64,000 nucleotides of DNA, taken from assembly GCA_963848295.1 (NCBI GenBank), contig CAWKDB010000010.1, positions 480,001-544,000 of the forward strand, given 5' to 3'. Shown in pieces: positions 1 through 64,000 of this stretch. Under the pieces are notes generated by a model. The model made no database searches and was not told the DNA's origin. It saw only the letters and a program-made list of their open reading frames with translations. How positions within the stretch are numbered: position 1 is the stretch's first letter; every line of letters starts with the position of its first letter. Source of the DNA: an uncultured delta proteobacterium (GTDB lineage Bacteria > Myxococcota_A > Polyangia > Haliangiales > Haliangiaceae). The position numbers and the translations under genes are program-made.

Positions 1-3000
1 GAGCGGTACAGCCGCGCCAACGAGCGCAGCGTCTCCAGGTCGTTGCCGTCGATCCGATCCGAAGCGAGCCACGAATCGAGCGCGTTGCGCTCGCGACCGA
101 GCTTGTCTTCCCAGATCTTGCCGAGCCGCTTGTACAGCACGATCTGGTCTTGATCGCCCGGGGCGACCGCGATCTGCCGCTCGACGATCTCGACGAGCTC
201 TTCCCATTTTTCGCGACGAGTCGTGAGGTCGGCGAGGGCCTGCAACGCCTGGGGCTCTTCCCCGCGGATGTCGAGCACGCGTCCGAGCAGCTCGATCGCC
301 TTGTCTTCGTCGTTGAGCGCGTCGGAGCTGATCCGCGCCATCCGGGCGTAGATGTCGGCCATCTCCGCATCGGTCTCGGCGGTATCGATCAGCTTCTCGT
401 AGGTCTCGAACAGCTTCTTCCAGTCCTCGCGGCGGAAGTGGATGTTCTCGATCGCTTCGAGGGCGCGGCGATTGCGGCTCTCTTGCGCGAGCACCGCCTC
501 GTACGCCTTGAGCGCTTGCTCGAGATCGCCGAGCGCGTCGCTGAAGATCGCGCCGCGGCGGAAGTACAGCTCGAGTTGCTCGTCGGGATCCTGGCTGACT
601 TCGATCCGGCGGCGCAGGATCTCGGCGAGGTCGTCGTACATCCCGGCGTTGAGGTACAGCCGGTCGAGGGCGGCGAGCGCATCGGGGTCTTTCGGCTCGA
701 GCTCGACCACCCGCAGGTGGGTCTCGACCGCTTTGGCCGCGTCGCCCAGCTCGAACTCGTGAACCCGCGCGGTGCGCAGCAGGGTCGCGCGCCGCACGTC
801 TTTGTCGCTCGCCTTGTCGAGTGCGCGAGTGTAGACCGCGACCATCGCGTCCCACGATCCGGTCTCGTTCGCGAGGCGCTCGGCCTGTTCGAGCGCGTGA
901 TCCCACCGCGGATCCTCGACGAGCGCGTCGCCCCACCAGCGGAATGCGGTCGCTTGATCGTAGAGCTTGGACTCCGCGAGCTCGGCGAGGCGCTGATACA
1001 TCGCCTGGCGATCCGGGCCGACCAGCTTCGTGAGCTGGACCTCGTGGATCCCGTGCAGCTTGTGGAACTCGCCCGCCGCCTCGTACAGCGGCTCGAGCAC
1101 GCCGCCGATGTCGATCTGGAGATGGCCGGCGTGGAACATGTGCTCGAGCGACGCCAGCGTCTGCTCGTGCGTCGGGTTGGCGCTCAGGATCTCGCGATAG
1201 ACCTCTACCGCGCTCTTGCGATCGCCGAGCTGGGTCTCGAGCACCTGGCCGAGCCGGAACTGCAGCTCCGCGATCTGCGCGTCACTGTCGGCCGAATCAG
1301 ATAGTTGGATCTCGCGACGAATGATGTCGGTGAGCTCGGGCCACTGCGCGGTCGCGCTGTACAACCGATCGAGCGCGAGCACGGCCGGCTTGTTGTCGAA
1401 CTCGACTTCGAGGATCTTGCGATGGGTCGCGATCGAGCGCGTGACATCGCCGAGCTCTTGTTCGTAGACGCGCGCGAGCCGCGTGTAGATGTCGACCTGA
1501 CGCGGGACGTCGAGCGACTTCGCGCCTTCGGTCGCGTACAGCTGGGCGAGCGGCTCCCACGTGTTCGTGATCTCTGCGAGCCGCTCGATGTGGCCGAGCG
1601 TGAGCTGGTTCCCGCTGTCGTCGCGCAGCGCGCGAGAGTAGGCCTCGAACGCGGCGTGCGCGTTGCCGATCATCTGCTCGTGCAGCTTCGCGATCCGGTG
1701 CAACAGATCGACGCGCGCGAGCGGATCGTCGTTGTGCGCGACCATCACTTCGAGGACATCGACGAGCTTGGCGTAGTCGCCGGTCGAGTCGTAGATCGGC
1801 TCGAGCACGCGCGCAGCCATGACCGGCTCGACCTTGCCGTGGACCAGGCCGTCGAGCGCGGCCAGCGTCTCGGAGTGCGCCGGATCCATGTCGAGCGCTT
1901 CGCGATAGCTCTCGATCGCGCGCGCGACGTCGCCGAGCCGGACCTGCCAGAGGTTACCGATGCGGTACTTGAGGCCGACGGTCTCACCCGAGGTCTCGGA
2001 CAGCTCGACTTGGCGCTCGAGGTTGCCGAGCAAGTCGTACCAACGCTCGGCGGCACCGTAGAGCCGGTCGAGCGATTGGATCGCGGGCAGCTCGTCCGCG
2101 TCGAGATCGAGGATCGCCTGATACGTCTCGATCGCCTTCGCGACATCACCGAGCTCGCGGTCGTAGACCTGCGCGAGCACGTAGAGCATCCGTTTCTTGT
2201 CCGCCGGATCCTCGGCGAGGTCGGCCTTCTTCGCGTAGACGTCCTTGAGCGGCTCCCATCGGGCGAGCCGGACGTAGAGCCGCTCGAGGCTGTCCATCGC
2301 GGGCAGATCGACATCGTCGATCGCGAGCACTTGGCGGAACGTCGCGATCGCGGCGTCGGCGTTGCCGAGCACCTCTTCTTCGATCTGCGCCGACCGGTAG
2401 AGCAACCGTTTGCGCTCCGCGACGTCGGTCAAGATCTCGGACTTGCGCTTGAGGATGTCGACGAGCTTGGCCCAATCAGCCGTGCGCTCGTGGATCGCCT
2501 GGATCGCGGTGGCGGCCTCGACGGTTTGCGGCGCCGCGGCCAGGATCCGCTCGTAGGTCACGACCGCGGCCTTGTCGTCGCGCAGCTCGTTCTCTTGGAT
2601 GTGAGCGCGGCGGAACAGCAGCTGGACCTTGAGATCGTCGTCTTGCGCCTCGCCCGCGACCTGATCGTAGAGGTCGGCGACCGCGGGCCACTTGTCGAGC
2701 CCGCGCGCGAGGCGATCGAGCTGTTGGTGCGTCGTCTCGTTGCGCGGATCTTCACGCAGCGCGCGAGAGAACGTCGCGAACGCGGCATCCGCGTTGTCGC
2801 CGCCGATCTCGTGCAGCTCCGAGATCATGTGGAGCAATTCGATCTTGCGCGCCGGATCGAACGCGTGGCGCGCCATGATCTCGTACACGCCGATCTGCTT
2901 GGTCCACTCGCCTCGCGCCTTGTAGATCGGCTCGAGGATGTTCGCGATCGTGAGCTCGTGCTCCGGGTTGGTGATCAAGCGCTCGAGCGCTTGGACCGCG

Positions 3001-6000
3001 TCGCGGTTCTGGTCCTCGTGATCGAGCACCTGGCGATAGGTCTCGACCGCGGCCGCGGTCTCGTTGAGGTGGGTCTCGCGCAGCTGCGCGAGCCGAACGA
3101 GCAAGGCGACCTGTTCGTAGGGCTGTTCGACGAGCGTCAGCTGGCGACCGATGTTGTCGCCGAGCTCGCGCCACGACTTGCGTTGGACGTACAGCCGATC
3201 GAGCGCGCGCAAGGCCTTCAGATCGTCCGGCGCCTGGCCGAGGATCTCGTTGTAGATCTCGATCGCCTCGTCGGGAGCGTTGAGCATCTCCTCGTGGATC
3301 TGGGCCGAGCGGAACAAGAACTCGAGGCGCTCCTCGGGCGCTTCCGCGATGTCGATGCGGCGGCGATAGATCTCGAGGAGCTCGGGGAACCGTTCGTCGC
3401 GCGTGAAGATCGACTCCAGCGCGGCGAGCGCGTTGAGGTCGTCGCTCTCGAGCGACAGCGCCTTGCGGAAGAACTCGACCGCCTTCGCGCTGTTGGACAG
3501 CCGGTCTTCGTAGTTGCGCGCGACCTTGGTCGCGAGCTCGTGCGCGAGGTCGTTCGCGAGGTCCTTGCTCTCGAGCGCGGCTTCGAACAGCTTGACGAGT
3601 CTGGCCCAGCCGTCCTCGATCAGGGGCGCGAGCGCCTCGAGCTGGTCCTTGGCGGCCTCGGTCGCGGGATCTTCCTTGAACGCGCGAGCGTACGCGTCGA
3701 ACGCCTTCTCGGCGTCGAGCAGCTTCGTGCGCTGGAGCTCGCCGATGCGCAACAACAGCGAGCCGCGGCGGAGCTGATCCTTCTCGGCGGCGAGCTGGAT
3801 CTCGTGAACGCCGACGAGCGGGCTCCACTCCTGGAGCTGCTCGTACACCGGCTCGAGGATCCCCGCGACGGTGAGCTGCTGCTTGGCCTCGCCTTTGCCA
3901 TGCGACGACTCCTTCGGCGCGCGCAGCCGGACTTCGAGCGAGTCGCGCGCCTTGGGATGGCCGACGTCGATATCGAGGATATCGCGATACGCGTCGATCG
4001 CGCCCGGCAGGTCGTCGAGGTGCTGCTCTTTGACTTGACCGAGCCGGTACTTGAGCTCGACGTGCGCGGGCTTGTCGTCGTCCGGGCCGATGATCGTCAG
4101 CTGACGACCGAGCACGTCCGCGAGATCTTTCCACATCGAGTTGCGGACGTAGACCCGGTCGAGAGAGCGCAGCGCGATCGGCTCGTCGCCAGCGACGTCG
4201 AGGATCGCCTGATAGGCCGCGATCGCTTTCTTGTCGTCTTTGATCTCGTCTTCGTAGAGCTGGCCGATCTTCGACTGGATCGCGATCCGATCGTCGGCGC
4301 CGCCGGTGAGATCGAGCTTCTTCTCGTAGACCTGCAGCAGCTCGTCGAACTGCGACTTGCCGAGGTAGAGGCGCTCGAGCGCATCGAGCGCCTGCTCGTT
4401 GCGTTCATCGATCGCGAGGATCTGACGGTTCATGTCGAGCGCGCGCTCGATGTCGCTCTGTTCCTTCTCGATGACTCGCGCCATCACGAGCATCAGCGGC
4501 AGCGCGTCGCCCTTGTGGCTGAACTTCGGCAGCGACGCGGCATAGGCGTCGACCAGCTGGTTCCAGCCTTGGGTCTCGGCCGCGAGGCGCTCGACCTCGG
4601 CCCAGATCCACTCGGCTTCGTGATCCTCGCCGTGCGCCTTGAGCCACCAGCCGAAGGCCGCGCCCTTGTCGCGCAGCTTTTCTTCGTTGTACTGGGCGAG
4701 CCGCTGCATCCGCTTCTGACGGTCGTCGCGGTCTTCAGATGGCGTCGCGCGCAGCTGGATCTCGAGCGCGCGGACGAGCGCGCGCGGATCGCGGCCCGCC
4801 TCGTAGAGCGGGATCAGCGCTTCGGCGGCGGCGAGGTTGTTCTCGTCGATCGTGAGGACCTTCTCGAACGCGCGCATCGCGCGATCGGCCTTCTGGAGCT
4901 CGTCGCGATAGAGCACCGCGATCTTCATCGCGAGCTCGAGCTTGTGGCTCTCGCTGCCGGATTCGACCTCGCGCTCGAGCACCCGGATGTACTCGTCGAT
5001 CTTGCCGCGCGTGCGATAGAACTCTTCGAGATCCGCCCACCGGCCTTCGGTGACGTAGAGCTTCTTGAGCGCATCTTGCGCGCGCCGATTGTTCTCGTCG
5101 ATCGCGAGCAGCTGCTGCCAAGCGTCGATCGCCTTCGCGCTGTTCTCGACCTTCTCGGTGTAGAGCAAGCCGAGGCGCTGGAGCGCGTCGGCCTTCGCTT
5201 GCGCGTTCGGCGCAGCGTCCGCTTGCCGCTTGCAGATGTCGGCGAGCTTGTCCCATTCCTTGTTGCGCTCGTACAGCTTGTAGAGCTCGGCCAGCGCCTC
5301 TTCGTGCGAGGGCTCGTACTGGAGGACCTTTTCCCACCAGTACGTGCAGATCTCCGGCTTCTTGACCTTCGTCGCCGCCATCTTGGCGACTTCGATCACC
5401 TTCGCACCGCGCTCCGACTCGGGCGCGCGATCGACTTCGGACTCTTTGAGCTTGATCAGCTTTTCCCAGTCGCGGCGCTTCTCGTAGACCGCGAGCAGGT
5501 GATCGACGGCGTGCTGGTTGTTCGGATCGATCTCGAGGACCTTCTCGAACGCCTTGATCGCCTCGGCCTGGTTCGAGAACCGCTCGAGGTAGAGGTTCGC
5601 GACCTGGAGGTAGATCGCGACCTTCGCGTTGCCGTCGATCGAGCGATCGGCTTTCTCCTGCAAGACCTTGACGAGATCGGGCCAGCGCTTCTTCGCCTCG
5701 TACAGCGCGGCGAGCCGATCGTAGGCGTCGGTCAGCGACGGATCGGCTTGCACCGCCGAGTTGAGCGCCGCCATCACCTGGTTGTCGTTGTTGAGCTTGC
5801 CGTACGCATCGGCGAGCTCGAGCAACACGGCGGCCTTGTCGGCCGGCGTCGTGGCCGCCTTGGCTTCTTCGTCCTTGAGCGCGTCGGCGAGCTGGGCCCA
5901 CGACGCGGCGGCGCGCAGCACGCGAGCGAGCTCGCGGCGCGGCGGTTGCGCGGCCGGGAACTTCGCGACGACTTCCTTCCAACCGAGCACCCCCTTGTCG

Positions 6001-7514
6001 GCGCCGCCCTCGGCGGACCTCGCGCGGGTCATCGCCGCATCGAGATCGGCCGGCATCGGCTCGGCCGGCTTCGCAGCAGCGACCTTCGCGGCGTCGGCGG
6101 CAGCCTTCGCAGCGGCAGCGCCGTCGTCGGTGGTGGCTTTCGCGGCCTGCTCGGGCGCGGCCTTGGCCGCCGGTTCGGGCGCGGCCTGTCGAGCGGCCGC
6201 GGCTTTCGCGTCGGCGTCGGCCTTCTCCGCCGCGGCCTCGGCTGCAGCCTTCTCGGCGGCCTTCTCGGCCTTTTGTTCTTTCTTCGACTTCTTCCCTGAT
6301 TTTTTTTCGGGCTCGTCGGCCTCTTCGGCCGTGTCGTCTTTGATCGCCGGCAGGTCGGTCATCGACCCCTTCGCGATCGCCGCGCCGTCGAGTCCAACCG
6401 CGGACACGAAGTCCTGGACGTGTGGGTTCTGCGGCTCGATCGACGCCGCGATCGCGAAGAACTTCTTTGCGCGATCGGTGTCGTTGAGCTTGTCGAACGC
6501 GATGTGCCCGGCCGCGATCGCGAGGTACAGCCGATCTTCGGCGCCCGGAATCTTCTCGAGCACCGCGTCGGCGAGCTCGATCAGCGGCATCCACTCGCCG
6601 CGATCGCCTTGGACCTGACGCAGCAGCGTGAACGCCGCGATGATCGACTTCATCGGCGTCGCGCCGTTCGACGCGGTCGCCTTGAGCGCCGCCGCGAAGA
6701 ACTTCGCGCCGCGATCTTTGTCTTTGAACCGTTGCACCCACTCGAGGCCGAACGTGCGCAGGCTCTCGATCCGGTCACCGTGCTCGCCCGCCCGATCGGC
6801 GCGGCGCAGCTGATGTGCCTCGAGCTCGTCCCAGCGCGAGCCCGCGGCGAGCAGCGTCTCGTACATGAAGTTCGCGCTTGCCTCGTCGATGTCCTTCGCG
6901 AAGATCCGCTTGAGCAACAGCTCGAGCCGCGGGTCATCGGGCGATTCGATCCGGACGATGCGCGCCGCTCGCACGAGCATGCGCACGCACGTGGCGTCGT
7001 CGAACCGATCGGCATCGTCGGCTAACCGATCGACTTCGTCGGACCAGAACTCGGGGTCATAGGTGACCGCGGCGAGCGCGTCCTTGACGCGGACCGAGTT
7101 GGGCTCGGCGCCGAGCGCGCGTTGCAGCACCGGCAGCGCCTTGTCCTTCTGGCCGCTGTCGAGCATCGCCTCGCCGACGATCTGCGCGAGGTTATTCGCA
7201 GCGGCGGGAGAGCGGAGCTCCATCTCGCCGAGCTTCGCGACCATCTCGAACCGACCGATCTCGCCGTAGACTTCTCTCGCGCGCGACAACGCCTTCAGGT
7301 TGTCGGGATGGAGCTTCCACGCACGTTGATACAATCCGAGCGCGCGTTCGCGCTCTGGAATCACATCTTCGACGAGGCTCGCGAGCTCGTAGAGGCGCTC
7401 GGACTGTTCGGGCTTTGAACCCGACACTTCCAGCTCCTTCTCCAGCTCGTCGATCGTTAGTGCCCAGTCACGTGACCGGCGCAAGCGTTCACGAAGCTCC
7501 GTGCGCGTATCCAT
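1..7514 (-). CDS. Giant TPR-repeat protein, AgmK/GltI-like (>2500 aa, 3' end beyond window edge)
   Basis: ATG at 7514 (MDTRTELRERLRRSRDW...). Absent from the ORF track, consistent with no stop inside the window; long antisense shadow ORFs cover it. Repeated helical units such as 'AYDRLAALYEAKKRWPDLVKVL' and an Ala/Lys-rich linker near 6000-6330. Lies downstream of gltDEFG like agmK. Confidence 0.8.
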   Translation of the reverse strand, partial: MDTRTELRERLRRSRDWALTIDELEKELEVSGSKPEQSERLYELASLVEDVIPERERALGLYQRAWKLHPDNLKALSRAREVYGEIGRFEMVAKLGEMELRSPAAANNLAQIVGEAMLDSGQKDKALPVLQRALGAEPNSVRVKDALAAVTYDPEFWSDEVDRLADDADRFDDATCVRMLVRAARIVRIESPDDPRLELLLKRIFAKDIDEASANFMYETLLAAGSRWDELEAHQLRRADRAGEHGDRIESLRTFGLEWVQRFKDKDRGAKFFAAALKATASNGATPMKSIIAAFTLLRQVQGDRGEWMPLIELADAVLEKIPGAEDRLYLAIAAGHIAFDKLNDTDRAKKFFAIAASIEPQNPHVQDFVSAVGLDGAAIAKGSMTDLPAIKDDTAEEADEPEKKSGKKSKKEQKAEKAAEKAAAEAAAEKADADAKAAAARQAAPEPAAKAAPEQAAKATTDDGAAAAKAAADAAKVAAAKPAEPMPADLDAAMTRARSAEGGADKGVLGWKEVVAKFPAAQPPRRELARVLRAAASWAQLADALKDEEAKAATTPADKAAVLLELADAYGKLNNDNQVMAALNSAVQADPSLTDAYDRLAALYEAKKRWPDLVKVLQEKADRSIDGNAKVAIYLQVANLYLERFSNQAEAIKAFEKVLEIDPNNQHAVDHLLAVYEKRRDWEKLIKLKESEVDRAPESERGAKVIEVAKMAATKVKKPEICTYWWEKVLQYEPSHEEALAELYKLYERNKEWDKLADICKRQADAAPNAQAKADALQRLGLLYTEKVENSAKAIDAWQQLLAIDENNRRAQDALKKLYVTEGRWADLEEFYRTRGKIDEYIRVLEREVESGSESHKLELAMKIAVLYRDELQKADRAMRAFEKVLTIDENNLAAAEALIPLYEAGRDPRALVRALEIQLRATPSEDRDDRQKRMQRLAQYNEEKLRDKGAAFGWWLKAHGEDHEAEWIWAEVERLAAETQGWNQLVDAYAASLPKFSHKGDALPLMLVMARVIEKEQSDIERALDMNRQILAIDERNEQALDALERLYLGKSQFDELLQVYEKKLDLTGGADDRIAIQSKIGQLYEDEIKDDKKAIAAYQAILDVAGDEPIALRSLDRVYVRNSMWKDLADVLGRQLTIIGPDDDKPAHVELKYRLGQVKEQHLDDLPGAIDAYRDILDIDVGHPKARDSLEVRLRAPKESSHGKGEAKQQLTVAGILEPVYEQLQEWSPLVGVHEIQLAAEKDQLRRGSLLLRIGELQRTKLLDAEKAFDAYARAFKEDPATEAAKDQLEALAPLIEDGWARLVKLFEAALESKDLANDLAHELATKVARNYEDRLSNSAKAVEFFRKALSLESDDLNALAALESIFTRDERFPELLEIYRRRIDIAEAPEERLEFLFRSAQIHEEMLNAPDEAIEIYNEILGQAPDDLKALRALDRLYVQRKSWRELGDNIGRQLTLVEQPYEQVALLVRLAQLRETHLNETAAAVETYRQVLDHEDQNRDAVQALERLITNPEHELTIANILEPIYKARGEWTKQIGVYEIMARHAFDPARKIELLHMISELHEIGGDNADAAFATFSRALREDPRNETTHQQLDRLARGLDKWPAVADLYDQVAGEAQDDDLKVQLLFRRAHIQENELRDDKAAVVTYERILAAAPQTVEAATAIQAIHERTADWAKLVDILKRKSEILTDVAERKRLLYRSAQIEEEVLGNADAAIATFRQVLAIDDVDLPAMDSLERLYVRLARWEPLKDVYAKKADLAEDPADKKRMLYVLAQVYDRELGDVAKAIETYQAILDLDADELPAIQSLDRLYGAAERWYDLLGNLERQVELSETSGETVGLKYRIGNLWQVRLGDVARAIESYREALDMDPAHSETLAALDGLVHGKVEPVMAARVLEPIYDSTGDYAKLVDVLEVMVAHNDDPLARVDLLHRIAKLHEQMIGNAHAAFEAYSRALRDDSGNQLTLGHIERLAEITNTWEPLAQLYATEGAKSLDVPRQVDIYTRLARVYEQELGDVTRSIATHRKILEVEFDNKPAVLALDRLYSATAQWPELTDIIRREIQLSDSADSDAQIAELQFRLGQVLETQLGDRKSAVEVYREILSANPTHEQTLASLEHMFHAGHLQIDIGGVLEPLYEAAGEFHKLHGIHEVQLTKLVGPDRQAMYQRLAELAESKLYDQATAFRWWGDALVEDPRWDHALEQAERLANETGSWDAMVAVYTRALDKASDKDVRRATLLRTARVHEFELGDAAKAVETHLRVVELEPKDPDALAALDRLYLNAGMYDDLAEILRRRIEVSQDPDEQLELYFRRGAIFSDALGDLEQALKAYEAVLAQESRNRRALEAIENIHFRREDWKKLFETYEKLIDTAETDAEMADIYARMARISSDALNDEDKAIELLGRVLDIRGEEPQALQALADLTTRREKWEELVEIVERQIAVAPGDQDQIVLYKRLGKIWEDKLGRERNALDSWLASDRIDGNDLETLRSLARLYR

Positions 7515-7663
7515 CTGCGGTCTATCCTCCCGCATTTCCAAAAGAAAACCCGCCCCACACCTTCATGCGCTTATAGCACGGAAAAACCGTGCTCTGCACG
7601 GGCTAGGCCGGCGAATTTTCTAGACTCACCACCGGCTGCCCAGGTGGGCAGCTCTCGAGATTT

Positions 7664-8166
7664 GAAGTGCGCCGCTTCGCGGCGGGTGTTGGACGGAAAT
7701 TGATCAACAGGCAACAGGCAACAGGCAACAGGCAACAGGCAATGGCGGAGCGCCGCTTGCGCGGCGGACGTTTTCGGACGGATCCCGGAGCTTGTTTCCC
7801 CGCTTTCTGATCATCGGGGAACCCACGTCCACGGGGGCGGAACCTGATGATCAGAAAACACGAACACGGCGTCGAGAAACCGATGAAGATCGAGCGTTCG
7901 CCCACATGTCGGACTCGGTCTGCACCCTTGCCGTCGGCCGCCCGAGCAAGCGCCTATGTGCCCGCTCAGAAAACGCGACATCTCAGTCCGAAACACCGGC
8001 CGCGCGGCGCTCCACCTGTTCTCCTGTCAGGTTCTGGGATCCGTAAAATACCCGCCGCGGAGCGGCGCACCTTCATTGCCTGTTGCATGTTGATCAATTG
8101 ATCAATTCGCCCGCCGCGCGTCGCGCGGCGTTCCGTACAACACCCGCCGCGGAGCGGCGCACCTTC
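7664..8166. repeat. Composite inverted-repeat element (REP-doublet/MITE-like)
   Basis: 7664-7698 gaagtgcgccgcttcgcggcgggtgttggacggaa is the near reverse complement of 8131-8166. A second inner pair lies at ~7746-7786 / ~8036-8074. aattgatcaacaggcaacaggcaa is mirrored by ttgcctgttgcatgttgatcaatt (~8076-8099). Confidence 0.75.
7705..7739 (+). repeat. Heptamer tandem repeat (CAACAGG)x5
   Basis: Read directly from the sequence. Confidence 0.95.
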
Positions 8167-8167
8167 C

Positions 8168-9196
8168 TCAGTGTCTCGGGTGCGGCGGCGGCAGCGCCTT
8201 ATTCTTCACGAGGTCCGCAGGCGACGGCTTCTCCGTTGCCGTCTTGTCGACGGGCGGGGCGGTCTTCGCGCTGATGTCCATCAGCATCTTCGTGGCCATC
8301 TGCTTCTCGAACGCGAGCGATGCGCCGCCGGTCTTGTTGAACTCTTCGAGGTCGCGCTTGGCGTCGGTGTAGTCGCCCTTGCGGAAGTACGTCTGACCGC
8401 GCTGGAACTGCGCCTTGTGATCGTTCTTGCTGCTCTCGATCGCCTTGGTGAACGCCTCGATCGCCTTGTCGTCCATCCGCTTGTCGTCGTAGCCCATGCC
8501 GAGATCGAACCAGATGTCCGACACCTCGTTCGCGCCAGGGACGTTGGTCGTGCCTTGCGACGCGACCTTGATCGCCTCGTCGGTGTAGTCCCACTTGCGA
8601 TAGAGCTCGCCGAGCGCGACGTACAGCGAAGGCTCGCGCGGATTCGCGGTGAGCGCCTTCGAGAACTCGTCGGCCGCTTCCTTCGACTTGTCGGTCGCTC
8701 GATAGATCCGGCCGAGGTACTGGTGCGCGCGCCAGAGATCGGGCGCGAGCTTGACCGCTTCGGCGAGGCTCTGCTGCGCCTTCTCGAAGCTGACCCCGGT
8801 CAGATCAGGCGTCACTTCGTTCACCGGTTTGCCCTGCTTGTGGGCCTGCTCGTCGCGCGCCTCGTTGTACGCCTTGTCGTAGAGCGCGATGCCGTACCAC
8901 ATCTGGTACATCGCGTTGTCGGGCACCATCTGGACGGCCTTCTCGAGGGAGTCGACCGCCTTGTCGGGCTTGCCGCTCTCGAGGTACGCGCCGCCCATGT
9001 AGTACCAAGCCTCGTGGTTGTCCGGATAGGCCAGGGTCGCTTTCTCGAACTCGCTGATCGCGCTTTCGTACTGCTTCTGGCCCAGCGCGGTGGTGCCCGC
9101 CTTCTGCGCGGTCCTCGAGTTGTTGAGCGACTGATTCGGACAGCCGGTAGCGCTGAACATCAGACCGACGGAGAGCGCAACCCCGATGAGCTTCAT
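8168..9196 (-). CDS. TPR-repeat lipoprotein
   Basis: Start at ATG 9196 gives MKLIGVALSVGLMFSATGC (lipobox-like), followed by multiple TPRs (AWYYMGGAY, AHQYLGRIY, IWFDLGMGY). Confidence 0.85.
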   Translation of the reverse strand: MKLIGVALSVGLMFSATGCPNQSLNNSRTAQKAGTTALGQKQYESAISEFEKATLAYPDNHEAWYYMGGAYLESGKPDKAVDSLEKAVQMVPDNAMYQMWYGIALYDKAYNEARDEQAHKQGKPVNEVTPDLTGVSFEKAQQSLAEAVKLAPDLWRAHQYLGRIYRATDKSKEAADEFSKALTANPREPSLYVALGELYRKWDYTDEAIKVASQGTTNVPGANEVSDIWFDLGMGYDDKRMDDKAIEAFTKAIESSKNDHKAQFQRGQTYFRKGDYTDAKRDLEEFNKTGGASLAFEKQMATKMLMDISAKTAPPVDKTATEKPSPADLVKNKALPPPHPRH

Positions 9197-9477
9197 GGGC
9201 GAAACGTAATCCGTTCCGAGCGACGAATCAAACGCCAGCTTCGATTCTCCTCTGCCTGGTCGCGAAACCGCGTGCGGTGGTCGCGAAACCGCGGGCTGGC
9301 GCGAACGAGCCAACTGACGAGCACCGGCGTAGCTCTCTGCTCGAGCTCGAACGTCGCGCGGTCTTGCCCGAGCGTGCGAGGAGCCGCGAGCGCGAGGCGC
9401 CGCGAGGATCCGGACCGCAGCGTGCTTCTCCTGCACGTGAGGACCGGAAGCCGAGCGCGATCGCGGCCCGCAGCCGC

Positions 9478-11826
9478 TCAGGAGCCCGCTGGGCGGAACG
9501 TGAAGGGATAGGTGACGGACACGCCGCCGCCGCCCTTCGGCTTCGGGAACTCGATGGCGTGGATGACGTCGGCGACACAGCGCGAGACTTCGGGGTCGAC
9601 GCCGTTCGCCGTCGACGTCGCGACGTTGCCGTTCGGCGTGATGAAGAACTGCGTCGAGACCACGCCGGCGAGCTGCGGCTTCACTTGCAGCTGTTTCTCG
9701 TAGCAGTACGAGAACTCGTTCATGTGGCGCTTGATGTAGCGACGGATGATCGCCTTATCGAGATCGCCCGAAGCGTTCGGCTGACCGATCGACACGGTCG
9801 GAACCGCGGCAGTGCGTCCGCGCATACCGCCGCGACCGCTGCCCGAGCCGTAGCCCGTCCCCGTGCCGTTGCCGTGACCGATGGTGCCGTATCGGCCGGT
9901 GCCGATCGTGCCCCAGCCGGTGCCGCCGCCGCCCGGGCCGAAGCCCGACCGGCCGAAGCCGAAGCCGCCTTGCATCTCGCCCGCTTCGTTGCCGAGCAGA
10001 CCGCCGTAGATGTCGCTGTCGTCCGGGCCGCTCGACGTGTCGCCGGTGCCGGTCAGCGAGGCGAACGAGCCGCCCTGCTGAAGTGCCGCGCTGCCGAGGA
10101 TGCCGGCCGTGCGAGCAGCTTCCATCGCTTGCTGGCGAGCGAGCTGCATCTCTTCGGCCGTCTTCTTCATCTTGTATTGGCCCTCGGCGCGATCCGAGTC
10201 CTTCTTGCCCATCTTGCCTTCGTCGAGCGCCATCGCTTGACCGGTGCCGCCAGACTCGTCGGCACCGTCGTCCGGCTTGTCCTCTTCGGGCGGCGGCGGC
10301 GGATCGTCTTGCGACGCCGCGTTCGTGCGAGTCAACGTGTCTTCGTTCGAGGCCATGTCGAGGCTGCCGCCCGAGTCTTCGACCGGGATCTGCTGGAGCA
10401 GCGCCCAGATGCCGAGGTGGACGGCGAGCGAGCCCGCGAAGTATGCGAGCACGCGGCTCTCGAGTGACGCGAACATCGGCATCACGTGACGGCGCGGCGC
10501 GGGCACCGCCGACACGAGGAACGTCGTCTTACCGACGCGCACGCGGATCTTCGCGTTCATCGGGATCGGCGAGATCGTGGTGCGACCTTGCGATGCGAGC
10601 TCCGCCAAGGTCGTGGTCTGGCCGCCGACGTTCATCTCGCCTTCCATGCCGTGGCCGAACTGGAACGCGAAGTCGTCGCCTTGCGGGTGAACCATCGGGA
10701 AGTCAGCCGCGGGGGCACCCTCGGTCGCGAACTCGACGCCCGGCGCGGTGCCGATGCGAACGAGCGGACTGACCTGCTCCTTGCGGGCGCGCGCGAGGCC
10801 GGCGGTCAGCGTCAGCAACGCGAGCCCGAGGCCGCCGAACGCGATGAAGTCGTAACCGATCGATAGCGGCGTCGGACGGAACGCGTGCGGCGGGCGGACC
10901 GTGCACTTCGGGTCCTTGACCCTGCCGTGGCCATCCGGCGAATCGACCATACAGGTCGTCTCGTAGTCGAACCGCACCTTGTTGTGCGCGGCATTGCCGA
11001 CCGATATCACGAAAGCGATGATCGACGCGACGAGAGCGGCCGAGCCGAACGCGACCAAGCCCCAGGTCATGCCCTGGATCTTGCCGCCGTGCGGATCGAT
11101 GCAGTGCTTCACGCCGACGACCGAGTCGCCGAGCATGGCGGCGACTTCGACCGCGCGCGCACCGCCGAGATCGTCGGCGGATTCGGCCATCGCGGCGGCA
11201 AACCCGGCCGGTGCAGCGGTCGCGGTGCCGTAGATCGCAGCGCCACCGGGCATGCCGGGCGGCGGGCGCAACGCAGCCGGCGCCGCGGCGAATTGCTGTG
11301 GAACCGGCATCGGCGCGGGCGCGGGCGCAAACTGTTGCGGCGGCGGCGCAAACTGTTGCGGCGGTGCAGCCGGCGGGGCCATCGGCCGGGAAGGCGGCCC
11401 GACCGGGATGACCGGTTGGCCCATCGGCCGCGGGCTCGAAGCCACAACACCGGCGGACTCGACCGGCGGTGCCGCTTGAGTCGTCACCCGGGTCGGAGCG
11501 TCGTCTTCTTCGCCAGGTACGCCGATCGCGAGCTCGATCCGAGTCTCACCGACGACGATCGTATCGCCGGTCTGGAGCTTCGCCTTGTTGACCTTCTGGC
11601 CGTTGACGAACGTTCCCTTCGTCGACCCGAGGTCGATGATGCTGACGTCACCAGGTCCATTGACCTCGATGATCGCGTGCATGCGGCTCACGGTCTCGTC
11701 ATCGAGCTTGAGGTGCGCCGATGGCACCTTGCCGAGCTTGATGACAGACAGGCTCAGCCGCTCCTCGCGGACCAGCTGATCGCCTTTGAAAATGCGGAAT
11801 GTGAGCGGAACTTTTGCGCCGGCCAT
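9478..11826 (-). CDS. gltG: Gliding motility protein GltG-like (FHA - Pro-rich linker - TM - Gly-rich - TonB-C/AgmX-PglI C-terminal domain)
   Basis: N-terminal FHA (VSRMHA, DLGSTKGTFVNG). C-terminal CYEKQL...FPKPKGGGGVSVTYPF. Synteny with gltDEF. Confidence 0.8.
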   Translation of the reverse strand: MAGAKVPLTFRIFKGDQLVREERLSLSVIKLGKVPSAHLKLDDETVSRMHAIIEVNGPGDVSIIDLGSTKGTFVNGQKVNKAKLQTGDTIVVGETRIELAIGVPGEEDDAPTRVTTQAAPPVESAGVVASSPRPMGQPVIPVGPPSRPMAPPAAPPQQFAPPPQQFAPAPAPMPVPQQFAAAPAALRPPPGMPGGAAIYGTATAAPAGFAAAMAESADDLGGARAVEVAAMLGDSVVGVKHCIDPHGGKIQGMTWGLVAFGSAALVASIIAFVISVGNAAHNKVRFDYETTCMVDSPDGHGRVKDPKCTVRPPHAFRPTPLSIGYDFIAFGGLGLALLTLTAGLARARKEQVSPLVRIGTAPGVEFATEGAPAADFPMVHPQGDDFAFQFGHGMEGEMNVGGQTTTLAELASQGRTTISPIPMNAKIRVRVGKTTFLVSAVPAPRRHVMPMFASLESRVLAYFAGSLAVHLGIWALLQQIPVEDSGGSLDMASNEDTLTRTNAASQDDPPPPPEEDKPDDGADESGGTGQAMALDEGKMGKKDSDRAEGQYKMKKTAEEMQLARQQAMEAARTAGILGSAALQQGGSFASLTGTGDTSSGPDDSDIYGGLLGNEAGEMQGGFGFGRSGFGPGGGGTGWGTIGTGRYGTIGHGNGTGTGYGSGSGRGGMRGRTAAVPTVSIGQPNASGDLDKAIIRRYIKRHMNEFSYCYEKQLQVKPQLAGVVSTQFFITPNGNVATSTANGVDPEVSRCVADVIHAIEFPKPKGGGGVSVTYPFTFRPAGS

Positions 11827-11898
11827 ATCGATCTCCTTACAGGAGCTACTTCACTGGCCGGGAGGTAGCGAACGCGACGCCGACTTGGCGCCGCCTCG

Positions 11899-12186
11899 CT
11901 ACAAGTCCTCGGCCGACTTGATGATCTCGGAAATGAAATTCGTGCGGATACGGATGAGGCTCGAGTGCTTCGCGAACTGAGTTGCGTCGATCGTCGAGCC
12001 CTCGGGTTTGACCAGATCGCCTTCGATCGTGTCGCCGGAGAAGTCGTAGACCTTCACCTTGCCGTTGCCGCCGCCCGATGCCGCCGGAGGAGCGGCGCCA
12101 CCCTTCTTGTCGTCGGCGGACGCCGTACCGACGCTGACAATAGCCAAGAGTGCGAGCACCGACACGAACGATACGAGCTTGCGCAT
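11899..12186 (-). CDS. gltF: Gliding motility protein GltF/CglF-like small secreted protein
   Basis: Signal peptide, then YDFSGDTIEGDLVKPEG...SSLIRIRTNFISEIIKSAEDL. Lies between gltE and gltG. Confidence 0.8.
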   Translation of the reverse strand: MRKLVSFVSVLALLAIVSVGTASADDKKGGAAPPAASGGGNGKVKVYDFSGDTIEGDLVKPEGSTIDATQFAKHSSLIRIRTNFISEIIKSAEDL

Positions 12187-12343
12187 GGTCATCCCTTTGC
12201 TGACCTCGGGGCGAAGCTCGGTTGACACGAGGCTTCCGACACCGGGGTCATGACTTGGTTCCAGGATTCTTTCCAAAAAGTTCCGCAGTTGCCAGACACG
12301 TTTTCCGGGGCGGAGTTGCGAGCTCGCGCCCCGGTGATTTCAA

Positions 12344-13825
12344 CTACTTGTGAGGCTGGGCTACTGGCGCTCCAGCCGCCGCGGGCGCTCCAGCCGCCGC
12401 GGGTGATCCCGCCGGCGCGGCACCTGCCGGGGGAGCTGCCGGCGCAGCACCCGCCGGGGGGGCCGGCGGAGTCGGCGCCGGCGGAGGCTGAGCCGGCTGG
12501 CTCTGGATGTTCTTGATCGCTTCATCCATCTGCTTGATGACCTTGTCGCAGTCCGCGATGTTGTTCTTCGCCTCGGCCTTGTCCGCGGCGTCGCCGTCCT
12601 TGTCGAGGAACTGCTTGAAGAAGTCCGATGCCTGGCGATAGATGCCCTGCGAAGTCCGCAGGCCCTTCACCGGATCCGGGTCGTTGACCTTGGTCGCGCG
12701 GAACGCCTTGTACAGCACGCCCAGGTTGTAGAACGCCTCGCCGCGCCGGCCATCGATGTCCTTGGCCTTCTTGAAGCTCGCCTCGGCGCCGTCGAAGTCA
12801 TTGAGGCCACGCTGCGCGACTCCGAGGCCGATCAACGCGTCGTAGTTCTTCGGCTGGAGCTCGAGCACCTTCGAGAAGTTGTCCTTCGCGACGTCGTACT
12901 TGCGGAACCCGAGCACGGTCTCGCCGACGTTCATCCGCGCTTCGACGAACTTCGGATCGGACTCGACCGCCGCCGAGAAGTGCGGACAGCGCCTCGTTGA
13001 GCGAGCCGCGGTGCATGATAGTAGAGGCCGTACGCGTTTTGCAACGCCGCATACTTCGCGTTGCGCTTCTGCGCTTCGTCGAGCAACAGCTTCGCGAGGT
13101 CGAGCCGGTTCTTGTTCTGCTGCCAGCCCTCCAGGTAGAGCAAGCCGTAGTCGGTGTAGGCCTCGACGCTCTCGCTGTCGACGCCGAGCGCGCTCGACAG
13201 CTGGAACTTCACGTCGTCTTGCAGCTTCTGCCAGTTCGCGTCCTTCGGGTTGTTGATCTTGCGCATCTGCTCGATCTCGAGCGACGCGGTGTTGACGCGC
13301 GCGCCGACGAGCTTGCCGTTCGCCTTGATCGCGGTGTCCCAGTACTGCTTGGCGCCGTCGATCTTGCCCTGGTGATAATAGATGTCACCGAGGTCCGAGG
13401 TCGCGCCGGCGATCTTCGCGGCGTCGGCCTTCATGTGGATCGCGACCTGCAACGCCTTCTCGGCGTCGCCGTACATGTTGCAGCTTGAGGTACGACCGCG
13501 CGGAGTTGAGCTGCGCTTCGATCAGGTCGCTGTGATCGTGCGCGATCGAGGCGAACTTGTCGGCGAGCGAGCGACACGACTGGTCGGTCCAGCCGTTCTT
13601 CGTGTCGTTGTCGAGGAACATGTCGTACGCGGCCTTGAAGTCGGTGCGCGCATCCTTGGAGATGGCGCGCGGCGCCGCCTTCACGGTCGCTTCGCCGCCG
13701 GTCGGAGCCGACGGAGGTGGCGGGACGTGACCGCCACTCGAGCCGCCGTTATTGACGGACTTCTGCCCACCGCCGCAAGCGGCGACCGCGAGCCCGAACA
13801 CCATTGTTGAAATGAGGTTACGCAT
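12344..13825 (-). CDS. gltE: GltE/AglT-like TPR lipoprotein (split by frameshifts near 13480 and 12985-13015)
   Basis: Lipobox AVAAC. TPR segments are distributed over ORFs 13385-13825, 12931-13476, 12798-13052 and 12344-12934, which join when single bases are removed. Confidence 0.7.
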
Positions 13826-13836
13826 GGTCGCTCCTC

Positions 13837-16800
13837 TTACTCGAGCTTCGCGGGGGGTTCGGCCGAGATCACGGGTGCGACGCCGTTCGGGTCACCGTGC
13901 AGCTCGGACGCGGTGGGGAATTGCTCGGGCTTGATCTGGCCGAGCTCGCGTTCACACAGCTTCGACCAGTCGCTGAACCAACCGAGCTCGGTCGAGCGCT
14001 GGAGACAGAAGCCGTACTTGTCCAGGGATGCATCCTCGAGCGGCTGCGCCTTGTCGGTCAGCGCATCGCAGAACGCCGCCGACGCGTCCTCTGCGAACTC
14101 GCCGGTGCGCACGTTGGCCGGGATCTCTGCGGTGAACAGCTGATCGGAGAACTCCTGCGTGATCTGGCCGAGCCGCGCCGCGGCCTCGATCGAGTTCGCC
14201 GGATCGTGGATATCGAGCACCTTGGAGTACTTGTCCGCGGCGGCCTGCGCGAGCTTCTGCTTCGCGGTGAACCAGTCGCCGAACCGCTTGGTGCTCTTCG
14301 CGGCGATCGCCTTCTTGTTCGGATCGAAGTTCAGGCCGGTCGGGAACTTCGAGTCGAGATACTTCTCGAAGTCAGCGTCGGCCTCGAGGTTCTTGACCTG
14401 CGCGTAGTAGTACTTCGACGAGTGATCGCCGGCGTCGCTGCCGGTCTTGCCCTGGTGCTTCTCGTACTCGCCGGTGACCGCCCTGAACTCGGCCTGGGCG
14501 TCGCGGACCTTGCGATCGTCGCGCTTGACGACGGTGAGCTTGATCTTCGACTCCGGGCCGCACTGCAGCGGGATCTCGGCGCCCTTCCTGTGCTTCTGCT
14601 TCCTCGTCGCGATCGCGCGCTCGCGGGTGACCTTGACGCACGAGCCGTCGACGAGCTTCACCGGGCACGATTGGTTCCACAGGATCGTGCCGATCTTCGC
14701 GTGCGCGGTGATCACGCGATCGATCCCGCCCTTCTCGCCGTAGTTGTGCAGGTACTCGCGCAGGTGCTTGATCACCGCGTCGTTGTCGCCTTGCTTCTCG
14801 TAGATCGAGGTCAGCGCGAAGCTCGCGGTCGCCGCATCGCCCGGGTTCTTCGCACCGAACGTCCTGATGAAGTACTTCGTGTCGTCAATCGCCTTCTGGT
14901 CGTTGCCGATGCCCTTCTGGAAGAACACCGCCTCGCCCATCAGCTTGGCGGCGTCACTTTCGGCGGCGTAGTTCTTCGCGTAGATCTCGTCCTGCTCCGA
15001 CGCGCGGTCGTAGAACGCGATGTCACCGTAGACCTTGCCGAGCCGGCCGACCGCGTGCGCGGTCTGCTTCGACTTCGGGTATTCCTTCTGCAGCCGGTTG
15101 TACATGTTGATCGCGGCGCCGATCGACTTGCCCTCTTCGAAGCAAACGCCCGCGTTGTAGAGGATGACGTCGTTGCCCTTGTCTTCCGGGTTGCGGTTGT
15201 AGATATCGAGGTACGCCTGGCCGCACGCGACGTACTGCGAGAAGTCCTTCGAGTCTTTCGCGGCCTGCTCGAGGTGCTCGGCGCGCTTCGCGAGCGACTG
15301 GGCCTTCAAGGTCTCGATCGTCGCCTTCAGGGTGTCCTTGCCCTCGAGGAACTTCTTGTCGGCGTCGAGCTTGTCGGCGAGCGCGAGCATGTCGTCGTAC
15401 TTGTGCAGCCGGTTATAGGTATCGAGCAGCAGCTGCGCCGAGTACTCCGCGGTCTCGTGATCGCGATGGTGATCGAGGATGTCCAGGAACAGCGGGATCG
15501 CCTCGTCGAAGTGATTGAAACGGCGGTAGAGGTTCGCCTTGAGGAACTTCATCCCGACGAGCTCGTCGTCCTTCGGGTCCTTGATGTACTTGATATAGAT
15601 GTCGAACGCCGCGAGCATCTTCTGGTCGCGCTCGGGGATCGGCTTCGGTTGCGGGATGGTCTTGTAATCGGTGTCGGCCTTCGCGTCCTCGAGGTCCGCC
15701 TGCTGCTTCACCCGCGGGTCGACGTTGAGCGCGTTCTTCCAGCCGAGCACTGCGGCGTACGCCGACTCCTTCATCAGCTTGTCGCCGACCTTGCCGGTCT
15801 TGACGACATCGGTGAACTCGGTCGCGGCGTTCTCCCACAGCTCGGTCTGGAGCCGCGGGTTCTTCTCGTTGTCCGCGCGCGACCACAGCAGCTCCGCATA
15901 GAAGTACTGGGTCTGCGCGTAGTCCTCGGCGTCCGGGAACACCTCGAGGTACACCTTGTAGAGCTTCTCGGCGTACGCGAGCGTCTCGGGGTTCTTCGTC
16001 TTCGCCGACTCGGAGTGATACGCGCGGGCGAGCTCGCCCGACATCGCCGCGGCGTTGTCGTGGCACTCCTGCGCGTCGGCGGGCGGCAGCACCTTCCTGG
16101 GCTTCAGCGCGCCCCACAGCTTAACGAGGTTCTCGATCTCGGCGACCTTGTCGCTGTTGGTCGAGCCCGGCATCGACATCATCGCGCGCGCGACGTTGTC
16201 CTGCCACAAGCACACGTTCTTGTTGGTCGGCTCCTGCTTCATCAGCTCGCGGAACACGTAGATCGCTTTGTCGCTCTTACCTTGGTCGAGGTAGAGGTCG
16301 GCGAGGATCGCGAGCATGCTGAGCGCGTACTTCTGATCGACGCGCTTGAACGCGTTGAGCGCCTGGTCCGCTTTGCCGACCTCTGCGTAGGCTCGGACGA
16401 AGTCCTTCTTCGCGGCGGCGTTGAGCATCTTGTTCTTCGGATCGTTCGCGGTGTTCTGCGCGACCTTGAAGAACGTCTCGAGCGCGTCCTGATACTTCTG
16501 CAAGTTCAGGTCGACCCAGCCGAGCTTGTAGTACGCGTACCAGTAGGCCTGCGACTTCGGAAACTTGAGGACCATCTTGTAGCGGGCCTCGGCGTCGGCC
16601 AGCTGGTTCTGCTCGAAGAAATAATCGGCGAACGCGAGGTGCGCTTCGGGCACGTACTTCGACTGCGGATAGTTCTTCAGCAGCTGGTCGTAGACGTTGC
16701 GCGCTTCCTTCATGTACTTCGCGCTGGTCAGCGTGTAGCCGTAATAGAACAGCGCCATGTCCATCTTGGCGTAGTTCTTCAGTCGGTCGTTGCTGGTCAG

Positions 16801-17298
16801 GGCCTGGTAGACCCTGACCGCCTTCAACATGTAGTCCTTGGCCTTCTTGGTCGCGTCGTTGAACGACGCGGTGTACTTCGCCTTGTCCGCCGGCAGTCGC
16901 GCCTTGTCGACCATCAGCTGAGCCTCGGCGGAGCGCAGGCGGTAGTAGCGCTGCTGCTTCGCGTAGAGCTCACCGAGCCGGAAGTAGAGATCGGCTTTCT
17001 CGTCGACGTCGTTATCCGACGTCTGCTTGATCAGCTCGATGAAGCCCTGCTCCTCTTCGATGCGAATGTCGCCGACCAAGCCTTCGACGTTGAGCACCTG
17101 GTCAGCAGAGAGCGTCGGCTGGGTTTCGGCCGGATCCTTCGCCTTGGGTTGGATCGGCCTACTCCGCTCCGACAGGTTGACGTTGATCTTCACGTCTTGG
17201 TTACGCGTGTACTTCGGCTTCGTGTCGGCCTGCGCTAGCGGCGCAGCAGCGGCTGCGGCGACCAATGCGGCCATGGTGGTGAGCTTCCACTTAGACAT
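13837..17298 (-). CDS. gltD: GltD/AgmU-like secreted TPR protein
   Basis: 1153 aa with signal peptide, TPRs (DLYFRLGELY, YAYYKLGWV) and C-terminal 'WFSDWSKLCERELGQ'. Upstream of gltE. Confidence 0.75.
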   Translation of the reverse strand: MSKWKLTTMAALVAAAAAAPLAQADTKPKYTRNQDVKINVNLSERSRPIQPKAKDPAETQPTLSADQVLNVEGLVGDIRIEEEQGFIELIKQTSDNDVDEKADLYFRLGELYAKQQRYYRLRSAEAQLMVDKARLPADKAKYTASFNDATKKAKDYMLKAVRVYQALTSNDRLKNYAKMDMALFYYGYTLTSAKYMKEARNVYDQLLKNYPQSKYVPEAHLAFADYFFEQNQLADAEARYKMVLKFPKSQAYWYAYYKLGWVDLNLQKYQDALETFFKVAQNTANDPKNKMLNAAAKKDFVRAYAEVGKADQALNAFKRVDQKYALSMLAILADLYLDQGKSDKAIYVFRELMKQEPTNKNVCLWQDNVARAMMSMPGSTNSDKVAEIENLVKLWGALKPRKVLPPADAQECHDNAAAMSGELARAYHSESAKTKNPETLAYAEKLYKVYLEVFPDAEDYAQTQYFYAELLWSRADNEKNPRLQTELWENAATEFTDVVKTGKVGDKLMKESAYAAVLGWKNALNVDPRVKQQADLEDAKADTDYKTIPQPKPIPERDQKMLAAFDIYIKYIKDPKDDELVGMKFLKANLYRRFNHFDEAIPLFLDILDHHRDHETAEYSAQLLLDTYNRLHKYDDMLALADKLDADKKFLEGKDTLKATIETLKAQSLAKRAEHLEQAAKDSKDFSQYVACGQAYLDIYNRNPEDKGNDVILYNAGVCFEEGKSIGAAINMYNRLQKEYPKSKQTAHAVGRLGKVYGDIAFYDRASEQDEIYAKNYAAESDAAKLMGEAVFFQKGIGNDQKAIDDTKYFIRTFGAKNPGDAATASFALTSIYEKQGDNDAVIKHLREYLHNYGEKGGIDRVITAHAKIGTILWNQSCPVKLVDGSCVKVTRERAIATRKQKHRKGAEIPLQCGPESKIKLTVVKRDDRKVRDAQAEFRAVTGEYEKHQGKTGSDAGDHSSKYYYAQVKNLEADADFEKYLDSKFPTGLNFDPNKKAIAAKSTKRFGDWFTAKQKLAQAAADKYSKVLDIHDPANSIEAAARLGQITQEFSDQLFTAEIPANVRTGEFAEDASAAFCDALTDKAQPLEDASLDKYGFCLQRSTELGWFSDWSKLCERELGQIKPEQFPTASELHGDPNGVAPVISAEPPAKLE

Positions 17299-17490
17299 GA
17301 CAGTTCCCTTCTCTTCTTCCGGCGGGACTAGAACACGACTTGGGCAAGGCGCGGGCGACGCGACGTCTGGTTCCGCCGCTGCCGGCCAGCGAACGCAAAA
17401 ATCCCGTTCCCCAAATGAATGGAGCCAGGTTCTTGTGGGTTCGATTAGCCGTCATCGTCGGGTGGGCGAGGCGATGCGCCGGCTAAGACG

Positions 17491-19105
17491 CTATTGTTTT
17501 GGACAGCGGGACCGGATCTTGAACCGGTAATAGCCCAGCTCGTCCTTCCAGTACTCGCCATTAAACTTCCACTGAAAGTGTTCGTCGTCAACGACAATCG
17601 GTTCTTCGCGGTGGTCGGCGGCGATGCGCTGACCCGCTTGCTCGGCTGAGACCTTGTCGGCCTTCGCGTTCAAGATCTCGAGCTTGATGCGCAAACCGTC
17701 GCCGTTGAGGCGAGCGAGCTCCTTGGCGAACCGGTCGAGGCGATCGCGAGCGACCTTGCCGGCATCGGCCGCGGCGACCGACTGCTGAACCGTCAGCTCC
17801 TGCAGCACTTCGTTCGCGACCTGCGTGGTCTGCCACGCCTTGTCGCTCTTGCCGAGCATGTCGAGCTCGTGGTTGAGCTCGTCGACCCACGCGAACGTCT
17901 TCAGCAGCGTCTTGTCGTTGAGCTGGCTCATGACGAGGCGCTGCGCCGTCGGATCGAGGCCGCCTTTGCCCGCCTTGACCTTCTTGACGTACTCGTAGAA
18001 CTCCGCGTTGTCGTTGGTCTTCGCGATGATGTCGGTCAGCGTGGTCTTGAGCGGGCCGTACTTCTCGTTGAAGTCGGCGATCGCTTCCTCGGCCTGATCG
18101 TAGAGGCAGTACTTGAAGTAGATGACCGCGCGGAGCAGCACGGCCTCCGGGTAGAAGTCGTTCTCGAAGTACGGCGCGCTCAGCGTGTGAATATTGCCGA
18201 GCGCCTTCGAGTTGAGCGTCTTCATGTAGTACGCCCACGACGCCTCGAACAGCGACTCGGCCCAGTCGGCCGAGTTCTGATCGAGTCTTCTCGAAGTACT
18301 TGATCGACGTGTCGAACTGCTGCGTCGAGTAGAACACGCGGGCCATCTGCAGCTGCGCGAGCTCTTGATAGTCCGCGATATCGGCGGCCGCGTACGCCTT
18401 CGGGTGCTCCTCGCCGATGACCAAGATGTCCTTGAACGCGTCGACCGCGGGCTTGCCTTCGTACTTGCGGACGTGGGTGACGCCCTCGAAGAACTTCGCC
18501 TTGATGTAGAACGGGCTGTTGCGATCGACTTGCTGGAACAGCGAGATCGCCTTGTCGAAGTCGCCGTCGCCGCCGTGGCGATAGAAGTGGCGGCCGAGCA
18601 AGAACAGCAGCTCGTCCTTGACCGACGCGAGCTGCGGGTCATTGAGCGCCGAAGGATCGTACGTGCCGATCTTCTCGAGGATGCCCGAGGTCTCGGGCAA
18701 CACGCGCGACAGCGCCGCGAGCCACTTGAGCGCGGCGCCGTGATAGGCGTGCTGGTCGCCGGCCTGGACGATCTTGTCGAAGTACGCGAGCGAGCCGGCG
18801 TAGAACCCCATCTGATAGAGCGTCTTGCCCATGAAGAACTCGGCGCGCTGCTTGTTCTTCGCGTCGTCGCCGCTCTCGCCGTCGAGCACCTTCTTCAGCT
18901 CGATCGAGGCCGAGAAGAAGTCGTGCTTGTCGTACAGCTTGATCGCGCGCTCCAGCGTCTTGGACGGCGGCGTCGAGACGCCGGGCTCGTCGGTATCGCT
19001 GACCGCCGCCTTGCCTTTGCCGGCGGACCCGCCTCCACCGGCAGACGCGACGCTGGCGCCGATGACTAAAGCGACCGCGAATGTCAGATAGGAAAGCAAA
19101 CGCAT
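17491..19105 (-). CDS. gltC: GltC-like TPR protein (one frameshift near 18286)
   Basis: Signal peptide from ATG 19105. C-terminal WKFNGEYWKDELGYY motif typical of GltC. The two overlapping ORFs join at FEK/LDQNS. Confidence 0.75.
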
Positions 19106-19318
19106 CAGGCTCCTCCGGTCCCGCATCCCGACGGATGGGCGAGCGAATCATCGGCGTGGCGATGTTGCATTGTCAAGCGAGCGGCCGCATGCGATCCGCT
19201 CGGGGCAGACACCACCAGCCCTAGCCGGTTGCAGGGCCACCTGATCACAATGACCTCGCGAGTTTGTTAGAGGTCGGCGTCTTGACTTGGCCGGGGCCCT
19301 CTTTGATTATCCGAGGCC

Positions 19319-19810
19319 ATGATCGTCAGCCGTCACATCGCGTTTCTTGCGGGCGTCGTGCTCGCGGTCGGCTGCAACGGCACGCCCGTCGGCCGGATCT
19401 GCGACCTCGGTAGCAACATGCCCGAGCCGGGCTCGACGATCATCGCGTCGCCCTCGCTCGACTGCGTGTCGCGCGCCTGCTTGGAGATCCCGCTGGGTCG
19501 CGCGCTGCCGACCGGCAGCATGTACCCGCAGGGCAACAATGGCCTATGCACGGCCGAGTGCGAGAGCGACGACGATTGCGACCGCGTCCCCGAGTCGCCG
19601 TGCGTCACCGGCTTCACGTGCGGCATCGCGATCAGCGCGCCGGGCCCGTTCTGCTGCCAGAAGTTCTGCATCTGTAAGGACTACGTGGTCGTGCCGGATA
19701 CCGGCGAGATCCCGCCGCCCGCCGCGTGCGATGCGACGAACCCGGACAACACCTGCTGCAATCTCGCGGGGCGCAACGACAACGCGATGTACCCGCTCTG
19801 CAAGACTTAG
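19319..19810 (+). CDS. cglC: CglC-like cysteine-rich lipoprotein
   Basis: Lipobox LAVGC, SPSLDCVSRAC, CTAECESDDDC and CCQKFCIC. Divergent from gltC. Confidence 0.6.
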   Translation: MIVSRHIAFLAGVVLAVGCNGTPVGRICDLGSNMPEPGSTIIASPSLDCVSRACLEIPLGRALPTGSMYPQGNNGLCTAECESDDDCDRVPESPCVTGFTCGIAISAPGPFCCQKFCICKDYVVVPDTGEIPPPAACDATNPDNTCCNLAGRNDNAMYPLCKT

Positions 19811-19828
19811 CGAAGCGCGTCGGTATCG

Positions 19829-20881
19829 ATGCCGGGTCGGCGTAGGCGTGGGAGCGCGAGCTCGGTCGCGAGGCTGCTGGCCGGTGCGCTCCTGCTCGCG
19901 TGCAGCTGTTTCTCGCCGGTGATCCACTTCGGCGAGGGCAAGTCGGCCAAGGAGGCTCAGCACGACAGGCTCCGCGAGCTCACGCCGCCGGTGCTGTCGC
20001 AAGATCGCCGGTGGACCGCCGAAGTTCGGGTCGCGAAGATCCGGGTGTGGGCGGACGACGAATATCGGGCGCAGAACCTGACCTGGCAGCGAGGGTTCGG
20101 TGAGCAGCTCGAGTACGCGAACGCGGTGCTCGAGCCGACGTTCGGGGTCCGGCTCGTGGCCGAGTATCAAGCGTGGGAACATCATGCTCCGGGCAGCACG
20201 CTCGCCGAGGATCTCCAGGCACTCGCTGCGGTCGACCGCGGCGACGGCGTGCTCTCGGTCGTCGGCTTGACCTCGGCGCTCGGGCTCGCGTCCGCGACGT
20301 TCGACGAGCTCGGCTATGCGAGCCTGCCGGGTCGCTACATCATGCTGCGCGGCTACGCCGATCTCGAAGAGCGCAAAGGCTTCACGCGCGCGTTCCCCGA
20401 TCTCGAAGCCGACGAGCGCGAATCCGCGTTGGAAGCCCGGCGCCGTCACAAGACAACCGCGGTGTTTCTCCACGAGCTCGGCCACAACCTCGGCGCTCCG
20501 CACGACGAGGCGCCCGACACCCTGATGAACGCGATCTACTCGGAGCACTCCGCCGGGTTCACCGACCGCACGCGCGAGTTGGTTGCGCGCGAGCTCGATC
20601 GCCGGCTTGGCGGCGGAGCCGGAGCCGCACCGGTCGCGGTGCCAGCACGACACCTCGCACTCGTGATCGCGATCGCCACGTCGGGCGAGATCACGATCGA
20701 CGGCGAGCCGGTCGCCGACGTCGAGCTCGATGCAAAGCTGAAAGCGATCTATCAGGCCGATCACGAGGCCGAGCTCACCGTCGAGCTGGCGCACGGCGCA
20801 CCGCGCGCGTTGCTCGTGGGCATCTTCGACCACGCGAAAGCGGTCGGGCTGAAACGGCTGTCGATCGGGATCGGCCCGTAG
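19829..20881 (+). CDS. Lipoprotein zinc metalloprotease (metzincin) with C-terminal ExbD-like domain
   Basis: HELGHNLGAPH plus Met-turn (TLMN). C-terminal 'IATSGEITIDGEPV...AKAVGLKRLSI' resembles the ExbD/TolR periplasmic domain. Confidence 0.7.
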   Translation: MPGRRRRGSASSVARLLAGALLLACSCFSPVIHFGEGKSAKEAQHDRLRELTPPVLSQDRRWTAEVRVAKIRVWADDEYRAQNLTWQRGFGEQLEYANAVLEPTFGVRLVAEYQAWEHHAPGSTLAEDLQALAAVDRGDGVLSVVGLTSALGLASATFDELGYASLPGRYIMLRGYADLEERKGFTRAFPDLEADERESALEARRRHKTTAVFLHELGHNLGAPHDEAPDTLMNAIYSEHSAGFTDRTRELVARELDRRLGGGAGAAPVAVPARHLALVIAIATSGEITIDGEPVADVELDAKLKAIYQADHEAELTVELAHGAPRALLVGIFDHAKAVGLKRLSIGIGP

Positions 20882-21229
20882 CTACGTCCGCCAGGCGTCG
20901 CGGATCAGGTCGATCTGCTCGCCCGTGATCGCGACGACGTCGAACCGCGAGCGTGCAAAATCGGGATCGCGCAGCGCGATGTACTGGAGCGCGATCCGCG
21001 CGACCTGGCGTTGCTTCGTTCGGTCGACCATCTCCGCGGCGTGACCGTGGTCCGCGTCGCCGCGGCTGCGGACCTCGACGAACACCAGCACGCCGTTGTC
21101 GCGCGCGACGATGTCGAGCTCACCGCCCTTGATGCGGAAGTTGCGCTCGACGATCTGATAGCCCTCGCGTAGCAACAGCGCGACGGCGCGGGCCTCGGCC
21201 GAGTTGCCGCTGTCGATCGTACTAACCAT
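20882..21229 (-). CDS. yraN: YraN family protein
   Basis: ERNFRIKGGELDIVA...LVFVEVRSR...RFDVVAI. Confidence 0.92.
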   Translation of the reverse strand: MVSTIDSGNSAEARAVALLLREGYQIVERNFRIKGGELDIVARDNGVLVFVEVRSRGDADHGHAAEMVDRTKQRQVARIALQYIALRDPDFARSRFDVVAITGEQIDLIRDAWRT

Positions 21230-21283
21230 CGCTCCTCACCCTTCCCGCCCACTCTATCTCGGGCCTGTGACGTCTCGAGCGGT

Positions 21284-21748
21284 CTACTTCTTCTTGCGCG
21301 GCTTCTTGGCCTTCGTCTCGCCGGTCTCGGCCGCCGCGGGCTCGCTGGCATCGGTGCCGACCTCGGCCGGTTCGCTCGCGCTGTCCTGCGTGTTGTCGCG
21401 CTCTTTGATGCGCGCCGCCTTACCGGACAGGTCGCGCAAATAGTAGAGCCGCGCCTGATGGACGCGACCCCGCGAGATGACCTCGACCTTGTCGATGTTC
21501 GGCGAGTTGTCCGGGAAGATCCTCTCGACGCCGACGCCGTACGAAATCTTTCGCACCGTGAAGGTCGAGCGCGCGCCCTTCGCGACGCGACGGATGCACA
21601 CGCCTTCGAAGGCTTGAAGGCGAGTCTTCTCGCCTTCGCGAATCTTCGCCCACACCTTGATCGAGTCGCCCGGGCGGAACTCTGGGAGCTCCCCACCGGT
21701 GCGTCGTTGGCTCTTGTCGATCGATTCGAGAATCCGGTGCGCGCTCAT
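21284..21748 (-). CDS. rplS: 50S ribosomal protein L19
   Basis: FRPGDSIKV...[10 protein letters not shown]...[18 protein letters not shown]...RLYYLR. Start ATG 21748. Confidence 0.97.
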
Positions 21749-21810
21749 GGCGGTCAAACCTTGCAAAAGACGTTCGGGGGCAAGGGTTTGCCAGAGAATT
21801 GCCGCTCGCG

Positions 21811-23091
21811 TCAAGTCGCGATACCGAAGAGTCGATCGAGGATCACGGCGCCGGCGCTGCGAACCGACAGATGGTTCCACCCCGAACCTCCGTCGATCGG
21901 CGCAAGCACCCGCGATACCGGCAGATTTGCCTCGGCGAGCCCCCAGCCCGTGCCGAGGAGGAGCAGCATCGGCCCGATCGAAGTTTCTGCGAGCAGCTCG
22001 TCGGGAGTCACCCGTCGAACGCCCGGAAACGCCGCCGGGTTCGCCGAAGTCGCGACGACGAGCGGCGCGGCGCCGTAGCTCGCGGTCAGCTCGGCGGTCA
22101 CGGTTTCGATCGAATCGGCGGTGCGAACGAGGCGCAGCGCGGCCGCCCGATGCTCGCCCTGCTCGTCCGCCATCCAGCGCGACGCGATGTGCTCGGCCTT
22201 GTCTCGTTGCGACGTGATCGGCGTGACGATGTGGTAGCCGGCCAGCCCGTAGGTCAGCGACGACCGCGCGAGATCGTGGATGTCGAAGTTGGTCAACGCG
22301 GTCGTGATCACCGCGCCCGTGCGATCGACGACCGGATGATGAACGAGCGCGAGGTGGGTGCGGCGCGCGAGCGGGACCACGCCGTGGGTCGCCGCAGACT
22401 TCAGCTCGGCCGGCGTCGGACGATAGCGCCGCCACAACGCGGGACGGCGCGCGATCGTGCGCGCGATCGCCTGCGCTCGCCGCCACGCCGCGATCGCCGC
22501 GTGATTCCCGGACGCGAGCACCGCGGGGATCGGCCGCCCTTCCAGCTCGGCCGGCCGGGTGTAGTGCGGATACTCGACGAGCCCCGCCGAGAAGCTCTCG
22601 TCATCGGCCGACGCTGGCTCGCCGAGCACGCCCGGCACGAGCCGCGCGACCGCATCGATCACGACGAGCGCGCCGAGCTCGCCGCCCGACAAGACGTAGT
22701 CGCCGATCGAGAGCTGCTCGTCAATCGCGAGCTCGGTGACCCGCTCGTCGACGCCTTCGTAGCGCCCGCACACGAGGACGACGTGTGGTAGGGCCGCAAG
22801 CGCTCGCACCCGCGCCTGGGTCAACGGTGCGCCGCCGGCGGACAGCAAGATGCGATGCCCCGGGCCGGCCTTGGCGATCGCGGCGAGCAGCGGCTCCGGT
22901 TTCATCACCATCCCCGGGCCGCCGCCGTAAGGCGTGTCGTCGACCGTGCGGTGCTTGTCGCTCGTGAACTCGCGCGGATCGATCGTGTCGACCGCGATGA
23001 CGCCGGCCTTGACCGCGCGGCTGACCACGCCGCCGCCGTCGAGCACCGGCCCGATCAGCTCGGGCAGCAACGTGACGACCGTGAACTTCAT
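21811..23091 (-). CDS. trmD: tRNA (guanine37-N1)-methyltransferase TrmD fused to a second SPOUT-type RNA methyltransferase domain
   Basis: [23 protein letters not shown] and [12 protein letters not shown]-terminal ~180 aa carry [31 protein letters not shown]. Confidence 0.93.
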
Positions 23092-23597
23092 CGCCGCTGG
23101 CTCTCGGGCAGCCCGTCCGGCGGATCGACGGTGATGACCCGGCCTTCGAGATCGATGTCGACGACGTAGACCTCGACGAGCGGCAGCAAGCGCTCGAGGT
23201 CGCCGTCGTGGATCACGAGCAGCTCTTGGACCGAGCTCGCATCGATCGCGGCGACCGTGCCGTACGGCGAGCCGTCCAGTCGGCGCACCGCGCAGCCGAC
23301 GAGGTCGGACAGCAGCACGTCGTCGTCGCCGAGCCCGAGCGCGTCGCGATCGACCTCGACCTTCGCGCCCCGGAGCGCCTCGGCGTCGTTGCGCGTCGTC
23401 ACGCCGTCGAGCGCGACCAGCCAACCGCGATGGGTCGACCGCGCCTGCTTGATCGTGCGGGCGACGCCGCCGACCCAGATGGTCTCGACCTCGCCGAGCG
23501 TCGCGGAGTCGGGATCGTGCGTGAAGATCGCGACCTCGCCGCGGATCCCGTGGGCCCGAGCGATGGCGCCGATCTCGATCCGCGCGGCTCCGCCCAC
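23088..23597 (-). CDS. rimM: Ribosome maturation factor RimM
   Basis: IGAIARAHGIRGEV...AEALRGA...LLPLV. Operon position. Confidence 0.92.
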   Translation of the reverse strand: MGGAARIEIGAIARAHGIRGEVAIFTHDPDSATLGEVETIWVGGVARTIKQARSTHRGWLVALDGVTTRNDAEALRGAKVEVDRDALGLGDDDVLLSDLVGCAVRRLDGSPYGTVAAIDASSVQELLVIHDGDLERLLPLVEVYVVDIDLEGRVITVDPPDGLPESQRR

Positions 23598-23611
23598 AGC
23601 GATGACCGTTG

Positions 23612-23859
<248 letters not shown>

Positions 23860-23860
<1 letters not shown>

Positions 23861-24111
23861 TACGCGGCCTTGGCGGCGGTGCGTGCGACGCGACGGACGA
23901 TCGAACCGAGCGTGCCGCTCGGCTGAGCGCCGACCTTGAGCCACTTGTCGTAGCGCTCTTGGTCGAGCTTCAGGACCTTAGTAGTCGGATGATAAGTGCC
24001 GAGCAATTCGATGAACCGGCCATCGCGCGCGCACCGCTTGTCAGCGGCCACGATTCGATAGAACGGGGACTTCTTCTTGCCTTGGCGGGAAAACCGAATG
24101 ACGACAGCCAT
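23860..24111 (-). CDS. rpsP: 30S ribosomal protein S16
   Basis: MAVVIRFSRQGKKKSPFYRIVAADKRCARDGRFIELLGTY. Confidence 0.97.
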
Positions 24112-24246
24112 ATGTTCCTTGCAACCTGCGTTCGATCACACCGCACCGCCATTCGGCGGTGCTGCCGACCCAGGCAAGCCTGGGCCGTCGAGCGCGGCAA
24201 TCTACCCAGGCATGTCGGACCTGTCAACGTGGTATACGAGCTGGCG

Positions 24247-25948
24247 ATGCGCCGGCGGATGGCCGCTCTCGGGGTCGTGCTCGCGGCCGCTTGTTGCTCG
24301 AAATCTGAAGTGAAAGACGGGGGTTCGGGCTCGGCGCTCGGCAAGCCTCCGGTCGCGTTCACGGTGTTCGCGCTCGCCGAGGTCCGTGGCCAGATCGGGC
24401 CTTGCGGCTGCACCTCGGACCCCCTCGGGGATATCTCGCGGACCGCGAAGCTGATCGCCGATGCGCGCGCGAAGGGGCCGGTGCTGGTGGTCGATGCCGG
24501 CGGCCTGCTGTATTCGCAGAACCCGGTCCCGCCGCACCTCGAGGCCGAGGAGCAGCTCAAGGCCAATCTCCTGGCGTCTCTATATAAGGAGCCGCTCCAG
24601 GTCGCCGCGCTCGGGGTCGGCGCGTCCGACCTCGCCGAGGGCGAAGGCTCGGTCCGGCTGCCGCGCGAGCTCGTCAACCCGCCCGCCGAATCCAAGCTCC
24701 CGATCGAGGCGCCGAAGGTCATCCAGGTCGGCGATGCGAAGGTCGGCGTGTTCGGCGTGATCGCCGAGGACTCGTTCAGCCACTTCGCGGTCACCGCGCC
24801 CGTCGCCGCTGCGAAGCTCGCGGTCACCGGGCTGCGGGGGCGCGGCGCCGACATCATCGTCGCGTTGGTTCAAGCCGGCAGCAAGAAGGACGCGGTCGAC
24901 CTGATCCGCGAGATCGGCGGCATCGACCTCGCGATCGCCGGCTTGGGGCTCGACGCGCCCGAGCCCGAGAACATCGAGATCGAGCCGTCGAAGGTCGGCG
25001 ACGGCTGGCTGATCATTCCGGCGGACCGCGGCCAGGTACTGAGCCGGATCGACGTCTCGCTGCGCCGCGACGGCGCGCACGCCGTGTTGCCGCTGGTCGA
25101 TGCCGGCGGCGCGGCCGCGGCGACCGCGAAGATCGCCGCGATCGATAAGCGCCTCGCCGGGCTCGATGTCGAGCTCGCGAAGTTCGCGGCCGACAAGACC
25201 GCCGATCCGACGTTCGTCGCGACGAAGAAGGCCGAGCGCTCCGGCCTGGTGGCGCAGCGTGCCGAGCTCGTCGCCCATCCGCTCCGGGCCCCGGCGCGCG
25301 GCAGCTACTTCACGCTCGACCAGATCCGGATCGACAAGGCGCTCCCCTGTAGTGCGCCGGTGCAGGCGGCGGTGCGCGCCTACGATCGCGACGCCGGCGC
25401 TGCGAACGTCAAGGCCGCCGACGACAAGCCGGTCCCCGAGCCGCCGAAAGGCCAAGCGACCTACGTCGGGATGGCGGCGTGCAGCGACTGTCACGACGAT
25501 GAAGTCGAGTTCTGGAAGAAGACCGTGCACGCGCGGGCCTGGCAGACGCTGGTCGATCGCGGCCAGCAGTTCGACTACGAGTGCATCGGCTGTCACATCA
25601 CCGGGTTCGACAAGCCGGGCGGCTCGAACCTCGCGCATAACGACAACCTGCGCGACGTCCAGTGCGAGACTTGCCACGGCCCTGGTTCGATCCACGTCGC
25701 GAAAGGCGGGGAGGAGAAGCCGCCCGCTGTGAAGCGCGCGCCGTCGCCCGATCTGTGCGCGACCCAGTGCCACACGCACGAGCACAGCGACACGTTCCAG
25801 TACGACGCGTACCTGCGCGACATCGTCGGTGCCGGGCCACGGCGACGACCGGCGCAAGCAGCTCGGCGATGGCCCGACCGGGCACGAGCTGCGCAAGGCC
25901 GCGCTGGATAAAGCCGGTAAGACCGTCGGCGCCGGCTGCATCCGATGA
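24247..25948 (+). CDS. Lipoprotein with metallophosphoesterase/5'-nucleotidase-like N-domain and multiheme cytochrome c (c554-like) C-domain; frameshift near 25836
   Basis: GPCGC and VVDAGG motifs. Heme motifs CSDCH, CIGCH, CETCH and CATQCH. A more plausible C-terminus (GHGDDRRKQLGDGPTGHELR...) is in the adjacent frame and ends at 25948. Confidence 0.8.
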
Positions 25949-26353
25949 CCGTCGACGTGACACGTGCACGTGCACGTGCGCGTGCCCGAATCGGACTGGC
26001 GATCGCATTAGCTGCCTGTAGCAGCGCGCCGCGCCACACGACGACGACGGTCGCGCCGACGACGACCGGCGTCGTCCATGGCATGGCGTCGTTCTACAGC
26101 GAACCGCAGATGACCGCATCGGGCGAGCGGTTCGACAAGCACGCGCTGACCGCGGCGCATCGCACGCTGCCGTTCGGTACGTCGGGTCAGGGTGACGAAC
26201 GAGCGCAACGGCCGCAGCGTGATCGTGCGGATCAACGATCGCGGTCCGTACAGCCACGGCCGGATCATCGACCTGTCCGAAGCGGCCGCCCGCGAGCTGC
26301 GGATGATCGACGCAGGTGTCGTGCCCGTAACGCTCGAGGTGCTGAGCAGGTGA
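25945..26353 (+). CDS. rlpA: Septal ring lytic transglycosylase RlpA family lipoprotein (frameshift near 26182)
   Basis: GMASFY...TASGERFD...[11 protein letters not shown], then in the next frame VRINDRGPY...IIDLSEAAA. Confidence 0.85.
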
Positions 26354-27315
26354 CGGAGCCAACGAGCACGCCCGCGTTGATCGCGACTCGCGGGTTGACG
26401 AAGCGGTTCGCCGGCATCACCGCGCTGTCGGCGTTGACCGCGACGATCGACGGCAAGATCATCGGCTTGCTGGGCCCGAACGGCGCGGGCAAGTCGACGT
26501 TGCTCAAGTGTCTGCTCGGGCTCGTGCCGTTCGACGGCGAAGCCGACGTGCTCGGGCTGTCGGCGCGAACGCGCGGGACCGAGATCCGCGACCGCGTCGG
26601 CTACATGCCCGAGCAGGAGGCGTTCCTGTCCGGGATGAGCGCGGTCGAGATGTGCACGTACGCCGCCGAGCTTTCGGGCTTGCCGCGGACCGAGGCGATG
26701 CAGCGCGCACACGCCGCGTTGTACTACGCCGGGCTCGAGGACAAGCGCTACCTGCCGATCGACGGCTACTCGACCGGGATGAAGCAACGCGTGAAGCTCG
26801 CGCAGGCGCTCGTCCACGATCCCGAGCTGCTGTTTCTCGACGAGCCGACCAACGGCCTCGATCCGCGCTCGCGCGGTGACATGCTCGAGCTGATCGCGGA
26901 GCTGCCGCAGCGCCGGGGCTGCGCGATCGTGCTGTCGACGCACCTCCTGCCCGATGTCGAGCGGGTGTGCGACCACGCCGTCATCATGCATCGCGGCGAG
27001 CTGCGGTTCTCCGGAACGATCGACGAGCTTCGTGGCGCTCGCGGCCGCGAGAGCGAGCTCGCGATCGAGGTCAAGGCCGAGCCGGCCAAGCTCGCCGAGG
27101 CGCTGACCACGGCCGGTGCGACGTGCAAGGTGACCTCACCGATCGCGCTCGAAGTCGATCTGCCGAGCCACGCGACCGCCGAGCTCGTGTTCGCGCGCGC
27201 GAAGGACGCGGGCGTGCAGATCCGCGGGCTGGAGGTCAGGCGCGAGAGCGTCGAAGCGGCGTTCATGCGCGTGCTCGGCGAAGCGCCGGCGAAACCAGCG
27301 AGCCCCTCCGCATGA
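26350..27315 (+). CDS. ABC transporter ATP-binding protein
   Basis: [21 protein letters not shown]. Confidence 0.92.
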
Positions 27316-28220
27316 GCCAAGGCACGATCCACGACCTCGGCTACAAGCGCTACGCCGGGACCCGCCGTTCGACCGGGACGCGCTGGCGCGTCGTGATGCG
27401 CCAGCAGATCGCATCGGCATGGAAGACGTGGTTCCGTTACAAGGCATGGGTCGGGTTCGCGGTGATCACGACGTGCGTCGCCGGCATGTTGATGTACCTC
27501 GCGACCTACGTGCCGAACCTCCACGTGCTCAGCGACGTGCTCGTCGGCGGTCATGGCAAGCACATCGAGCTCGCCGATGTCCCGCTGCCGAACGCGATCG
27601 CCTGGTACTGCCGTGGCGCGTTCCTGTGCACGCTCACGCTCGGCATCGGCGTGATCGCGAACGACATGCGCAGCGGCGCGTTCACGTTCTACTTCTCGCG
27701 CTCGTTGCGACCGACCGATTACGTGCTCGGCAAGCTCGCCGGCCTGGGCTTCGTGATGGCGACGATCACGATGGCCGGGCCGGTGTTGCTCGCGATCATG
27801 CGGTTGACGCTCGCGACGTCGACCGATGAGCTCTGGCACCTGTTGCCGCTGATCCCGAAGGCGCTCGCGGTCGGCGCGTTGACGACGCTGACCTACGCCG
27901 CGGTGCCGCTCGCGTTCTCGGCGCTGCTCTCGCATCGCGGCTACGCGCTCGCGGCGTGGGCGGCGTATTACGTGATCGCCGGCGAGATCGCCGCGGACGG
28001 CTTCTCGTCGACCCCGGCGATCTCGGCGTTCGACTTGCCCACCGCGATTCGCGGCGTCGCGTTCTGGTTGTTCGACGTCGAACCGATTCGCGGCACCGCC
28101 GAGCTCGCGCCGATCGGCGCCTGCGTCATCTCGCTCGCGATCCAGATCGGCGCCGCGCTCGCGATCGCCTACTACATGGTGCGCCGCGCGAGCGATAGCG
28201 GGGTCGGAGGCGCGACATGA
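27312..28220 (+). CDS. ABC-2 type permease
   Basis: [14 protein letters not shown] start, multiple TM helices, YFSRSL..DYVLGKL. Confidence 0.85.
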   Translation: MSQGTIHDLGYKRYAGTRRSTGTRWRVVMRQQIASAWKTWFRYKAWVGFAVITTCVAGMLMYLATYVPNLHVLSDVLVGGHGKHIELADVPLPNAIAWYCRGAFLCTLTLGIGVIANDMRSGAFTFYFSRSLRPTDYVLGKLAGLGFVMATITMAGPVLLAIMRLTLATSTDELWHLLPLIPKALAVGALTTLTYAAVPLAFSALLSHRGYALAAWAAYYVIAGEIAADGFSSTPAISAFDLPTAIRGVAFWLFDVEPIRGTAELAPIGACVISLAIQIGAALAIAYYMVRRASDSGVGGAT

Positions 28221-29149
28221 CCGAGGCCGCGGTCGTCGTCGATAATTGCAGCAAGTGGTACGGCCACGTGCTCGGCATGTCGGACGTGTCGTGGACGCTG
28301 CGCGGCGGCATCGTCGGCTTGCTCGGTCCGAACGGCGCGGGCAAGTCGACGCTGATCAAGATGATGGCCGGCTTGCTGCGCCCGTCGCGCGGCACGCTCA
28401 CCGTGTTCGGCGCGCAGCCGTTCCTCGACGCGAGCGTGCGCCGGCGCATCGGCTACGCGCCCGAGCACGAGAAGACCTGGGACGAGCTCACCGCACTCGA
28501 GCTCGTGACCGTGCTGGCGCGGCTCGCCGGCGTGCCCGCGCCGCGCGCGAAGGCCGCCGCCGAGACCGCGCTCGATCAGATGGGCATGGCCGATGCCCGC
28601 CACCGTCGCGTCCGCGGGTTCTCGAAAGGCATGCGCCAGCGCACGAAGCTCGCCGGCGCGATCGCCCACGAGCCAGATCTCTTGCTGCTCGACGAGCCGC
28701 TGACCGGCGTCGATCCCGTCGCGCGCGTCGATATCGTCGATTGCATCCGCAAGCTCGGCGACGCGGGCAAGACCGTCGTGGTGTCGAGCCACGTGCTCTA
28801 CGAGATCGAAGCGCTGACCCGCGAGATCGTCGTGATCTACCGCGGCCAGGTGCTCGCCGAGGGCAACGTCTACGAGATCCGCAAGCTGATCGATCGCCAT
28901 CCGCATCGCATCCGGATCGCGTGTGACCAACCGCGCACCGTCGCCGCCGCGCTCGCGACCGCGGATCACGTGGCGCGCATCGTGTTCGAGCGCGACGCGA
29001 TCATGATCGAGACGCGCGACCCGGATCGCTGCTACCACGAGCTGTCGGAGACCGTGCTCGCGCATCACATCGCGGTCGCGGCGCTGACCTCGCCGGACAA
29101 CAACCTCGGTGCGGTGTTCGACTACCTGACCGGCGGAGTCCCCGAGTGA
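28217..29149 (+). CDS. ABC transporter ATP-binding protein
   Basis: [20 protein letters not shown]. Confidence 0.92.
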   Translation: MTEAAVVVDNCSKWYGHVLGMSDVSWTLRGGIVGLLGPNGAGKSTLIKMMAGLLRPSRGTLTVFGAQPFLDASVRRRIGYAPEHEKTWDELTALELVTVLARLAGVPAPRAKAAAETALDQMGMADARHRRVRGFSKGMRQRTKLAGAIAHEPDLLLLDEPLTGVDPVARVDIVDCIRKLGDAGKTVVVSSHVLYEIEALTREIVVIYRGQVLAEGNVYEIRKLIDRHPHRIRIACDQPRTVAAALATADHVARIVFERDAIMIETRDPDRCYHELSETVLAHHIAVAALTSPDNNLGAVFDYLTGGVPE

Positions 29150-29835
29150 GCGACCCGACCCGCACCGTGCCGAGCGCGTTCGAATCGATCGCGACGCTCG
29201 CCGGCTTGACGTTCAGGCGGCTCGCCCGCGGCAAGGCGATCTGGCTCTGTCTCGTGATCGCGGTGCTGCCCCTGCTGTTCGCGGCCAGGGTCCCCGGCGG
29301 GGACAAGCTGTCCAAGATGTTGACGTTCGAGGTCATCGTGGTCGCGCTCCTCGCGCCGTTCCTCGTCGCGTCCGCGATCGGCGACGACATCGAGGACCGC
29401 ACGCTGACCTACGTGTGGTCGCGCCCGTTGCCGCGGTGGACGTACGTGATCGGCAAGCTCGTCGCCGTCGTGCCCGTCGCGCTCGTCACCGTGCTCGCGA
29501 GCTGGACCGCCGCGTGCGAGATCGGCGTGCACTCGACGCCGTGGACGTGGTCGTACCTCGGGCTCGGCGCCGGCACGCTCTCGGTGTCGTGCGTCGCTGC
29601 CGGCATCGCGACGTTGGCACCGAAGTACGGCACCGCGCTGTCGGTCTCGTACATGCTGATGATCGATCTGGTGATCGGCGAGATACCCGCGAACCTCCAG
29701 TCGCTGAGCATCGGCCGCGCGGCGCGAGAGATCGCGAAGCACGACCATGTAGGGAGCTCGTTCACCACGCTGTTCGTGTTCGCGGCGATCGGGCTCGCGC
29801 TCGGGTTGCTGCGCATCCGCAAGCTCGAAGCTTAG
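29146..29835 (+). CDS. ABC-2 type permease
   Basis: TM helices, DDIEDRTLTYVWSRP..GKL. Confidence 0.85.
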   Translation: MSDPTRTVPSAFESIATLAGLTFRRLARGKAIWLCLVIAVLPLLFAARVPGGDKLSKMLTFEVIVVALLAPFLVASAIGDDIEDRTLTYVWSRPLPRWTYVIGKLVAVVPVALVTVLASWTAACEIGVHSTPWTWSYLGLGAGTLSVSCVAAGIATLAPKYGTALSVSYMLMIDLVIGEIPANLQSLSIGRAAREIAKHDHVGSSFTTLFVFAAIGLALGLLRIRKLEA

Positions 29836-29873
29836 GGCTAGCGCCCCCATCGCGATCGCGCGACGATGGAGAG

Positions 29874-31082
29874 ATGAAGCTCGCCGCGCTCGTCGTGCTC
29901 GCGATCGGCTGTGGCGGTGGCATGGGCGGTGGCATGGGCGGTGGCGGTGGTGGCGGTGGCGGCGGTGGCGGCGGCGGCGGCCCGACGACGCTGCTGGGCC
30001 GGCAAGAGCAGCTCGCGATGACGTTGCGGGGCACGACCGACTTCATGATCGGAGTCGGCAACGACAACACCGGGCCGTACGACCACGCGGTGCCGATCGA
30101 TCTGCACTACGCCTACCTCGACGGCTACGGCGACGAAGGCGGCTGGCCGACGTGGAACACCGACGGTGACTACCCCCTGTACTTCGAGCAAGCGGACGCG
30201 CCGCATGCGGTGTCGTCGTGGTTCACGTATTACCAGCTCGCGCTCGAGCTACAGAACAACAACGACGCGGTGCTCGCCGACCCGACGCGGATGGGTCAAT
30301 ACCTCAGCGACATGCGCCTGCTGTTCCAGAAGATCGACGACAACGGCGCGCCCGCGATCGTCCAGATCGAGCCCGACTTCTTCGGCTTCCTGATGCAGCG
30401 CGCGGCGAATGGCATGACGCCGGATCAAATCCCCGCGGCGGTCAGCGCACCCGAGTGTCCGAACGCGGCGCAGACGGTCAGCGGGCTCATGCACTGCGTC
30501 GTCGCGATCGGACGCGCGACCGCGCCCGATGCGCTGATCGGCTTCCACGCGTCGCAATGGGGCGCTTACTTCGATCCGACCGATCCGAACGCCGATGTCG
30601 CCGGGTCGGGCAAGACCGTCGCGGATTTCTTGATGTCGATCGGCGCCGACGGCACCGACTTCGTCACGGTCGAGACGCTCGATCGCGACGCCGGGTTCTG
30701 GGAGACCGACGGCGGCGGCACGACGTGCTCGGTGACCGACGGCTCGCGTGGCCCGGTCTATTGGGACGAAGCGAACGTCAGCTATCCGAACTTCGCGCAG
30801 CACCTCGCGTGGGTCAGCGCGCTCACCGCCGAGATGAACCTGCCGGCGCTCGAATGGCAGACCCCGCTCGGTGTCCCGTCGGATACGTGCGGCGGCACCG
30901 ACATGCATTGGCGCGACAATCGCGTGCACTACTTCTTCGGCCACGTCCCCGATCTGGTCGGCGCCGGCATCGCCGGGATGGCATTCGGGACGGGCGCCGG
31001 CGATCAAACCGATCTGAGCAGCGACGGCGATCAGCTCAAGAACGCCGCGACCGCGTACGCGGCTGCGCCGGTCGCGATGTAA
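29874..31082 (+). CDS. Lipoprotein with poly-Gly linker and putative glycoside-hydrolase-like domain
   Basis: MKLAALVVLAIGC lipobox and Gly tract, then QIEPDFFG and WQTPLG motifs. Function inferred only. Confidence 0.65.
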   Translation: MKLAALVVLAIGCGGGMGGGMGGGGGGGGGGGGGGGPTTLLGRQEQLAMTLRGTTDFMIGVGNDNTGPYDHAVPIDLHYAYLDGYGDEGGWPTWNTDGDYPLYFEQADAPHAVSSWFTYYQLALELQNNNDAVLADPTRMGQYLSDMRLLFQKIDDNGAPAIVQIEPDFFGFLMQRAANGMTPDQIPAAVSAPECPNAAQTVSGLMHCVVAIGRATAPDALIGFHASQWGAYFDPTDPNADVAGSGKTVADFLMSIGADGTDFVTVETLDRDAGFWETDGGGTTCSVTDGSRGPVYWDEANVSYPNFAQHLAWVSALTAEMNLPALEWQTPLGVPSDTCGGTDMHWRDNRVHYFFGHVPDLVGAGIAGMAFGTGAGDQTDLSSDGDQLKNAATAYAAAPVAM

Positions 31083-31083
31083 C

Positions 31084-31279
31084 GCCGGTTCCGTCACCGT
31101 CGCCGTCGCCGCTTCCGTTGCCGTCGCCGCTTCCGGTGCCGTCGCCATCGCCGATTCCGCGGCCGTCGCCGTCGCCGTAACCGTAACCGTAACCGTCTCC
31201 GCTGCAGATGCCGTCTCCGCTCCAGATGCCGTCTCCGCTGCAGATGCCGTCGCTGTCGCCGATGCTGTCGCTGTCGCCG
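31084..31279 (+). repeat. Degenerate hexamer tract (CCGTCG/CCGTAA) with an 18-bp sub-repeat ccgtctccgctgcagatg
   Basis: Visible directly. Lies immediately 3' of four-helix-bundle gene 1. Confidence 0.9.
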
Positions 31280-31651
31280 TCATTCGCGGCCCGATCGCCG
31301 GGGCCGCCGGCTGTGCGGCGGATGATCTCGATGGGTGAGGCGCCACAGGATCGCGCGGACGTGGTCGAGCGGCTCGTCGACCGCGGCGAAGTCCTCGGCG
31401 GAGATGATGCCGCGCGCCTTCGCGATCAGCAGCGCGGTCGTGAGCTCGCTCGCGCTGCCGGCGGCGCGCCGGAAGAAGTCGGGGCGATCGAGCCCAATGC
31501 GCATGCGGCCTTCGCTGAGATTGAGCGCGACGCTCTCGCCGGCGCGGACGATCTCGTCGGCGAGTGACTTTCGGGTGCGGCGAACCTTGGCTTCGATCGG
31601 GGCGAGCTGGTGCAGGACGGCGAGGGCGAAGTCGAGGGCGTAGAACGACAT
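31280..31651 (-). CDS. Four helix bundle protein (23S rRNA-IVP/bAvd-like), copy 1
   Basis: LADEIVRAGESVALNLSEG...FFRRAAGSASELTTALLIA matches the family pattern DQ..RA..SI..NIAEG...F..A.GS..E. RBS ggagg. Confidence 0.88.
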   Translation of the reverse strand: MSFYALDFALAVLHQLAPIEAKVRRTRKSLADEIVRAGESVALNLSEGRMRIGLDRPDFFRRAAGSASELTTALLIAKARGIISAEDFAAVDEPLDHVRAILWRLTHRDHPPHSRRPRRSGRE

Positions 31652-31673
31652 GAAGATCCTCCGAAGTGAGTGG

Positions 31674-31868
31674 CCGATGGGTGGGAACGTCTCTCTCTCG
31701 CCCTTCGCGCCGCACTCGCGCGGGTCCCGTGACGAGCGCGGGCGCTGACCACCGCACTCGCCGGCCGATCAACTCCGCGGCGGTCGCTCTCACACGCCGG
31801 CGCACTCGGCGCTCGGCGCGGGACAAGCGCGAAGCGGCGCAGGGCGAGAGAGACGTTCCGCCCGTCGG
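31674..31868 (-). ncRNA. Putative structured RNA leader upstream of four-helix-bundle gene 1
   Basis: Long closing inverted repeat (ggaacgtctctctcgccct / agggcgagagagagacgttcc) with nested stems. Homologous to 32024-32208 with compensatory changes. Confidence 0.6.
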
Positions 31869-31900
31869 CGCGAGCGAAGGAGCGTCGAGTGTTCTAAGGA

Positions 31901-32006
31901 CGCCGACGTCGCCGTTGCCGCAGCCGCAGCCGTTGCCGTCGCCGTTGCCGTCGCCGTCGCCGTCGCCGTTGCCGTCGCCGTTGCCGCAGCCGTCGCCGTC
32001 GCCGCC
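31901..32006 (+). repeat. Hexamer tract (CCGTCG/CCGTTG/CCGCAG)n
   Basis: Visible directly. Separates the two divergent leader + gene units. Confidence 0.9.
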
Positions 32007-32023
32007 TTTTGTCCTCGCGGCTT

Positions 32024-32208
32024 CCGATCGCCGGGGCCGTCGCCCTGCGCCGCTTCGCGCCAGCGCCGCGCCGAGCGCCGAAACCACCGACGCGCGCGGA
32101 GTACCGCCGCAGAGTTGGATCGACCGACGCGTGCGGAGGTTTGTGCCTGCGCTCGTCACGGCGCCGGCGCGAGTGCGGCGCGACGGGCGAGACGGCCCCG
32201 GCGATCGG
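32024..32208 (+). ncRNA. Putative structured RNA leader upstream of four-helix-bundle gene 2
   Basis: Closing stem ccgatcgccggggccgtc / gacggccccggcgatcgg. Same inner stems as copy 1. Confidence 0.6.
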
Positions 32209-32237
32209 TGCGCCGCTCATCCACGAAAGGAATCGCC

Positions 32238-32558
32238 ATGCTCGACGTCCTCGCTCAGTCGCTCACCGTCCTCGAACAGCTCGCCCCGGTCGAGCCGAAG
32301 CTGCGGGCTCGCCGCAAGTCGCTCGCCGACGAGATCGGCCGCGCCGCCGAGAGCGTGGCTCTCAACATCGCCGAAGCGAGCGCACGCGCCGGCCTCGATC
32401 GGCCCGACATATTCCGCCGGGCGTTCGGCAGCGCGCGCGAGCTGTCGACCGCGCTCATGATCGCCAAGGCGCGCGGCTACATCACCGCCGAGGACTTCGC
32501 CGCGATCGAGGCACCACTCGATCGCGTCCGCGCGATGCTGTTCCGGCTCACGCGGTGA
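32238..32558 (+). CDS. Four helix bundle protein (23S rRNA-IVP/bAvd-like), copy 2
   Basis: LADEIGRAAESVALNIAEA...FRRAFGSARELSTALMIA. RBS aagga. Clear paralogue of copy 1. Confidence 0.88.
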   Translation: MLDVLAQSLTVLEQLAPVEPKLRARRKSLADEIGRAAESVALNIAEASARAGLDRPDIFRRAFGSARELSTALMIAKARGYITAEDFAAIEAPLDRVRAMLFRLTR

Positions 32559-32605
32559 GCGCGCGCGCCGGCGCTGATTCCGGCACCCTTTGCCGAATTC
32601 AAACG

Positions 32606-32687
32606 AGCCGGAGCCGGAGTCGCCGTCTCCGCTGCCCTCGCCGTTTCCGCTGCCGTCGCCGTCACCGTCGCGGCTGCCGTCACCGCC
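32606..32687 (+). repeat. Degenerate hexamer tract (CCGTCG-like)
   Basis: Visible directly. Lies 3' of four-helix-bundle gene 2. Confidence 0.85.
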
Positions 32688-33781
32688 TAGTCGCCTTCGC
32701 CGACGACGACGCGCTCGACGCGAGGCAGCGCCTTCAACGCCGCGAGCGCACCGCGCGAGAGCTGCGTGCCGCGGACGTCGACGACGCGCAGCGCCGGCAA
32801 CGCCTTCAGGTGCGCGACGACCGCGTCGGTGATCCCGGTGCTCGCGAGCGAGAGCTCGGCGAGGCCGGCAATCGCGGCGAGCTTCGCGACGCCCTTGTCG
32901 GTGATCCGCGTGCGACCGGCGCGCAGGATCCGCACGTTCGTACCGGCGAGCGCGGCAAAGCCGACGTCGGTGACGTTTGCAGGCTCGAGGTCGAGCGTGT
33001 TTAGCGCCGGCAAGCGCGCGACGGCTTCGAGCCCCGCGTCGTCGAGCTTGCAATAGCGAATCGCGACGGTCGTCAGCTTCTTCAGTCCGCGCAGCTCGTC
33101 GAACCCCGCGCCGGTGATCGGCGCGCGCTCGATGTGGAGCTCCTCGAGCCCGGACAGCGGCGCGATCATCGAGAAATCGTCGTCGGTGACGGCGAGCTTG
33201 ATCAGCCGGAGCACGCGCAGCTTCTTGAAGCTCGCGAGCTGTCCGAGCCCGGCGCGAGACAAGCCACCGCCGCTGCGCGCCGCACCGCCGACCGAGAGGA
33301 TCTCGACATCGCCGCGCGCGAGCATCTCGAGGTGTGACGACGTCACCGCGGTGTTGCGCATGTCGGCGGCGATCAGCTCGCCCTGCGGACCGACGTCGCA
33401 CGTGCCGCCGAGCTCCTCGACCAACTCGATCAGATCGGCGTCGCGCCTCGGCACGGCTTCGACCTCGAGCGGGGCCCAGATCCCGGCGCCCGCCTTCTCC
33501 GCCGCTGCCACCGCCGCGCGATAGCTCGTTCCGGTCGGTACCCACTCTTCGGGCGCGAACAGCACGCCGCGCGGATCTTCGTGGGCGTCGAAGTCGTCGC
33601 CGAGCTTGGCGCTCAGCACCTCGACGACCTGCTCCGGTTGGAGCTCGAAGCCGACGAACGCGTAGCCGAGGTTGACGACCACGCAGTCGATGCCGATCGA
33701 CCGCAGCCGATGACGTTCGATCATCCGGCGACGAAACGCGGGATCCGGGATGTGAAGCAAAGCAATGGCATCGATGCTCAT
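32687..33781 (-). CDS. Leucine-rich repeat protein
   Basis: Repeats LxxLxLxxxxITDxG in the C-terminal half. Confidence 0.85.
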   Translation of the reverse strand: MSIDAIALLHIPDPAFRRRMIERHRLRSIGIDCVVVNLGYAFVGFELQPEQVVEVLSAKLGDDFDAHEDPRGVLFAPEEWVPTGTSYRAAVAAAEKAGAGIWAPLEVEAVPRRDADLIELVEELGGTCDVGPQGELIAADMRNTAVTSSHLEMLARGDVEILSVGGAARSGGGLSRAGLGQLASFKKLRVLRLIKLAVTDDDFSMIAPLSGLEELHIERAPITGAGFDELRGLKKLTTVAIRYCKLDDAGLEAVARLPALNTLDLEPANVTDVGFAALAGTNVRILRAGRTRITDKGVAKLAAIAGLAELSLASTGITDAVVAHLKALPALRVVDVRGTQLSRGALAALKALPRVERVVVGEGD

Positions 33782-33796
33782 CGGTACACCTGTGAC

Positions 33797-35158
33797 TTAT
33801 AGCGCCAGCGACGCCGCGAGATCGTAGTCGCTCGCCTGCGTCACCTTCGCGCGAACGATCGAGCCGGGCGCGGCATGGCCATCGGCTAGATAGGTAACTC
33901 CGTCGATGCCGGGCGCCTGGCCGTACCATCGACCCTCGAGCAGATGCTCGGACTCGCTCGACACACCCTCGACGAGGACATCGAGCTCGCGCCCGACCAT
34001 CGCCTCGTGGCGCGCGAGGCTGACCTGGCGCTGCAGCTCCATCAGCTTCTGCTGACGATCGGCGGCGACTCCGGACGGGACGCGATTCGGTAACATCGCC
34101 GACACCGTGCCGGGCTCGATCGAGTACGTGAAAGCACCGGCGCGCTCGAACTTCGACTCCGCGACGAACTCGCACAGGTCGTCGAACTCGGCGTCGGTCT
34201 CGCCGGGATGGCCGACGATGAACGTCGTGCGCAACACGACGTCGTCGATCCGCTCGCGCAGCTTCGCGACGAGCTCGCGGGTGACTCGGCTCGAGTGGCC
34301 GCGGCGCATTCGCTTGAGCATCGTGTCGCTGATGTGTTGCAGCGGCACGTCGATGTACTTGACGACTTTCGGCTCGCTCGCGATCGCGTCGATCAGATCG
34401 TCGTCGAACGCGCTCGGGAACGTGTAGTGCAAGCGGATCCACCGCACGCCGTCGACCGCGCCGAGCGCGCGCAACAACTTCGCGAGCGTCGGCCGCGACT
34501 GTGGATCGCTGCCGGCGTCCCAGCCGTAGCGCGTGAGGTCCTGCGCGATCAGGTTGAGCTCGATCGCGCCTTGTCCGGCGAGCGCGCGCGCCTCGGCGAC
34601 GATGTCGGCGATCGGGCGGCTGCGCTGCGGCCCGCGCAGCTTCGGGATGATGCAGAACGCGCACGGCCGATCGCAGCCCTCAGCGATCTTGACGTACGCG
34701 CTGTGACCGCGGCCGATCCGGACGCGCGGTGCGTCGTGATCGTAGATGTACGCCGGCGTAGCGCTGACCTCGATCATCGGCAGGCCCTTGGCCCTGCGTT
34801 TCACCGGTGCGAGCGCGTTCGCGATGCCCTGGAAGTCGGCCGAGCCGAGGATGTGATCGATCTCGGGGATGTCGTTGGCGAGCTCGGCGCTATAGCGCTG
34901 CGCGAGGCAGCCGGTGACGACGAGCTTGCGCGCGCCCGACTTCTTGTGCTCGGCCATCTCGAGGATCGCATCGATGCTCTCCTCTTTCGCGGCATCGATG
35001 AACGCGCAGGTGTTGACGACGATGACGTCGGCGGCCTCGGGCGCATCGACCAGGGCGTGACCGGCGGCCTTGACCTGGCCGAGCATCAATTCGGTGTCGA
35101 CCTGGTTCTTCGGACAGCCGAGCGACACGAAGTAAATGCGTTGTCCGGTGGAGGCCAT
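33797..35158 (-). CDS. rimO: Ribosomal protein S12 methylthiotransferase RimO
   Basis: SLGCPKNQVD, NTCAFIDAAKEES, EGCDRPCAFC and a TRAM-domain C-terminus. Confidence 0.95.
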   Translation of the reverse strand: MASTGQRIYFVSLGCPKNQVDTELMLGQVKAAGHALVDAPEAADVIVVNTCAFIDAAKEESIDAILEMAEHKKSGARKLVVTGCLAQRYSAELANDIPEIDHILGSADFQGIANALAPVKRRAKGLPMIEVSATPAYIYDHDAPRVRIGRGHSAYVKIAEGCDRPCAFCIIPKLRGPQRSRPIADIVAEARALAGQGAIELNLIAQDLTRYGWDAGSDPQSRPTLAKLLRALGAVDGVRWIRLHYTFPSAFDDDLIDAIASEPKVVKYIDVPLQHISDTMLKRMRRGHSSRVTRELVAKLRERIDDVVLRTTFIVGHPGETDAEFDDLCEFVAESKFERAGAFTYSIEPGTVSAMLPNRVPSGVAADRQQKLMELQRQVSLARHEAMVGRELDVLVEGVSSESEHLLEGRWYGQAPGIDGVTYLADGHAAPGSIVRAKVTQASDYDLAASLAL

Positions 35159-35238
35159 CGCGGCCGGGCAGTCTGGTCCGGCCGCCGGACAGTGTCAACC
35201 AAGAAGGCGCCTCGGCCCCTTGACGTAGAAGGCGAGAA

Positions 35239-36699
35239 TTACTCGTACTTCGACCAGGCGGGGTCGCCGGCGAGCAGCAGGATCGCCTCGGCCGCCTGAA
35301 CTTGCTCGGTATCCTTGCCGCGATCGACCGCCGCGATCAGCGGCACGAGCAGCGGACCGGGGTCGAGCCCGGGGTCGAGCTCGCGCAGCGCCCGCGCGGC
35401 GCCGACCCGGAGCGAAGGGATCTCGAGCTGCTTGACCAACACGGGGCGAGCGACCGGCTCGTGGAGATGGGCGAGCGCCGCGGCGGCGAACGCGTTGAAC
35501 CGCGGGTCGGCCAATAGCGTCTGGAGATCGGCGATCACGTCGACCGAATTCGCCCGGCCCAAGGCGATCGTCGCGCGCGCGCGGTCGTCCGGCGTCGCGT
35601 GTGCATCGCCGCGCACCTGATCGAGCACCTTGAGCGCGTGGGGCTCTCGGAGATACGCGAGCTGCTCGGCCGCGGACAGCTTGGTCTGCGCGATGTCGAG
35701 GAACTCCAGCAGCATCGGAATCGCCCGCTGATCGCCGAGCAAGGCGAGGCGACGCGCGGCCTCGGCCTTGACGTCGCGCCGCGGCGAATTCAGCGCCGCC
35801 GCGAGCTGAGCGCTCCACTTCGGGTCGGCCTTCGGCGCGCGCGCGAGCGCATACGCGTCTTCGAGCTGCTCGAGGTCGTTGCCGGCTTGGGTCGCAGCGG
35901 CGAGATCGCGGACGAGCGTCGCTTGAGCCGACGCATCGCCGGTGCGCGCCAGGGCGGCAGCGGCGAGCCGTTGGATCCGCGACGGCTCGCCGGCGAGCAA
36001 TGGCGCGAGCACCGCGCGCGCACGCGCGAGCGCCGCCGGCGCGGCCATGACCTCGGGCTTCGCCGGCGCGGGTTGCTCGACGACGTGAGCCGCCACCGCG
36101 CCGCCCGCGGTCGGTTTCGCCGCGTGCGAGCGATGCAACCAGTGATCGAAGTAGCCGAGGCGAAGCGCCGCAAACCCGCCGCCGGCGAGCACGACGAGGA
36201 TCGCGAGCGCGATCCAGCCGGCGCGGCTCCTCGGCGGATCGTCGACGTCGACGTAGTCGTCGAGGTGCCCGGTCTCGGCGACCTGGATCGCACCGTCGGT
36301 CTCGGCGCGGGTGCTCGCCGCCGCCGACACCCGGCCGCTCGACGCGCGCGCGTCGGCCGCGCTGGTCACGACTCCACTGGCCGGTTCGTGCAGGATCTCG
36401 ATCACCGGGCCGCTGTCGACCAGCGCTTGCTCCGACTTGATCCCTCCGGGCGGTGTCCGCCGAGTCGATGCGGCGACGCCGGTCGGCGGCGTGCGCTTCG
36501 CCGGCACGGTCGGCTCGGAACGCGCGCGCTCCTTCTTGGCGACGATCACCGGCGCAGCGACCGGCGCGGCGACCGGGCGCGACTCGGCGGCCGCGGCGCA
36601 CTCTCTCGAGCAATAGCCGACGACCTTGCCGTCGCGCACCCCGACGTTGCGCGCGCGCAACGGGTCGACGTCTTTCCCGCATGTCGGACAGCTCATCAT
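35239..36699 (-). CDS. Membrane protein with N-terminal Cys-rich (TRASH/YHS-like) motif and C-terminal HEAT repeats
   Basis: CPTC...YCSREC, one TM helix, then HEAT-like repeats. Confidence 0.7.
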   Translation of the reverse strand: MMSCPTCGKDVDPLRARNVGVRDGKVVGYCSRECAAAAESRPVAAPVAAPVIVAKKERARSEPTVPAKRTPPTGVAASTRRTPPGGIKSEQALVDSGPVIEILHEPASGVVTSAADARASSGRVSAAASTRAETDGAIQVAETGHLDDYVDVDDPPRSRAGWIALAILVVLAGGGFAALRLGYFDHWLHRSHAAKPTAGGAVAAHVVEQPAPAKPEVMAAPAALARARAVLAPLLAGEPSRIQRLAAAALARTGDASAQATLVRDLAAATQAGNDLEQLEDAYALARAPKADPKWSAQLAAALNSPRRDVKAEAARRLALLGDQRAIPMLLEFLDIAQTKLSAAEQLAYLREPHALKVLDQVRGDAHATPDDRARATIALGRANSVDVIADLQTLLADPRFNAFAAAALAHLHEPVARPVLVKQLEIPSLRVGAARALRELDPGLDPGPLLVPLIAAVDRGKDTEQVQAAEAILLLAGDPAWSKYE

Positions 36700-37775
36700 G
36701 GCAGGGCGAGAACGGCATCTTCGCCCAGCTTTGCGATCAACTGGTCGATGTGGTGCACCAGATGATCACGACGGGCAAGGAGCGCATCGATTTCAGCCGG
36801 CTGGAGCAGTGGCCCCAGGCCGATATCGTCACTCGCGACCGCCGCGGTCACCGATGCCACCGTCAGCCCGCGCAAGCGCTCGACCAGGCCGCGCGGAAAC
36901 ACCTCGATGCGGTCGAGCGGGCGGAGGTTCGTTTCGTGGCCGAGCGTGAACAGCGAGAACGACAGCGTGTTGTCCATGAAGTAGAGCGTCTTGCCGTCGG
37001 GCGAGCCCTTCGTATTCGAGCCGCTCCATCGATCGGCGTTATCGATGAGGATGTCGAACAAGACGCAGGCCGCGAGCTGTTCGACGATCGGCCGGACCTC
37101 GGGTGGAATCGTCGCGCCCGCTTGCAGATAACCGGTCCACAGCGCCATCCCTTCGGGCTCGTCGACCGGCGTGCCGGCGATCGCGAGGTCGCGAATCTCG
37201 GGAATCCACCACGATAGCTCGCCGTGGATGACGCCACCCTGCGCGATCGCCTCGTCGGCGAGCCGACCTGCGACGTAGGTACGTAAGCCCGGCTCGACCG
37301 CGGCGACGAGTTGGTCGACGCTGAACGTCCCGGGTTTCGCGGGCGGGACGTGACCGATCTCGAGCAGGCGATCGATGCGATACGCGGCGATCTCGCGGCG
37401 CGGATCCGATTGCGGGTGGATCTGTTGCGGCTTGAACGCGGCGCGCGCGCCCGAAGCGAACTCGAGCCGCAACGACAGCGACGTGCCGCCGCGGTTGACC
37501 TTGACCTTCGCGAGCGGGGTCGCGGCGATCGGGCCGAGCAGGACGTCGTCTGACGCGTCGAACACCGTCTTCAGCATCGCCGGGGCAGCGATGTCGAGCC
37601 GCCCGGTCGGCAACCGCACCGGCGCCCGCGAGTGCTCGACGGTCGCGGCCGAGGCTTCGCGCTCGGAGAAGTACACGCCGGCGACCGAGGTCGCGCGCTG
37701 CACGCCGAGCACGACGCCGCCGACCGCGCCCACTGCGACGGCTAGCTCGAGCGCGATGCAGGTCCCCAACCGCAC
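36696..37775 (-). CDS. Secreted/anchored atypical kinase-like protein (Fam20C/CotH/PI3-4-kinase-like fold)
   Basis: AAFKP, REIAAYRIDRLL, FDILIDNADR, YFMDN. Confidence 0.65.
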   Translation of the reverse strand: MRLGTCIALELAVAVGAVGGVVLGVQRATSVAGVYFSEREASAATVEHSRAPVRLPTGRLDIAAPAMLKTVFDASDDVLLGPIAATPLAKVKVNRGGTSLSLRLEFASGARAAFKPQQIHPQSDPRREIAAYRIDRLLEIGHVPPAKPGTFSVDQLVAAVEPGLRTYVAGRLADEAIAQGGVIHGELSWWIPEIRDLAIAGTPVDEPEGMALWTGYLQAGATIPPEVRPIVEQLAACVLFDILIDNADRWSGSNTKGSPDGKTLYFMDNTLSFSLFTLGHETNLRPLDRIEVFPRGLVERLRGLTVASVTAAVASDDIGLGPLLQPAEIDALLARRDHLVHHIDQLIAKLGEDAVLALP

Positions 37776-37836
37776 GCTGACAAACGTATCACGCGGCGGA
37801 TTTTCGTCGCAAAACAGGTTCGGGAGCGAACCGGTT

Positions 37837-38016
37837 TTATTCGACGACGTACGCGGCCTTGCGATGGCGCGCGGTCGGCACGTGCTTCTCCCAGCAGGTC
37901 GCCGAGCAGAACCGGAGCTTGAGCCGCCCCGTGTTGCACGACGCGACCGTGCAGCGGATCGCCGACGTTCCCGGCGGGATCAGCTTGCGGCAGGTCGCAC
38001 AGACCAAGCTGGCCAT
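37837..38016 (-). CDS. Small Cys/His-rich putative zinc-binding protein (59 aa, below the ORF-track cutoff)
   Basis: MASLVCATCRKLIPPGTSAIRCTVASCNTGRLKLRFCSATCWEKHVPTARHRKAAYVVE*. Co-oriented with neighbours and fills the intergenic gap. Confidence 0.7.
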   Translation of the reverse strand: MASLVCATCRKLIPPGTSAIRCTVASCNTGRLKLRFCSATCWEKHVPTARHRKAAYVVE

Positions 38017-38090
38017 GTCATGTGGTTAACACGGCGCGGCGCTCGTGCCCACGCCGTGCGCCTTGCATAACTACTTCCGGATCTGCTCGA

Positions 38091-39158
38091 CTAGTCCGCG
38101 CCGCCCTTCGGCGGCGGTGCCGGCGCGGGCGAGCCCGCGCCGTCGATCGCGGCTTCGAGCTCGGCGGTGCTGTGCACCACGCGCCTCACCATGCCGGCGC
38201 TGTCGATCACGACCGTGTGGGGGATCGAGCTGACCCCGTAGCGGTCGCTCGTGTCGCCGTCATCGGCAAGGAGCACGAGCGAATAGCCCTTGCGATCGAA
38301 GATCTCGCGTGCCGCCACGGGATCGTCGAGATTGATCGCGAGGACCTCGACGTCGGGGTGCTTGCGCGCGAACGCGTCGAGCGCCGGCATCGAGGCGAGG
38401 CACGGGCCACACCAGGTCGCCCAAAAATCGACGATCGCGATCTTGTCGTGCGGCAGCGAGACCTTGGCGCCGAGCGCGCCCCCCGGGCCGACCGCGGGCA
38501 ACGCGAACGTCGGCGCGGGCTCGCCTGCGACGACCGGTCGCACCAGATCGGAGTTCTCTACGAGCCACGCGACCTGCACGCCGAAACCCGCCGCCGCGAC
38601 CAGCAGCGTGGCGAGCCCCGCGGCGTGCGCTCGAGCCGGCACGATCCCCGGCGCGGCGCGTCGACGCTCGCCGGCGATCGCGAGCGCGACCAACGCCCCG
38701 GTCCACGCGTACGAACCGCCCGACAACAACCGCATCCCGAGCTCGGGCATCGAGACGTCGAACAGGCGCACGACGAGCGTGGCTGCGAGCTCGACAAAGA
38801 TTAGCGGGAGCACCGCGACGCACGCGAGATCGAAGGCCCGGCCGAGCTCGCGCCGCCGGCCGTCGGCCGCGAAGATCGCGACCGCGGCGATCACCAGCAG
38901 CACGAGATCGACGGTCACGCTCGTCGCCAGGACGTGGACCAGCGAGCGCAGGCCCAGCCCCCAGTCGACCGCCGAACCGACCCACAGCGAGGCGAACACC
39001 CCGCGCAGCTGAGTGGCGAGTACGAGCACCAGCACCATCGCGAGCAGATCGGATCCCGAGCGGCCGGCGTTGTCGCGATCACCGGCGATCGCGAGCGCTT
39101 GCTTCGGCGCGACGATCGCGAGGCCGAGCCGATCGACGAACCGGGCGCCGGCCGTCAC
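38091..39158 (-). CDS. Membrane-anchored TlpA-family thiol-disulfide oxidoreductase
   Basis: N-terminal TM helices, DFWATWCGPC, YGVSSIP. Confidence 0.88.
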   Translation of the reverse strand: MTAGARFVDRLGLAIVAPKQALAIAGDRDNAGRSGSDLLAMVLVLVLATQLRGVFASLWVGSAVDWGLGLRSLVHVLATSVTVDLVLLVIAAVAIFAADGRRRELGRAFDLACVAVLPLIFVELAATLVVRLFDVSMPELGMRLLSGGSYAWTGALVALAIAGERRRAAPGIVPARAHAAGLATLLVAAAGFGVQVAWLVENSDLVRPVVAGEPAPTFALPAVGPGGALGAKVSLPHDKIAIVDFWATWCGPCLASMPALDAFARKHPDVEVLAINLDDPVAAREIFDRKGYSLVLLADDGDTSDRYGVSSIPHTVVIDSAGMVRRVVHSTAELEAAIDGAGSPAPAPPPKGGAD

Positions 39159-40267
39159 TTCTTGGCGCCGCCGCCGCTGCGATTCATCATCAGCTTGCGC
39201 GCCTGTGCGACGAGCGCCGACGCCACGCCTTTGCTGCGCGCGAGGTTCTGCAGATCATTCTGGCGCAGGAACGGAAGCAAGCGCGCCGCCTCGGGGATCG
39301 AGGTCTTGGGGTTGCGACACAGCGAGACCTTCACAGCGTACAGCTTGGTCCATTCTCGGCGCTGAGCAATGTAGCGAATGACGTCCTCGTTGAGCGTCGC
39401 GTTGCCGGCGTAGCGCGCGGCCTCGATCTCGGTGACGCCCGGCGACTTGATCGCGGCGAGCGACACGATCTTGTGTGGATCGCGAATCGCGCGCGAGCGT
39501 GCGAATGCGTTGCCGAGCGTCGCGAGTCGGATCTTCGCCGGCAGCGACAGTGTCTCGTACGGCATCTTGGCCGCGTCTTCGACGTCGGCGTCGCTCGCAT
39601 CCTCGGGCAGCGCTTGTTCGGCGTCGCCTTTGGTCAGCGCGCTGTCATCGCCGCTCGCCGCTGCCGCCGCCGCCGCGAACTGCGCGTCGATCTCGGGTGT
39701 CGTCGCCGGCGCGCCCTGCAGCGCGCGCGCGACCTCGTCCCACGCCGCGAGCCCCGGCACGCGGACGTTGTTGCGCACCGCGAGCTCGACCGCGCGATCG
39801 ACGGTCGACATCCGCGCCTGCTTGTTCAAGTACATCGCCGCGATGATCTCGGGATAGCGCAGCAGGCGTTGCTCGTTCGCCGAGATCCGCTCGATCTCCT
39901 TCGCGGTGGCACGCGTGGCGAGCGCGGCGATCGAGCTATCCGCGATCGCGGCGTTGCCGACCAGCGCCTCGAACGCGCCGGGCTTGTCGCCGCACAACTG
40001 CGCGAACAGATCGAGCACGCGCGGATCGGTCGCGGCATCACCGAGCGCGCCTACGAGCACCTTGTCGGGCAGATCCGCCGCCGTCGCGCGCGCGGTCTGA
40101 GCGAGCGCCGAGTCGCCGTCGATCGCGAGCTGATACAGCACGGCGAGTTGGTCCGCCGGGGTCAGCGGCAACATGCCGCGCGAAGCCATCATGCGTCCCG
40201 GGCCGGGCCGCAGCGCTTTCTGCGCCGCGGCGGACAGCGCACCGATATCGAGCGGCGTATGGTCCAT
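39155..40267 (-). CDS. Conserved hypothetical helical-repeat protein
   Basis: Long ORF overlapping both neighbours in operon fashion, with KIRLATLGN..RDP..LCRNPKT motifs. Confidence 0.75.
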   Translation of the reverse strand: MDHTPLDIGALSAAAQKALRPGPGRMMASRGMLPLTPADQLAVLYQLAIDGDSALAQTARATAADLPDKVLVGALGDAATDPRVLDLFAQLCGDKPGAFEALVGNAAIADSSIAALATRATAKEIERISANEQRLLRYPEIIAAMYLNKQARMSTVDRAVELAVRNNVRVPGLAAWDEVARALQGAPATTPEIDAQFAAAAAAASGDDSALTKGDAEQALPEDASDADVEDAAKMPYETLSLPAKIRLATLGNAFARSRAIRDPHKIVSLAAIKSPGVTEIEAARYAGNATLNEDVIRYIAQRREWTKLYAVKVSLCRNPKTSIPEAARLLPFLRQNDLQNLARSKGVASALVAQARKLMMNRSGGGAKK

Positions 40268-40283
40268 GACGATCGTCGCGCGC

Positions 40284-41054
40284 CTATGCGTTCCGGTGAT
40301 GGAGGATCTTGAGGCCCTTGAGCGTCAACAGATCATCGGTGGTCTCGATCGTCGCGGCCTCGGTCGCGATCAGCCCGGCGAGCCCGCCGGTCGCGATGCA
40401 CCGGCACTCGAAGTCGACCTCGGCGCGAATCCGCGTGACCAGCGCATCGACCATGCCGGCGTAACCGTAGACCAGGCCGGCTTGCATCGACGCGACCGTG
40501 TTGCGCGCGACGACCTTGCCCGGGCGCGCGAGCTCGACGCGCGGCAGCTTGGCGGCGTGCTCGTACAACGCCTCGGCGCTGACCTGGATCCCGGGCGCGA
40601 TCACCCCTCCGAGGTACTCGCCTTTCGGGTTGACGACGTCCCAGGTCGTCGCGGTGCCGAAATCGACGACGATGCAGCCGCTCTTGAGCTGCTCGAACGC
40701 GGCGACCGCGTTGACGATGCGATCGGCCCCGACCTCGCGCGGGTTCTCGTAGAGGATCGGCATCCCGGTCTTGATCCCGGGTCCGACCACGAGCGCGGCG
40801 GCACCGACGTAGTGCTTGAAGAACCGCTGCAACCCGAACACCGCCGGCGGCACCACCGACGAGATGATCCCGGCATCGAGCGTCTTCCACTCGAGGCCTT
40901 CCATATCGAGTAACGTCTTGAGCAACACGGCGTACTCGTCGGCGGTGCGCGCCGCGACGGTCTGGATCCGCCAGTGCGCTGCCAGCTCGTCGTCGCGGTA
41001 CACCCCGAGCACGATGTTCGTGTTGCCGACATCGACGGCGAGCAGCGCGGTCAT
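40284..41054 (-). CDS. coaX: Type III pantothenate kinase
   Basis: AVDVGNTN, SSVVP, GADR, VDFGTATT, ATGG. Confidence 0.95.
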   Translation of the reverse strand: MTALLAVDVGNTNIVLGVYRDDELAAHWRIQTVAARTADEYAVLLKTLLDMEGLEWKTLDAGIISSVVPPAVFGLQRFFKHYVGAAALVVGPGIKTGMPILYENPREVGADRIVNAVAAFEQLKSGCIVVDFGTATTWDVVNPKGEYLGGVIAPGIQVSAEALYEHAAKLPRVELARPGKVVARNTVASMQAGLVYGYAGMVDALVTRIRAEVDFECRCIATGGLAGLIATEAATIETTDDLLTLKGLKILHHRNA

Positions 41055-41104
41055 CCTCGTACATGGTAGCTCGCCGCGGCGTGCCGTAGTAGGCTCGCGA
41101 CCCT

Positions 41105-41896
41105 ATGGGGTTGAAGATATTATCTCGCGTCGTTCGCATCGTTCCATGGCTCGCGGTGTCCGGGCTCGCCGCGTGTGGTGCATCCGATGCGCCGCCCGGC
41201 CCACTCAGCCGGCACTTCGATGACATGTACATCGCGTCGATCGCGATGGACCAGCAAGCGGCGTCGCTGCAAGCGCAGCACGACTACTCGGTCGCGAAGG
41301 CCGAGAACGCGCACGCGCAGTCCGAGCTCGACGAGGCGACGACGAACCTGACGGTCGCGCGCAACAACGCCAAGGCGACGCGCATCGCGGTCGATACCGC
41401 GAACACGCAGAACAAGAGCGCGACCGCCTCGGGCGACATGAACCGCGAGAACCAGGCGCAGCGCGATCTCAAGACCGCCCAGGATCTGAGCAAGGCCGCG
41501 GACTCGCACGTCCACTACATCGAGGGCTATCGCGCCTACCTCGCGCGGGTCCAGCGCTTCGCGCTCGAGAACATGTACTGGCGCGAGGCGCAGTTCGAGC
41601 TCGCGAAGGCCCAGCTCGCCCAGAAGAACAACATCCAGCCCCACAACGTCCAGTACGACTGGTACCCGAAGCAGGCCGACGAGCGAAAGACCCGCACCGC
41701 GCACGCCAAGCAGCGCGCCGACGCCGAGAAGGCGCACGTCACCACGCTGCGCGACCAGTGGATCAAGATGCAGGCGGATGCCGATCGAGAGAACGGCCAC
41801 CCGAGCTCCGAGTACGATCCGCTCGCGACGAAGCCCGAGCCGGCGGCGCCGCCACCGACCGACACACCCGCGCCCGAGCCCGCCGCGCAGGAGTAA
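41105..41896 (+). CDS. Coiled-coil lipoprotein, hypothetical
   Basis: Lipobox LAAC, helical Ala/Gln-rich sequence, coupled to the next gene (TAATG). Confidence 0.75.
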   Translation: MGLKILSRVVRIVPWLAVSGLAACGASDAPPGPLSRHFDDMYIASIAMDQQAASLQAQHDYSVAKAENAHAQSELDEATTNLTVARNNAKATRIAVDTANTQNKSATASGDMNRENQAQRDLKTAQDLSKAADSHVHYIEGYRAYLARVQRFALENMYWREAQFELAKAQLAQKNNIQPHNVQYDWYPKQADERKTRTAHAKQRADAEKAHVTTLRDQWIKMQADADRENGHPSSEYDPLATKPEPAAPPPTDTPAPEPAAQE

Positions 41897-43434
41897 TGAC
41901 CGCCGCAGCTGAAGGCGCACGGATCCTCGTCGTCGACGACGAGCGCGTCATTCGCGAGATCCTCGCCGAGTTCCTCGCGCTCGAGGGATTCTCGGTCCAC
42001 ACCGTCGAGGACGGCGAGAAGGCGCTGACCGAGCTCCGGCTCCGACCCTACGACCTGCTGATCACCGATCTCAAGATGCCGCGGTTATCCGGGCTGCAGC
42101 TGCTCGAGATGATCGAGGCCGAGCGCCTGGGCGTCTTGACCGTGCTGATGACCGGGTTCGGCACGGTCGAGACCGCGATCGAGGCGATGAAGAAGGGCGC
42201 GTACGACTACCTCCTGAAGCCGTTCAAGGTCGAAGAGGTCATCCACGTCGTCGAGCGCGCGCTGTACCGCCAGCGGCTGCAAGCGGAGAACATCCGGCTG
42301 CGCGAGGCGCTGACGATCTACAAGGTGTCCGAGGCGATCGCGCTGTCGCCCGACATCGAGCACATCCTCGACGTCGTCTTGCGCGCCACGATCGACGAGG
42401 TCAAGGCCGACGTCGCGACGCTCCACCTGCTCGATCCGAAGTCCGGTCACTACGAAGAGCGGGTCAAGCTCGTCGCCGAGGACGGCGCCCCGAGCTCGCT
42501 GCCCTCGCCCGCGTTCGCGGTGTTGACCGAGCAGCTCGCGAGCGGCGTGCCGATCCTCGCGCACGGCGGCAAGGCCTCGCGGTTCTTCACCGAGTCGTCC
42601 GCACCCGCCGAGCTCTCGTCGTTCGCGTGCGTGCCGCTGCAAGTGCGCGGCGACATGGTCGGCATGCTGAACGTGTTCTCGTTCACCGCGGGCAAGAAGT
42701 TCGACGAAGGCCATCGCAAGATGCTCGCGGTGCTCGCGTCCCGCGCCGCGAGCGCGCTCGCGAACGCCCGGCTATACGACGACCTGCGCGCGACCAACGC
42801 GAGCCTCGTCACCGCGAATCAATCGCTCGAAGAGATGTTCCAGCAGACGGTCGCCGGCTTCGCGCAAGCGCTCGAGGAGAGCGATCAGTACACCCGCGGC
42901 CACAGCGAGCGGGTCGCGGTCTACTCCGAGATCCTCGCGCGCGGCCTGACGCTGCCCGACAACGAGATCCGCCGGATCGTGCAAGCGGGCGTGATGCACG
43001 ACGTCGGCAAGATCGGCGTGCGCTACGACATGCTCAACAAGCCCGGGAAGCTCTCGCCCGAAGAGGTCGCGGTGTTTCGCCAGCACCCCGAGAAGGGCAA
43101 GCGGATCCTCGAGCCGGTGCCATGTCTACACGGCCTGATCGACGGCTGCTGGTGCCATCACGAATGGTTCGACGGCGGTGGTTATCCGCGCGGGCTGTCC
43201 GGGCAAAACATTCCGATCGTCGGGCGGATCGTCGCGATCGCCGACGCCTACGACGCGATGACCTCCGACCGCGCCTATCGGCGTGCGCTATCTCACGAGG
43301 TCGCGATCGGCGAGATCGAGCGCTGCTCGGGCACGCAGTTCGACCCAGAGCTCGGCGACGCGTTCGTCAAGCTCGTCGAAGCGTGGCGCCGCGACATGCG
43401 CGAGCGCGGCCACCACTCGCTGATCCCGCGCTGA
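41896..43434 (+). CDS. Response regulator receiver-GAF-HD-GYP phosphodiesterase
   Basis: ILVVDDE, TDLKMP, GAF segment, GHSERV, HDVGK, HHEWFDGGGYP. Confidence 0.92.
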   Translation: MTAAAEGARILVVDDERVIREILAEFLALEGFSVHTVEDGEKALTELRLRPYDLLITDLKMPRLSGLQLLEMIEAERLGVLTVLMTGFGTVETAIEAMKKGAYDYLLKPFKVEEVIHVVERALYRQRLQAENIRLREALTIYKVSEAIALSPDIEHILDVVLRATIDEVKADVATLHLLDPKSGHYEERVKLVAEDGAPSSLPSPAFAVLTEQLASGVPILAHGGKASRFFTESSAPAELSSFACVPLQVRGDMVGMLNVFSFTAGKKFDEGHRKMLAVLASRAASALANARLYDDLRATNASLVTANQSLEEMFQQTVAGFAQALEESDQYTRGHSERVAVYSEILARGLTLPDNEIRRIVQAGVMHDVGKIGVRYDMLNKPGKLSPEEVAVFRQHPEKGKRILEPVPCLHGLIDGCWCHHEWFDGGGYPRGLSGQNIPIVGRIVAIADAYDAMTSDRAYRRALSHEVAIGEIERCSGTQFDPELGDAFVKLVEAWRRDMRERGHHSLIPR

Positions 43435-43517
43435 CCACGCGCGTGTCCCAATGTGGGCCGGCTGCCCATTGCGGTTGACCGCCGCGGGCGAATGCGTGCA
43501 CGATCCGCGGTGGAGGC

Positions 43518-44981
43518 ATGGGGATGAAGTACGTGTGGCTCGTGGCACTCGCGCTGGCAGCGAGCTGCTCGAAGTCGAACTCGGAGGCGTGTTGCACCTC
43601 CGAAGCCGACTGCACCGCGGTTGGCCTGCCGATGGGGTCGACCTGCCCGTCGGGTCAGGCGTGCAGCCAGCACGCGTGCATCACCGAAGAGTGCACGAGC
43701 GACGGCGACTGCAACGATCCCACGCCGGTGTGCGCCTCGGGCCTGTGCGTCGCGTGCGACTCGACGCACGGCTGCGCGGCGTCCGCGCCGGTGTGCGCGA
43801 TCGACATGTCTGCGTGCAGCGCGTGCGGCGACAGCACCGAGTGCGCGAGCTTTCCCGACGCGCCGGTGTGCGACACGATGTCCGGCGGCTGCGTGCAATG
43901 CGTCTCCACCGCCGACTGCGCGAGCGCGACGCCGGTGTGCGATCGCGGCGCATGCCGCGCGTGTAACGCGGACAGCGATTGCGCGAGCGGAGCATGCGCG
44001 GTCGACGGGACCTGTGTGGATCCGACGTCGATCATCTATGTCGCACCGGCCGGCGTCGATGCCGGCGCGTGCTCACAGGCATCGCCGTGCGCGACGATCG
44101 CGTTCGCGGTGGGGCAGACGACGTTCGATCGCAACCAGATCGTGCTCGCATCGGGGACGTACGCCACGACCGCTACGCTGTTCTCGCCGGCAGCGGGTGC
44201 GCTGTTCCTGCACGGAGGCGGCGCGACGCTGACGCCGGACGATCCGACCCAGCCGATCCTCACGATGGCGACGTCCGCGACGACGATCTCGAACCTCACG
44301 ATCACGGCGCCGACCTCGAGCGCGTTCACGATCGTCACCACCGGCGGCGGGATCGCGACGATGCAAGCGATCACGCTCCACGATGCGCCGCCCCTGGGCA
44401 TCGGCGGTCCGGTCACCGCTCACGACCTCACCATCCTCGATTCGACCGCCGCTGCGATCCATATGGACTTCGGCGGCGTGCTGACCTTGGACCGCGCGAC
44501 GATCGTCGGTGGCACGACCGGGATCGAAGGCGTCGCGACGTCACAAGGCGAATCCGAGATCCATCTCACGAACGTGATGGTGGCGGCGACGACCGGTCCC
44601 GGCCTCGACCTCTCCAAGACCAAAGGTGATGTCGCGTTCGTCACCGTCGCGTACGCCGGCACCGCGTCGCCGACCGGAGCGCAGCTCGCGTGCGGCGGCA
44701 TCGTGGCGATCAGCTCGTCGATCTTCTGGGCCTCCGACGCAACGCACCTGGCGACAACGGGTACTTGCATGCTGAGCTCGACGATCGCCGGCCCGCAGGC
44801 GGCCTTCGGTGCGATGAACACCGACCCGATGTTCGTCAACCCGATCGCCAGCGACTTCCATCTCAAACCGACCAGCCCCGCGGTCGACGCGGTGAGCTCG
44901 GGCCCGCCGGACGACTTCGAAGGTGATGCGAGGCCGCAAGGCGCCGGTTACGATATCGGGGCGGACGAGGTGACACCGTGA
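43518..44981 (+). CDS. Cys-rich repeat / beta-helix / choice-of-anchor-Q-like lipoprotein A1
   Basis: LAASC lipobox, CxxDxDC repeats, C-terminal DFHL..SPAVD..DFEGDARPQGAGYDIGADE. Confidence 0.85.
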   Translation: MGMKYVWLVALALAASCSKSNSEACCTSEADCTAVGLPMGSTCPSGQACSQHACITEECTSDGDCNDPTPVCASGLCVACDSTHGCAASAPVCAIDMSACSACGDSTECASFPDAPVCDTMSGGCVQCVSTADCASATPVCDRGACRACNADSDCASGACAVDGTCVDPTSIIYVAPAGVDAGACSQASPCATIAFAVGQTTFDRNQIVLASGTYATTATLFSPAAGALFLHGGGATLTPDDPTQPILTMATSATTISNLTITAPTSSAFTIVTTGGGIATMQAITLHDAPPLGIGGPVTAHDLTILDSTAAAIHMDFGGVLTLDRATIVGGTTGIEGVATSQGESEIHLTNVMVAATTGPGLDLSKTKGDVAFVTVAYAGTASPTGAQLACGGIVAISSSIFWASDATHLATTGTCMLSSTIAGPQAAFGAMNTDPMFVNPIASDFHLKPTSPAVDAVSSGPPDDFEGDARPQGAGYDIGADEVTP

Positions 44982-46396
44982 ACAAGCGAGTCCTCCTGTT
45001 GCTCGCGATCGCCGCCTGCTCGCACGCGAGCCAGGCGACTTCACAATCGTGCGAGACCTCTGCCGATTGCACCGATCCGGCGATGGCCTACTGCGTCGGA
45101 TTCGTCTGCCAGGCGTGCGATGGGATGAACGGCTGCACCACCGACGAGCCGCGCTGCTCGCCCGACACGCTGACGTGCGTCGCGTGCGTCGGTGATCACG
45201 ACTGCGATAACTACACCGATGCCCCGCACTGCGCGCCGACCGGTGGCTGCGTCGGTTGTATCGACTCGACGCAATGCGCGAGCACGACGCCGACCTGCGA
45301 TCAGACGACGTCGACGTGCCGAGCCTGCGCCGCAGACGCGGATTGCGCCTCCCGCGTGTGCGAATCGCCGACCTGCGCGGACGCCACGACCATCCTCTAT
45401 GCCACCCCCAACGGCAATCCTGCGGCGACGTGCGAGCAGAACGATCCGTGCTCGCTGACGGACGCCATCTCCAAGGTCGACCTCACCCACGTCGTCATCA
45501 AGCTCCTCCCCGGCGAATATCTAGACAACCCGACGATCGCGACGCACGTCACCGTGCTGATCGACGGCTCGGAGGCCACGTACAGCGGCTTGATCACGGT
45601 CTCCGGCGACCTCTCGGGCGCGGCGAATGTCACGCTCGCCGGCATGATGTTCGGCGCCTCCGGCGGCGGGCAGTGCTCGGCCGGCGCCGATGGGGCGCCG
45701 ATGCCGACGCTCTCCATCATCGACAGCACCTTTCTCGGCGGCAACGGTGGTGACAGCTTGGAGACCTTCAAGGCCTGCAACCTCAACATCGCCCGGACCG
45801 TGTTCATGGGCCCGAGCGTTGCGATCCTCGCGCAGGGCGAGCTCGGAGCCATGCCGAGCCTCAACCGCGGCGCCGTGCTGACCATCGATCGATCGCTGTT
45901 CGTCGGTGGACTGGACGGGGAGCCGCAGATCGGACTCTACAACGGCAGCTACATGACGATGACAAACAGCGTCGTGACGCGGACGGCGGGCCAGACCGGT
46001 CCGCCGATCGATTTCCGCAACACCACCGGCTTCGTCAACCACATCAGCTTCTCGACGTTCTATGGCCCACCGATGGCCTGCGGCAGCACCTCGCTGTTCG
46101 ACTTCTCGGACACGATCTGGGTGAGCTCGACCTCCGCCGACGCTTCGAACGGCACTGGGTGCGCCTGGTCGTACAGCCTGTTATTTCCGCAGAAGGCCAC
46201 GGTCTCGGGGTCGCAGAACAAACTCAACGTCGACCCCGTGTTCGCGAACCTCGCGAACAACGACTTCCATCTGCTGTCCGATAGCCCGGCGATCGACGCC
46301 GCCGACCCGCAGGCGACCGACGATCACGACTACGACGGCACGCCTCGGCCACAAAATGGTCGTTCGGACATCGGAGCCTTCGAGTACAAGCCGTAA
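44978..46396 (+). CDS. Cys-rich repeat / beta-helix / choice-of-anchor-Q-like lipoprotein B1
   Basis: IAAC lipobox, same architecture, ends DYDGTPRPQNGRSDIGAFEYKP. Confidence 0.85.
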   Translation: MNKRVLLLLAIAACSHASQATSQSCETSADCTDPAMAYCVGFVCQACDGMNGCTTDEPRCSPDTLTCVACVGDHDCDNYTDAPHCAPTGGCVGCIDSTQCASTTPTCDQTTSTCRACAADADCASRVCESPTCADATTILYATPNGNPAATCEQNDPCSLTDAISKVDLTHVVIKLLPGEYLDNPTIATHVTVLIDGSEATYSGLITVSGDLSGAANVTLAGMMFGASGGGQCSAGADGAPMPTLSIIDSTFLGGNGGDSLETFKACNLNIARTVFMGPSVAILAQGELGAMPSLNRGAVLTIDRSLFVGGLDGEPQIGLYNGSYMTMTNSVVTRTAGQTGPPIDFRNTTGFVNHISFSTFYGPPMACGSTSLFDFSDTIWVSSTSADASNGTGCAWSYSLLFPQKATVSGSQNKLNVDPVFANLANNDFHLLSDSPAIDAADPQATDDHDYDGTPRPQNGRSDIGAFEYKP

Positions 46397-46502
46397 ACTA
46401 CGCGTCGTGATATGCGAGCTTCGACCGCTGTCCCAATGTGGGCCGGCTGCCCATTGCGGTTGACCGCCGCGGGCGAATGCGTGCACGATCCGCGGTGGAG
46501 GC

Positions 46503-47963
46503 ATGGGGATGAAGCACGTGTGGCTCGTGGCACTCGCGCTGGCAGCGAGCTGCTCGAAGTCGAACTCGGAGGCGTGTTGCACCTCCGAAGCCGACTGCAC
46601 CGCGGTCGGCCTGCCGAGCGGATCGACGTGCCCGTCGGGTCAGGCGTGCAGCCAGCACGCGTGCATCACCGAAGAGTGCACGAGCGACGGCGACTGCAAC
46701 GATCCCACGCCGGTATGCGCCTCGGGCCTGTGCGTCGCGTGCGACTCGACGCACGGCTGCGCGGCGTCCGCGCCGGTGTGCGCGATCGACATGACGACGT
46801 GCAGCGGATGCGGCGACAGCGGCGAGTGCGCGAGCTTTCCCGAGGCGCCGGTGTGCGACACGATGTCCGGCGCGTGCGTGCAATGCGTCACCGCCGCCGA
46901 TTGCGCGAGCACGACGCCGGTGTGCGATCACGGGTCCTGCCGAACCTGCAACGCGGATGCGGATTGCGCGAGCGGCGCGTGCACGGTCGACGGGACGTGC
47001 GTGGACCCGATCGGGGTCATCTACGTCTCGACCGCTGGTACGGACGCCGGCACCTGCCCGATGATGTCGCCGTGCGCGACGCTGCATTACGCGGTCACGC
47101 AGGTAGAGTCGGGCAGACTCGACATCGTGCTCGCGCCCGGCTCGTACACCGACAACGTCACGATCTTCGGCGGCCCGCTAACCATCGGGCTGCACGGCGG
47201 TGGCGCGACGCTGTCGCCGACGAGCACCTCCAGTCCCGCCATCACCACCGGCGAAACGCCGGTGCTGATCAGCGACCTTATGGTGACCGGCCAGGTCGGT
47301 ACGAGCGGCAGCGTGATCTCGACCGGGACCGCGCTAGTGACGCTGCGCTCGCTTTCCCTCGACAACGCATCGCCGCTGGCCGTCAACGGGCCGGCCACCG
47401 CGACGGATCTAAGAGTGACGGACGCGATCAGCTTCGGGGTGGCTGTCGGCGGCGTCGGCAACCTGAGCGTCGATCGCGCAACGATCACCGGCGGCGTGAT
47501 CGGAGTCGTGTGTGGTACCTCGCCCACGGCACACGTCGAGCTGACGAACGTGGTGATCGTCGGCGCCGCGGATGTAGGCCTGGGCGTCCAGGGGTGCAGC
47601 GGCTCCGTAGAGTTCTCGACGATCGCCGACAACGGCCCACAGACCCCGGCGCAAACCCAGGTCTCTTGCGGCGCGGGGCCCTTCGCGATCACCTCGACGA
47701 TCATCGCAGCCGGCTCGACGGCGACCGCGATGGTAGCCGGGACTTGCACATTCACGACGACGATCGCGAGCGGGCAGTCGATCCCGAACACGATGAACGT
47801 CGATCCGGTGTTCGTCGATCGCGCCCACGGCGATTACCACATCACCGCCGCGAGCCCGGCGAAGGATGCGGTGCCGACTGGGCCGCCCGATGACTTCGAA
47901 GGCGATGCACGACCGCAAGGCGCCGCGTTCGACATCGGCGCAGATGAGCTGAAGCAACCATGA
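46503..47963 (+). CDS. Cys-rich/beta-helix lipoprotein A2 (paralogue of A1)
   Basis: N-terminus near-identical to A1, divergent middle, conserved tail. Confidence 0.85.
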   Translation: MGMKHVWLVALALAASCSKSNSEACCTSEADCTAVGLPSGSTCPSGQACSQHACITEECTSDGDCNDPTPVCASGLCVACDSTHGCAASAPVCAIDMTTCSGCGDSGECASFPEAPVCDTMSGACVQCVTAADCASTTPVCDHGSCRTCNADADCASGACTVDGTCVDPIGVIYVSTAGTDAGTCPMMSPCATLHYAVTQVESGRLDIVLAPGSYTDNVTIFGGPLTIGLHGGGATLSPTSTSSPAITTGETPVLISDLMVTGQVGTSGSVISTGTALVTLRSLSLDNASPLAVNGPATATDLRVTDAISFGVAVGGVGNLSVDRATITGGVIGVVCGTSPTAHVELTNVVIVGAADVGLGVQGCSGSVEFSTIADNGPQTPAQTQVSCGAGPFAITSTIIAAGSTATAMVAGTCTFTTTIASGQSIPNTMNVDPVFVDRAHGDYHITAASPAKDAVPTGPPDDFEGDARPQGAAFDIGADELKQP

Positions 47964-49384
47964 AGCGAGTCTTGCTGATCGTTGTCTTCTACGGCTGCTC
48001 GCATCCAGGTCACGCGACCTCGCAGACGTGCGAGAGCGCGTCCGACTGTACAGATCCGGCTCTGCCGTACTGCGTCGCAAACGCGTGCCAGGCCTGCGAT
48101 GCGACCAACGGCTGCCAGATCGACGAGCCGCGCTGCTCGCCCGATACGCTGACCTGTGTCGCGTGCGTTGGCGATCACGATTGTGACGACTACACCGATG
48201 CTCCGCACTGCGCCCCGACCGGCGGTTGCGTCGGCTGCATCGATGCGACGCAATGCGCGAACCCGACGCCGACGTGCGATCAGACATTGTCGAGCTGCCG
48301 GGCGTGCGCGATCGATGCGGACTGCGCCTCGCGCGTGTGCGGCGCTCCGAGCTGCACCGACGCGTCGACCGTGCTGTACGTCGTGCCGGGCGGCAACGCG
48401 TCGGCGACCTGCGAACAGAGCGATCCCTGCTCGTTCGCGCAGGCGATCACTAAGATCGACGTTACCCACCCGGTGATCAAGCTCGGCGCCGGCGCTTACA
48501 CCGACGTCGTCACGATCGCGTCGGAAGTAAGCGTGTTGATCGATGGCTCCGAAGCGACGATGAATGGATCGATCGAGGTGTCGGGCACGGCGAACGGAGC
48601 CGCCGACGTCACGATCGAGGGACTGATGTTCGGCGCGAGTGGCGGCATCGATTGCTCTGCCGACGCCGTCGGCGACCCGATACCCGGGCTCACCGTCGCC
48701 GATAGCACGTTCATGGGAGACGCTCAGGCGGACGGCAGCGTCACGAGCTTCAAGAGGTGCACGCTCACCATCTTGCGCAGCGCGTTTCACAGCCCGGGGC
48801 CGGCGATCTACATGCAGGGCGAAGGAGCTCTCAAGGGATCCCAACTCACGATCGATCGGTCCTTGTTCGATGGCGGCGATGCGACCGACCCACAGATCGG
48901 TGTCTACAACGGCGACTACCTGATCATGACCAACAGCATCATGGTCAAGACCGCGGTCACCGGCAGCGAGCTCCCGAGCATCCTGTTCAACATGGTCCAA
49001 CCCATAGCCGACAGCAGCGTGACGTTCTCGACGCTCTACGGTCCAGAATGGAACTGCAGCACCTCCGGGGGGCTCATCGACGTCGACGACACGATCTACG
49101 TCAATCCGCTCTCCGGCGCCGTGAACTCGACCACCGGTTCGGATTGCCAATGGCACTACTCGCTGCTCTTCCCGCAGACGGTCGAAATCTCCGGATCCGA
49201 GAACATCATGCCGCCGGTCAACCCTCTGTTCGTCGGCCCCTCGACCCACGACTTCCACCTGATGGCCGGGAGCCCGGCGATCGACCAGGCCGACCCGCAG
49301 GCGACCGATACCGACGACTACGACGGCACGCCGCGGCCACAAAATGGTCGTTCGGACATCGGAGCCTTCGAGTACAAGCCGTAA
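47960..49384 (+). CDS. Cys-rich/beta-helix lipoprotein B2 (paralogue of B1)
   Basis: Same architecture and tail as B1. Confidence 0.85.
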   Translation: MKRVLLIVVFYGCSHPGHATSQTCESASDCTDPALPYCVANACQACDATNGCQIDEPRCSPDTLTCVACVGDHDCDDYTDAPHCAPTGGCVGCIDATQCANPTPTCDQTLSSCRACAIDADCASRVCGAPSCTDASTVLYVVPGGNASATCEQSDPCSFAQAITKIDVTHPVIKLGAGAYTDVVTIASEVSVLIDGSEATMNGSIEVSGTANGAADVTIEGLMFGASGGIDCSADAVGDPIPGLTVADSTFMGDAQADGSVTSFKRCTLTILRSAFHSPGPAIYMQGEGALKGSQLTIDRSLFDGGDATDPQIGVYNGDYLIMTNSIMVKTAVTGSELPSILFNMVQPIADSSVTFSTLYGPEWNCSTSGGLIDVDDTIYVNPLSGAVNSTTGSDCQWHYSLLFPQTVEISGSENIMPPVNPLFVGPSTHDFHLMAGSPAIDQADPQATDTDDYDGTPRPQNGRSDIGAFEYKP

Positions 49385-49397
49385 ACTACGCGTCGCG

Positions 49398-51056
49398 ATG
49401 CCTGACGCCTCTATAATCTCCGCGCCCGTGCTGGGGATTTCGGGGAAATACGTGCTCGACGCTCGCCTGGGCGGCGGCGGCATGGCCGAGGTGTTCGCCG
49501 GCTCGACGGTCGGCGCCGAAGGCTTTCACCGCAAGGTCGCGATCAAGCGCGTGCTGCCCGGGTTCTCGGACAACCCGGCGTTCGCGCAGATGTTCGTCGC
49601 CGAGGCGCAGATCACGTCGCGCATGGTGCATCCGAACATCGTGTCGGTGCTCGACTTCGATCGCGACGGCGAGAACCGGCTGTTCCTCGTCATGGAGATG
49701 GTCGACGGCCGCGACCTCGACGCGCTGATGTCCGCCGGCGTGCTGCTGCCCGTCCCGCTCGTCATCTACATCATCAGCGAGGTCCTGCGCGGCCTGGGCT
49801 ACGCGCACGACCTCCCGGTCGGTACCGACGTGCGCGGCGTGATCCATCGCGACGTGTCGCCGCACAACGTGCTGATGTCGTGGGAAGGCGCGGTCAAGGT
49901 CAGCGACTTCGGGATCGCGAAGGCGCGCGCGGCGAGCGAGGCGACCGCGTCGGTGTTCATCAAGGGCAAGCCGGCGTACATGAGCCCCGAGCAGGCCAAC
50001 GGCCAGCCGCTCGACGGCCGCAGCGACCTGTTCGCGGTCGGCATCATGCTGTGGGAGATGCTGATCGGCCGCCGGTTGTTCGTCGGCGAGGACACGCGCG
50101 CGACCCTCGCCTCCGTGCTGTTCGGCCAGGTCCCGCGCCCGCGATCGCTGCGCGGCGAAGTGCCGAAAGATCTCGAGCGCGTCACGATGAAGCTGCTCGA
50201 GCGCGACTTGCCGGCGCGCTACGCCACCGCCGAGCTCGCGGTGGCCGACCTGCTCGACTGCGAGGACGCCCCGAAGAACGGGCGCGAGCTGCTCACCCAG
50301 ATGCTGACCGAGCGGTTCCCCGACCTCGCGCCGGTGCGACAAAGCGTCTTGCGCGCGCGAGAGCGCAGCGGGCCAAAGTTCGCCACGCCGCCCGCGCCAT
50401 CGGAGGCGGGCACGGTGCGCGAGAATCCCAGCCGTGGCGTGCCCAAGCCGCCGGTGCAAAGCCTCGGCGCGGCGCGGGCTGCGCCGACCGGCACGCTCGG
50501 ACCGAGCATGTCCGCGCTGGTCGAGGTCGCGGTGCCCAAGCGCAACGTCGGTCGCGTGCTCGTCGTCGGGGTCGTGGCGATCGGGCTCGGTGCCGCGACC
50601 TTCGCGCTCGTGTCATCGGCGACCAAACGGGGCGATCAGGTCGCGATCGGATCGGCCGCGGGATCAGCGGTCCCGCATTCGGTAGCGCAGCCCACGCCTG
50701 TAGACGCCGGCATGCCTCCGCCCGACGCTCCCGCCCCACCGCCACCCCCGCCGCCAAGACCGATCGACGCGGGTGTGGCAGACGCCGCTGCGCTCCACCC
50801 TCAAAAAGATGCATCCTCTGCGCAACCGGCGCACCCTGCGGTCGAAAAGAGGACGGGCCGGCTCAAGGTCGACGCGTTCCCGGTGCTCACCGTCTACGTC
50901 GATGCTCGCAAGGTCGGCGACACCCCGTTCCCTCCCATCACGCTGCCCGTCGGCAGACACGCGCTGCGCCTCGTCAACAACGAAAACGGCATCGACGAAC
51001 ACCTCGCGATCACGATCACCGACGGCAAAGAGACCCTCATCAACCGAGTCCATTGA
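49398..51056 (+). CDS. Hanks-type Ser/Thr protein kinase with TM helix and C-terminal PEGA-like domain
   Basis: LGGGGMAEV, VAIK, HRDVSPHN, DFG, YMSPEQ, TM helix, then VYVDARKVGDTP..LPVGRH. Confidence 0.93.
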   Translation: MPDASIISAPVLGISGKYVLDARLGGGGMAEVFAGSTVGAEGFHRKVAIKRVLPGFSDNPAFAQMFVAEAQITSRMVHPNIVSVLDFDRDGENRLFLVMEMVDGRDLDALMSAGVLLPVPLVIYIISEVLRGLGYAHDLPVGTDVRGVIHRDVSPHNVLMSWEGAVKVSDFGIAKARAASEATASVFIKGKPAYMSPEQANGQPLDGRSDLFAVGIMLWEMLIGRRLFVGEDTRATLASVLFGQVPRPRSLRGEVPKDLERVTMKLLERDLPARYATAELAVADLLDCEDAPKNGRELLTQMLTERFPDLAPVRQSVLRARERSGPKFATPPAPSEAGTVRENPSRGVPKPPVQSLGAARAAPTGTLGPSMSALVEVAVPKRNVGRVLVVGVVAIGLGAATFALVSSATKRGDQVAIGSAAGSAVPHSVAQPTPVDAGMPPPDAPAPPPPPPPRPIDAGVADAAALHPQKDASSAQPAHPAVEKRTGRLKVDAFPVLTVYVDARKVGDTPFPPITLPVGRHALRLVNNENGIDEHLAITITDGKETLINRVH

Positions 51057-51057
51057 T

Positions 51058-52035
51058 ATGCGCGCACTCCTCGTCACGCTCATCCTGTTCGCCTCGACCG
51101 CGGCACGCGCCGATGGCGATATCGGCGTCGTCGTCACCGGGGAAGCGACCTTGCAGCCGCAGCTCGTGGCCCAGGTCGAGGGCTGGTTGCGCCACCACGG
51201 CCACCAGCTCGCACCGGCCGCCCTCGAGCCCGACGCGATCAACACGCTGATCGACTGCGTCGTCGTGCAAGACGATGCGTGCGTGCGCACCGTCGTCGAC
51301 AAGCGCGCCCACGCCAACAGCATCGTGTTCGCTCGCGCCGACGTCACCCCGACCGACGACGGCACCCGCAACATCACGCTCGTCGGCTACTGGCTCGTCA
51401 AAGGCCACGACGCCGTCGCCGAGCGCCGCAACTGCGAGCGCTGCACCGACCAGAGCCTGCGCAACGCCGCCGACGACATGATGACCGCCCTCGCCCACGC
51501 CGGCGAGCTCGACCCCGGCCACCTCGCCCTCCGCTCCACCCCGCCAGGCGCCAAGGTCCTCATCGACGGCACCCCCGTCGGCGTCACCCCGCTCGACTAC
51601 GACCTCGCGCCCGGCAACCACAAGATCTCCGTCACCGCCGACCAGCACAGCGTCGAGACCCGCGACGTCATCGTGCGCAAGGGCGAGACCACCACCGTCG
51701 ACATCCCGCTCAAGGACCTCGGCGACGCCGGCCCGCCCGACACCGGCCGGCCCTCCCACCTCGTCCCCGGCATCGTCATCGGCGCCGGCGCGGTCGCCGC
51801 GATTGCAGGCGTCGCGATGATCGCGAGCGACAAAGGCACGCCGAGCCCGATCGGGGTGCAACAGCCGAACTATCCGAACAGCTCGCCCGGCGACTACGTG
51901 CTCGCCGGTGCCGGCGCGGTCGCGATCGGCGTCGGCGTGTACTTGTGGTTGCGCGCGAATTCGCATGCGGACTCGGCTCCGATCGCGACGGTGACGCGCG
52001 ACGGCGGCGTCGTTGGTTGGTCTGGTCGCTTCTGA
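51058..52035 (+). CDS. Secreted PEGA-domain protein
   Basis: Signal peptide, STPPGAKVLIDGTPVGVTP..LAPGNH, hydrophobic hairpin and terminal GWSGRF. Confidence 0.88.
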   Translation: MRALLVTLILFASTAARADGDIGVVVTGEATLQPQLVAQVEGWLRHHGHQLAPAALEPDAINTLIDCVVVQDDACVRTVVDKRAHANSIVFARADVTPTDDGTRNITLVGYWLVKGHDAVAERRNCERCTDQSLRNAADDMMTALAHAGELDPGHLALRSTPPGAKVLIDGTPVGVTPLDYDLAPGNHKISVTADQHSVETRDVIVRKGETTTVDIPLKDLGDAGPPDTGRPSHLVPGIVIGAGAVAAIAGVAMIASDKGTPSPIGVQQPNYPNSSPGDYVLAGAGAVAIGVGVYLWLRANSHADSAPIATVTRDGGVVGWSGRF

Positions 52036-52052
52036 TTCTCGAGGAGGACGTC

Positions 52053-53474
52053 ATGGTCAAGACTTGCTTCGTGCTCGCTCTCACCGCTCTGCTTGCCGCG
52101 GGATGCAACAAGAGCAACCCGAACTACTGCGCCGGCAAGAACCCCGACAATAACTGTCTCGAGGATGCCGCTGGCGACAGCACCACGGGCTGCACCAGCG
52201 ACCAGAGCTGTTCCGGCGCGACGCCGGTGTGCGACCTGAACGGCAGCAAGACGTGTGTGCAATGCACCACGACCGAATCGAGCGCGTGCAGCGGCACCAC
52301 CCCGATCTGCGGCACCGACGACACCTGCGGCGCGTGCACGATGCATAGCCAGTGCGCATCGGACGTGTGCCTACCCGACGGCTCGTGCAGCGATGGTGGC
52401 AACGTCGCTTACGTCGACCCGGCTGGCACGGACAACGACACGTGCTCGAAGGCGATGCCGTGCACCAAGGTCGCCAAGGCGCTCGCCACTGCGATGCCTT
52501 TTGTCAAATTCACCGGGACGACCAGCGAGCAGGTCACCATCAACAACCAGGACGTCACCCTGCTCGCCGACCCTGGTGCACAGCTCACCTACTCGATGGC
52601 CGGCGTCATCCTCAAGGTCGACGGCACCAGCACGGTAAAGATCTACGACCTCGAGATCGCCAATGGCCTTGGCGCAACGGGCATCGGCATCTCCATGCCT
52701 GCCGGCAACACCGCCGACCTCACCCTGCAGCGCGCCAAGCTCACCGGCAACACCGGCGGCGGCATCTCCGCCTCCGGTGGCACGCTCACCGTCACGCAGT
52801 CGCAGCTCACCGGCAACACCGGCGGCGGCATCTCCGCCTCCGGTGGCACGCTCACCGTCACGCAGTCACAGCTCACCGGCAACACCGGCGGCGGCATCTC
52901 CGCCTCCGGTGGCACGCTCACCGTCACGCAGTCGCAGCTCACCGGCAACACCGGCGGCGGCATCTCCATAACGTCAGCTCAGTTCACCATCGTGAACAAC
53001 TTTATTGCCCAAAATGGTGCAGGAACTCTTCGAGCTTCTCGGCGGCGTGAAGATTCGACACGATCACGTCGGCAGGAACGCATCAGATGGACTTCAACAC
53101 GATCACGGCGAATCTAGGTCCGGGTACCGTCGATACTGGCGTTTCGTGCGGCACCGTCGTCGTCCCGCTCGTGTTCGACAGCAATATCATCTTCGACAAC
53201 ATCGTCTGCGATGGGTGGAACCCAGATCGGCGGCAGTGCGAACTGCATGACGACCTATTCCGACATCGGCCCGGATAGCGCGACCGGCACCGGTAACATC
53301 AACATGGATCCGGCATTCGTGAATGTCTCGGGCGGCGACTTCCACATCACGAGCAGCTCGCCATGCAAGGATACCGCCGCTGACTCCGCGGCGACGGTCA
53401 CGGTCGACATCGACGGCGATTCTCGCCCGCAGGGCAATGGCTACGACATCGGCGCCGACGAGTACAAACCGTAA
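52053..53474 (+). CDS. Array lipoprotein 1 (C-cassette X; frameshifts near 53030-53055 and 53208)
   Basis: RBS gaggagg, MVKTCFVLALTALLAAGC. Comparison with the intact copy at 56211 shows indels. Confidence 0.75.
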
Positions 53475-53509
53475 GCAACGCGCGCGCGACGCGGCGGGAA
53501 GGTGGAGCT

Positions 53510-54799
53510 ATGAAGACAGCGATCCTTGTTCTTGCACTCGCGGCCTGCGGAGGCGGTGCCGCTTCGCCGGCGGGCGACGGCGGCGGCGATGGCACCACGG
53601 GCTGCACCAGCGACCAGAGCTGTTCCGGCGCGACGCCGGTGTGCGACCTGAACGGCAGCAAGACGTGTGTGCAATGCACCACGACCGAATCGAGCGCGTG
53701 CAGCGGCACCACCCCGATCTGCGGCACCGACGACACCTGCGGCGCGTGCACGATGCATAGCCAGTGCGCTTCAGACGTGTGCCTACCCGACGGCTCGTGC
53801 AGCGATGGTGGCAACGTCGCTTACGTCGACCCGGCCGGCACGGACAACGACACGTGCTCGAAGGCGATGCCGTGCACCAAGGTCGCCAAGGCGCTCGCGA
53901 CGGCGATGCCTTTCGTCAAATTCACCGGTACGACCAGCGAGCAGGTATCCATCAACAACCAGGACGTCACCCTGCTCGCCGACCCTGGTGCACAGCTCAC
54001 CTACTCGATGGCCGGCGTCATCCTCAAGGTCGACGGCACCAGCACGGTGAAGATCTACGACCTCGAGATCGCCGATGGCCTCGGCGCAACGGGCATCGGC
54101 ATCTCCATGCCCGCCGGCAACACCGCCGACCTCACCCTGCAGCGCGCCAAGCTCACCGGCAACACCGGCGGCGGCATCTCCGCCTCCGGTGGCACGCTCA
54201 CCGTCACGCAGTCGCAGCTCACCGGCAACACCGGCGGCGGCATCTCCGCCTCCGGTGGCACGCTCACCGTCACGCAGTCCACGATCGATCTTAATGACGG
54301 CGGCGGCATCAACATTACCGGCGCGACGACGTTCACGATCATCAACAACTTCATCTACCGAAACGGGAACTCGTCGACGTCGTCAGTCGGCGGAGCCTCG
54401 CTCATGCCCGCCGGCACGAGCAGCTTCGAATTCAACACCGTCGTCGACAACCAGATCAAGAGCAGCACGATCCTGGCCGGCGGCGTGTTGTGCGATCAGA
54501 GTGGTTTCGCCGCACCTAACAACATCATCGCGCGCAATGACGTAAACAGCATGGCCAGCGCTACCAACGCGAATACCCTCGGCCAGTGTACTTATCCGAC
54601 CTCGTTCATCATGGCCGATCTCACAAGCCTCGCCCTCAAGAGCCCCGACAATACGCCCTACGACTACCACCTCACCGCGGCGAGCACCCCCGCCATCGAT
54701 CAGGCGACCGCCGATGCGACGGTCACCGTCGACATCGACGGCGACTCTCGCCCGCAGGGCAACGGCTACGACATCGGTGCCGACGAATACAAACCCTAG
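53510..54799 (+). CDS. Array lipoprotein 2 (C-cassette Y)
   Basis: Intact 429 aa ORF, MKTAILVLALAAC. Confidence 0.88.
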   Translation: MKTAILVLALAACGGGAASPAGDGGGDGTTGCTSDQSCSGATPVCDLNGSKTCVQCTTTESSACSGTTPICGTDDTCGACTMHSQCASDVCLPDGSCSDGGNVAYVDPAGTDNDTCSKAMPCTKVAKALATAMPFVKFTGTTSEQVSINNQDVTLLADPGAQLTYSMAGVILKVDGTSTVKIYDLEIADGLGATGIGISMPAGNTADLTLQRAKLTGNTGGGISASGGTLTVTQSQLTGNTGGGISASGGTLTVTQSTIDLNDGGGINITGATTFTIINNFIYRNGNSSTSSVGGASLMPAGTSSFEFNTVVDNQIKSSTILAGGVLCDQSGFAAPNNIIARNDVNSMASATNANTLGQCTYPTSFIMADLTSLALKSPDNTPYDYHLTAASTPAIDQATADATVTVDIDGDSRPQGNGYDIGADEYKP

Positions 54800-54833
54800 C
54801 AACGCGCGCGCGACGCGGCGGGATGGTGGATCT

Positions 54834-56176
54834 ATGAAGACAGCGATCCTTGTTCTTGCACTCGCGGCCTGCGGAGGCGGTGCCGCTTCGCCGGCGGCCG
54901 ACGGCGCCAGCGATAGCACCACCGGCTGCACCAGCGACCAGAGCTGTTCGGGCTCGACGCCGGTGTGCGACCTGAGCGGCAGCAAGACGTGTGTGCAATG
55001 CACCACGACCGAATCGAGCGCGTGCAGCGGCACCACCCCGATCTGCGGCACCGACGACACCTGCGGCGCGTGCACGATGCATAGCCAGTGCGCATCGGAC
55101 GTGTGCCTACCCGACGGCTCGTGCAGCGATGGTGGCAACGTCGCTTACGTCGACCCGGCTGGCACGGACAACGACACGTGCTCGAAGGCGATGCCGTGCA
55201 CCAAGGTCGCCAAGGCGCTCGCGACGGCGATGCCTTTCGTCAAATTCACCGGCACGACCAGCGAGCAGGTCACCATCAACAACCAGGACGTCACCCTGCT
55301 CGCCGACCCTGGTGCACAGCTCACCTACTCGATGGCCGGCGTCATCCTCAAGGTCGACGGCACCAGCACGGTGAAGATCTACGACCTCGAGATCGCCAAT
55401 GGCCTCGGCGCAACGGGCATCGGCATCTCCATGCCTGCCGGCAACACCGCCGACCTCACCCTGCAGCGCGCCAAGCTCACCGGCAACACCGGCGGCGGCA
55501 TCTCCGCCTCCGGTGGCACGCTCACCGTCCCTCCCCCGCCGGATCTCCGCGGTGGCACGCTCACCGTCCGCAGCGTCGTCAGCTCACCGGCAACACCGGC
55601 GGCGGCATCTCCGCCTCCGGTGGCACGCTCACCGTCACGCAGTCACAGCTCACCGGCAACACCGGCGGCGGCATCTCCATAACGTCAGCTCAGTTCACCA
55701 TCGTGAACAACTTTATTGCCCAAAATGGTGCAGGAACCTCGGGGCTCGGCGGCGTGAAGATCGACACGATCACGTCGGCAGGAACGCACCAGATGGACTT
55801 CAACACGATCACGGCGAACCTTGGTCCGGGGACCGTCGATACTGGCGTTTCGTGCGGCACCGTCGTCGTCCCGCTCGTGTTCGACAGCAATATCATCTTC
55901 GACAACATCGTCTCGATGGGTGGAACCCAGATCGGCGGCAGCGCGAACTGCATGACGACCTATTCCGACATCGGCCCGGACACCGCGACCGGCACCGGTA
56001 ACATCAACATGGATCCCGCATTCGTGAATGTCTCGGGCGGCGACTTCCACATCACGAGCAGCTCGCCATGCAAAGACGCCGCTAACTCCGCGGCAACGCT
56101 CGCGGTCGATGTCGACGGCGATTCTCGCCCGCAGGGCAACGGCTACGACATCGGCGCCGACGAATACAAACCCTAA
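54834..56176 (+). CDS. Array lipoprotein 3 (C-cassette X; frameshift in garbled repeat ~55529-55580)
   Basis: Two ORFs join inside the 66-bp repeat tract. Confidence 0.75.
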
Positions 56177-56210
56177 CAACACGCGCGCGACGCGGCGGGA
56201 AGGTGGAGCT

Positions 56211-57512
56211 ATGAAGACAGCGATCCTTGTTCTTGAACTCGCGGCCTGCGGAGCTGGTGCCGCTTCGCCCGCGGCCGATGGCGGCAGCGGCAGTACCACG
56301 GGCTGCACCAGCGACCAGAGCTGTTCCGGCGCGACGCCGGTGTGCGACCTGAACGGCAGCAAGACGTGTGTGCAATGCACCACGACCGAATCGAGCGCGT
56401 GCAGCGGGACCACACCGATCTGCGGCACCGATGACACCTGCGGCGCGTGCACGATGCATAGCCAGTGCGCATCGGACGTGTGCCTACCCGACGGCTCGTG
56501 CAGCGATGGTGGCAACGTCGCTTACGTCGACCCGGCTGGCACGGACAACGACACGTGCTCGAAGGCGATGCCGTGCACCAAGGTCGCCAAGGCGCTCGCC
56601 ACTGCGATGCCTTTTGTCAAATTCACCGGGACGACCAGCGAGCAGGTCACCATCAACAACCAGGACGTCACCCTGCTCGCCGACCCTGGTGCACAGCTCA
56701 CCTACTCGATGGCCGGCGTCATCCTCAAGGTCGACGGCACCAGCACGGTAAAGATCTACGACCTCGAGATCGCCAACGGCCTTGGCGCAACGGGCATCGG
56801 CATCTCCATGCCTGCCGGCAACACCGCCGACCTCACCCTGCAGCGCGCCAAGCTCACCGGCAACACCGGCGGCGGCATCTCCGCCTCCGGTGGCACGCTC
56901 ACCGTCACGCAGTCGCAGCTCACCGGCAACACCGGCGGCGGCATCTCCGCCTCCGGTGGCACGCTCACCGTCACGCAGTCACAGCTCACCGGCAACACCG
57001 GCGGCGGCATCTCCATAACGTCAGCTCAGTTCACCATCGTGAACAACTTTATTGCCCAAAATGGTGCAGGAACCTCGGGGCTCGGCGGCGTGAAGATCGA
57101 CACGATCACGTCGGCAGGAACGCACCAGATGGACTTCAACACGATCACGGCGAACCTTGGTCCGGGGACCGTCGATACTGGCGTTTCGTGCGGCACCGTC
57201 GTCGTCCCGCTCGTGTTCGACAGCAATATCATCTTCGACAACATCGTCTCGATGGGTGGAACCCAGATCGGCGGCAGCGCGAACTGCATGACGACCTATT
57301 CCGACATCGGCCCGGACACCGCGACCGGCACCGGTAACATCAACATGGATCCCGCATTCGTGAATGTCTCGGGCGGCGACTTCCACATCACGAGCAGCTC
57401 GCCATGCAAAGACGCCGCTAACTCCGCGGCAACGCTCGCGGTCGATGTCGACGGCGATTCTCGCCCGCAGGGCAACGGCTACGACATCGGCGCCGACGAA
57501 TACAAACCCTAA
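56211..57512 (+). CDS. Array lipoprotein 4 (C-cassette X)
   Basis: Intact, with signal variant MKTAILVLELAAC. Confidence 0.88.
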   Translation: MKTAILVLELAACGAGAASPAADGGSGSTTGCTSDQSCSGATPVCDLNGSKTCVQCTTTESSACSGTTPICGTDDTCGACTMHSQCASDVCLPDGSCSDGGNVAYVDPAGTDNDTCSKAMPCTKVAKALATAMPFVKFTGTTSEQVTINNQDVTLLADPGAQLTYSMAGVILKVDGTSTVKIYDLEIANGLGATGIGISMPAGNTADLTLQRAKLTGNTGGGISASGGTLTVTQSQLTGNTGGGISASGGTLTVTQSQLTGNTGGGISITSAQFTIVNNFIAQNGAGTSGLGGVKIDTITSAGTHQMDFNTITANLGPGTVDTGVSCGTVVVPLVFDSNIIFDNIVSMGGTQIGGSANCMTTYSDIGPDTATGTGNINMDPAFVNVSGGDFHITSSSPCKDAANSAATLAVDVDGDSRPQGNGYDIGADEYKP

Positions 57513-57546
57513 CAACACGCGCGCGACGCGGCGGGAAGGTGGAGCT

Positions 57547-58836
57547 ATGAAGACAGCGATCCTTGTTCTTGCACTCGCGGCCTGCGGAGGCGGTGCCGCT
57601 TCGCCGGCGGGCGACGGCGGCGGCGATGGCACCATGGGCTGCACCAGCGACCAGAGCTGTTCGGGCTCGACGCCGGTGTGCGACCTGAGCGGCAGCAAGA
57701 CGTGTGTGCAATGCACCACGACCGAATCGAGCGCGTGCAGCGGCACCACCCCGATCTGCGGCACCGACGACACCTGCGGCGCGTGCACGATGCATAGCCA
57801 GTGCGCATCGGACGTGTGCCTACCCGACGGCTCGTGCAGCGATGGTGGCAACGTCGCTTACGTCGACCCGGCTGGCACGGACAACGACACGTGCTCGATG
57901 GCGATGCCATGCACCAAGGTCGCCAAGGCGCTCGCGACCGCGATGCCTTTCGTCAAATTCACCGGCACGACCAGCGAGCAGGTCACCATCAACAACCAGG
58001 ACGTCACCCTGCTCGCCGACCCCGGTGCCCAGCTCACCTACTCGATGGCCGGCGTCATCCTCAAGGTCGACGGCACCAGCACGGTGAAGATCTACGACCT
58101 CGAGATCGCCGATGGCCTCGGCGCAACGGGCATCGGCATCTCCATGCCTGCCGGCAACACCGCCGACCTCACCCTGCAGCGCGCCAAGCTCACCGGCAAC
58201 ACCGGCGGCGGCATCTCCGCCTCCGGTGGCACGCTCACCGTCACGCAGTCGCAGCTCACCGGCAACACCGGCGGCGGCATCTCCGCCTCCGGTGGCACGC
58301 TCACCGTCACGCAGTCGCAGCTCGATCTTAATGACGGCGGCGGCATCAACATTACCGGCGCGACGACGTTCACGATCATCAACAACTTCATCTACCGAAA
58401 CGGGAACTCGTCGACGTCGTCAGTCGGCGGAGCCTCGCTCATGCCCGCCGGCACGAGCAGCTTCGAATTCAACACCGTCGTCGACAACCAGATCAAGAGC
58501 AGCACGATCCTGGCCGGCGGCGTGTTGTGCGATCAGAGTGGTTTCGCCGCACCTAACAACATCATCGCGCGCAATGACGTAAACAGCATGGCCAGCGCTA
58601 CCAACGCGAATACCCTCGGCCAGTGTACTTATCCGACCTCGTTCATCATGGCCGATCTCACAAGCCTCGCCCTCAAGAGCCCCGACAATACGCCCTACGA
58701 CTACCACCTCACCGCGGCGAGCACCCCCGCCATCGATCAGGCGACCGCCGATGCGACGGTCACCGTCGACATCGACGGCGACTCTCGCCCGCAGGGCAAC
58801 GGCTACGACATCGGTGCCGACGAATACAAACCCTAG
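57547..58836 (+). CDS. Array lipoprotein 5 (C-cassette Y)
   Basis: Intact ORF. Confidence 0.88.
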   Translation: MKTAILVLALAACGGGAASPAGDGGGDGTMGCTSDQSCSGSTPVCDLSGSKTCVQCTTTESSACSGTTPICGTDDTCGACTMHSQCASDVCLPDGSCSDGGNVAYVDPAGTDNDTCSMAMPCTKVAKALATAMPFVKFTGTTSEQVTINNQDVTLLADPGAQLTYSMAGVILKVDGTSTVKIYDLEIADGLGATGIGISMPAGNTADLTLQRAKLTGNTGGGISASGGTLTVTQSQLTGNTGGGISASGGTLTVTQSQLDLNDGGGINITGATTFTIINNFIYRNGNSSTSSVGGASLMPAGTSSFEFNTVVDNQIKSSTILAGGVLCDQSGFAAPNNIIARNDVNSMASATNANTLGQCTYPTSFIMADLTSLALKSPDNTPYDYHLTAASTPAIDQATADATVTVDIDGDSRPQGNGYDIGADEYKP

Positions 58837-58870
58837 CAACGCGCGCGCGACGCGGCGGGATGGTGGATCT

Positions 58871-60177
58871 ATGAAGACAGCGATCCTTGTTCTTGCACTC
58901 GCGGCCTGCGGAGGCGGTGCCGCTTCGCCGGCGGCCGACGGCGCCAGCGATAGCACCACCGGCTGCACCAGCGACCAGAGCTGTTCGGGCTCGACGCCGG
59001 TGTGCGACCTGAGCGGCAGCAAGACGTGTGTGCAATGCACCACGACCGAATCGAGCGCGTGCAGCGGCACCACCCCGATCTGCGGCACCGACGACACCTG
59101 CGGCGCGTGCACGATGCATAGCCAGTGCGCATCGGACGTGTGCCTACCCGACGGCTCGTGCAGCGATGGTGGCAACGTCGCTTACGTCGACCCGGCTGGC
59201 ACGGACAACGACACGTGCTCGAAGGCGATGCCGTGCACCAAGGTCGCCAAGGCGCTCGCCACTGCGATGCCTTTTGTCAAATTCACCGGGACGACCAGCG
59301 AGCAGGTCACCATCAACAACCAGGACGTCACCCTGCTCGCCGACCCTGGTGCACAGCTCACCTACTCGATGGCCGGCGTCATCCTCAAGGTCGACGGCAC
59401 CAGCACGGTAAAGATCTACGACCTCGAGATCGCCAACGGCCTTGGCGCAACGGGCATCGGCATCTCCATGCCTGCCGGCAACACCGCCGACCTCACCCTG
59501 CAGCGCGCCAAGCTCACCGGCAACACCGGCGGCGGCATCTCCGCCTCCGGTGGCACGCTCACCGTCACGCAGTCGCAGCTCACCGGCAACACCGGCGGCG
59601 GCATCTCGGCCTCCGGTGGCACGCTCACCGTCACGCAGTCACAGCTCACCGGCAACACCGGCGGCGGCATCTCCATAACGGTGGCACGCTCACGTTCACC
59701 ATCGTGAACAACTTTATTGCCCAAAATGGTGCAGGAACCTCGGGGCTCGGCGGCGTGAAGATCGACACGATCACGTCGGCAGGAACGCACCAGATGGACT
59801 TCAACACGATCACGGCGAACCTTGGTCCGGGGACCGTCGATACTGGCGTTTCGTGCGGCACCGTCGTCGTCCCGCTCGTGTTCGACAGCAATATCATCTT
59901 CGACAACATCGTCTCGATGGGTGGAACCCAGATCGGCGGCAGCGCGAACTGCATGACGACCTATTCCGACATCGGCCCGGACACCGCGACCGGCACCGGT
60001 AACATCAACATGGATCCCGCATTCGTGAATGTCTCGGGCGGCGACTTCCACATCACGAGCAGCTCGCCATGCAAAGACGCCGCTAACTCCGCGGCAACGC
60101 TCGCGGTCGATGTCGACGGCGATTCTCGCCCGCAGGGCAACGGCTACGACATCGGCGCCGACGAATACAAACCCTAA
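58871..60177 (+). CDS. Array lipoprotein 6 (C-cassette X; frameshift ~59680-59695)
   Basis: Hybrid junction ataacggtggcacgctcacgttcacc. Confidence 0.75.
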
Positions 60178-60211
60178 CAACACGCGCGCGACGCGGCGGG
60201 AAGGTGGAGCT

Positions 60212-61567
60212 ATGAAGACAGCGATCCTTGTTCTTGAACTCGCGGCCTGCGGAGCTGGTGCCGCTTCGCCCGCGGCCGATGGCGGCAGCGGCAGTACCAC
60301 GGGCTGCACCAGCGACCAGAGCTGTTCCGGCGCGACGCCGGTGTGCGACCTGAACGGCAGCAAGACGTGTGTGCAATGCACCACGACCGAATCGAGCGCG
60401 TGCAGCGGGACCACACCGATCTGCGGCACCGATGACACCTGCGGCGCGTGCACGATGCATAGCCAGTGCGCATCGGACGTGTGCCTACCCGACGGCTCGT
60501 GCAGCGATGGTGGCAACGTCGCTTACGTCGACCCGGCTGGCACGGACAACGACACGTGCTCGAAGGCGATGCCGTGCACCAAGGTCGCCAAGGCGCTCGC
60601 CACTGCGATGCCTTTTGTCAAATTCACCGGGACGACCAGCGAGCAGGTCACCATCAACAACCAGGACGTCACCCTGCTCGCCGACCCTGGTGCACAGCTC
60701 ACCTACTCGATGGCCGGCGTCATCCTCAAGGTCGACGGCACCAGCACGGTAAAGATCTACGACCTCGAGATCGCCAACGGCCTTGGCGCAACGGGCATCG
60801 GCATCTCCATGCCTGCCGGCAACACCGCCGACCTCACCCTGCAGCGCGCCAAGCTCACCGGCAACACCGGCGGCGGCATCTCCGCCTCCGGTGGCACGCT
60901 CACCGTCACGCAGTCGCAGCTCACCGGCAACACCGGCGGCGGCATCTCCGCCTCCGGTGGCACGCTCACCGTCACGCAGTCGCAGCTCACCGGCAACACC
61001 GGCGGCGGCATCTCCGCCTCCGGTGGCACGCTCACCGTCACGCAGTCCACGATCGATCTTAATGACGGCGGCGGCATCAACATTACCGGCGCGACGACGT
61101 TCACGATCATCAACAACTTCATCTACCGAAACGGGAACTCGTCGACGTCGTCAGTCGGCGGAGCCTCGCTCATGCCCGCCGGCACGAGCAGCTTCGAATT
61201 CAACACCGTCGTCGACAACCAGATCAAGAGCAGCACGATCCTGGCCGGCGGCGTGTTGTGCGATCAGAGTGGTTTCGCCGCACCTAACAACATCATCGCG
61301 CGCAATGACGTAAACAGCATGGCCAGCGCTACCAACGCGAATACCCTCGGCCAGTGTACTTATCCGACCTCGTTCATCATGGCCGATCTCACAAGCCTCG
61401 CCCTCAAGAGCCCCGACAATACGCCCTACGACTACCACCTCACCGCGGCGAGCACCCCCGCCATCGATCAGGCGACCGCCGATGCGACGGTCACCGTCGA
61501 CATCGACGGCGACTCTCGCCCGCAGGGCAACGGCTACGACATCGGTGCCGACGAATACAAACCCTAG
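60212..61567 (+). CDS. Array lipoprotein 7 (copy-4-type leader, C-cassette Y)
   Basis: Intact, three 22-aa repeats. Confidence 0.88.
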   Translation: MKTAILVLELAACGAGAASPAADGGSGSTTGCTSDQSCSGATPVCDLNGSKTCVQCTTTESSACSGTTPICGTDDTCGACTMHSQCASDVCLPDGSCSDGGNVAYVDPAGTDNDTCSKAMPCTKVAKALATAMPFVKFTGTTSEQVTINNQDVTLLADPGAQLTYSMAGVILKVDGTSTVKIYDLEIANGLGATGIGISMPAGNTADLTLQRAKLTGNTGGGISASGGTLTVTQSQLTGNTGGGISASGGTLTVTQSQLTGNTGGGISASGGTLTVTQSTIDLNDGGGINITGATTFTIINNFIYRNGNSSTSSVGGASLMPAGTSSFEFNTVVDNQIKSSTILAGGVLCDQSGFAAPNNIIARNDVNSMASATNANTLGQCTYPTSFIMADLTSLALKSPDNTPYDYHLTAASTPAIDQATADATVTVDIDGDSRPQGNGYDIGADEYKP

Positions 61568-61601
61568 CAACGCGCGCGCGACGCGGCGGGATGGTGGATC
61601 T

Positions 61602-62897
61602 ATGAAGACAGCGATCCTTGTTCTTGCACTCGCGGCCTGCGGAGGCGGTGCCGCTTCGCCGGCGGCCGACGGCGCCAGCGATAGCACCACCGGCTGCACC
61701 AGCGACCAGAGCTGTTCGGGCTCGACGCCGGTGTGCGACCTGAGCGGCAGCAAGACGTGTGTGCAATGCACCACGACCGAATCGAGCGCGTGCAGCGGCA
61801 CCACCCCGATCTGCGGCACCGACGACACCTGCGGCGCGTGCACGATGCATAGCCAGTGCGCATCGGACGTGTGCCTACCCGACGGCTCGTGCAGCGATGG
61901 TGGCAACGTCGCTTACGTCGACCCGGCTGGCACGGACAACGACACGTGCTCGATGGCGATGCCATGCACCAAGGTCGCCAAGGCGCTCGCGACCGCGATG
62001 CCTTTCGTCAAATTCACCGGCACGACCAGCGAGCAGGTCACCATCAACAACCAGGACGTCACCCTGCTCGCCGACCCTGGTGCACAGCTCACCTACTCGA
62101 TGGCCGGCGTCATCCTCAAGGTCGACGGCACCAGCACGGTAAAGATCTACGACCTCGAGATCGCCAACGGCCTTGGCGCAACGGGCATCGGCATCTCCAT
62201 GCCTGCCGGCAACACCGCCGACCTCACCCTGCAGCGCGCCAAGCTCACCGGCAACACCGGCGGCGGCATCTCCGCCTCCGGTGGCACGCTCACCGTCACG
62301 CAGTCGCAGCTCACCGGCAACACCGGCGGCGGCATCTCCGCCTCCGGTGGCACGCTCACCGTCGCGCAGTCGCAGCTCGACCTTAACGACGGCGGCGGCA
62401 TCAACATTACCGGTGCCACGACCTTCTCTATCATCAACAACTTCATCTATCGGAACGGGAACTCGTCGACGTCGTCAGTCGGCGGAGCCTCGCTCATGCC
62501 CGCCGGCACGAGCAGCTTCGAATTCAACACCGTCGTCGACAACCTCGTCAAGAGCGGCGGTGCGCTCGCGGGGGGCGTCGCCTGCGATCAAACCGGATTC
62601 GCAGCGCCGAACAACATCATCGCTCGCAACGAGGTCAATGGTATGGCGTCGGCGGCGAACGCAAACACGAACTCGATCCTGCTCTGCACGTTCCCGACCG
62701 CAGTGGTGGCGACAGACCTCACAAGCCTGGCGCTCGTCAGCCCGGACACAACGCCGTACGACTACCACCTGACCGCGGCGAGCACGCCTGCCATCGATCA
62801 GGCGACGACCGATGCGACGGTCACCGTCGACGTCGACGGCGACACTCGCCCGCAGGGGAACGGCTACGACATCGGCGCCGACGAGTACAAGCCGTAA
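61602..62897 (+). CDS. Array lipoprotein 8 (diverged C-cassette Y')
   Basis: Intact. Diverges from Y after FNTVVDN. Confidence 0.88.
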   Translation: MKTAILVLALAACGGGAASPAADGASDSTTGCTSDQSCSGSTPVCDLSGSKTCVQCTTTESSACSGTTPICGTDDTCGACTMHSQCASDVCLPDGSCSDGGNVAYVDPAGTDNDTCSMAMPCTKVAKALATAMPFVKFTGTTSEQVTINNQDVTLLADPGAQLTYSMAGVILKVDGTSTVKIYDLEIANGLGATGIGISMPAGNTADLTLQRAKLTGNTGGGISASGGTLTVTQSQLTGNTGGGISASGGTLTVAQSQLDLNDGGGINITGATTFSIINNFIYRNGNSSTSSVGGASLMPAGTSSFEFNTVVDNLVKSGGALAGGVACDQTGFAAPNNIIARNEVNGMASAANANTNSILLCTFPTAVVATDLTSLALVSPDTTPYDYHLTAASTPAIDQATTDATVTVDVDGDTRPQGNGYDIGADEYKP

Positions 62898-62918
62898 GGT
62901 CATGCGAGGTCGGAGGGC

Positions 62919-63815
62919 GTGAGGGGGATGCGAGCACTGCAGCCACAGCTCGTGGCCCAGGTCGAGGGCTGGTTGCGCCACCACGGCCACCAGCTCGCAC
63001 CGGCCGCGCTCGAGCCCGATGCGATCAACACGCTGATCGACTGCGTCGTCGTGCAAGACGACGCGTGCGTGCGCACCGTCGTCGACAAGCGCGCCCACGC
63101 CAACAGCATCGTGTTCGCTCGCGCCGACGTCACCCCGACCGACGACGGCACCCGCAACATCACGCTCGTCGGCTACTGGCTCGTCAAGGGCCACGACGCC
63201 GTCGCCGAGCGCCGCAACTGCGAGCGCTGCACCGACCAGAGCCTGCGCAACGCCGCCGACGACATGATGACCGCCCTCGCCCACGCCGGCGAGCTCGACC
63301 CCGGCCACCTCGCCCTCCGCTCCACCCCGCCAGGCGCCAAGGTCCTCATCGACGGCACCCCCGTCGGCGTCACCCCGCTCGACTACGACCTCGCGCCCGG
63401 CAACCACAAGATCTCCGTCACCGCCGACCAGCACAACGTCGAGACCCGCGACGTCATCGTGCGCAAGGGCGAGACCACCACCGTCGACATCCCGCTCAAG
63501 GACCTCGGCGACGCCGGCCCGCCCGACACCGGCCGGCCCTCCCACCTCGTCCCCGGCATCGTCATCGGCGCCGGCGCGGTCGCCGCGATCGCAGGCGTCG
63601 CGATGATCGCGAGCGATGGCAACTCGAAGACCGGCCCTCAGACGATGACCTACACCGACAGCTCGCCGGCCGATTTCGTCCTCGCGGGCGCCGGCGTGGT
63701 CGCGATCGGCGTCGGCGTCTATCTGTGGTTGCGCGCGAATTCACACGCGAGCTCGGCACCGATCGCGACGATCACGCGCGATGGGGGCGTCGTTGGTTGG
63801 TCTGGTCGCTTCTGA
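62919..63815 (+). CDS. Second PEGA-domain gene, lacking the signal-peptide region (5'-truncated duplicate, possibly a pseudogene)
   Basis: Near-identical to 51151-52035 from LQPQLVAQ onward. The N-terminal ~31 aa are absent. Confidence 0.75.
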   Translation: MRGMRALQPQLVAQVEGWLRHHGHQLAPAALEPDAINTLIDCVVVQDDACVRTVVDKRAHANSIVFARADVTPTDDGTRNITLVGYWLVKGHDAVAERRNCERCTDQSLRNAADDMMTALAHAGELDPGHLALRSTPPGAKVLIDGTPVGVTPLDYDLAPGNHKISVTADQHNVETRDVIVRKGETTTVDIPLKDLGDAGPPDTGRPSHLVPGIVIGAGAVAAIAGVAMIASDGNSKTGPQTMTYTDSSPADFVLAGAGVVAIGVGVYLWLRANSHASSAPIATITRDGGVVGWSGRF

Positions 63816-63832
63816 TTCTCGAGGAGGACATC

Positions 63833-64000
63833 ATGGTGAAAGCTTCGTTCGTCATCGGGCTCGCGGCTGTTCTCGCGGTGGGATGCAGTCACAACAACGA
63901 CAACTTCTGTCCGGGTCGCAACCCCGACAACAACTGCAGCGAGCCCGCGGTCGACGGCGGCACCGACGGCTCCGCCACCTGCGGCTCGAACGCCGACTGC
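63833..64000 (+). CDS. Start of next Cys-rich lipoprotein (partial)
   Basis: RBS gaggagg, MVKASFVIGLAAVLAVGC..NFCPGRNPDNNC, homologous to array gene 1. Confidence 0.8.
   Translation, partial: MVKASFVIGLAAVLAVGCSHNNDNFCPGRNPDNNCSEPAVDGGTDGSATCGSNADC

Follow-up and report, generated by a model that had tools for sequence, protein, structure and literature searches.

A conserved, polar hairpin family shared by four-helix-bundle, DUF222-HNH and GxxExxY genes in Kofleriaceae

Introduction

Folded, repeated sequences that lie beside small genes are known from several bacterial systems. REP and REPIN sequences, which with RAYT genes make up REPtrons and TIRtrons, are described (PMC3733652; see also PMC3337134, PMC3116915) as extragenic multicopy palindromes of 20–40 bp, often between converging genes and subject to local duplications; in REPtrons, inverted copies bracket the gene of an HUH tyrosine transposase (RAYT). 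The attC sites of integrons are imperfect palindromes with conserved unpaired features, in which one strand is purine-rich in its unpaired parts, more stable and endowed with G.T pairs, and one structure is common to unrelated cargo genes (PMC5027507, available text). The 23S rRNA intervening sequences (IVS) of Coxiella and Leptospira carry the S23p reading frame within a stem loop, with a stem and short tandem repeats beside the ORF and a poorly accessible ribosome-binding site (PMC4990558, in the part available). In diversity-generating retroelements (DGRs), Avd accompanies a template RNA, and PF05635 is stated to be homologous to Avd from a comparison of 4DWL with 2GSC (accessible part of PMC10053308).

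Free-standing four-helix-bundle (FHB) genes of the PF05635 family, DUF222-HNH genes and GxxExxY genes occur widely and in many copies, and apart from special cases no function is known for them. The DUF222-HNH repeat genes of Actinomycetota are known as REP13E12. Here we analyze a hairpin of ~180 bases, found in myxobacterial genomes and absent from Rfam, that is associated with all three of these gene families and resembles each of the systems above in part. The family is undescribed in the searchable literature: subscription papers and supplements aside, we found no description of the hairpin or of its link to FHB, DUF222-HNH or GxxExxY genes.

Results

A double cassette between two converging host genes

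The locus lies in a 64-kb stretch of DNA (hereafter, the window) from a genome of 7.8 Mb that is 85% complete and whose FHB genes have their nearest relatives in Kofleriaceae. Its parts are as follows.

29850-31082: host gene on the left flank of the cassette; the left array starts right after its stop codon
31084..31283, no strand: left degenerate (NCCGNN)n hexamer array, directly 3' of the host gene stop
31280..31651, minus strand: FHB gene A (PF05635/TIGR02436), ATG at 31651, 107 homologous codons
31684..31859, minus strand: hairpin copy 1 (A type), stem end 32 nt from the ATG at 31651; apex of 69 nt at 31740-31808, held between core arms 31809-31817 and 31729-31739
31899..32006, no strand: central (GCCGNN)n array, separating two divergent units
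32024..32208, plus strand: hairpin copy 2 (B type), stem end 29 nt from the ATG at 32238; core arms 32070-32078 and 32149-32159, 70-nt apex 32079-32148
32238..32558, plus strand: FHB gene B (PF05635/TIGR02436), 106 aa, ~70% identity to A
32605..32686, no strand: right (NCCGNN)n array, running up to the stop of the LRR gene
32687-33781: convergent LRR gene on the right flank

The two outer arrays thus abut the stop codons of two converging host genes. An initial annotation, made from the letters alone, had proposed two homologous structured leaders in the window, each ending shortly before the ATG of an FHB gene. All of the stems it quoted were found where it had placed them, and the stems end 32 nt (copy 1, whose outer stem has a 2-nt GA bulge) and 29 nt (copy 2) from the respective ATG. 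The two copies are ~80% alike over 153 nt, and each folds better than 200 of 200 dinucleotide shuffles (z −6.2 and −9.2). Beyond copy 1, about 35 more nucleotides (to about 31895) are conserved and able to pair with the ribosome-binding region. No Rfam family reached its gathering score anywhere in the window, and within 31000-32800 the only matches were two below threshold (E 2.1 and 3.4), in agreement with the view that the leaders belong to no named RNA family.

Both genes are FHB genes, as had been supposed, with scores of 44.8 and 53.2 bits for PF05635 (cut-off 33.8) and of 46.1 and 50 for TIGR02436 (cut-off 24). A profile of the family was closest among solved structures to 2GSC (E 1e-17) and 2RLD (E 9e-7) and, unlike these, the Avd structure 4DWL was not matched in that search; a single-sequence AlphaFold model (pLDDT 80) had no Foldseek match at E 0.001, the best being 2GSC at E 0.04. 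By homology to 2GSC and 2RLD, the FHB protein is probably a pentamer. The reading frame of gene A extends 16 codons beyond the stop present in its paralogues. We also noted that 21 nt from the outer stem of hairpin 2 recur at 31286-31306, just 3' of gene A, where the paralogue stop has been lost.

Hairpin anatomy and covariation

At the core of the hairpin stands an invariant helix, YGCCGAGCGC/GCGCTCGTCAY, which contains one C.T mismatch and, in most cases, one C.A mismatch. Below this 11-bp core the median number of Watson-Crick pairs in the lower arm is 46 (65 sequences, <80% identity), and above it stands an apex of fixed length (66-76 nt, ~70 nt) that contains conserved words, folds no better than shuffles (mean z −0.15, 65 sequences) and has no Watson-Crick covarying pair that stands out. 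The inner ccgc/gcgg stem proposed earlier does form in the two window copies but is not a property of the family, and the supposedly unpaired words are partly paired, since tcac falls within the invariant helix. A short class of hairpin, with a 36-39-nt apex, has the core in common with the long class. The ribosome-binding site is paired with the 5' arm in 15 of 25 FHB leaders.

Both folded leaders are real and conserved with covariation. Among 29 sequences collected protein-first, 7 of 18 pairs change on both sides (covariation 0.247, compared with 0.061 when shuffled); among 51 mostly hairpin-first sequences, in which eight to ten core columns were fixed by the search pattern and unable to vary, 13 of 27 pairs do so (0.307 vs 0.118), and slid controls reached at most 0.111. 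The earlier claim that pairing is kept where the copies differ was thus borne out.

Genome-wide counts were obtained with an exact core pattern, which misses divergent and short forms, and with one model search of five genomes. The pattern occurred in 49 of 138 family genomes and in 3 of 17 genera, and a reversed control pattern had no match in the same 138 genomes. In a draw of 301 genomes from the phylum it was essentially limited to the family; 295 genomes outside the family gave two matches, both within unrelated sequence. Matches in metagenome and viral scans were mostly due to chance, with clear family members at 5 of 119 and 0 of 28 loci, respectively, and a single viral match at E 0.026. 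The hairpin family is broader than the initial annotation supposed. One genome, G010, contributes one row to the alignments and counts, and no conclusion rests on it. Rearrangements centred on the hairpin were seen at L153/L201 and L162, as tandem copies without the apex, and in genome G023 conservation drops sharply at the outer foot of the hairpin. At L184, the end of a host gene is duplicated into the apex.

A multicopy cassette with arms and protein under selection

Array, gene A, hairpin, array, hairpin, gene B and array follow one another in this order at 11 sites in the genome, one of them with a truncated gene B, in addition to one solo unit and one broken unit. A covariance model combined with a nucleotide profile found 23 whole hairpins and one truncated hairpin, and all 24 lie directly ahead of an FHB gene. 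The sites are intergenic and frequently come straight after a host stop codon, and the central array varies in unit and length among the 11 copies. Paralogues differ by 0-2.4% in the arms, 10-11% in the apex and 16-18% at synonymous sites, and pN/pS of the FHB genes is 0.18 (10 A genes) and 0.14 (9 B genes). The conservation of the arms against this synonymous divergence, together with the low pN/pS, indicates that arms and protein are both under selection.

Thirteen orthologues of the left flank gene were retrieved within the genus, and the downstream region was read in 11 distant ones and in the sister genome G117. Downstream of all 11 distant orthologues there are no arrays, hairpin or FHB gene; in G117, two foreign genes replace unit A, and unit B has decayed. 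The window cassette therefore appears, from this comparison of orthologous loci, to be a recent insertion. With respect to insertion sequences and MITEs, we found neither a target duplication nor a conserved word at the termini, and no empty site was clean; the cassette ends dissolve into variable arrays, and the corresponding region of the sister genome is rearranged. The two genes at the place of unit A in G117 (G117:C187:4400-6700; L444, L458) are unrelated genes that lie between arrays, and one looks protease-like by eye.

Among the (NCCGNN)n arrays of this genome, 62 of 91 are away from cassettes, some of them coding; the non-coding ones among these 62 may be landing sites or footprints. 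The apex words CCGCCGCAG were considered as a template of the arrays, and this idea was rejected because the arrays of units A and B run in opposite orientations, which do not follow the variants of the apex.

The genome also holds a second, leaderless FHB family (G000:C2:271083, C2:797188, C10:3467581, C10:4056361 and C10:2647165; L125, L126, L129), whose elements have 15-nt inverted ends and short GTTGAC-type arrays at their borders, with group II intron copies at the ends of or inside several of them. The FHB gene at C2:797188, which adjoins a reverse transcriptase (RT) and looked like part of a DGR, is a leaderless element of this kind beside a group II intron.

The strand opposite the mRNA is favoured for folding

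Mismatches in the lower arm are distributed unequally between the strands. Counted on the FHB mRNA strand of 65 non-redundant hairpins, C.T outnumbers A.G by 170 to 14, C.C outnumbers G.G by 61 to 20, T.T outnumbers A.A by 40 to 4, and A.C outnumbers G.T by 86 to 44, counts that overstate significance because the sequences are kin and not independent. The fixed C.A and C.T of the core are T.G and A.G on the strand opposite the mRNA, and this strand is the more stable one in 60 of 65 hairpins by DNA energies and in 44 of 65 by RNA energies. Short and mid hairpin classes have the same bias, which resembles that described for attC bottom strands in the available text of PMC5027507. Three columns of alignment A3 are rich in U-G pairs on the mRNA strand (23, 23 and 8 of 51). 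Overall, the mismatch pattern makes the strand opposite the FHB mRNA the more likely one to fold. The bias identifies the strand and not whether DNA or RNA is folded, as pyrimidine mismatches also fit RNA helices.

Loops of the C-GNA-G type are described as stable in DNA (PMC3201870, available part). The long class gave no GNA-triloop signal (9 sense vs 3 antisense). In Polyangiaceae and other Myxococcota (L090-L105), a different class of FHB leader has two small apical hairpins; it was not matched by our hairpin model R2. Its C-GNA-G triloops lie on the opposite strand (24 vs 1), its sense RNA folds better in 12 of 12 cases, and G.T pairs outnumber A.C (11 vs 3). We set these triloops aside as support for opposite-strand folding, the evidence from them being mixed.

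One hairpin, exchangeable cargo

For a count that starts from the hairpin and not from the protein, 90 loci were taken from 150 listed pattern matches, with 31 further matches lying outside that list; these loci held 95 distinct matches, of which one (L441) was due to chance and was dropped (n = 94). Among the matches listed, an FHB gene lies directly behind the hairpin in sense in 51 of 94, a GxxExxY nuclease gene in 3 and a DUF222-HNH gene within 2.3 kb, with no FHB gene first, in 25; a contig edge was reached in 5, and none of these cargo genes was present in 10. A fourth GxxExxY hairpin came from a metagenome (L246). With one mixed case included, 26 of the 94 listed hairpins have a DUF222-HNH gene on their 3' side (15 in sense, 11 antisense), and no hairpin has one on its 5' side, 5' flanks being mostly ~700 nt. 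The hairpin therefore turns its 3' side to the cargo. In most cases this cargo is an FHB gene; otherwise it is a GxxExxY gene or a DUF222-HNH gene, the latter in either orientation. The 11 antisense hairpins are downstream of the HNH gene. The distance from hairpin to HNH gene differs by hundreds of bases between loci, and at L385, L389 and L417 inward-facing hairpin pairs bracket the HNH gene.

The model search of five relatives likewise found hairpins without an FHB gene. The proteins beside them have 380-600 aa and match DUF222 and HNH, some with a RuvA_C end. Intact hairpins have multiplied without FHB, with 12 in G023 and several in G089, G005, G003 and G065. In G023, a hairpin, whole or split, flanks 12 of the 13 HNH genes on one side. 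In G003 (91% complete) and G005 (95%), there are 5 and 6 pattern matches, respectively, and no PF05635 match was found. The initial annotation had taken the fold to be the cognate RNA (or ssDNA) partner of the FHB protein and had named leaders that are both independent of FHB genes and untranscribed as evidence that would speak against it. Of these two features the independence was found, in the DUF222-HNH and GxxExxY neighbours and in the two genomes where PF05635 was not detected. The proposed partnership is only partly supported: the fold is conserved and FHB is its commonest partner, while an exclusive RNA partnership is unsupported.

On the hairpin tree, the HNH label changes 13 times, with at least 7 changes on starred branches. 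Leader classes cluster on the FHB tree, where labels are noisy, with loose patterns and visible errors. At L176, hairpin, FHB gene and HNH gene stand intact in a row, and at L185, L190 and L403 FHB pieces remain between hairpin and HNH gene, which suggests that FHB is the older partner. Perfect tandem repeats precede 27 of 44 FHB hairpins, 1 of 24 HNH hairpins and none of 3 GxxExxY hairpins, compared with a background of 1.2% of random windows; the arrays thus belong with the FHB gene and not with the hairpin.

Several further features were noted at these loci. The 3' ends and flanks of DUF222-HNH genes at L176, L389, L195, L411 and G000:C10:2181466 carry repeats of the short palindromic words CCCACGTGGG and CCCATGGG, possibly REP-like repeats of their own. 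A group II intron lies antisense after the third codon behind the hairpin at L257, and a three-recombinase element interrupts the HNH gene between the two hairpins of L417.

Candidate mobilising enzymes

No candidate enzyme was always present. Within the genus, a DUF222-HNH match was found in 37 of 42 genomes with the pattern and in 35 of 49 without it, a weak difference, and the pattern is missing from many genomes rich in HNH genes. In the window's genome, neither of the two intact DUF222-HNH genes has a hairpin alongside. The hairpin has also spread in G097 (93% complete; 4 near-identical hairpins) and G115 (98%; 7 hairpins), where the hairpins examined, 4 of 4 in each, head FHB genes and where we found neither a DUF222-HNH match nor a Y1 match.

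A RAYT-like Y1 transposase was considered as the mobiliser and rejected. Y1 matches are present in 87 of 91 genus genomes, which makes their presence uninformative, and were not found in G097 and G115. At the nine RAYT-like Y1 loci of the window's genome, model R2 had no match; among the matches listed, a Y1 gene lies on the 5' side of 3 of 94 hairpins. RAYT-like Y1 genes (L131-L139, G000:C10:2181466) have a conserved upstream stretch in common, part of which recurs behind one DUF222-HNH gene, and one Y1 gene abuts an element of the leaderless FHB family. The four RT matches of this genome look by eye like the group II intron type, and no RT was found at the hairpin cassettes examined. In this 85% complete genome, the best match to the integron integrase model TIGR02249 scored 73.8 against a cut-off of 265.

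Discussion

We propose, with a confidence that falls somewhat short of an even chance, that the hairpin is a cis-acting, polar and strand-specific DNA structure marking selfish mini-cassettes with exchangeable cargo in Kofleriaceae. The strand opposite the cargo mRNA would fold when single-stranded, during replication or through read-through from converging host genes. A structure-specific protein may then read the invariant helix through its G.T and G.A mismatches and license nicking and strand transfer while the cassette is copied. FHB would have been the first passenger and would bind nucleic acid in an accessory role, with the tandem arrays, which follow FHB and not the hairpin, as the likelier target. 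DUF222-HNH elements would have captured the hairpin signal repeatedly and, where present, offer the best candidate nuclease. On the mRNA, the palindrome would often bury the ribosome-binding site, which may be a secondary, self-silencing effect. Of this picture, conservation, polarity, strand bias, spread and the exchange of cargo are shown, and the rest is proposed. It also draws on the recent insertion, on the rearrangements at the hairpin and on the link of tandem repeats to FHB. Against it count the lack of an enzyme common to all genomes (G097, G115), the HNH-rich genomes without the pattern, the intact HNH genes here without a hairpin, the U-G columns on the mRNA strand, the pairing of the ribosome-binding site that an RNA leader would have, and the failure to find a target duplication, a conserved terminal word or a clean empty site.

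Much of the evidence on FHB could also be read, in a rather unlikely alternative, as that of a 5' leader RNA through which an Avd-like ribonucleoprotein controls its own translation, the copies beside nucleases being leftovers after FHB loss. The FHB gene is always close behind in sense (51 of 51), its ribosome-binding site is paired in 15 of 25 leaders as an RNA leader would have it, purifying selection acts on the protein (pN/pS 0.18 and 0.14), leader classes cluster on the FHB tree, and the intact row at L176 and the FHB pieces at L185, L190 and L403 fit this reading. Against it, intact hairpins have multiplied without FHB in G023, G089, G005, G003 and G065, they persist where PF05635 was not found (G003, G005), 11 of them lie antisense and downstream of an HNH gene, and on the mRNA strand G.U pairs are rarer than A.C mismatches. 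OMEGA and HEARO systems combine an RNA scaffold with a nuclease. By analogy, the opposite strand could be transcribed outward from the cargo as a structured non-coding RNA, a scaffold and possible guide (through its ~70-nt apex or flank) for an HNH or PD-(D/E)XK nuclease, with FHB as a chaperone. We consider this very doubtful: it would account for G.U and G.A being the common non-canonical pairs of that strand, for an apex of fixed 66-76 nt with conserved words and no fold, for the sharp end of conservation at the outer foot in G023 and for the opposite strand being the HNH mRNA strand where hairpins lie downstream of HNH genes, but most hairpins have no adjoining nuclease gene, spacing to HNH genes varies by hundreds of bases, the apex does not covary, and no promoter was identified.

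It is also quite unlikely that the hairpin is a passive insulator that ends or silences read-through without a dedicated enzyme and is spread by host recombination or slippage via the hexamer arrays. Such an insulator would suit sites directly behind host stop codons, the 62 of 91 arrays away from cassettes that could serve as landing sites, the spread in G097 and G115 without candidate enzymes, and the RAYT-like genes that are also found on the 5' side (3 of 94 hairpins, among the matches listed). An invariant mismatch helix and a fixed 70-nt apex, however, would be superfluous in a terminator, HNH-linked hairpins have spread without arrays (1 of 24), and all 24 hairpins of this genome are linked to cassettes, with none alone behind an ordinary gene.

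Beyond the reading as a strand-specific DNA mark, an unlikely but wider possibility is that the hairpin serves as the recognition site or RNA scaffold of an undescribed mobilisation system common to three orphan families, in which FHB rings would bind the arrays and DUF222-HNH(-RuvA_C) or GxxExxY nucleases would cut or transfer the folded strand. If this were true, DUF222-HNH proteins would gain their first substrate, and free-standing PF05635 genes would have a function. Regardless, one defined structure, with its mismatch helix, fixed-length apex, polarity and preferred strand, is tied to three gene families in one bacterial family, and it offers a substrate for binding and cleavage assays and a route to learning how such genes spread without a transposase.

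Among described systems, REP and REPIN sequences are like the hairpin in being extragenic multicopy palindromes, often between converging genes, with local duplications, and the bracketing of nuclease genes by inverted copies (L385, L389, L417) recalls the REPtron in architecture only. The hairpin differs in its size (~180-200 nt with a 70-nt apex, vs the 20-40 bp of REPs) and in a consensus without their GTAG/CGTC foot; the bracketed gene is DUF222-HNH and not a RAYT, and most copies carry an FHB gene. With attC sites it has in common the imperfect palindrome with conserved unpaired features, the purine-rich, more stable strand with G.T pairs, and the use of one structure by unrelated genes. 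The RYYYAAC/GTTRRRY boxes are absent from the hairpin consensus (51 sequences), the hairpin precedes a gene that keeps its own ribosome-binding site, cassette arrays in the same orientation are absent here, and no integrase exceeded the cut-off in this genome. The 23S rRNA IVS have the protein family in common with the hairpin cassettes, as well as a stem with short tandem repeats beside the ORF and a ribosome-binding site that is poorly accessible, whereas the cassettes are intergenic between protein genes, multicopy and not in rRNA, with the FHB gene outside and after the stem and not within its loop, as the available part of PMC4990558 has it.

The likeness to DGRs lies in the reported homology of PF05635 to Avd and in a structured sequence beside the gene (PMC10053308, accessible part), and the difference in the cassettes examined having no RT and in the RTs of the genome looking like the group II intron type. 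As in REP13E12, the partner nuclease has DUF222 and HNH matches and exists in many copies; in the present family, the hairpin that brackets it also occurs with FHB and GxxExxY cassettes, and some members end in a RuvA C-terminal domain. By their defining features, the hairpin is not a REP, an attC site, an IVS or part of a DGR, and by analogy it would work most like a REPtron or TIRtron with attC-like strand selectivity.
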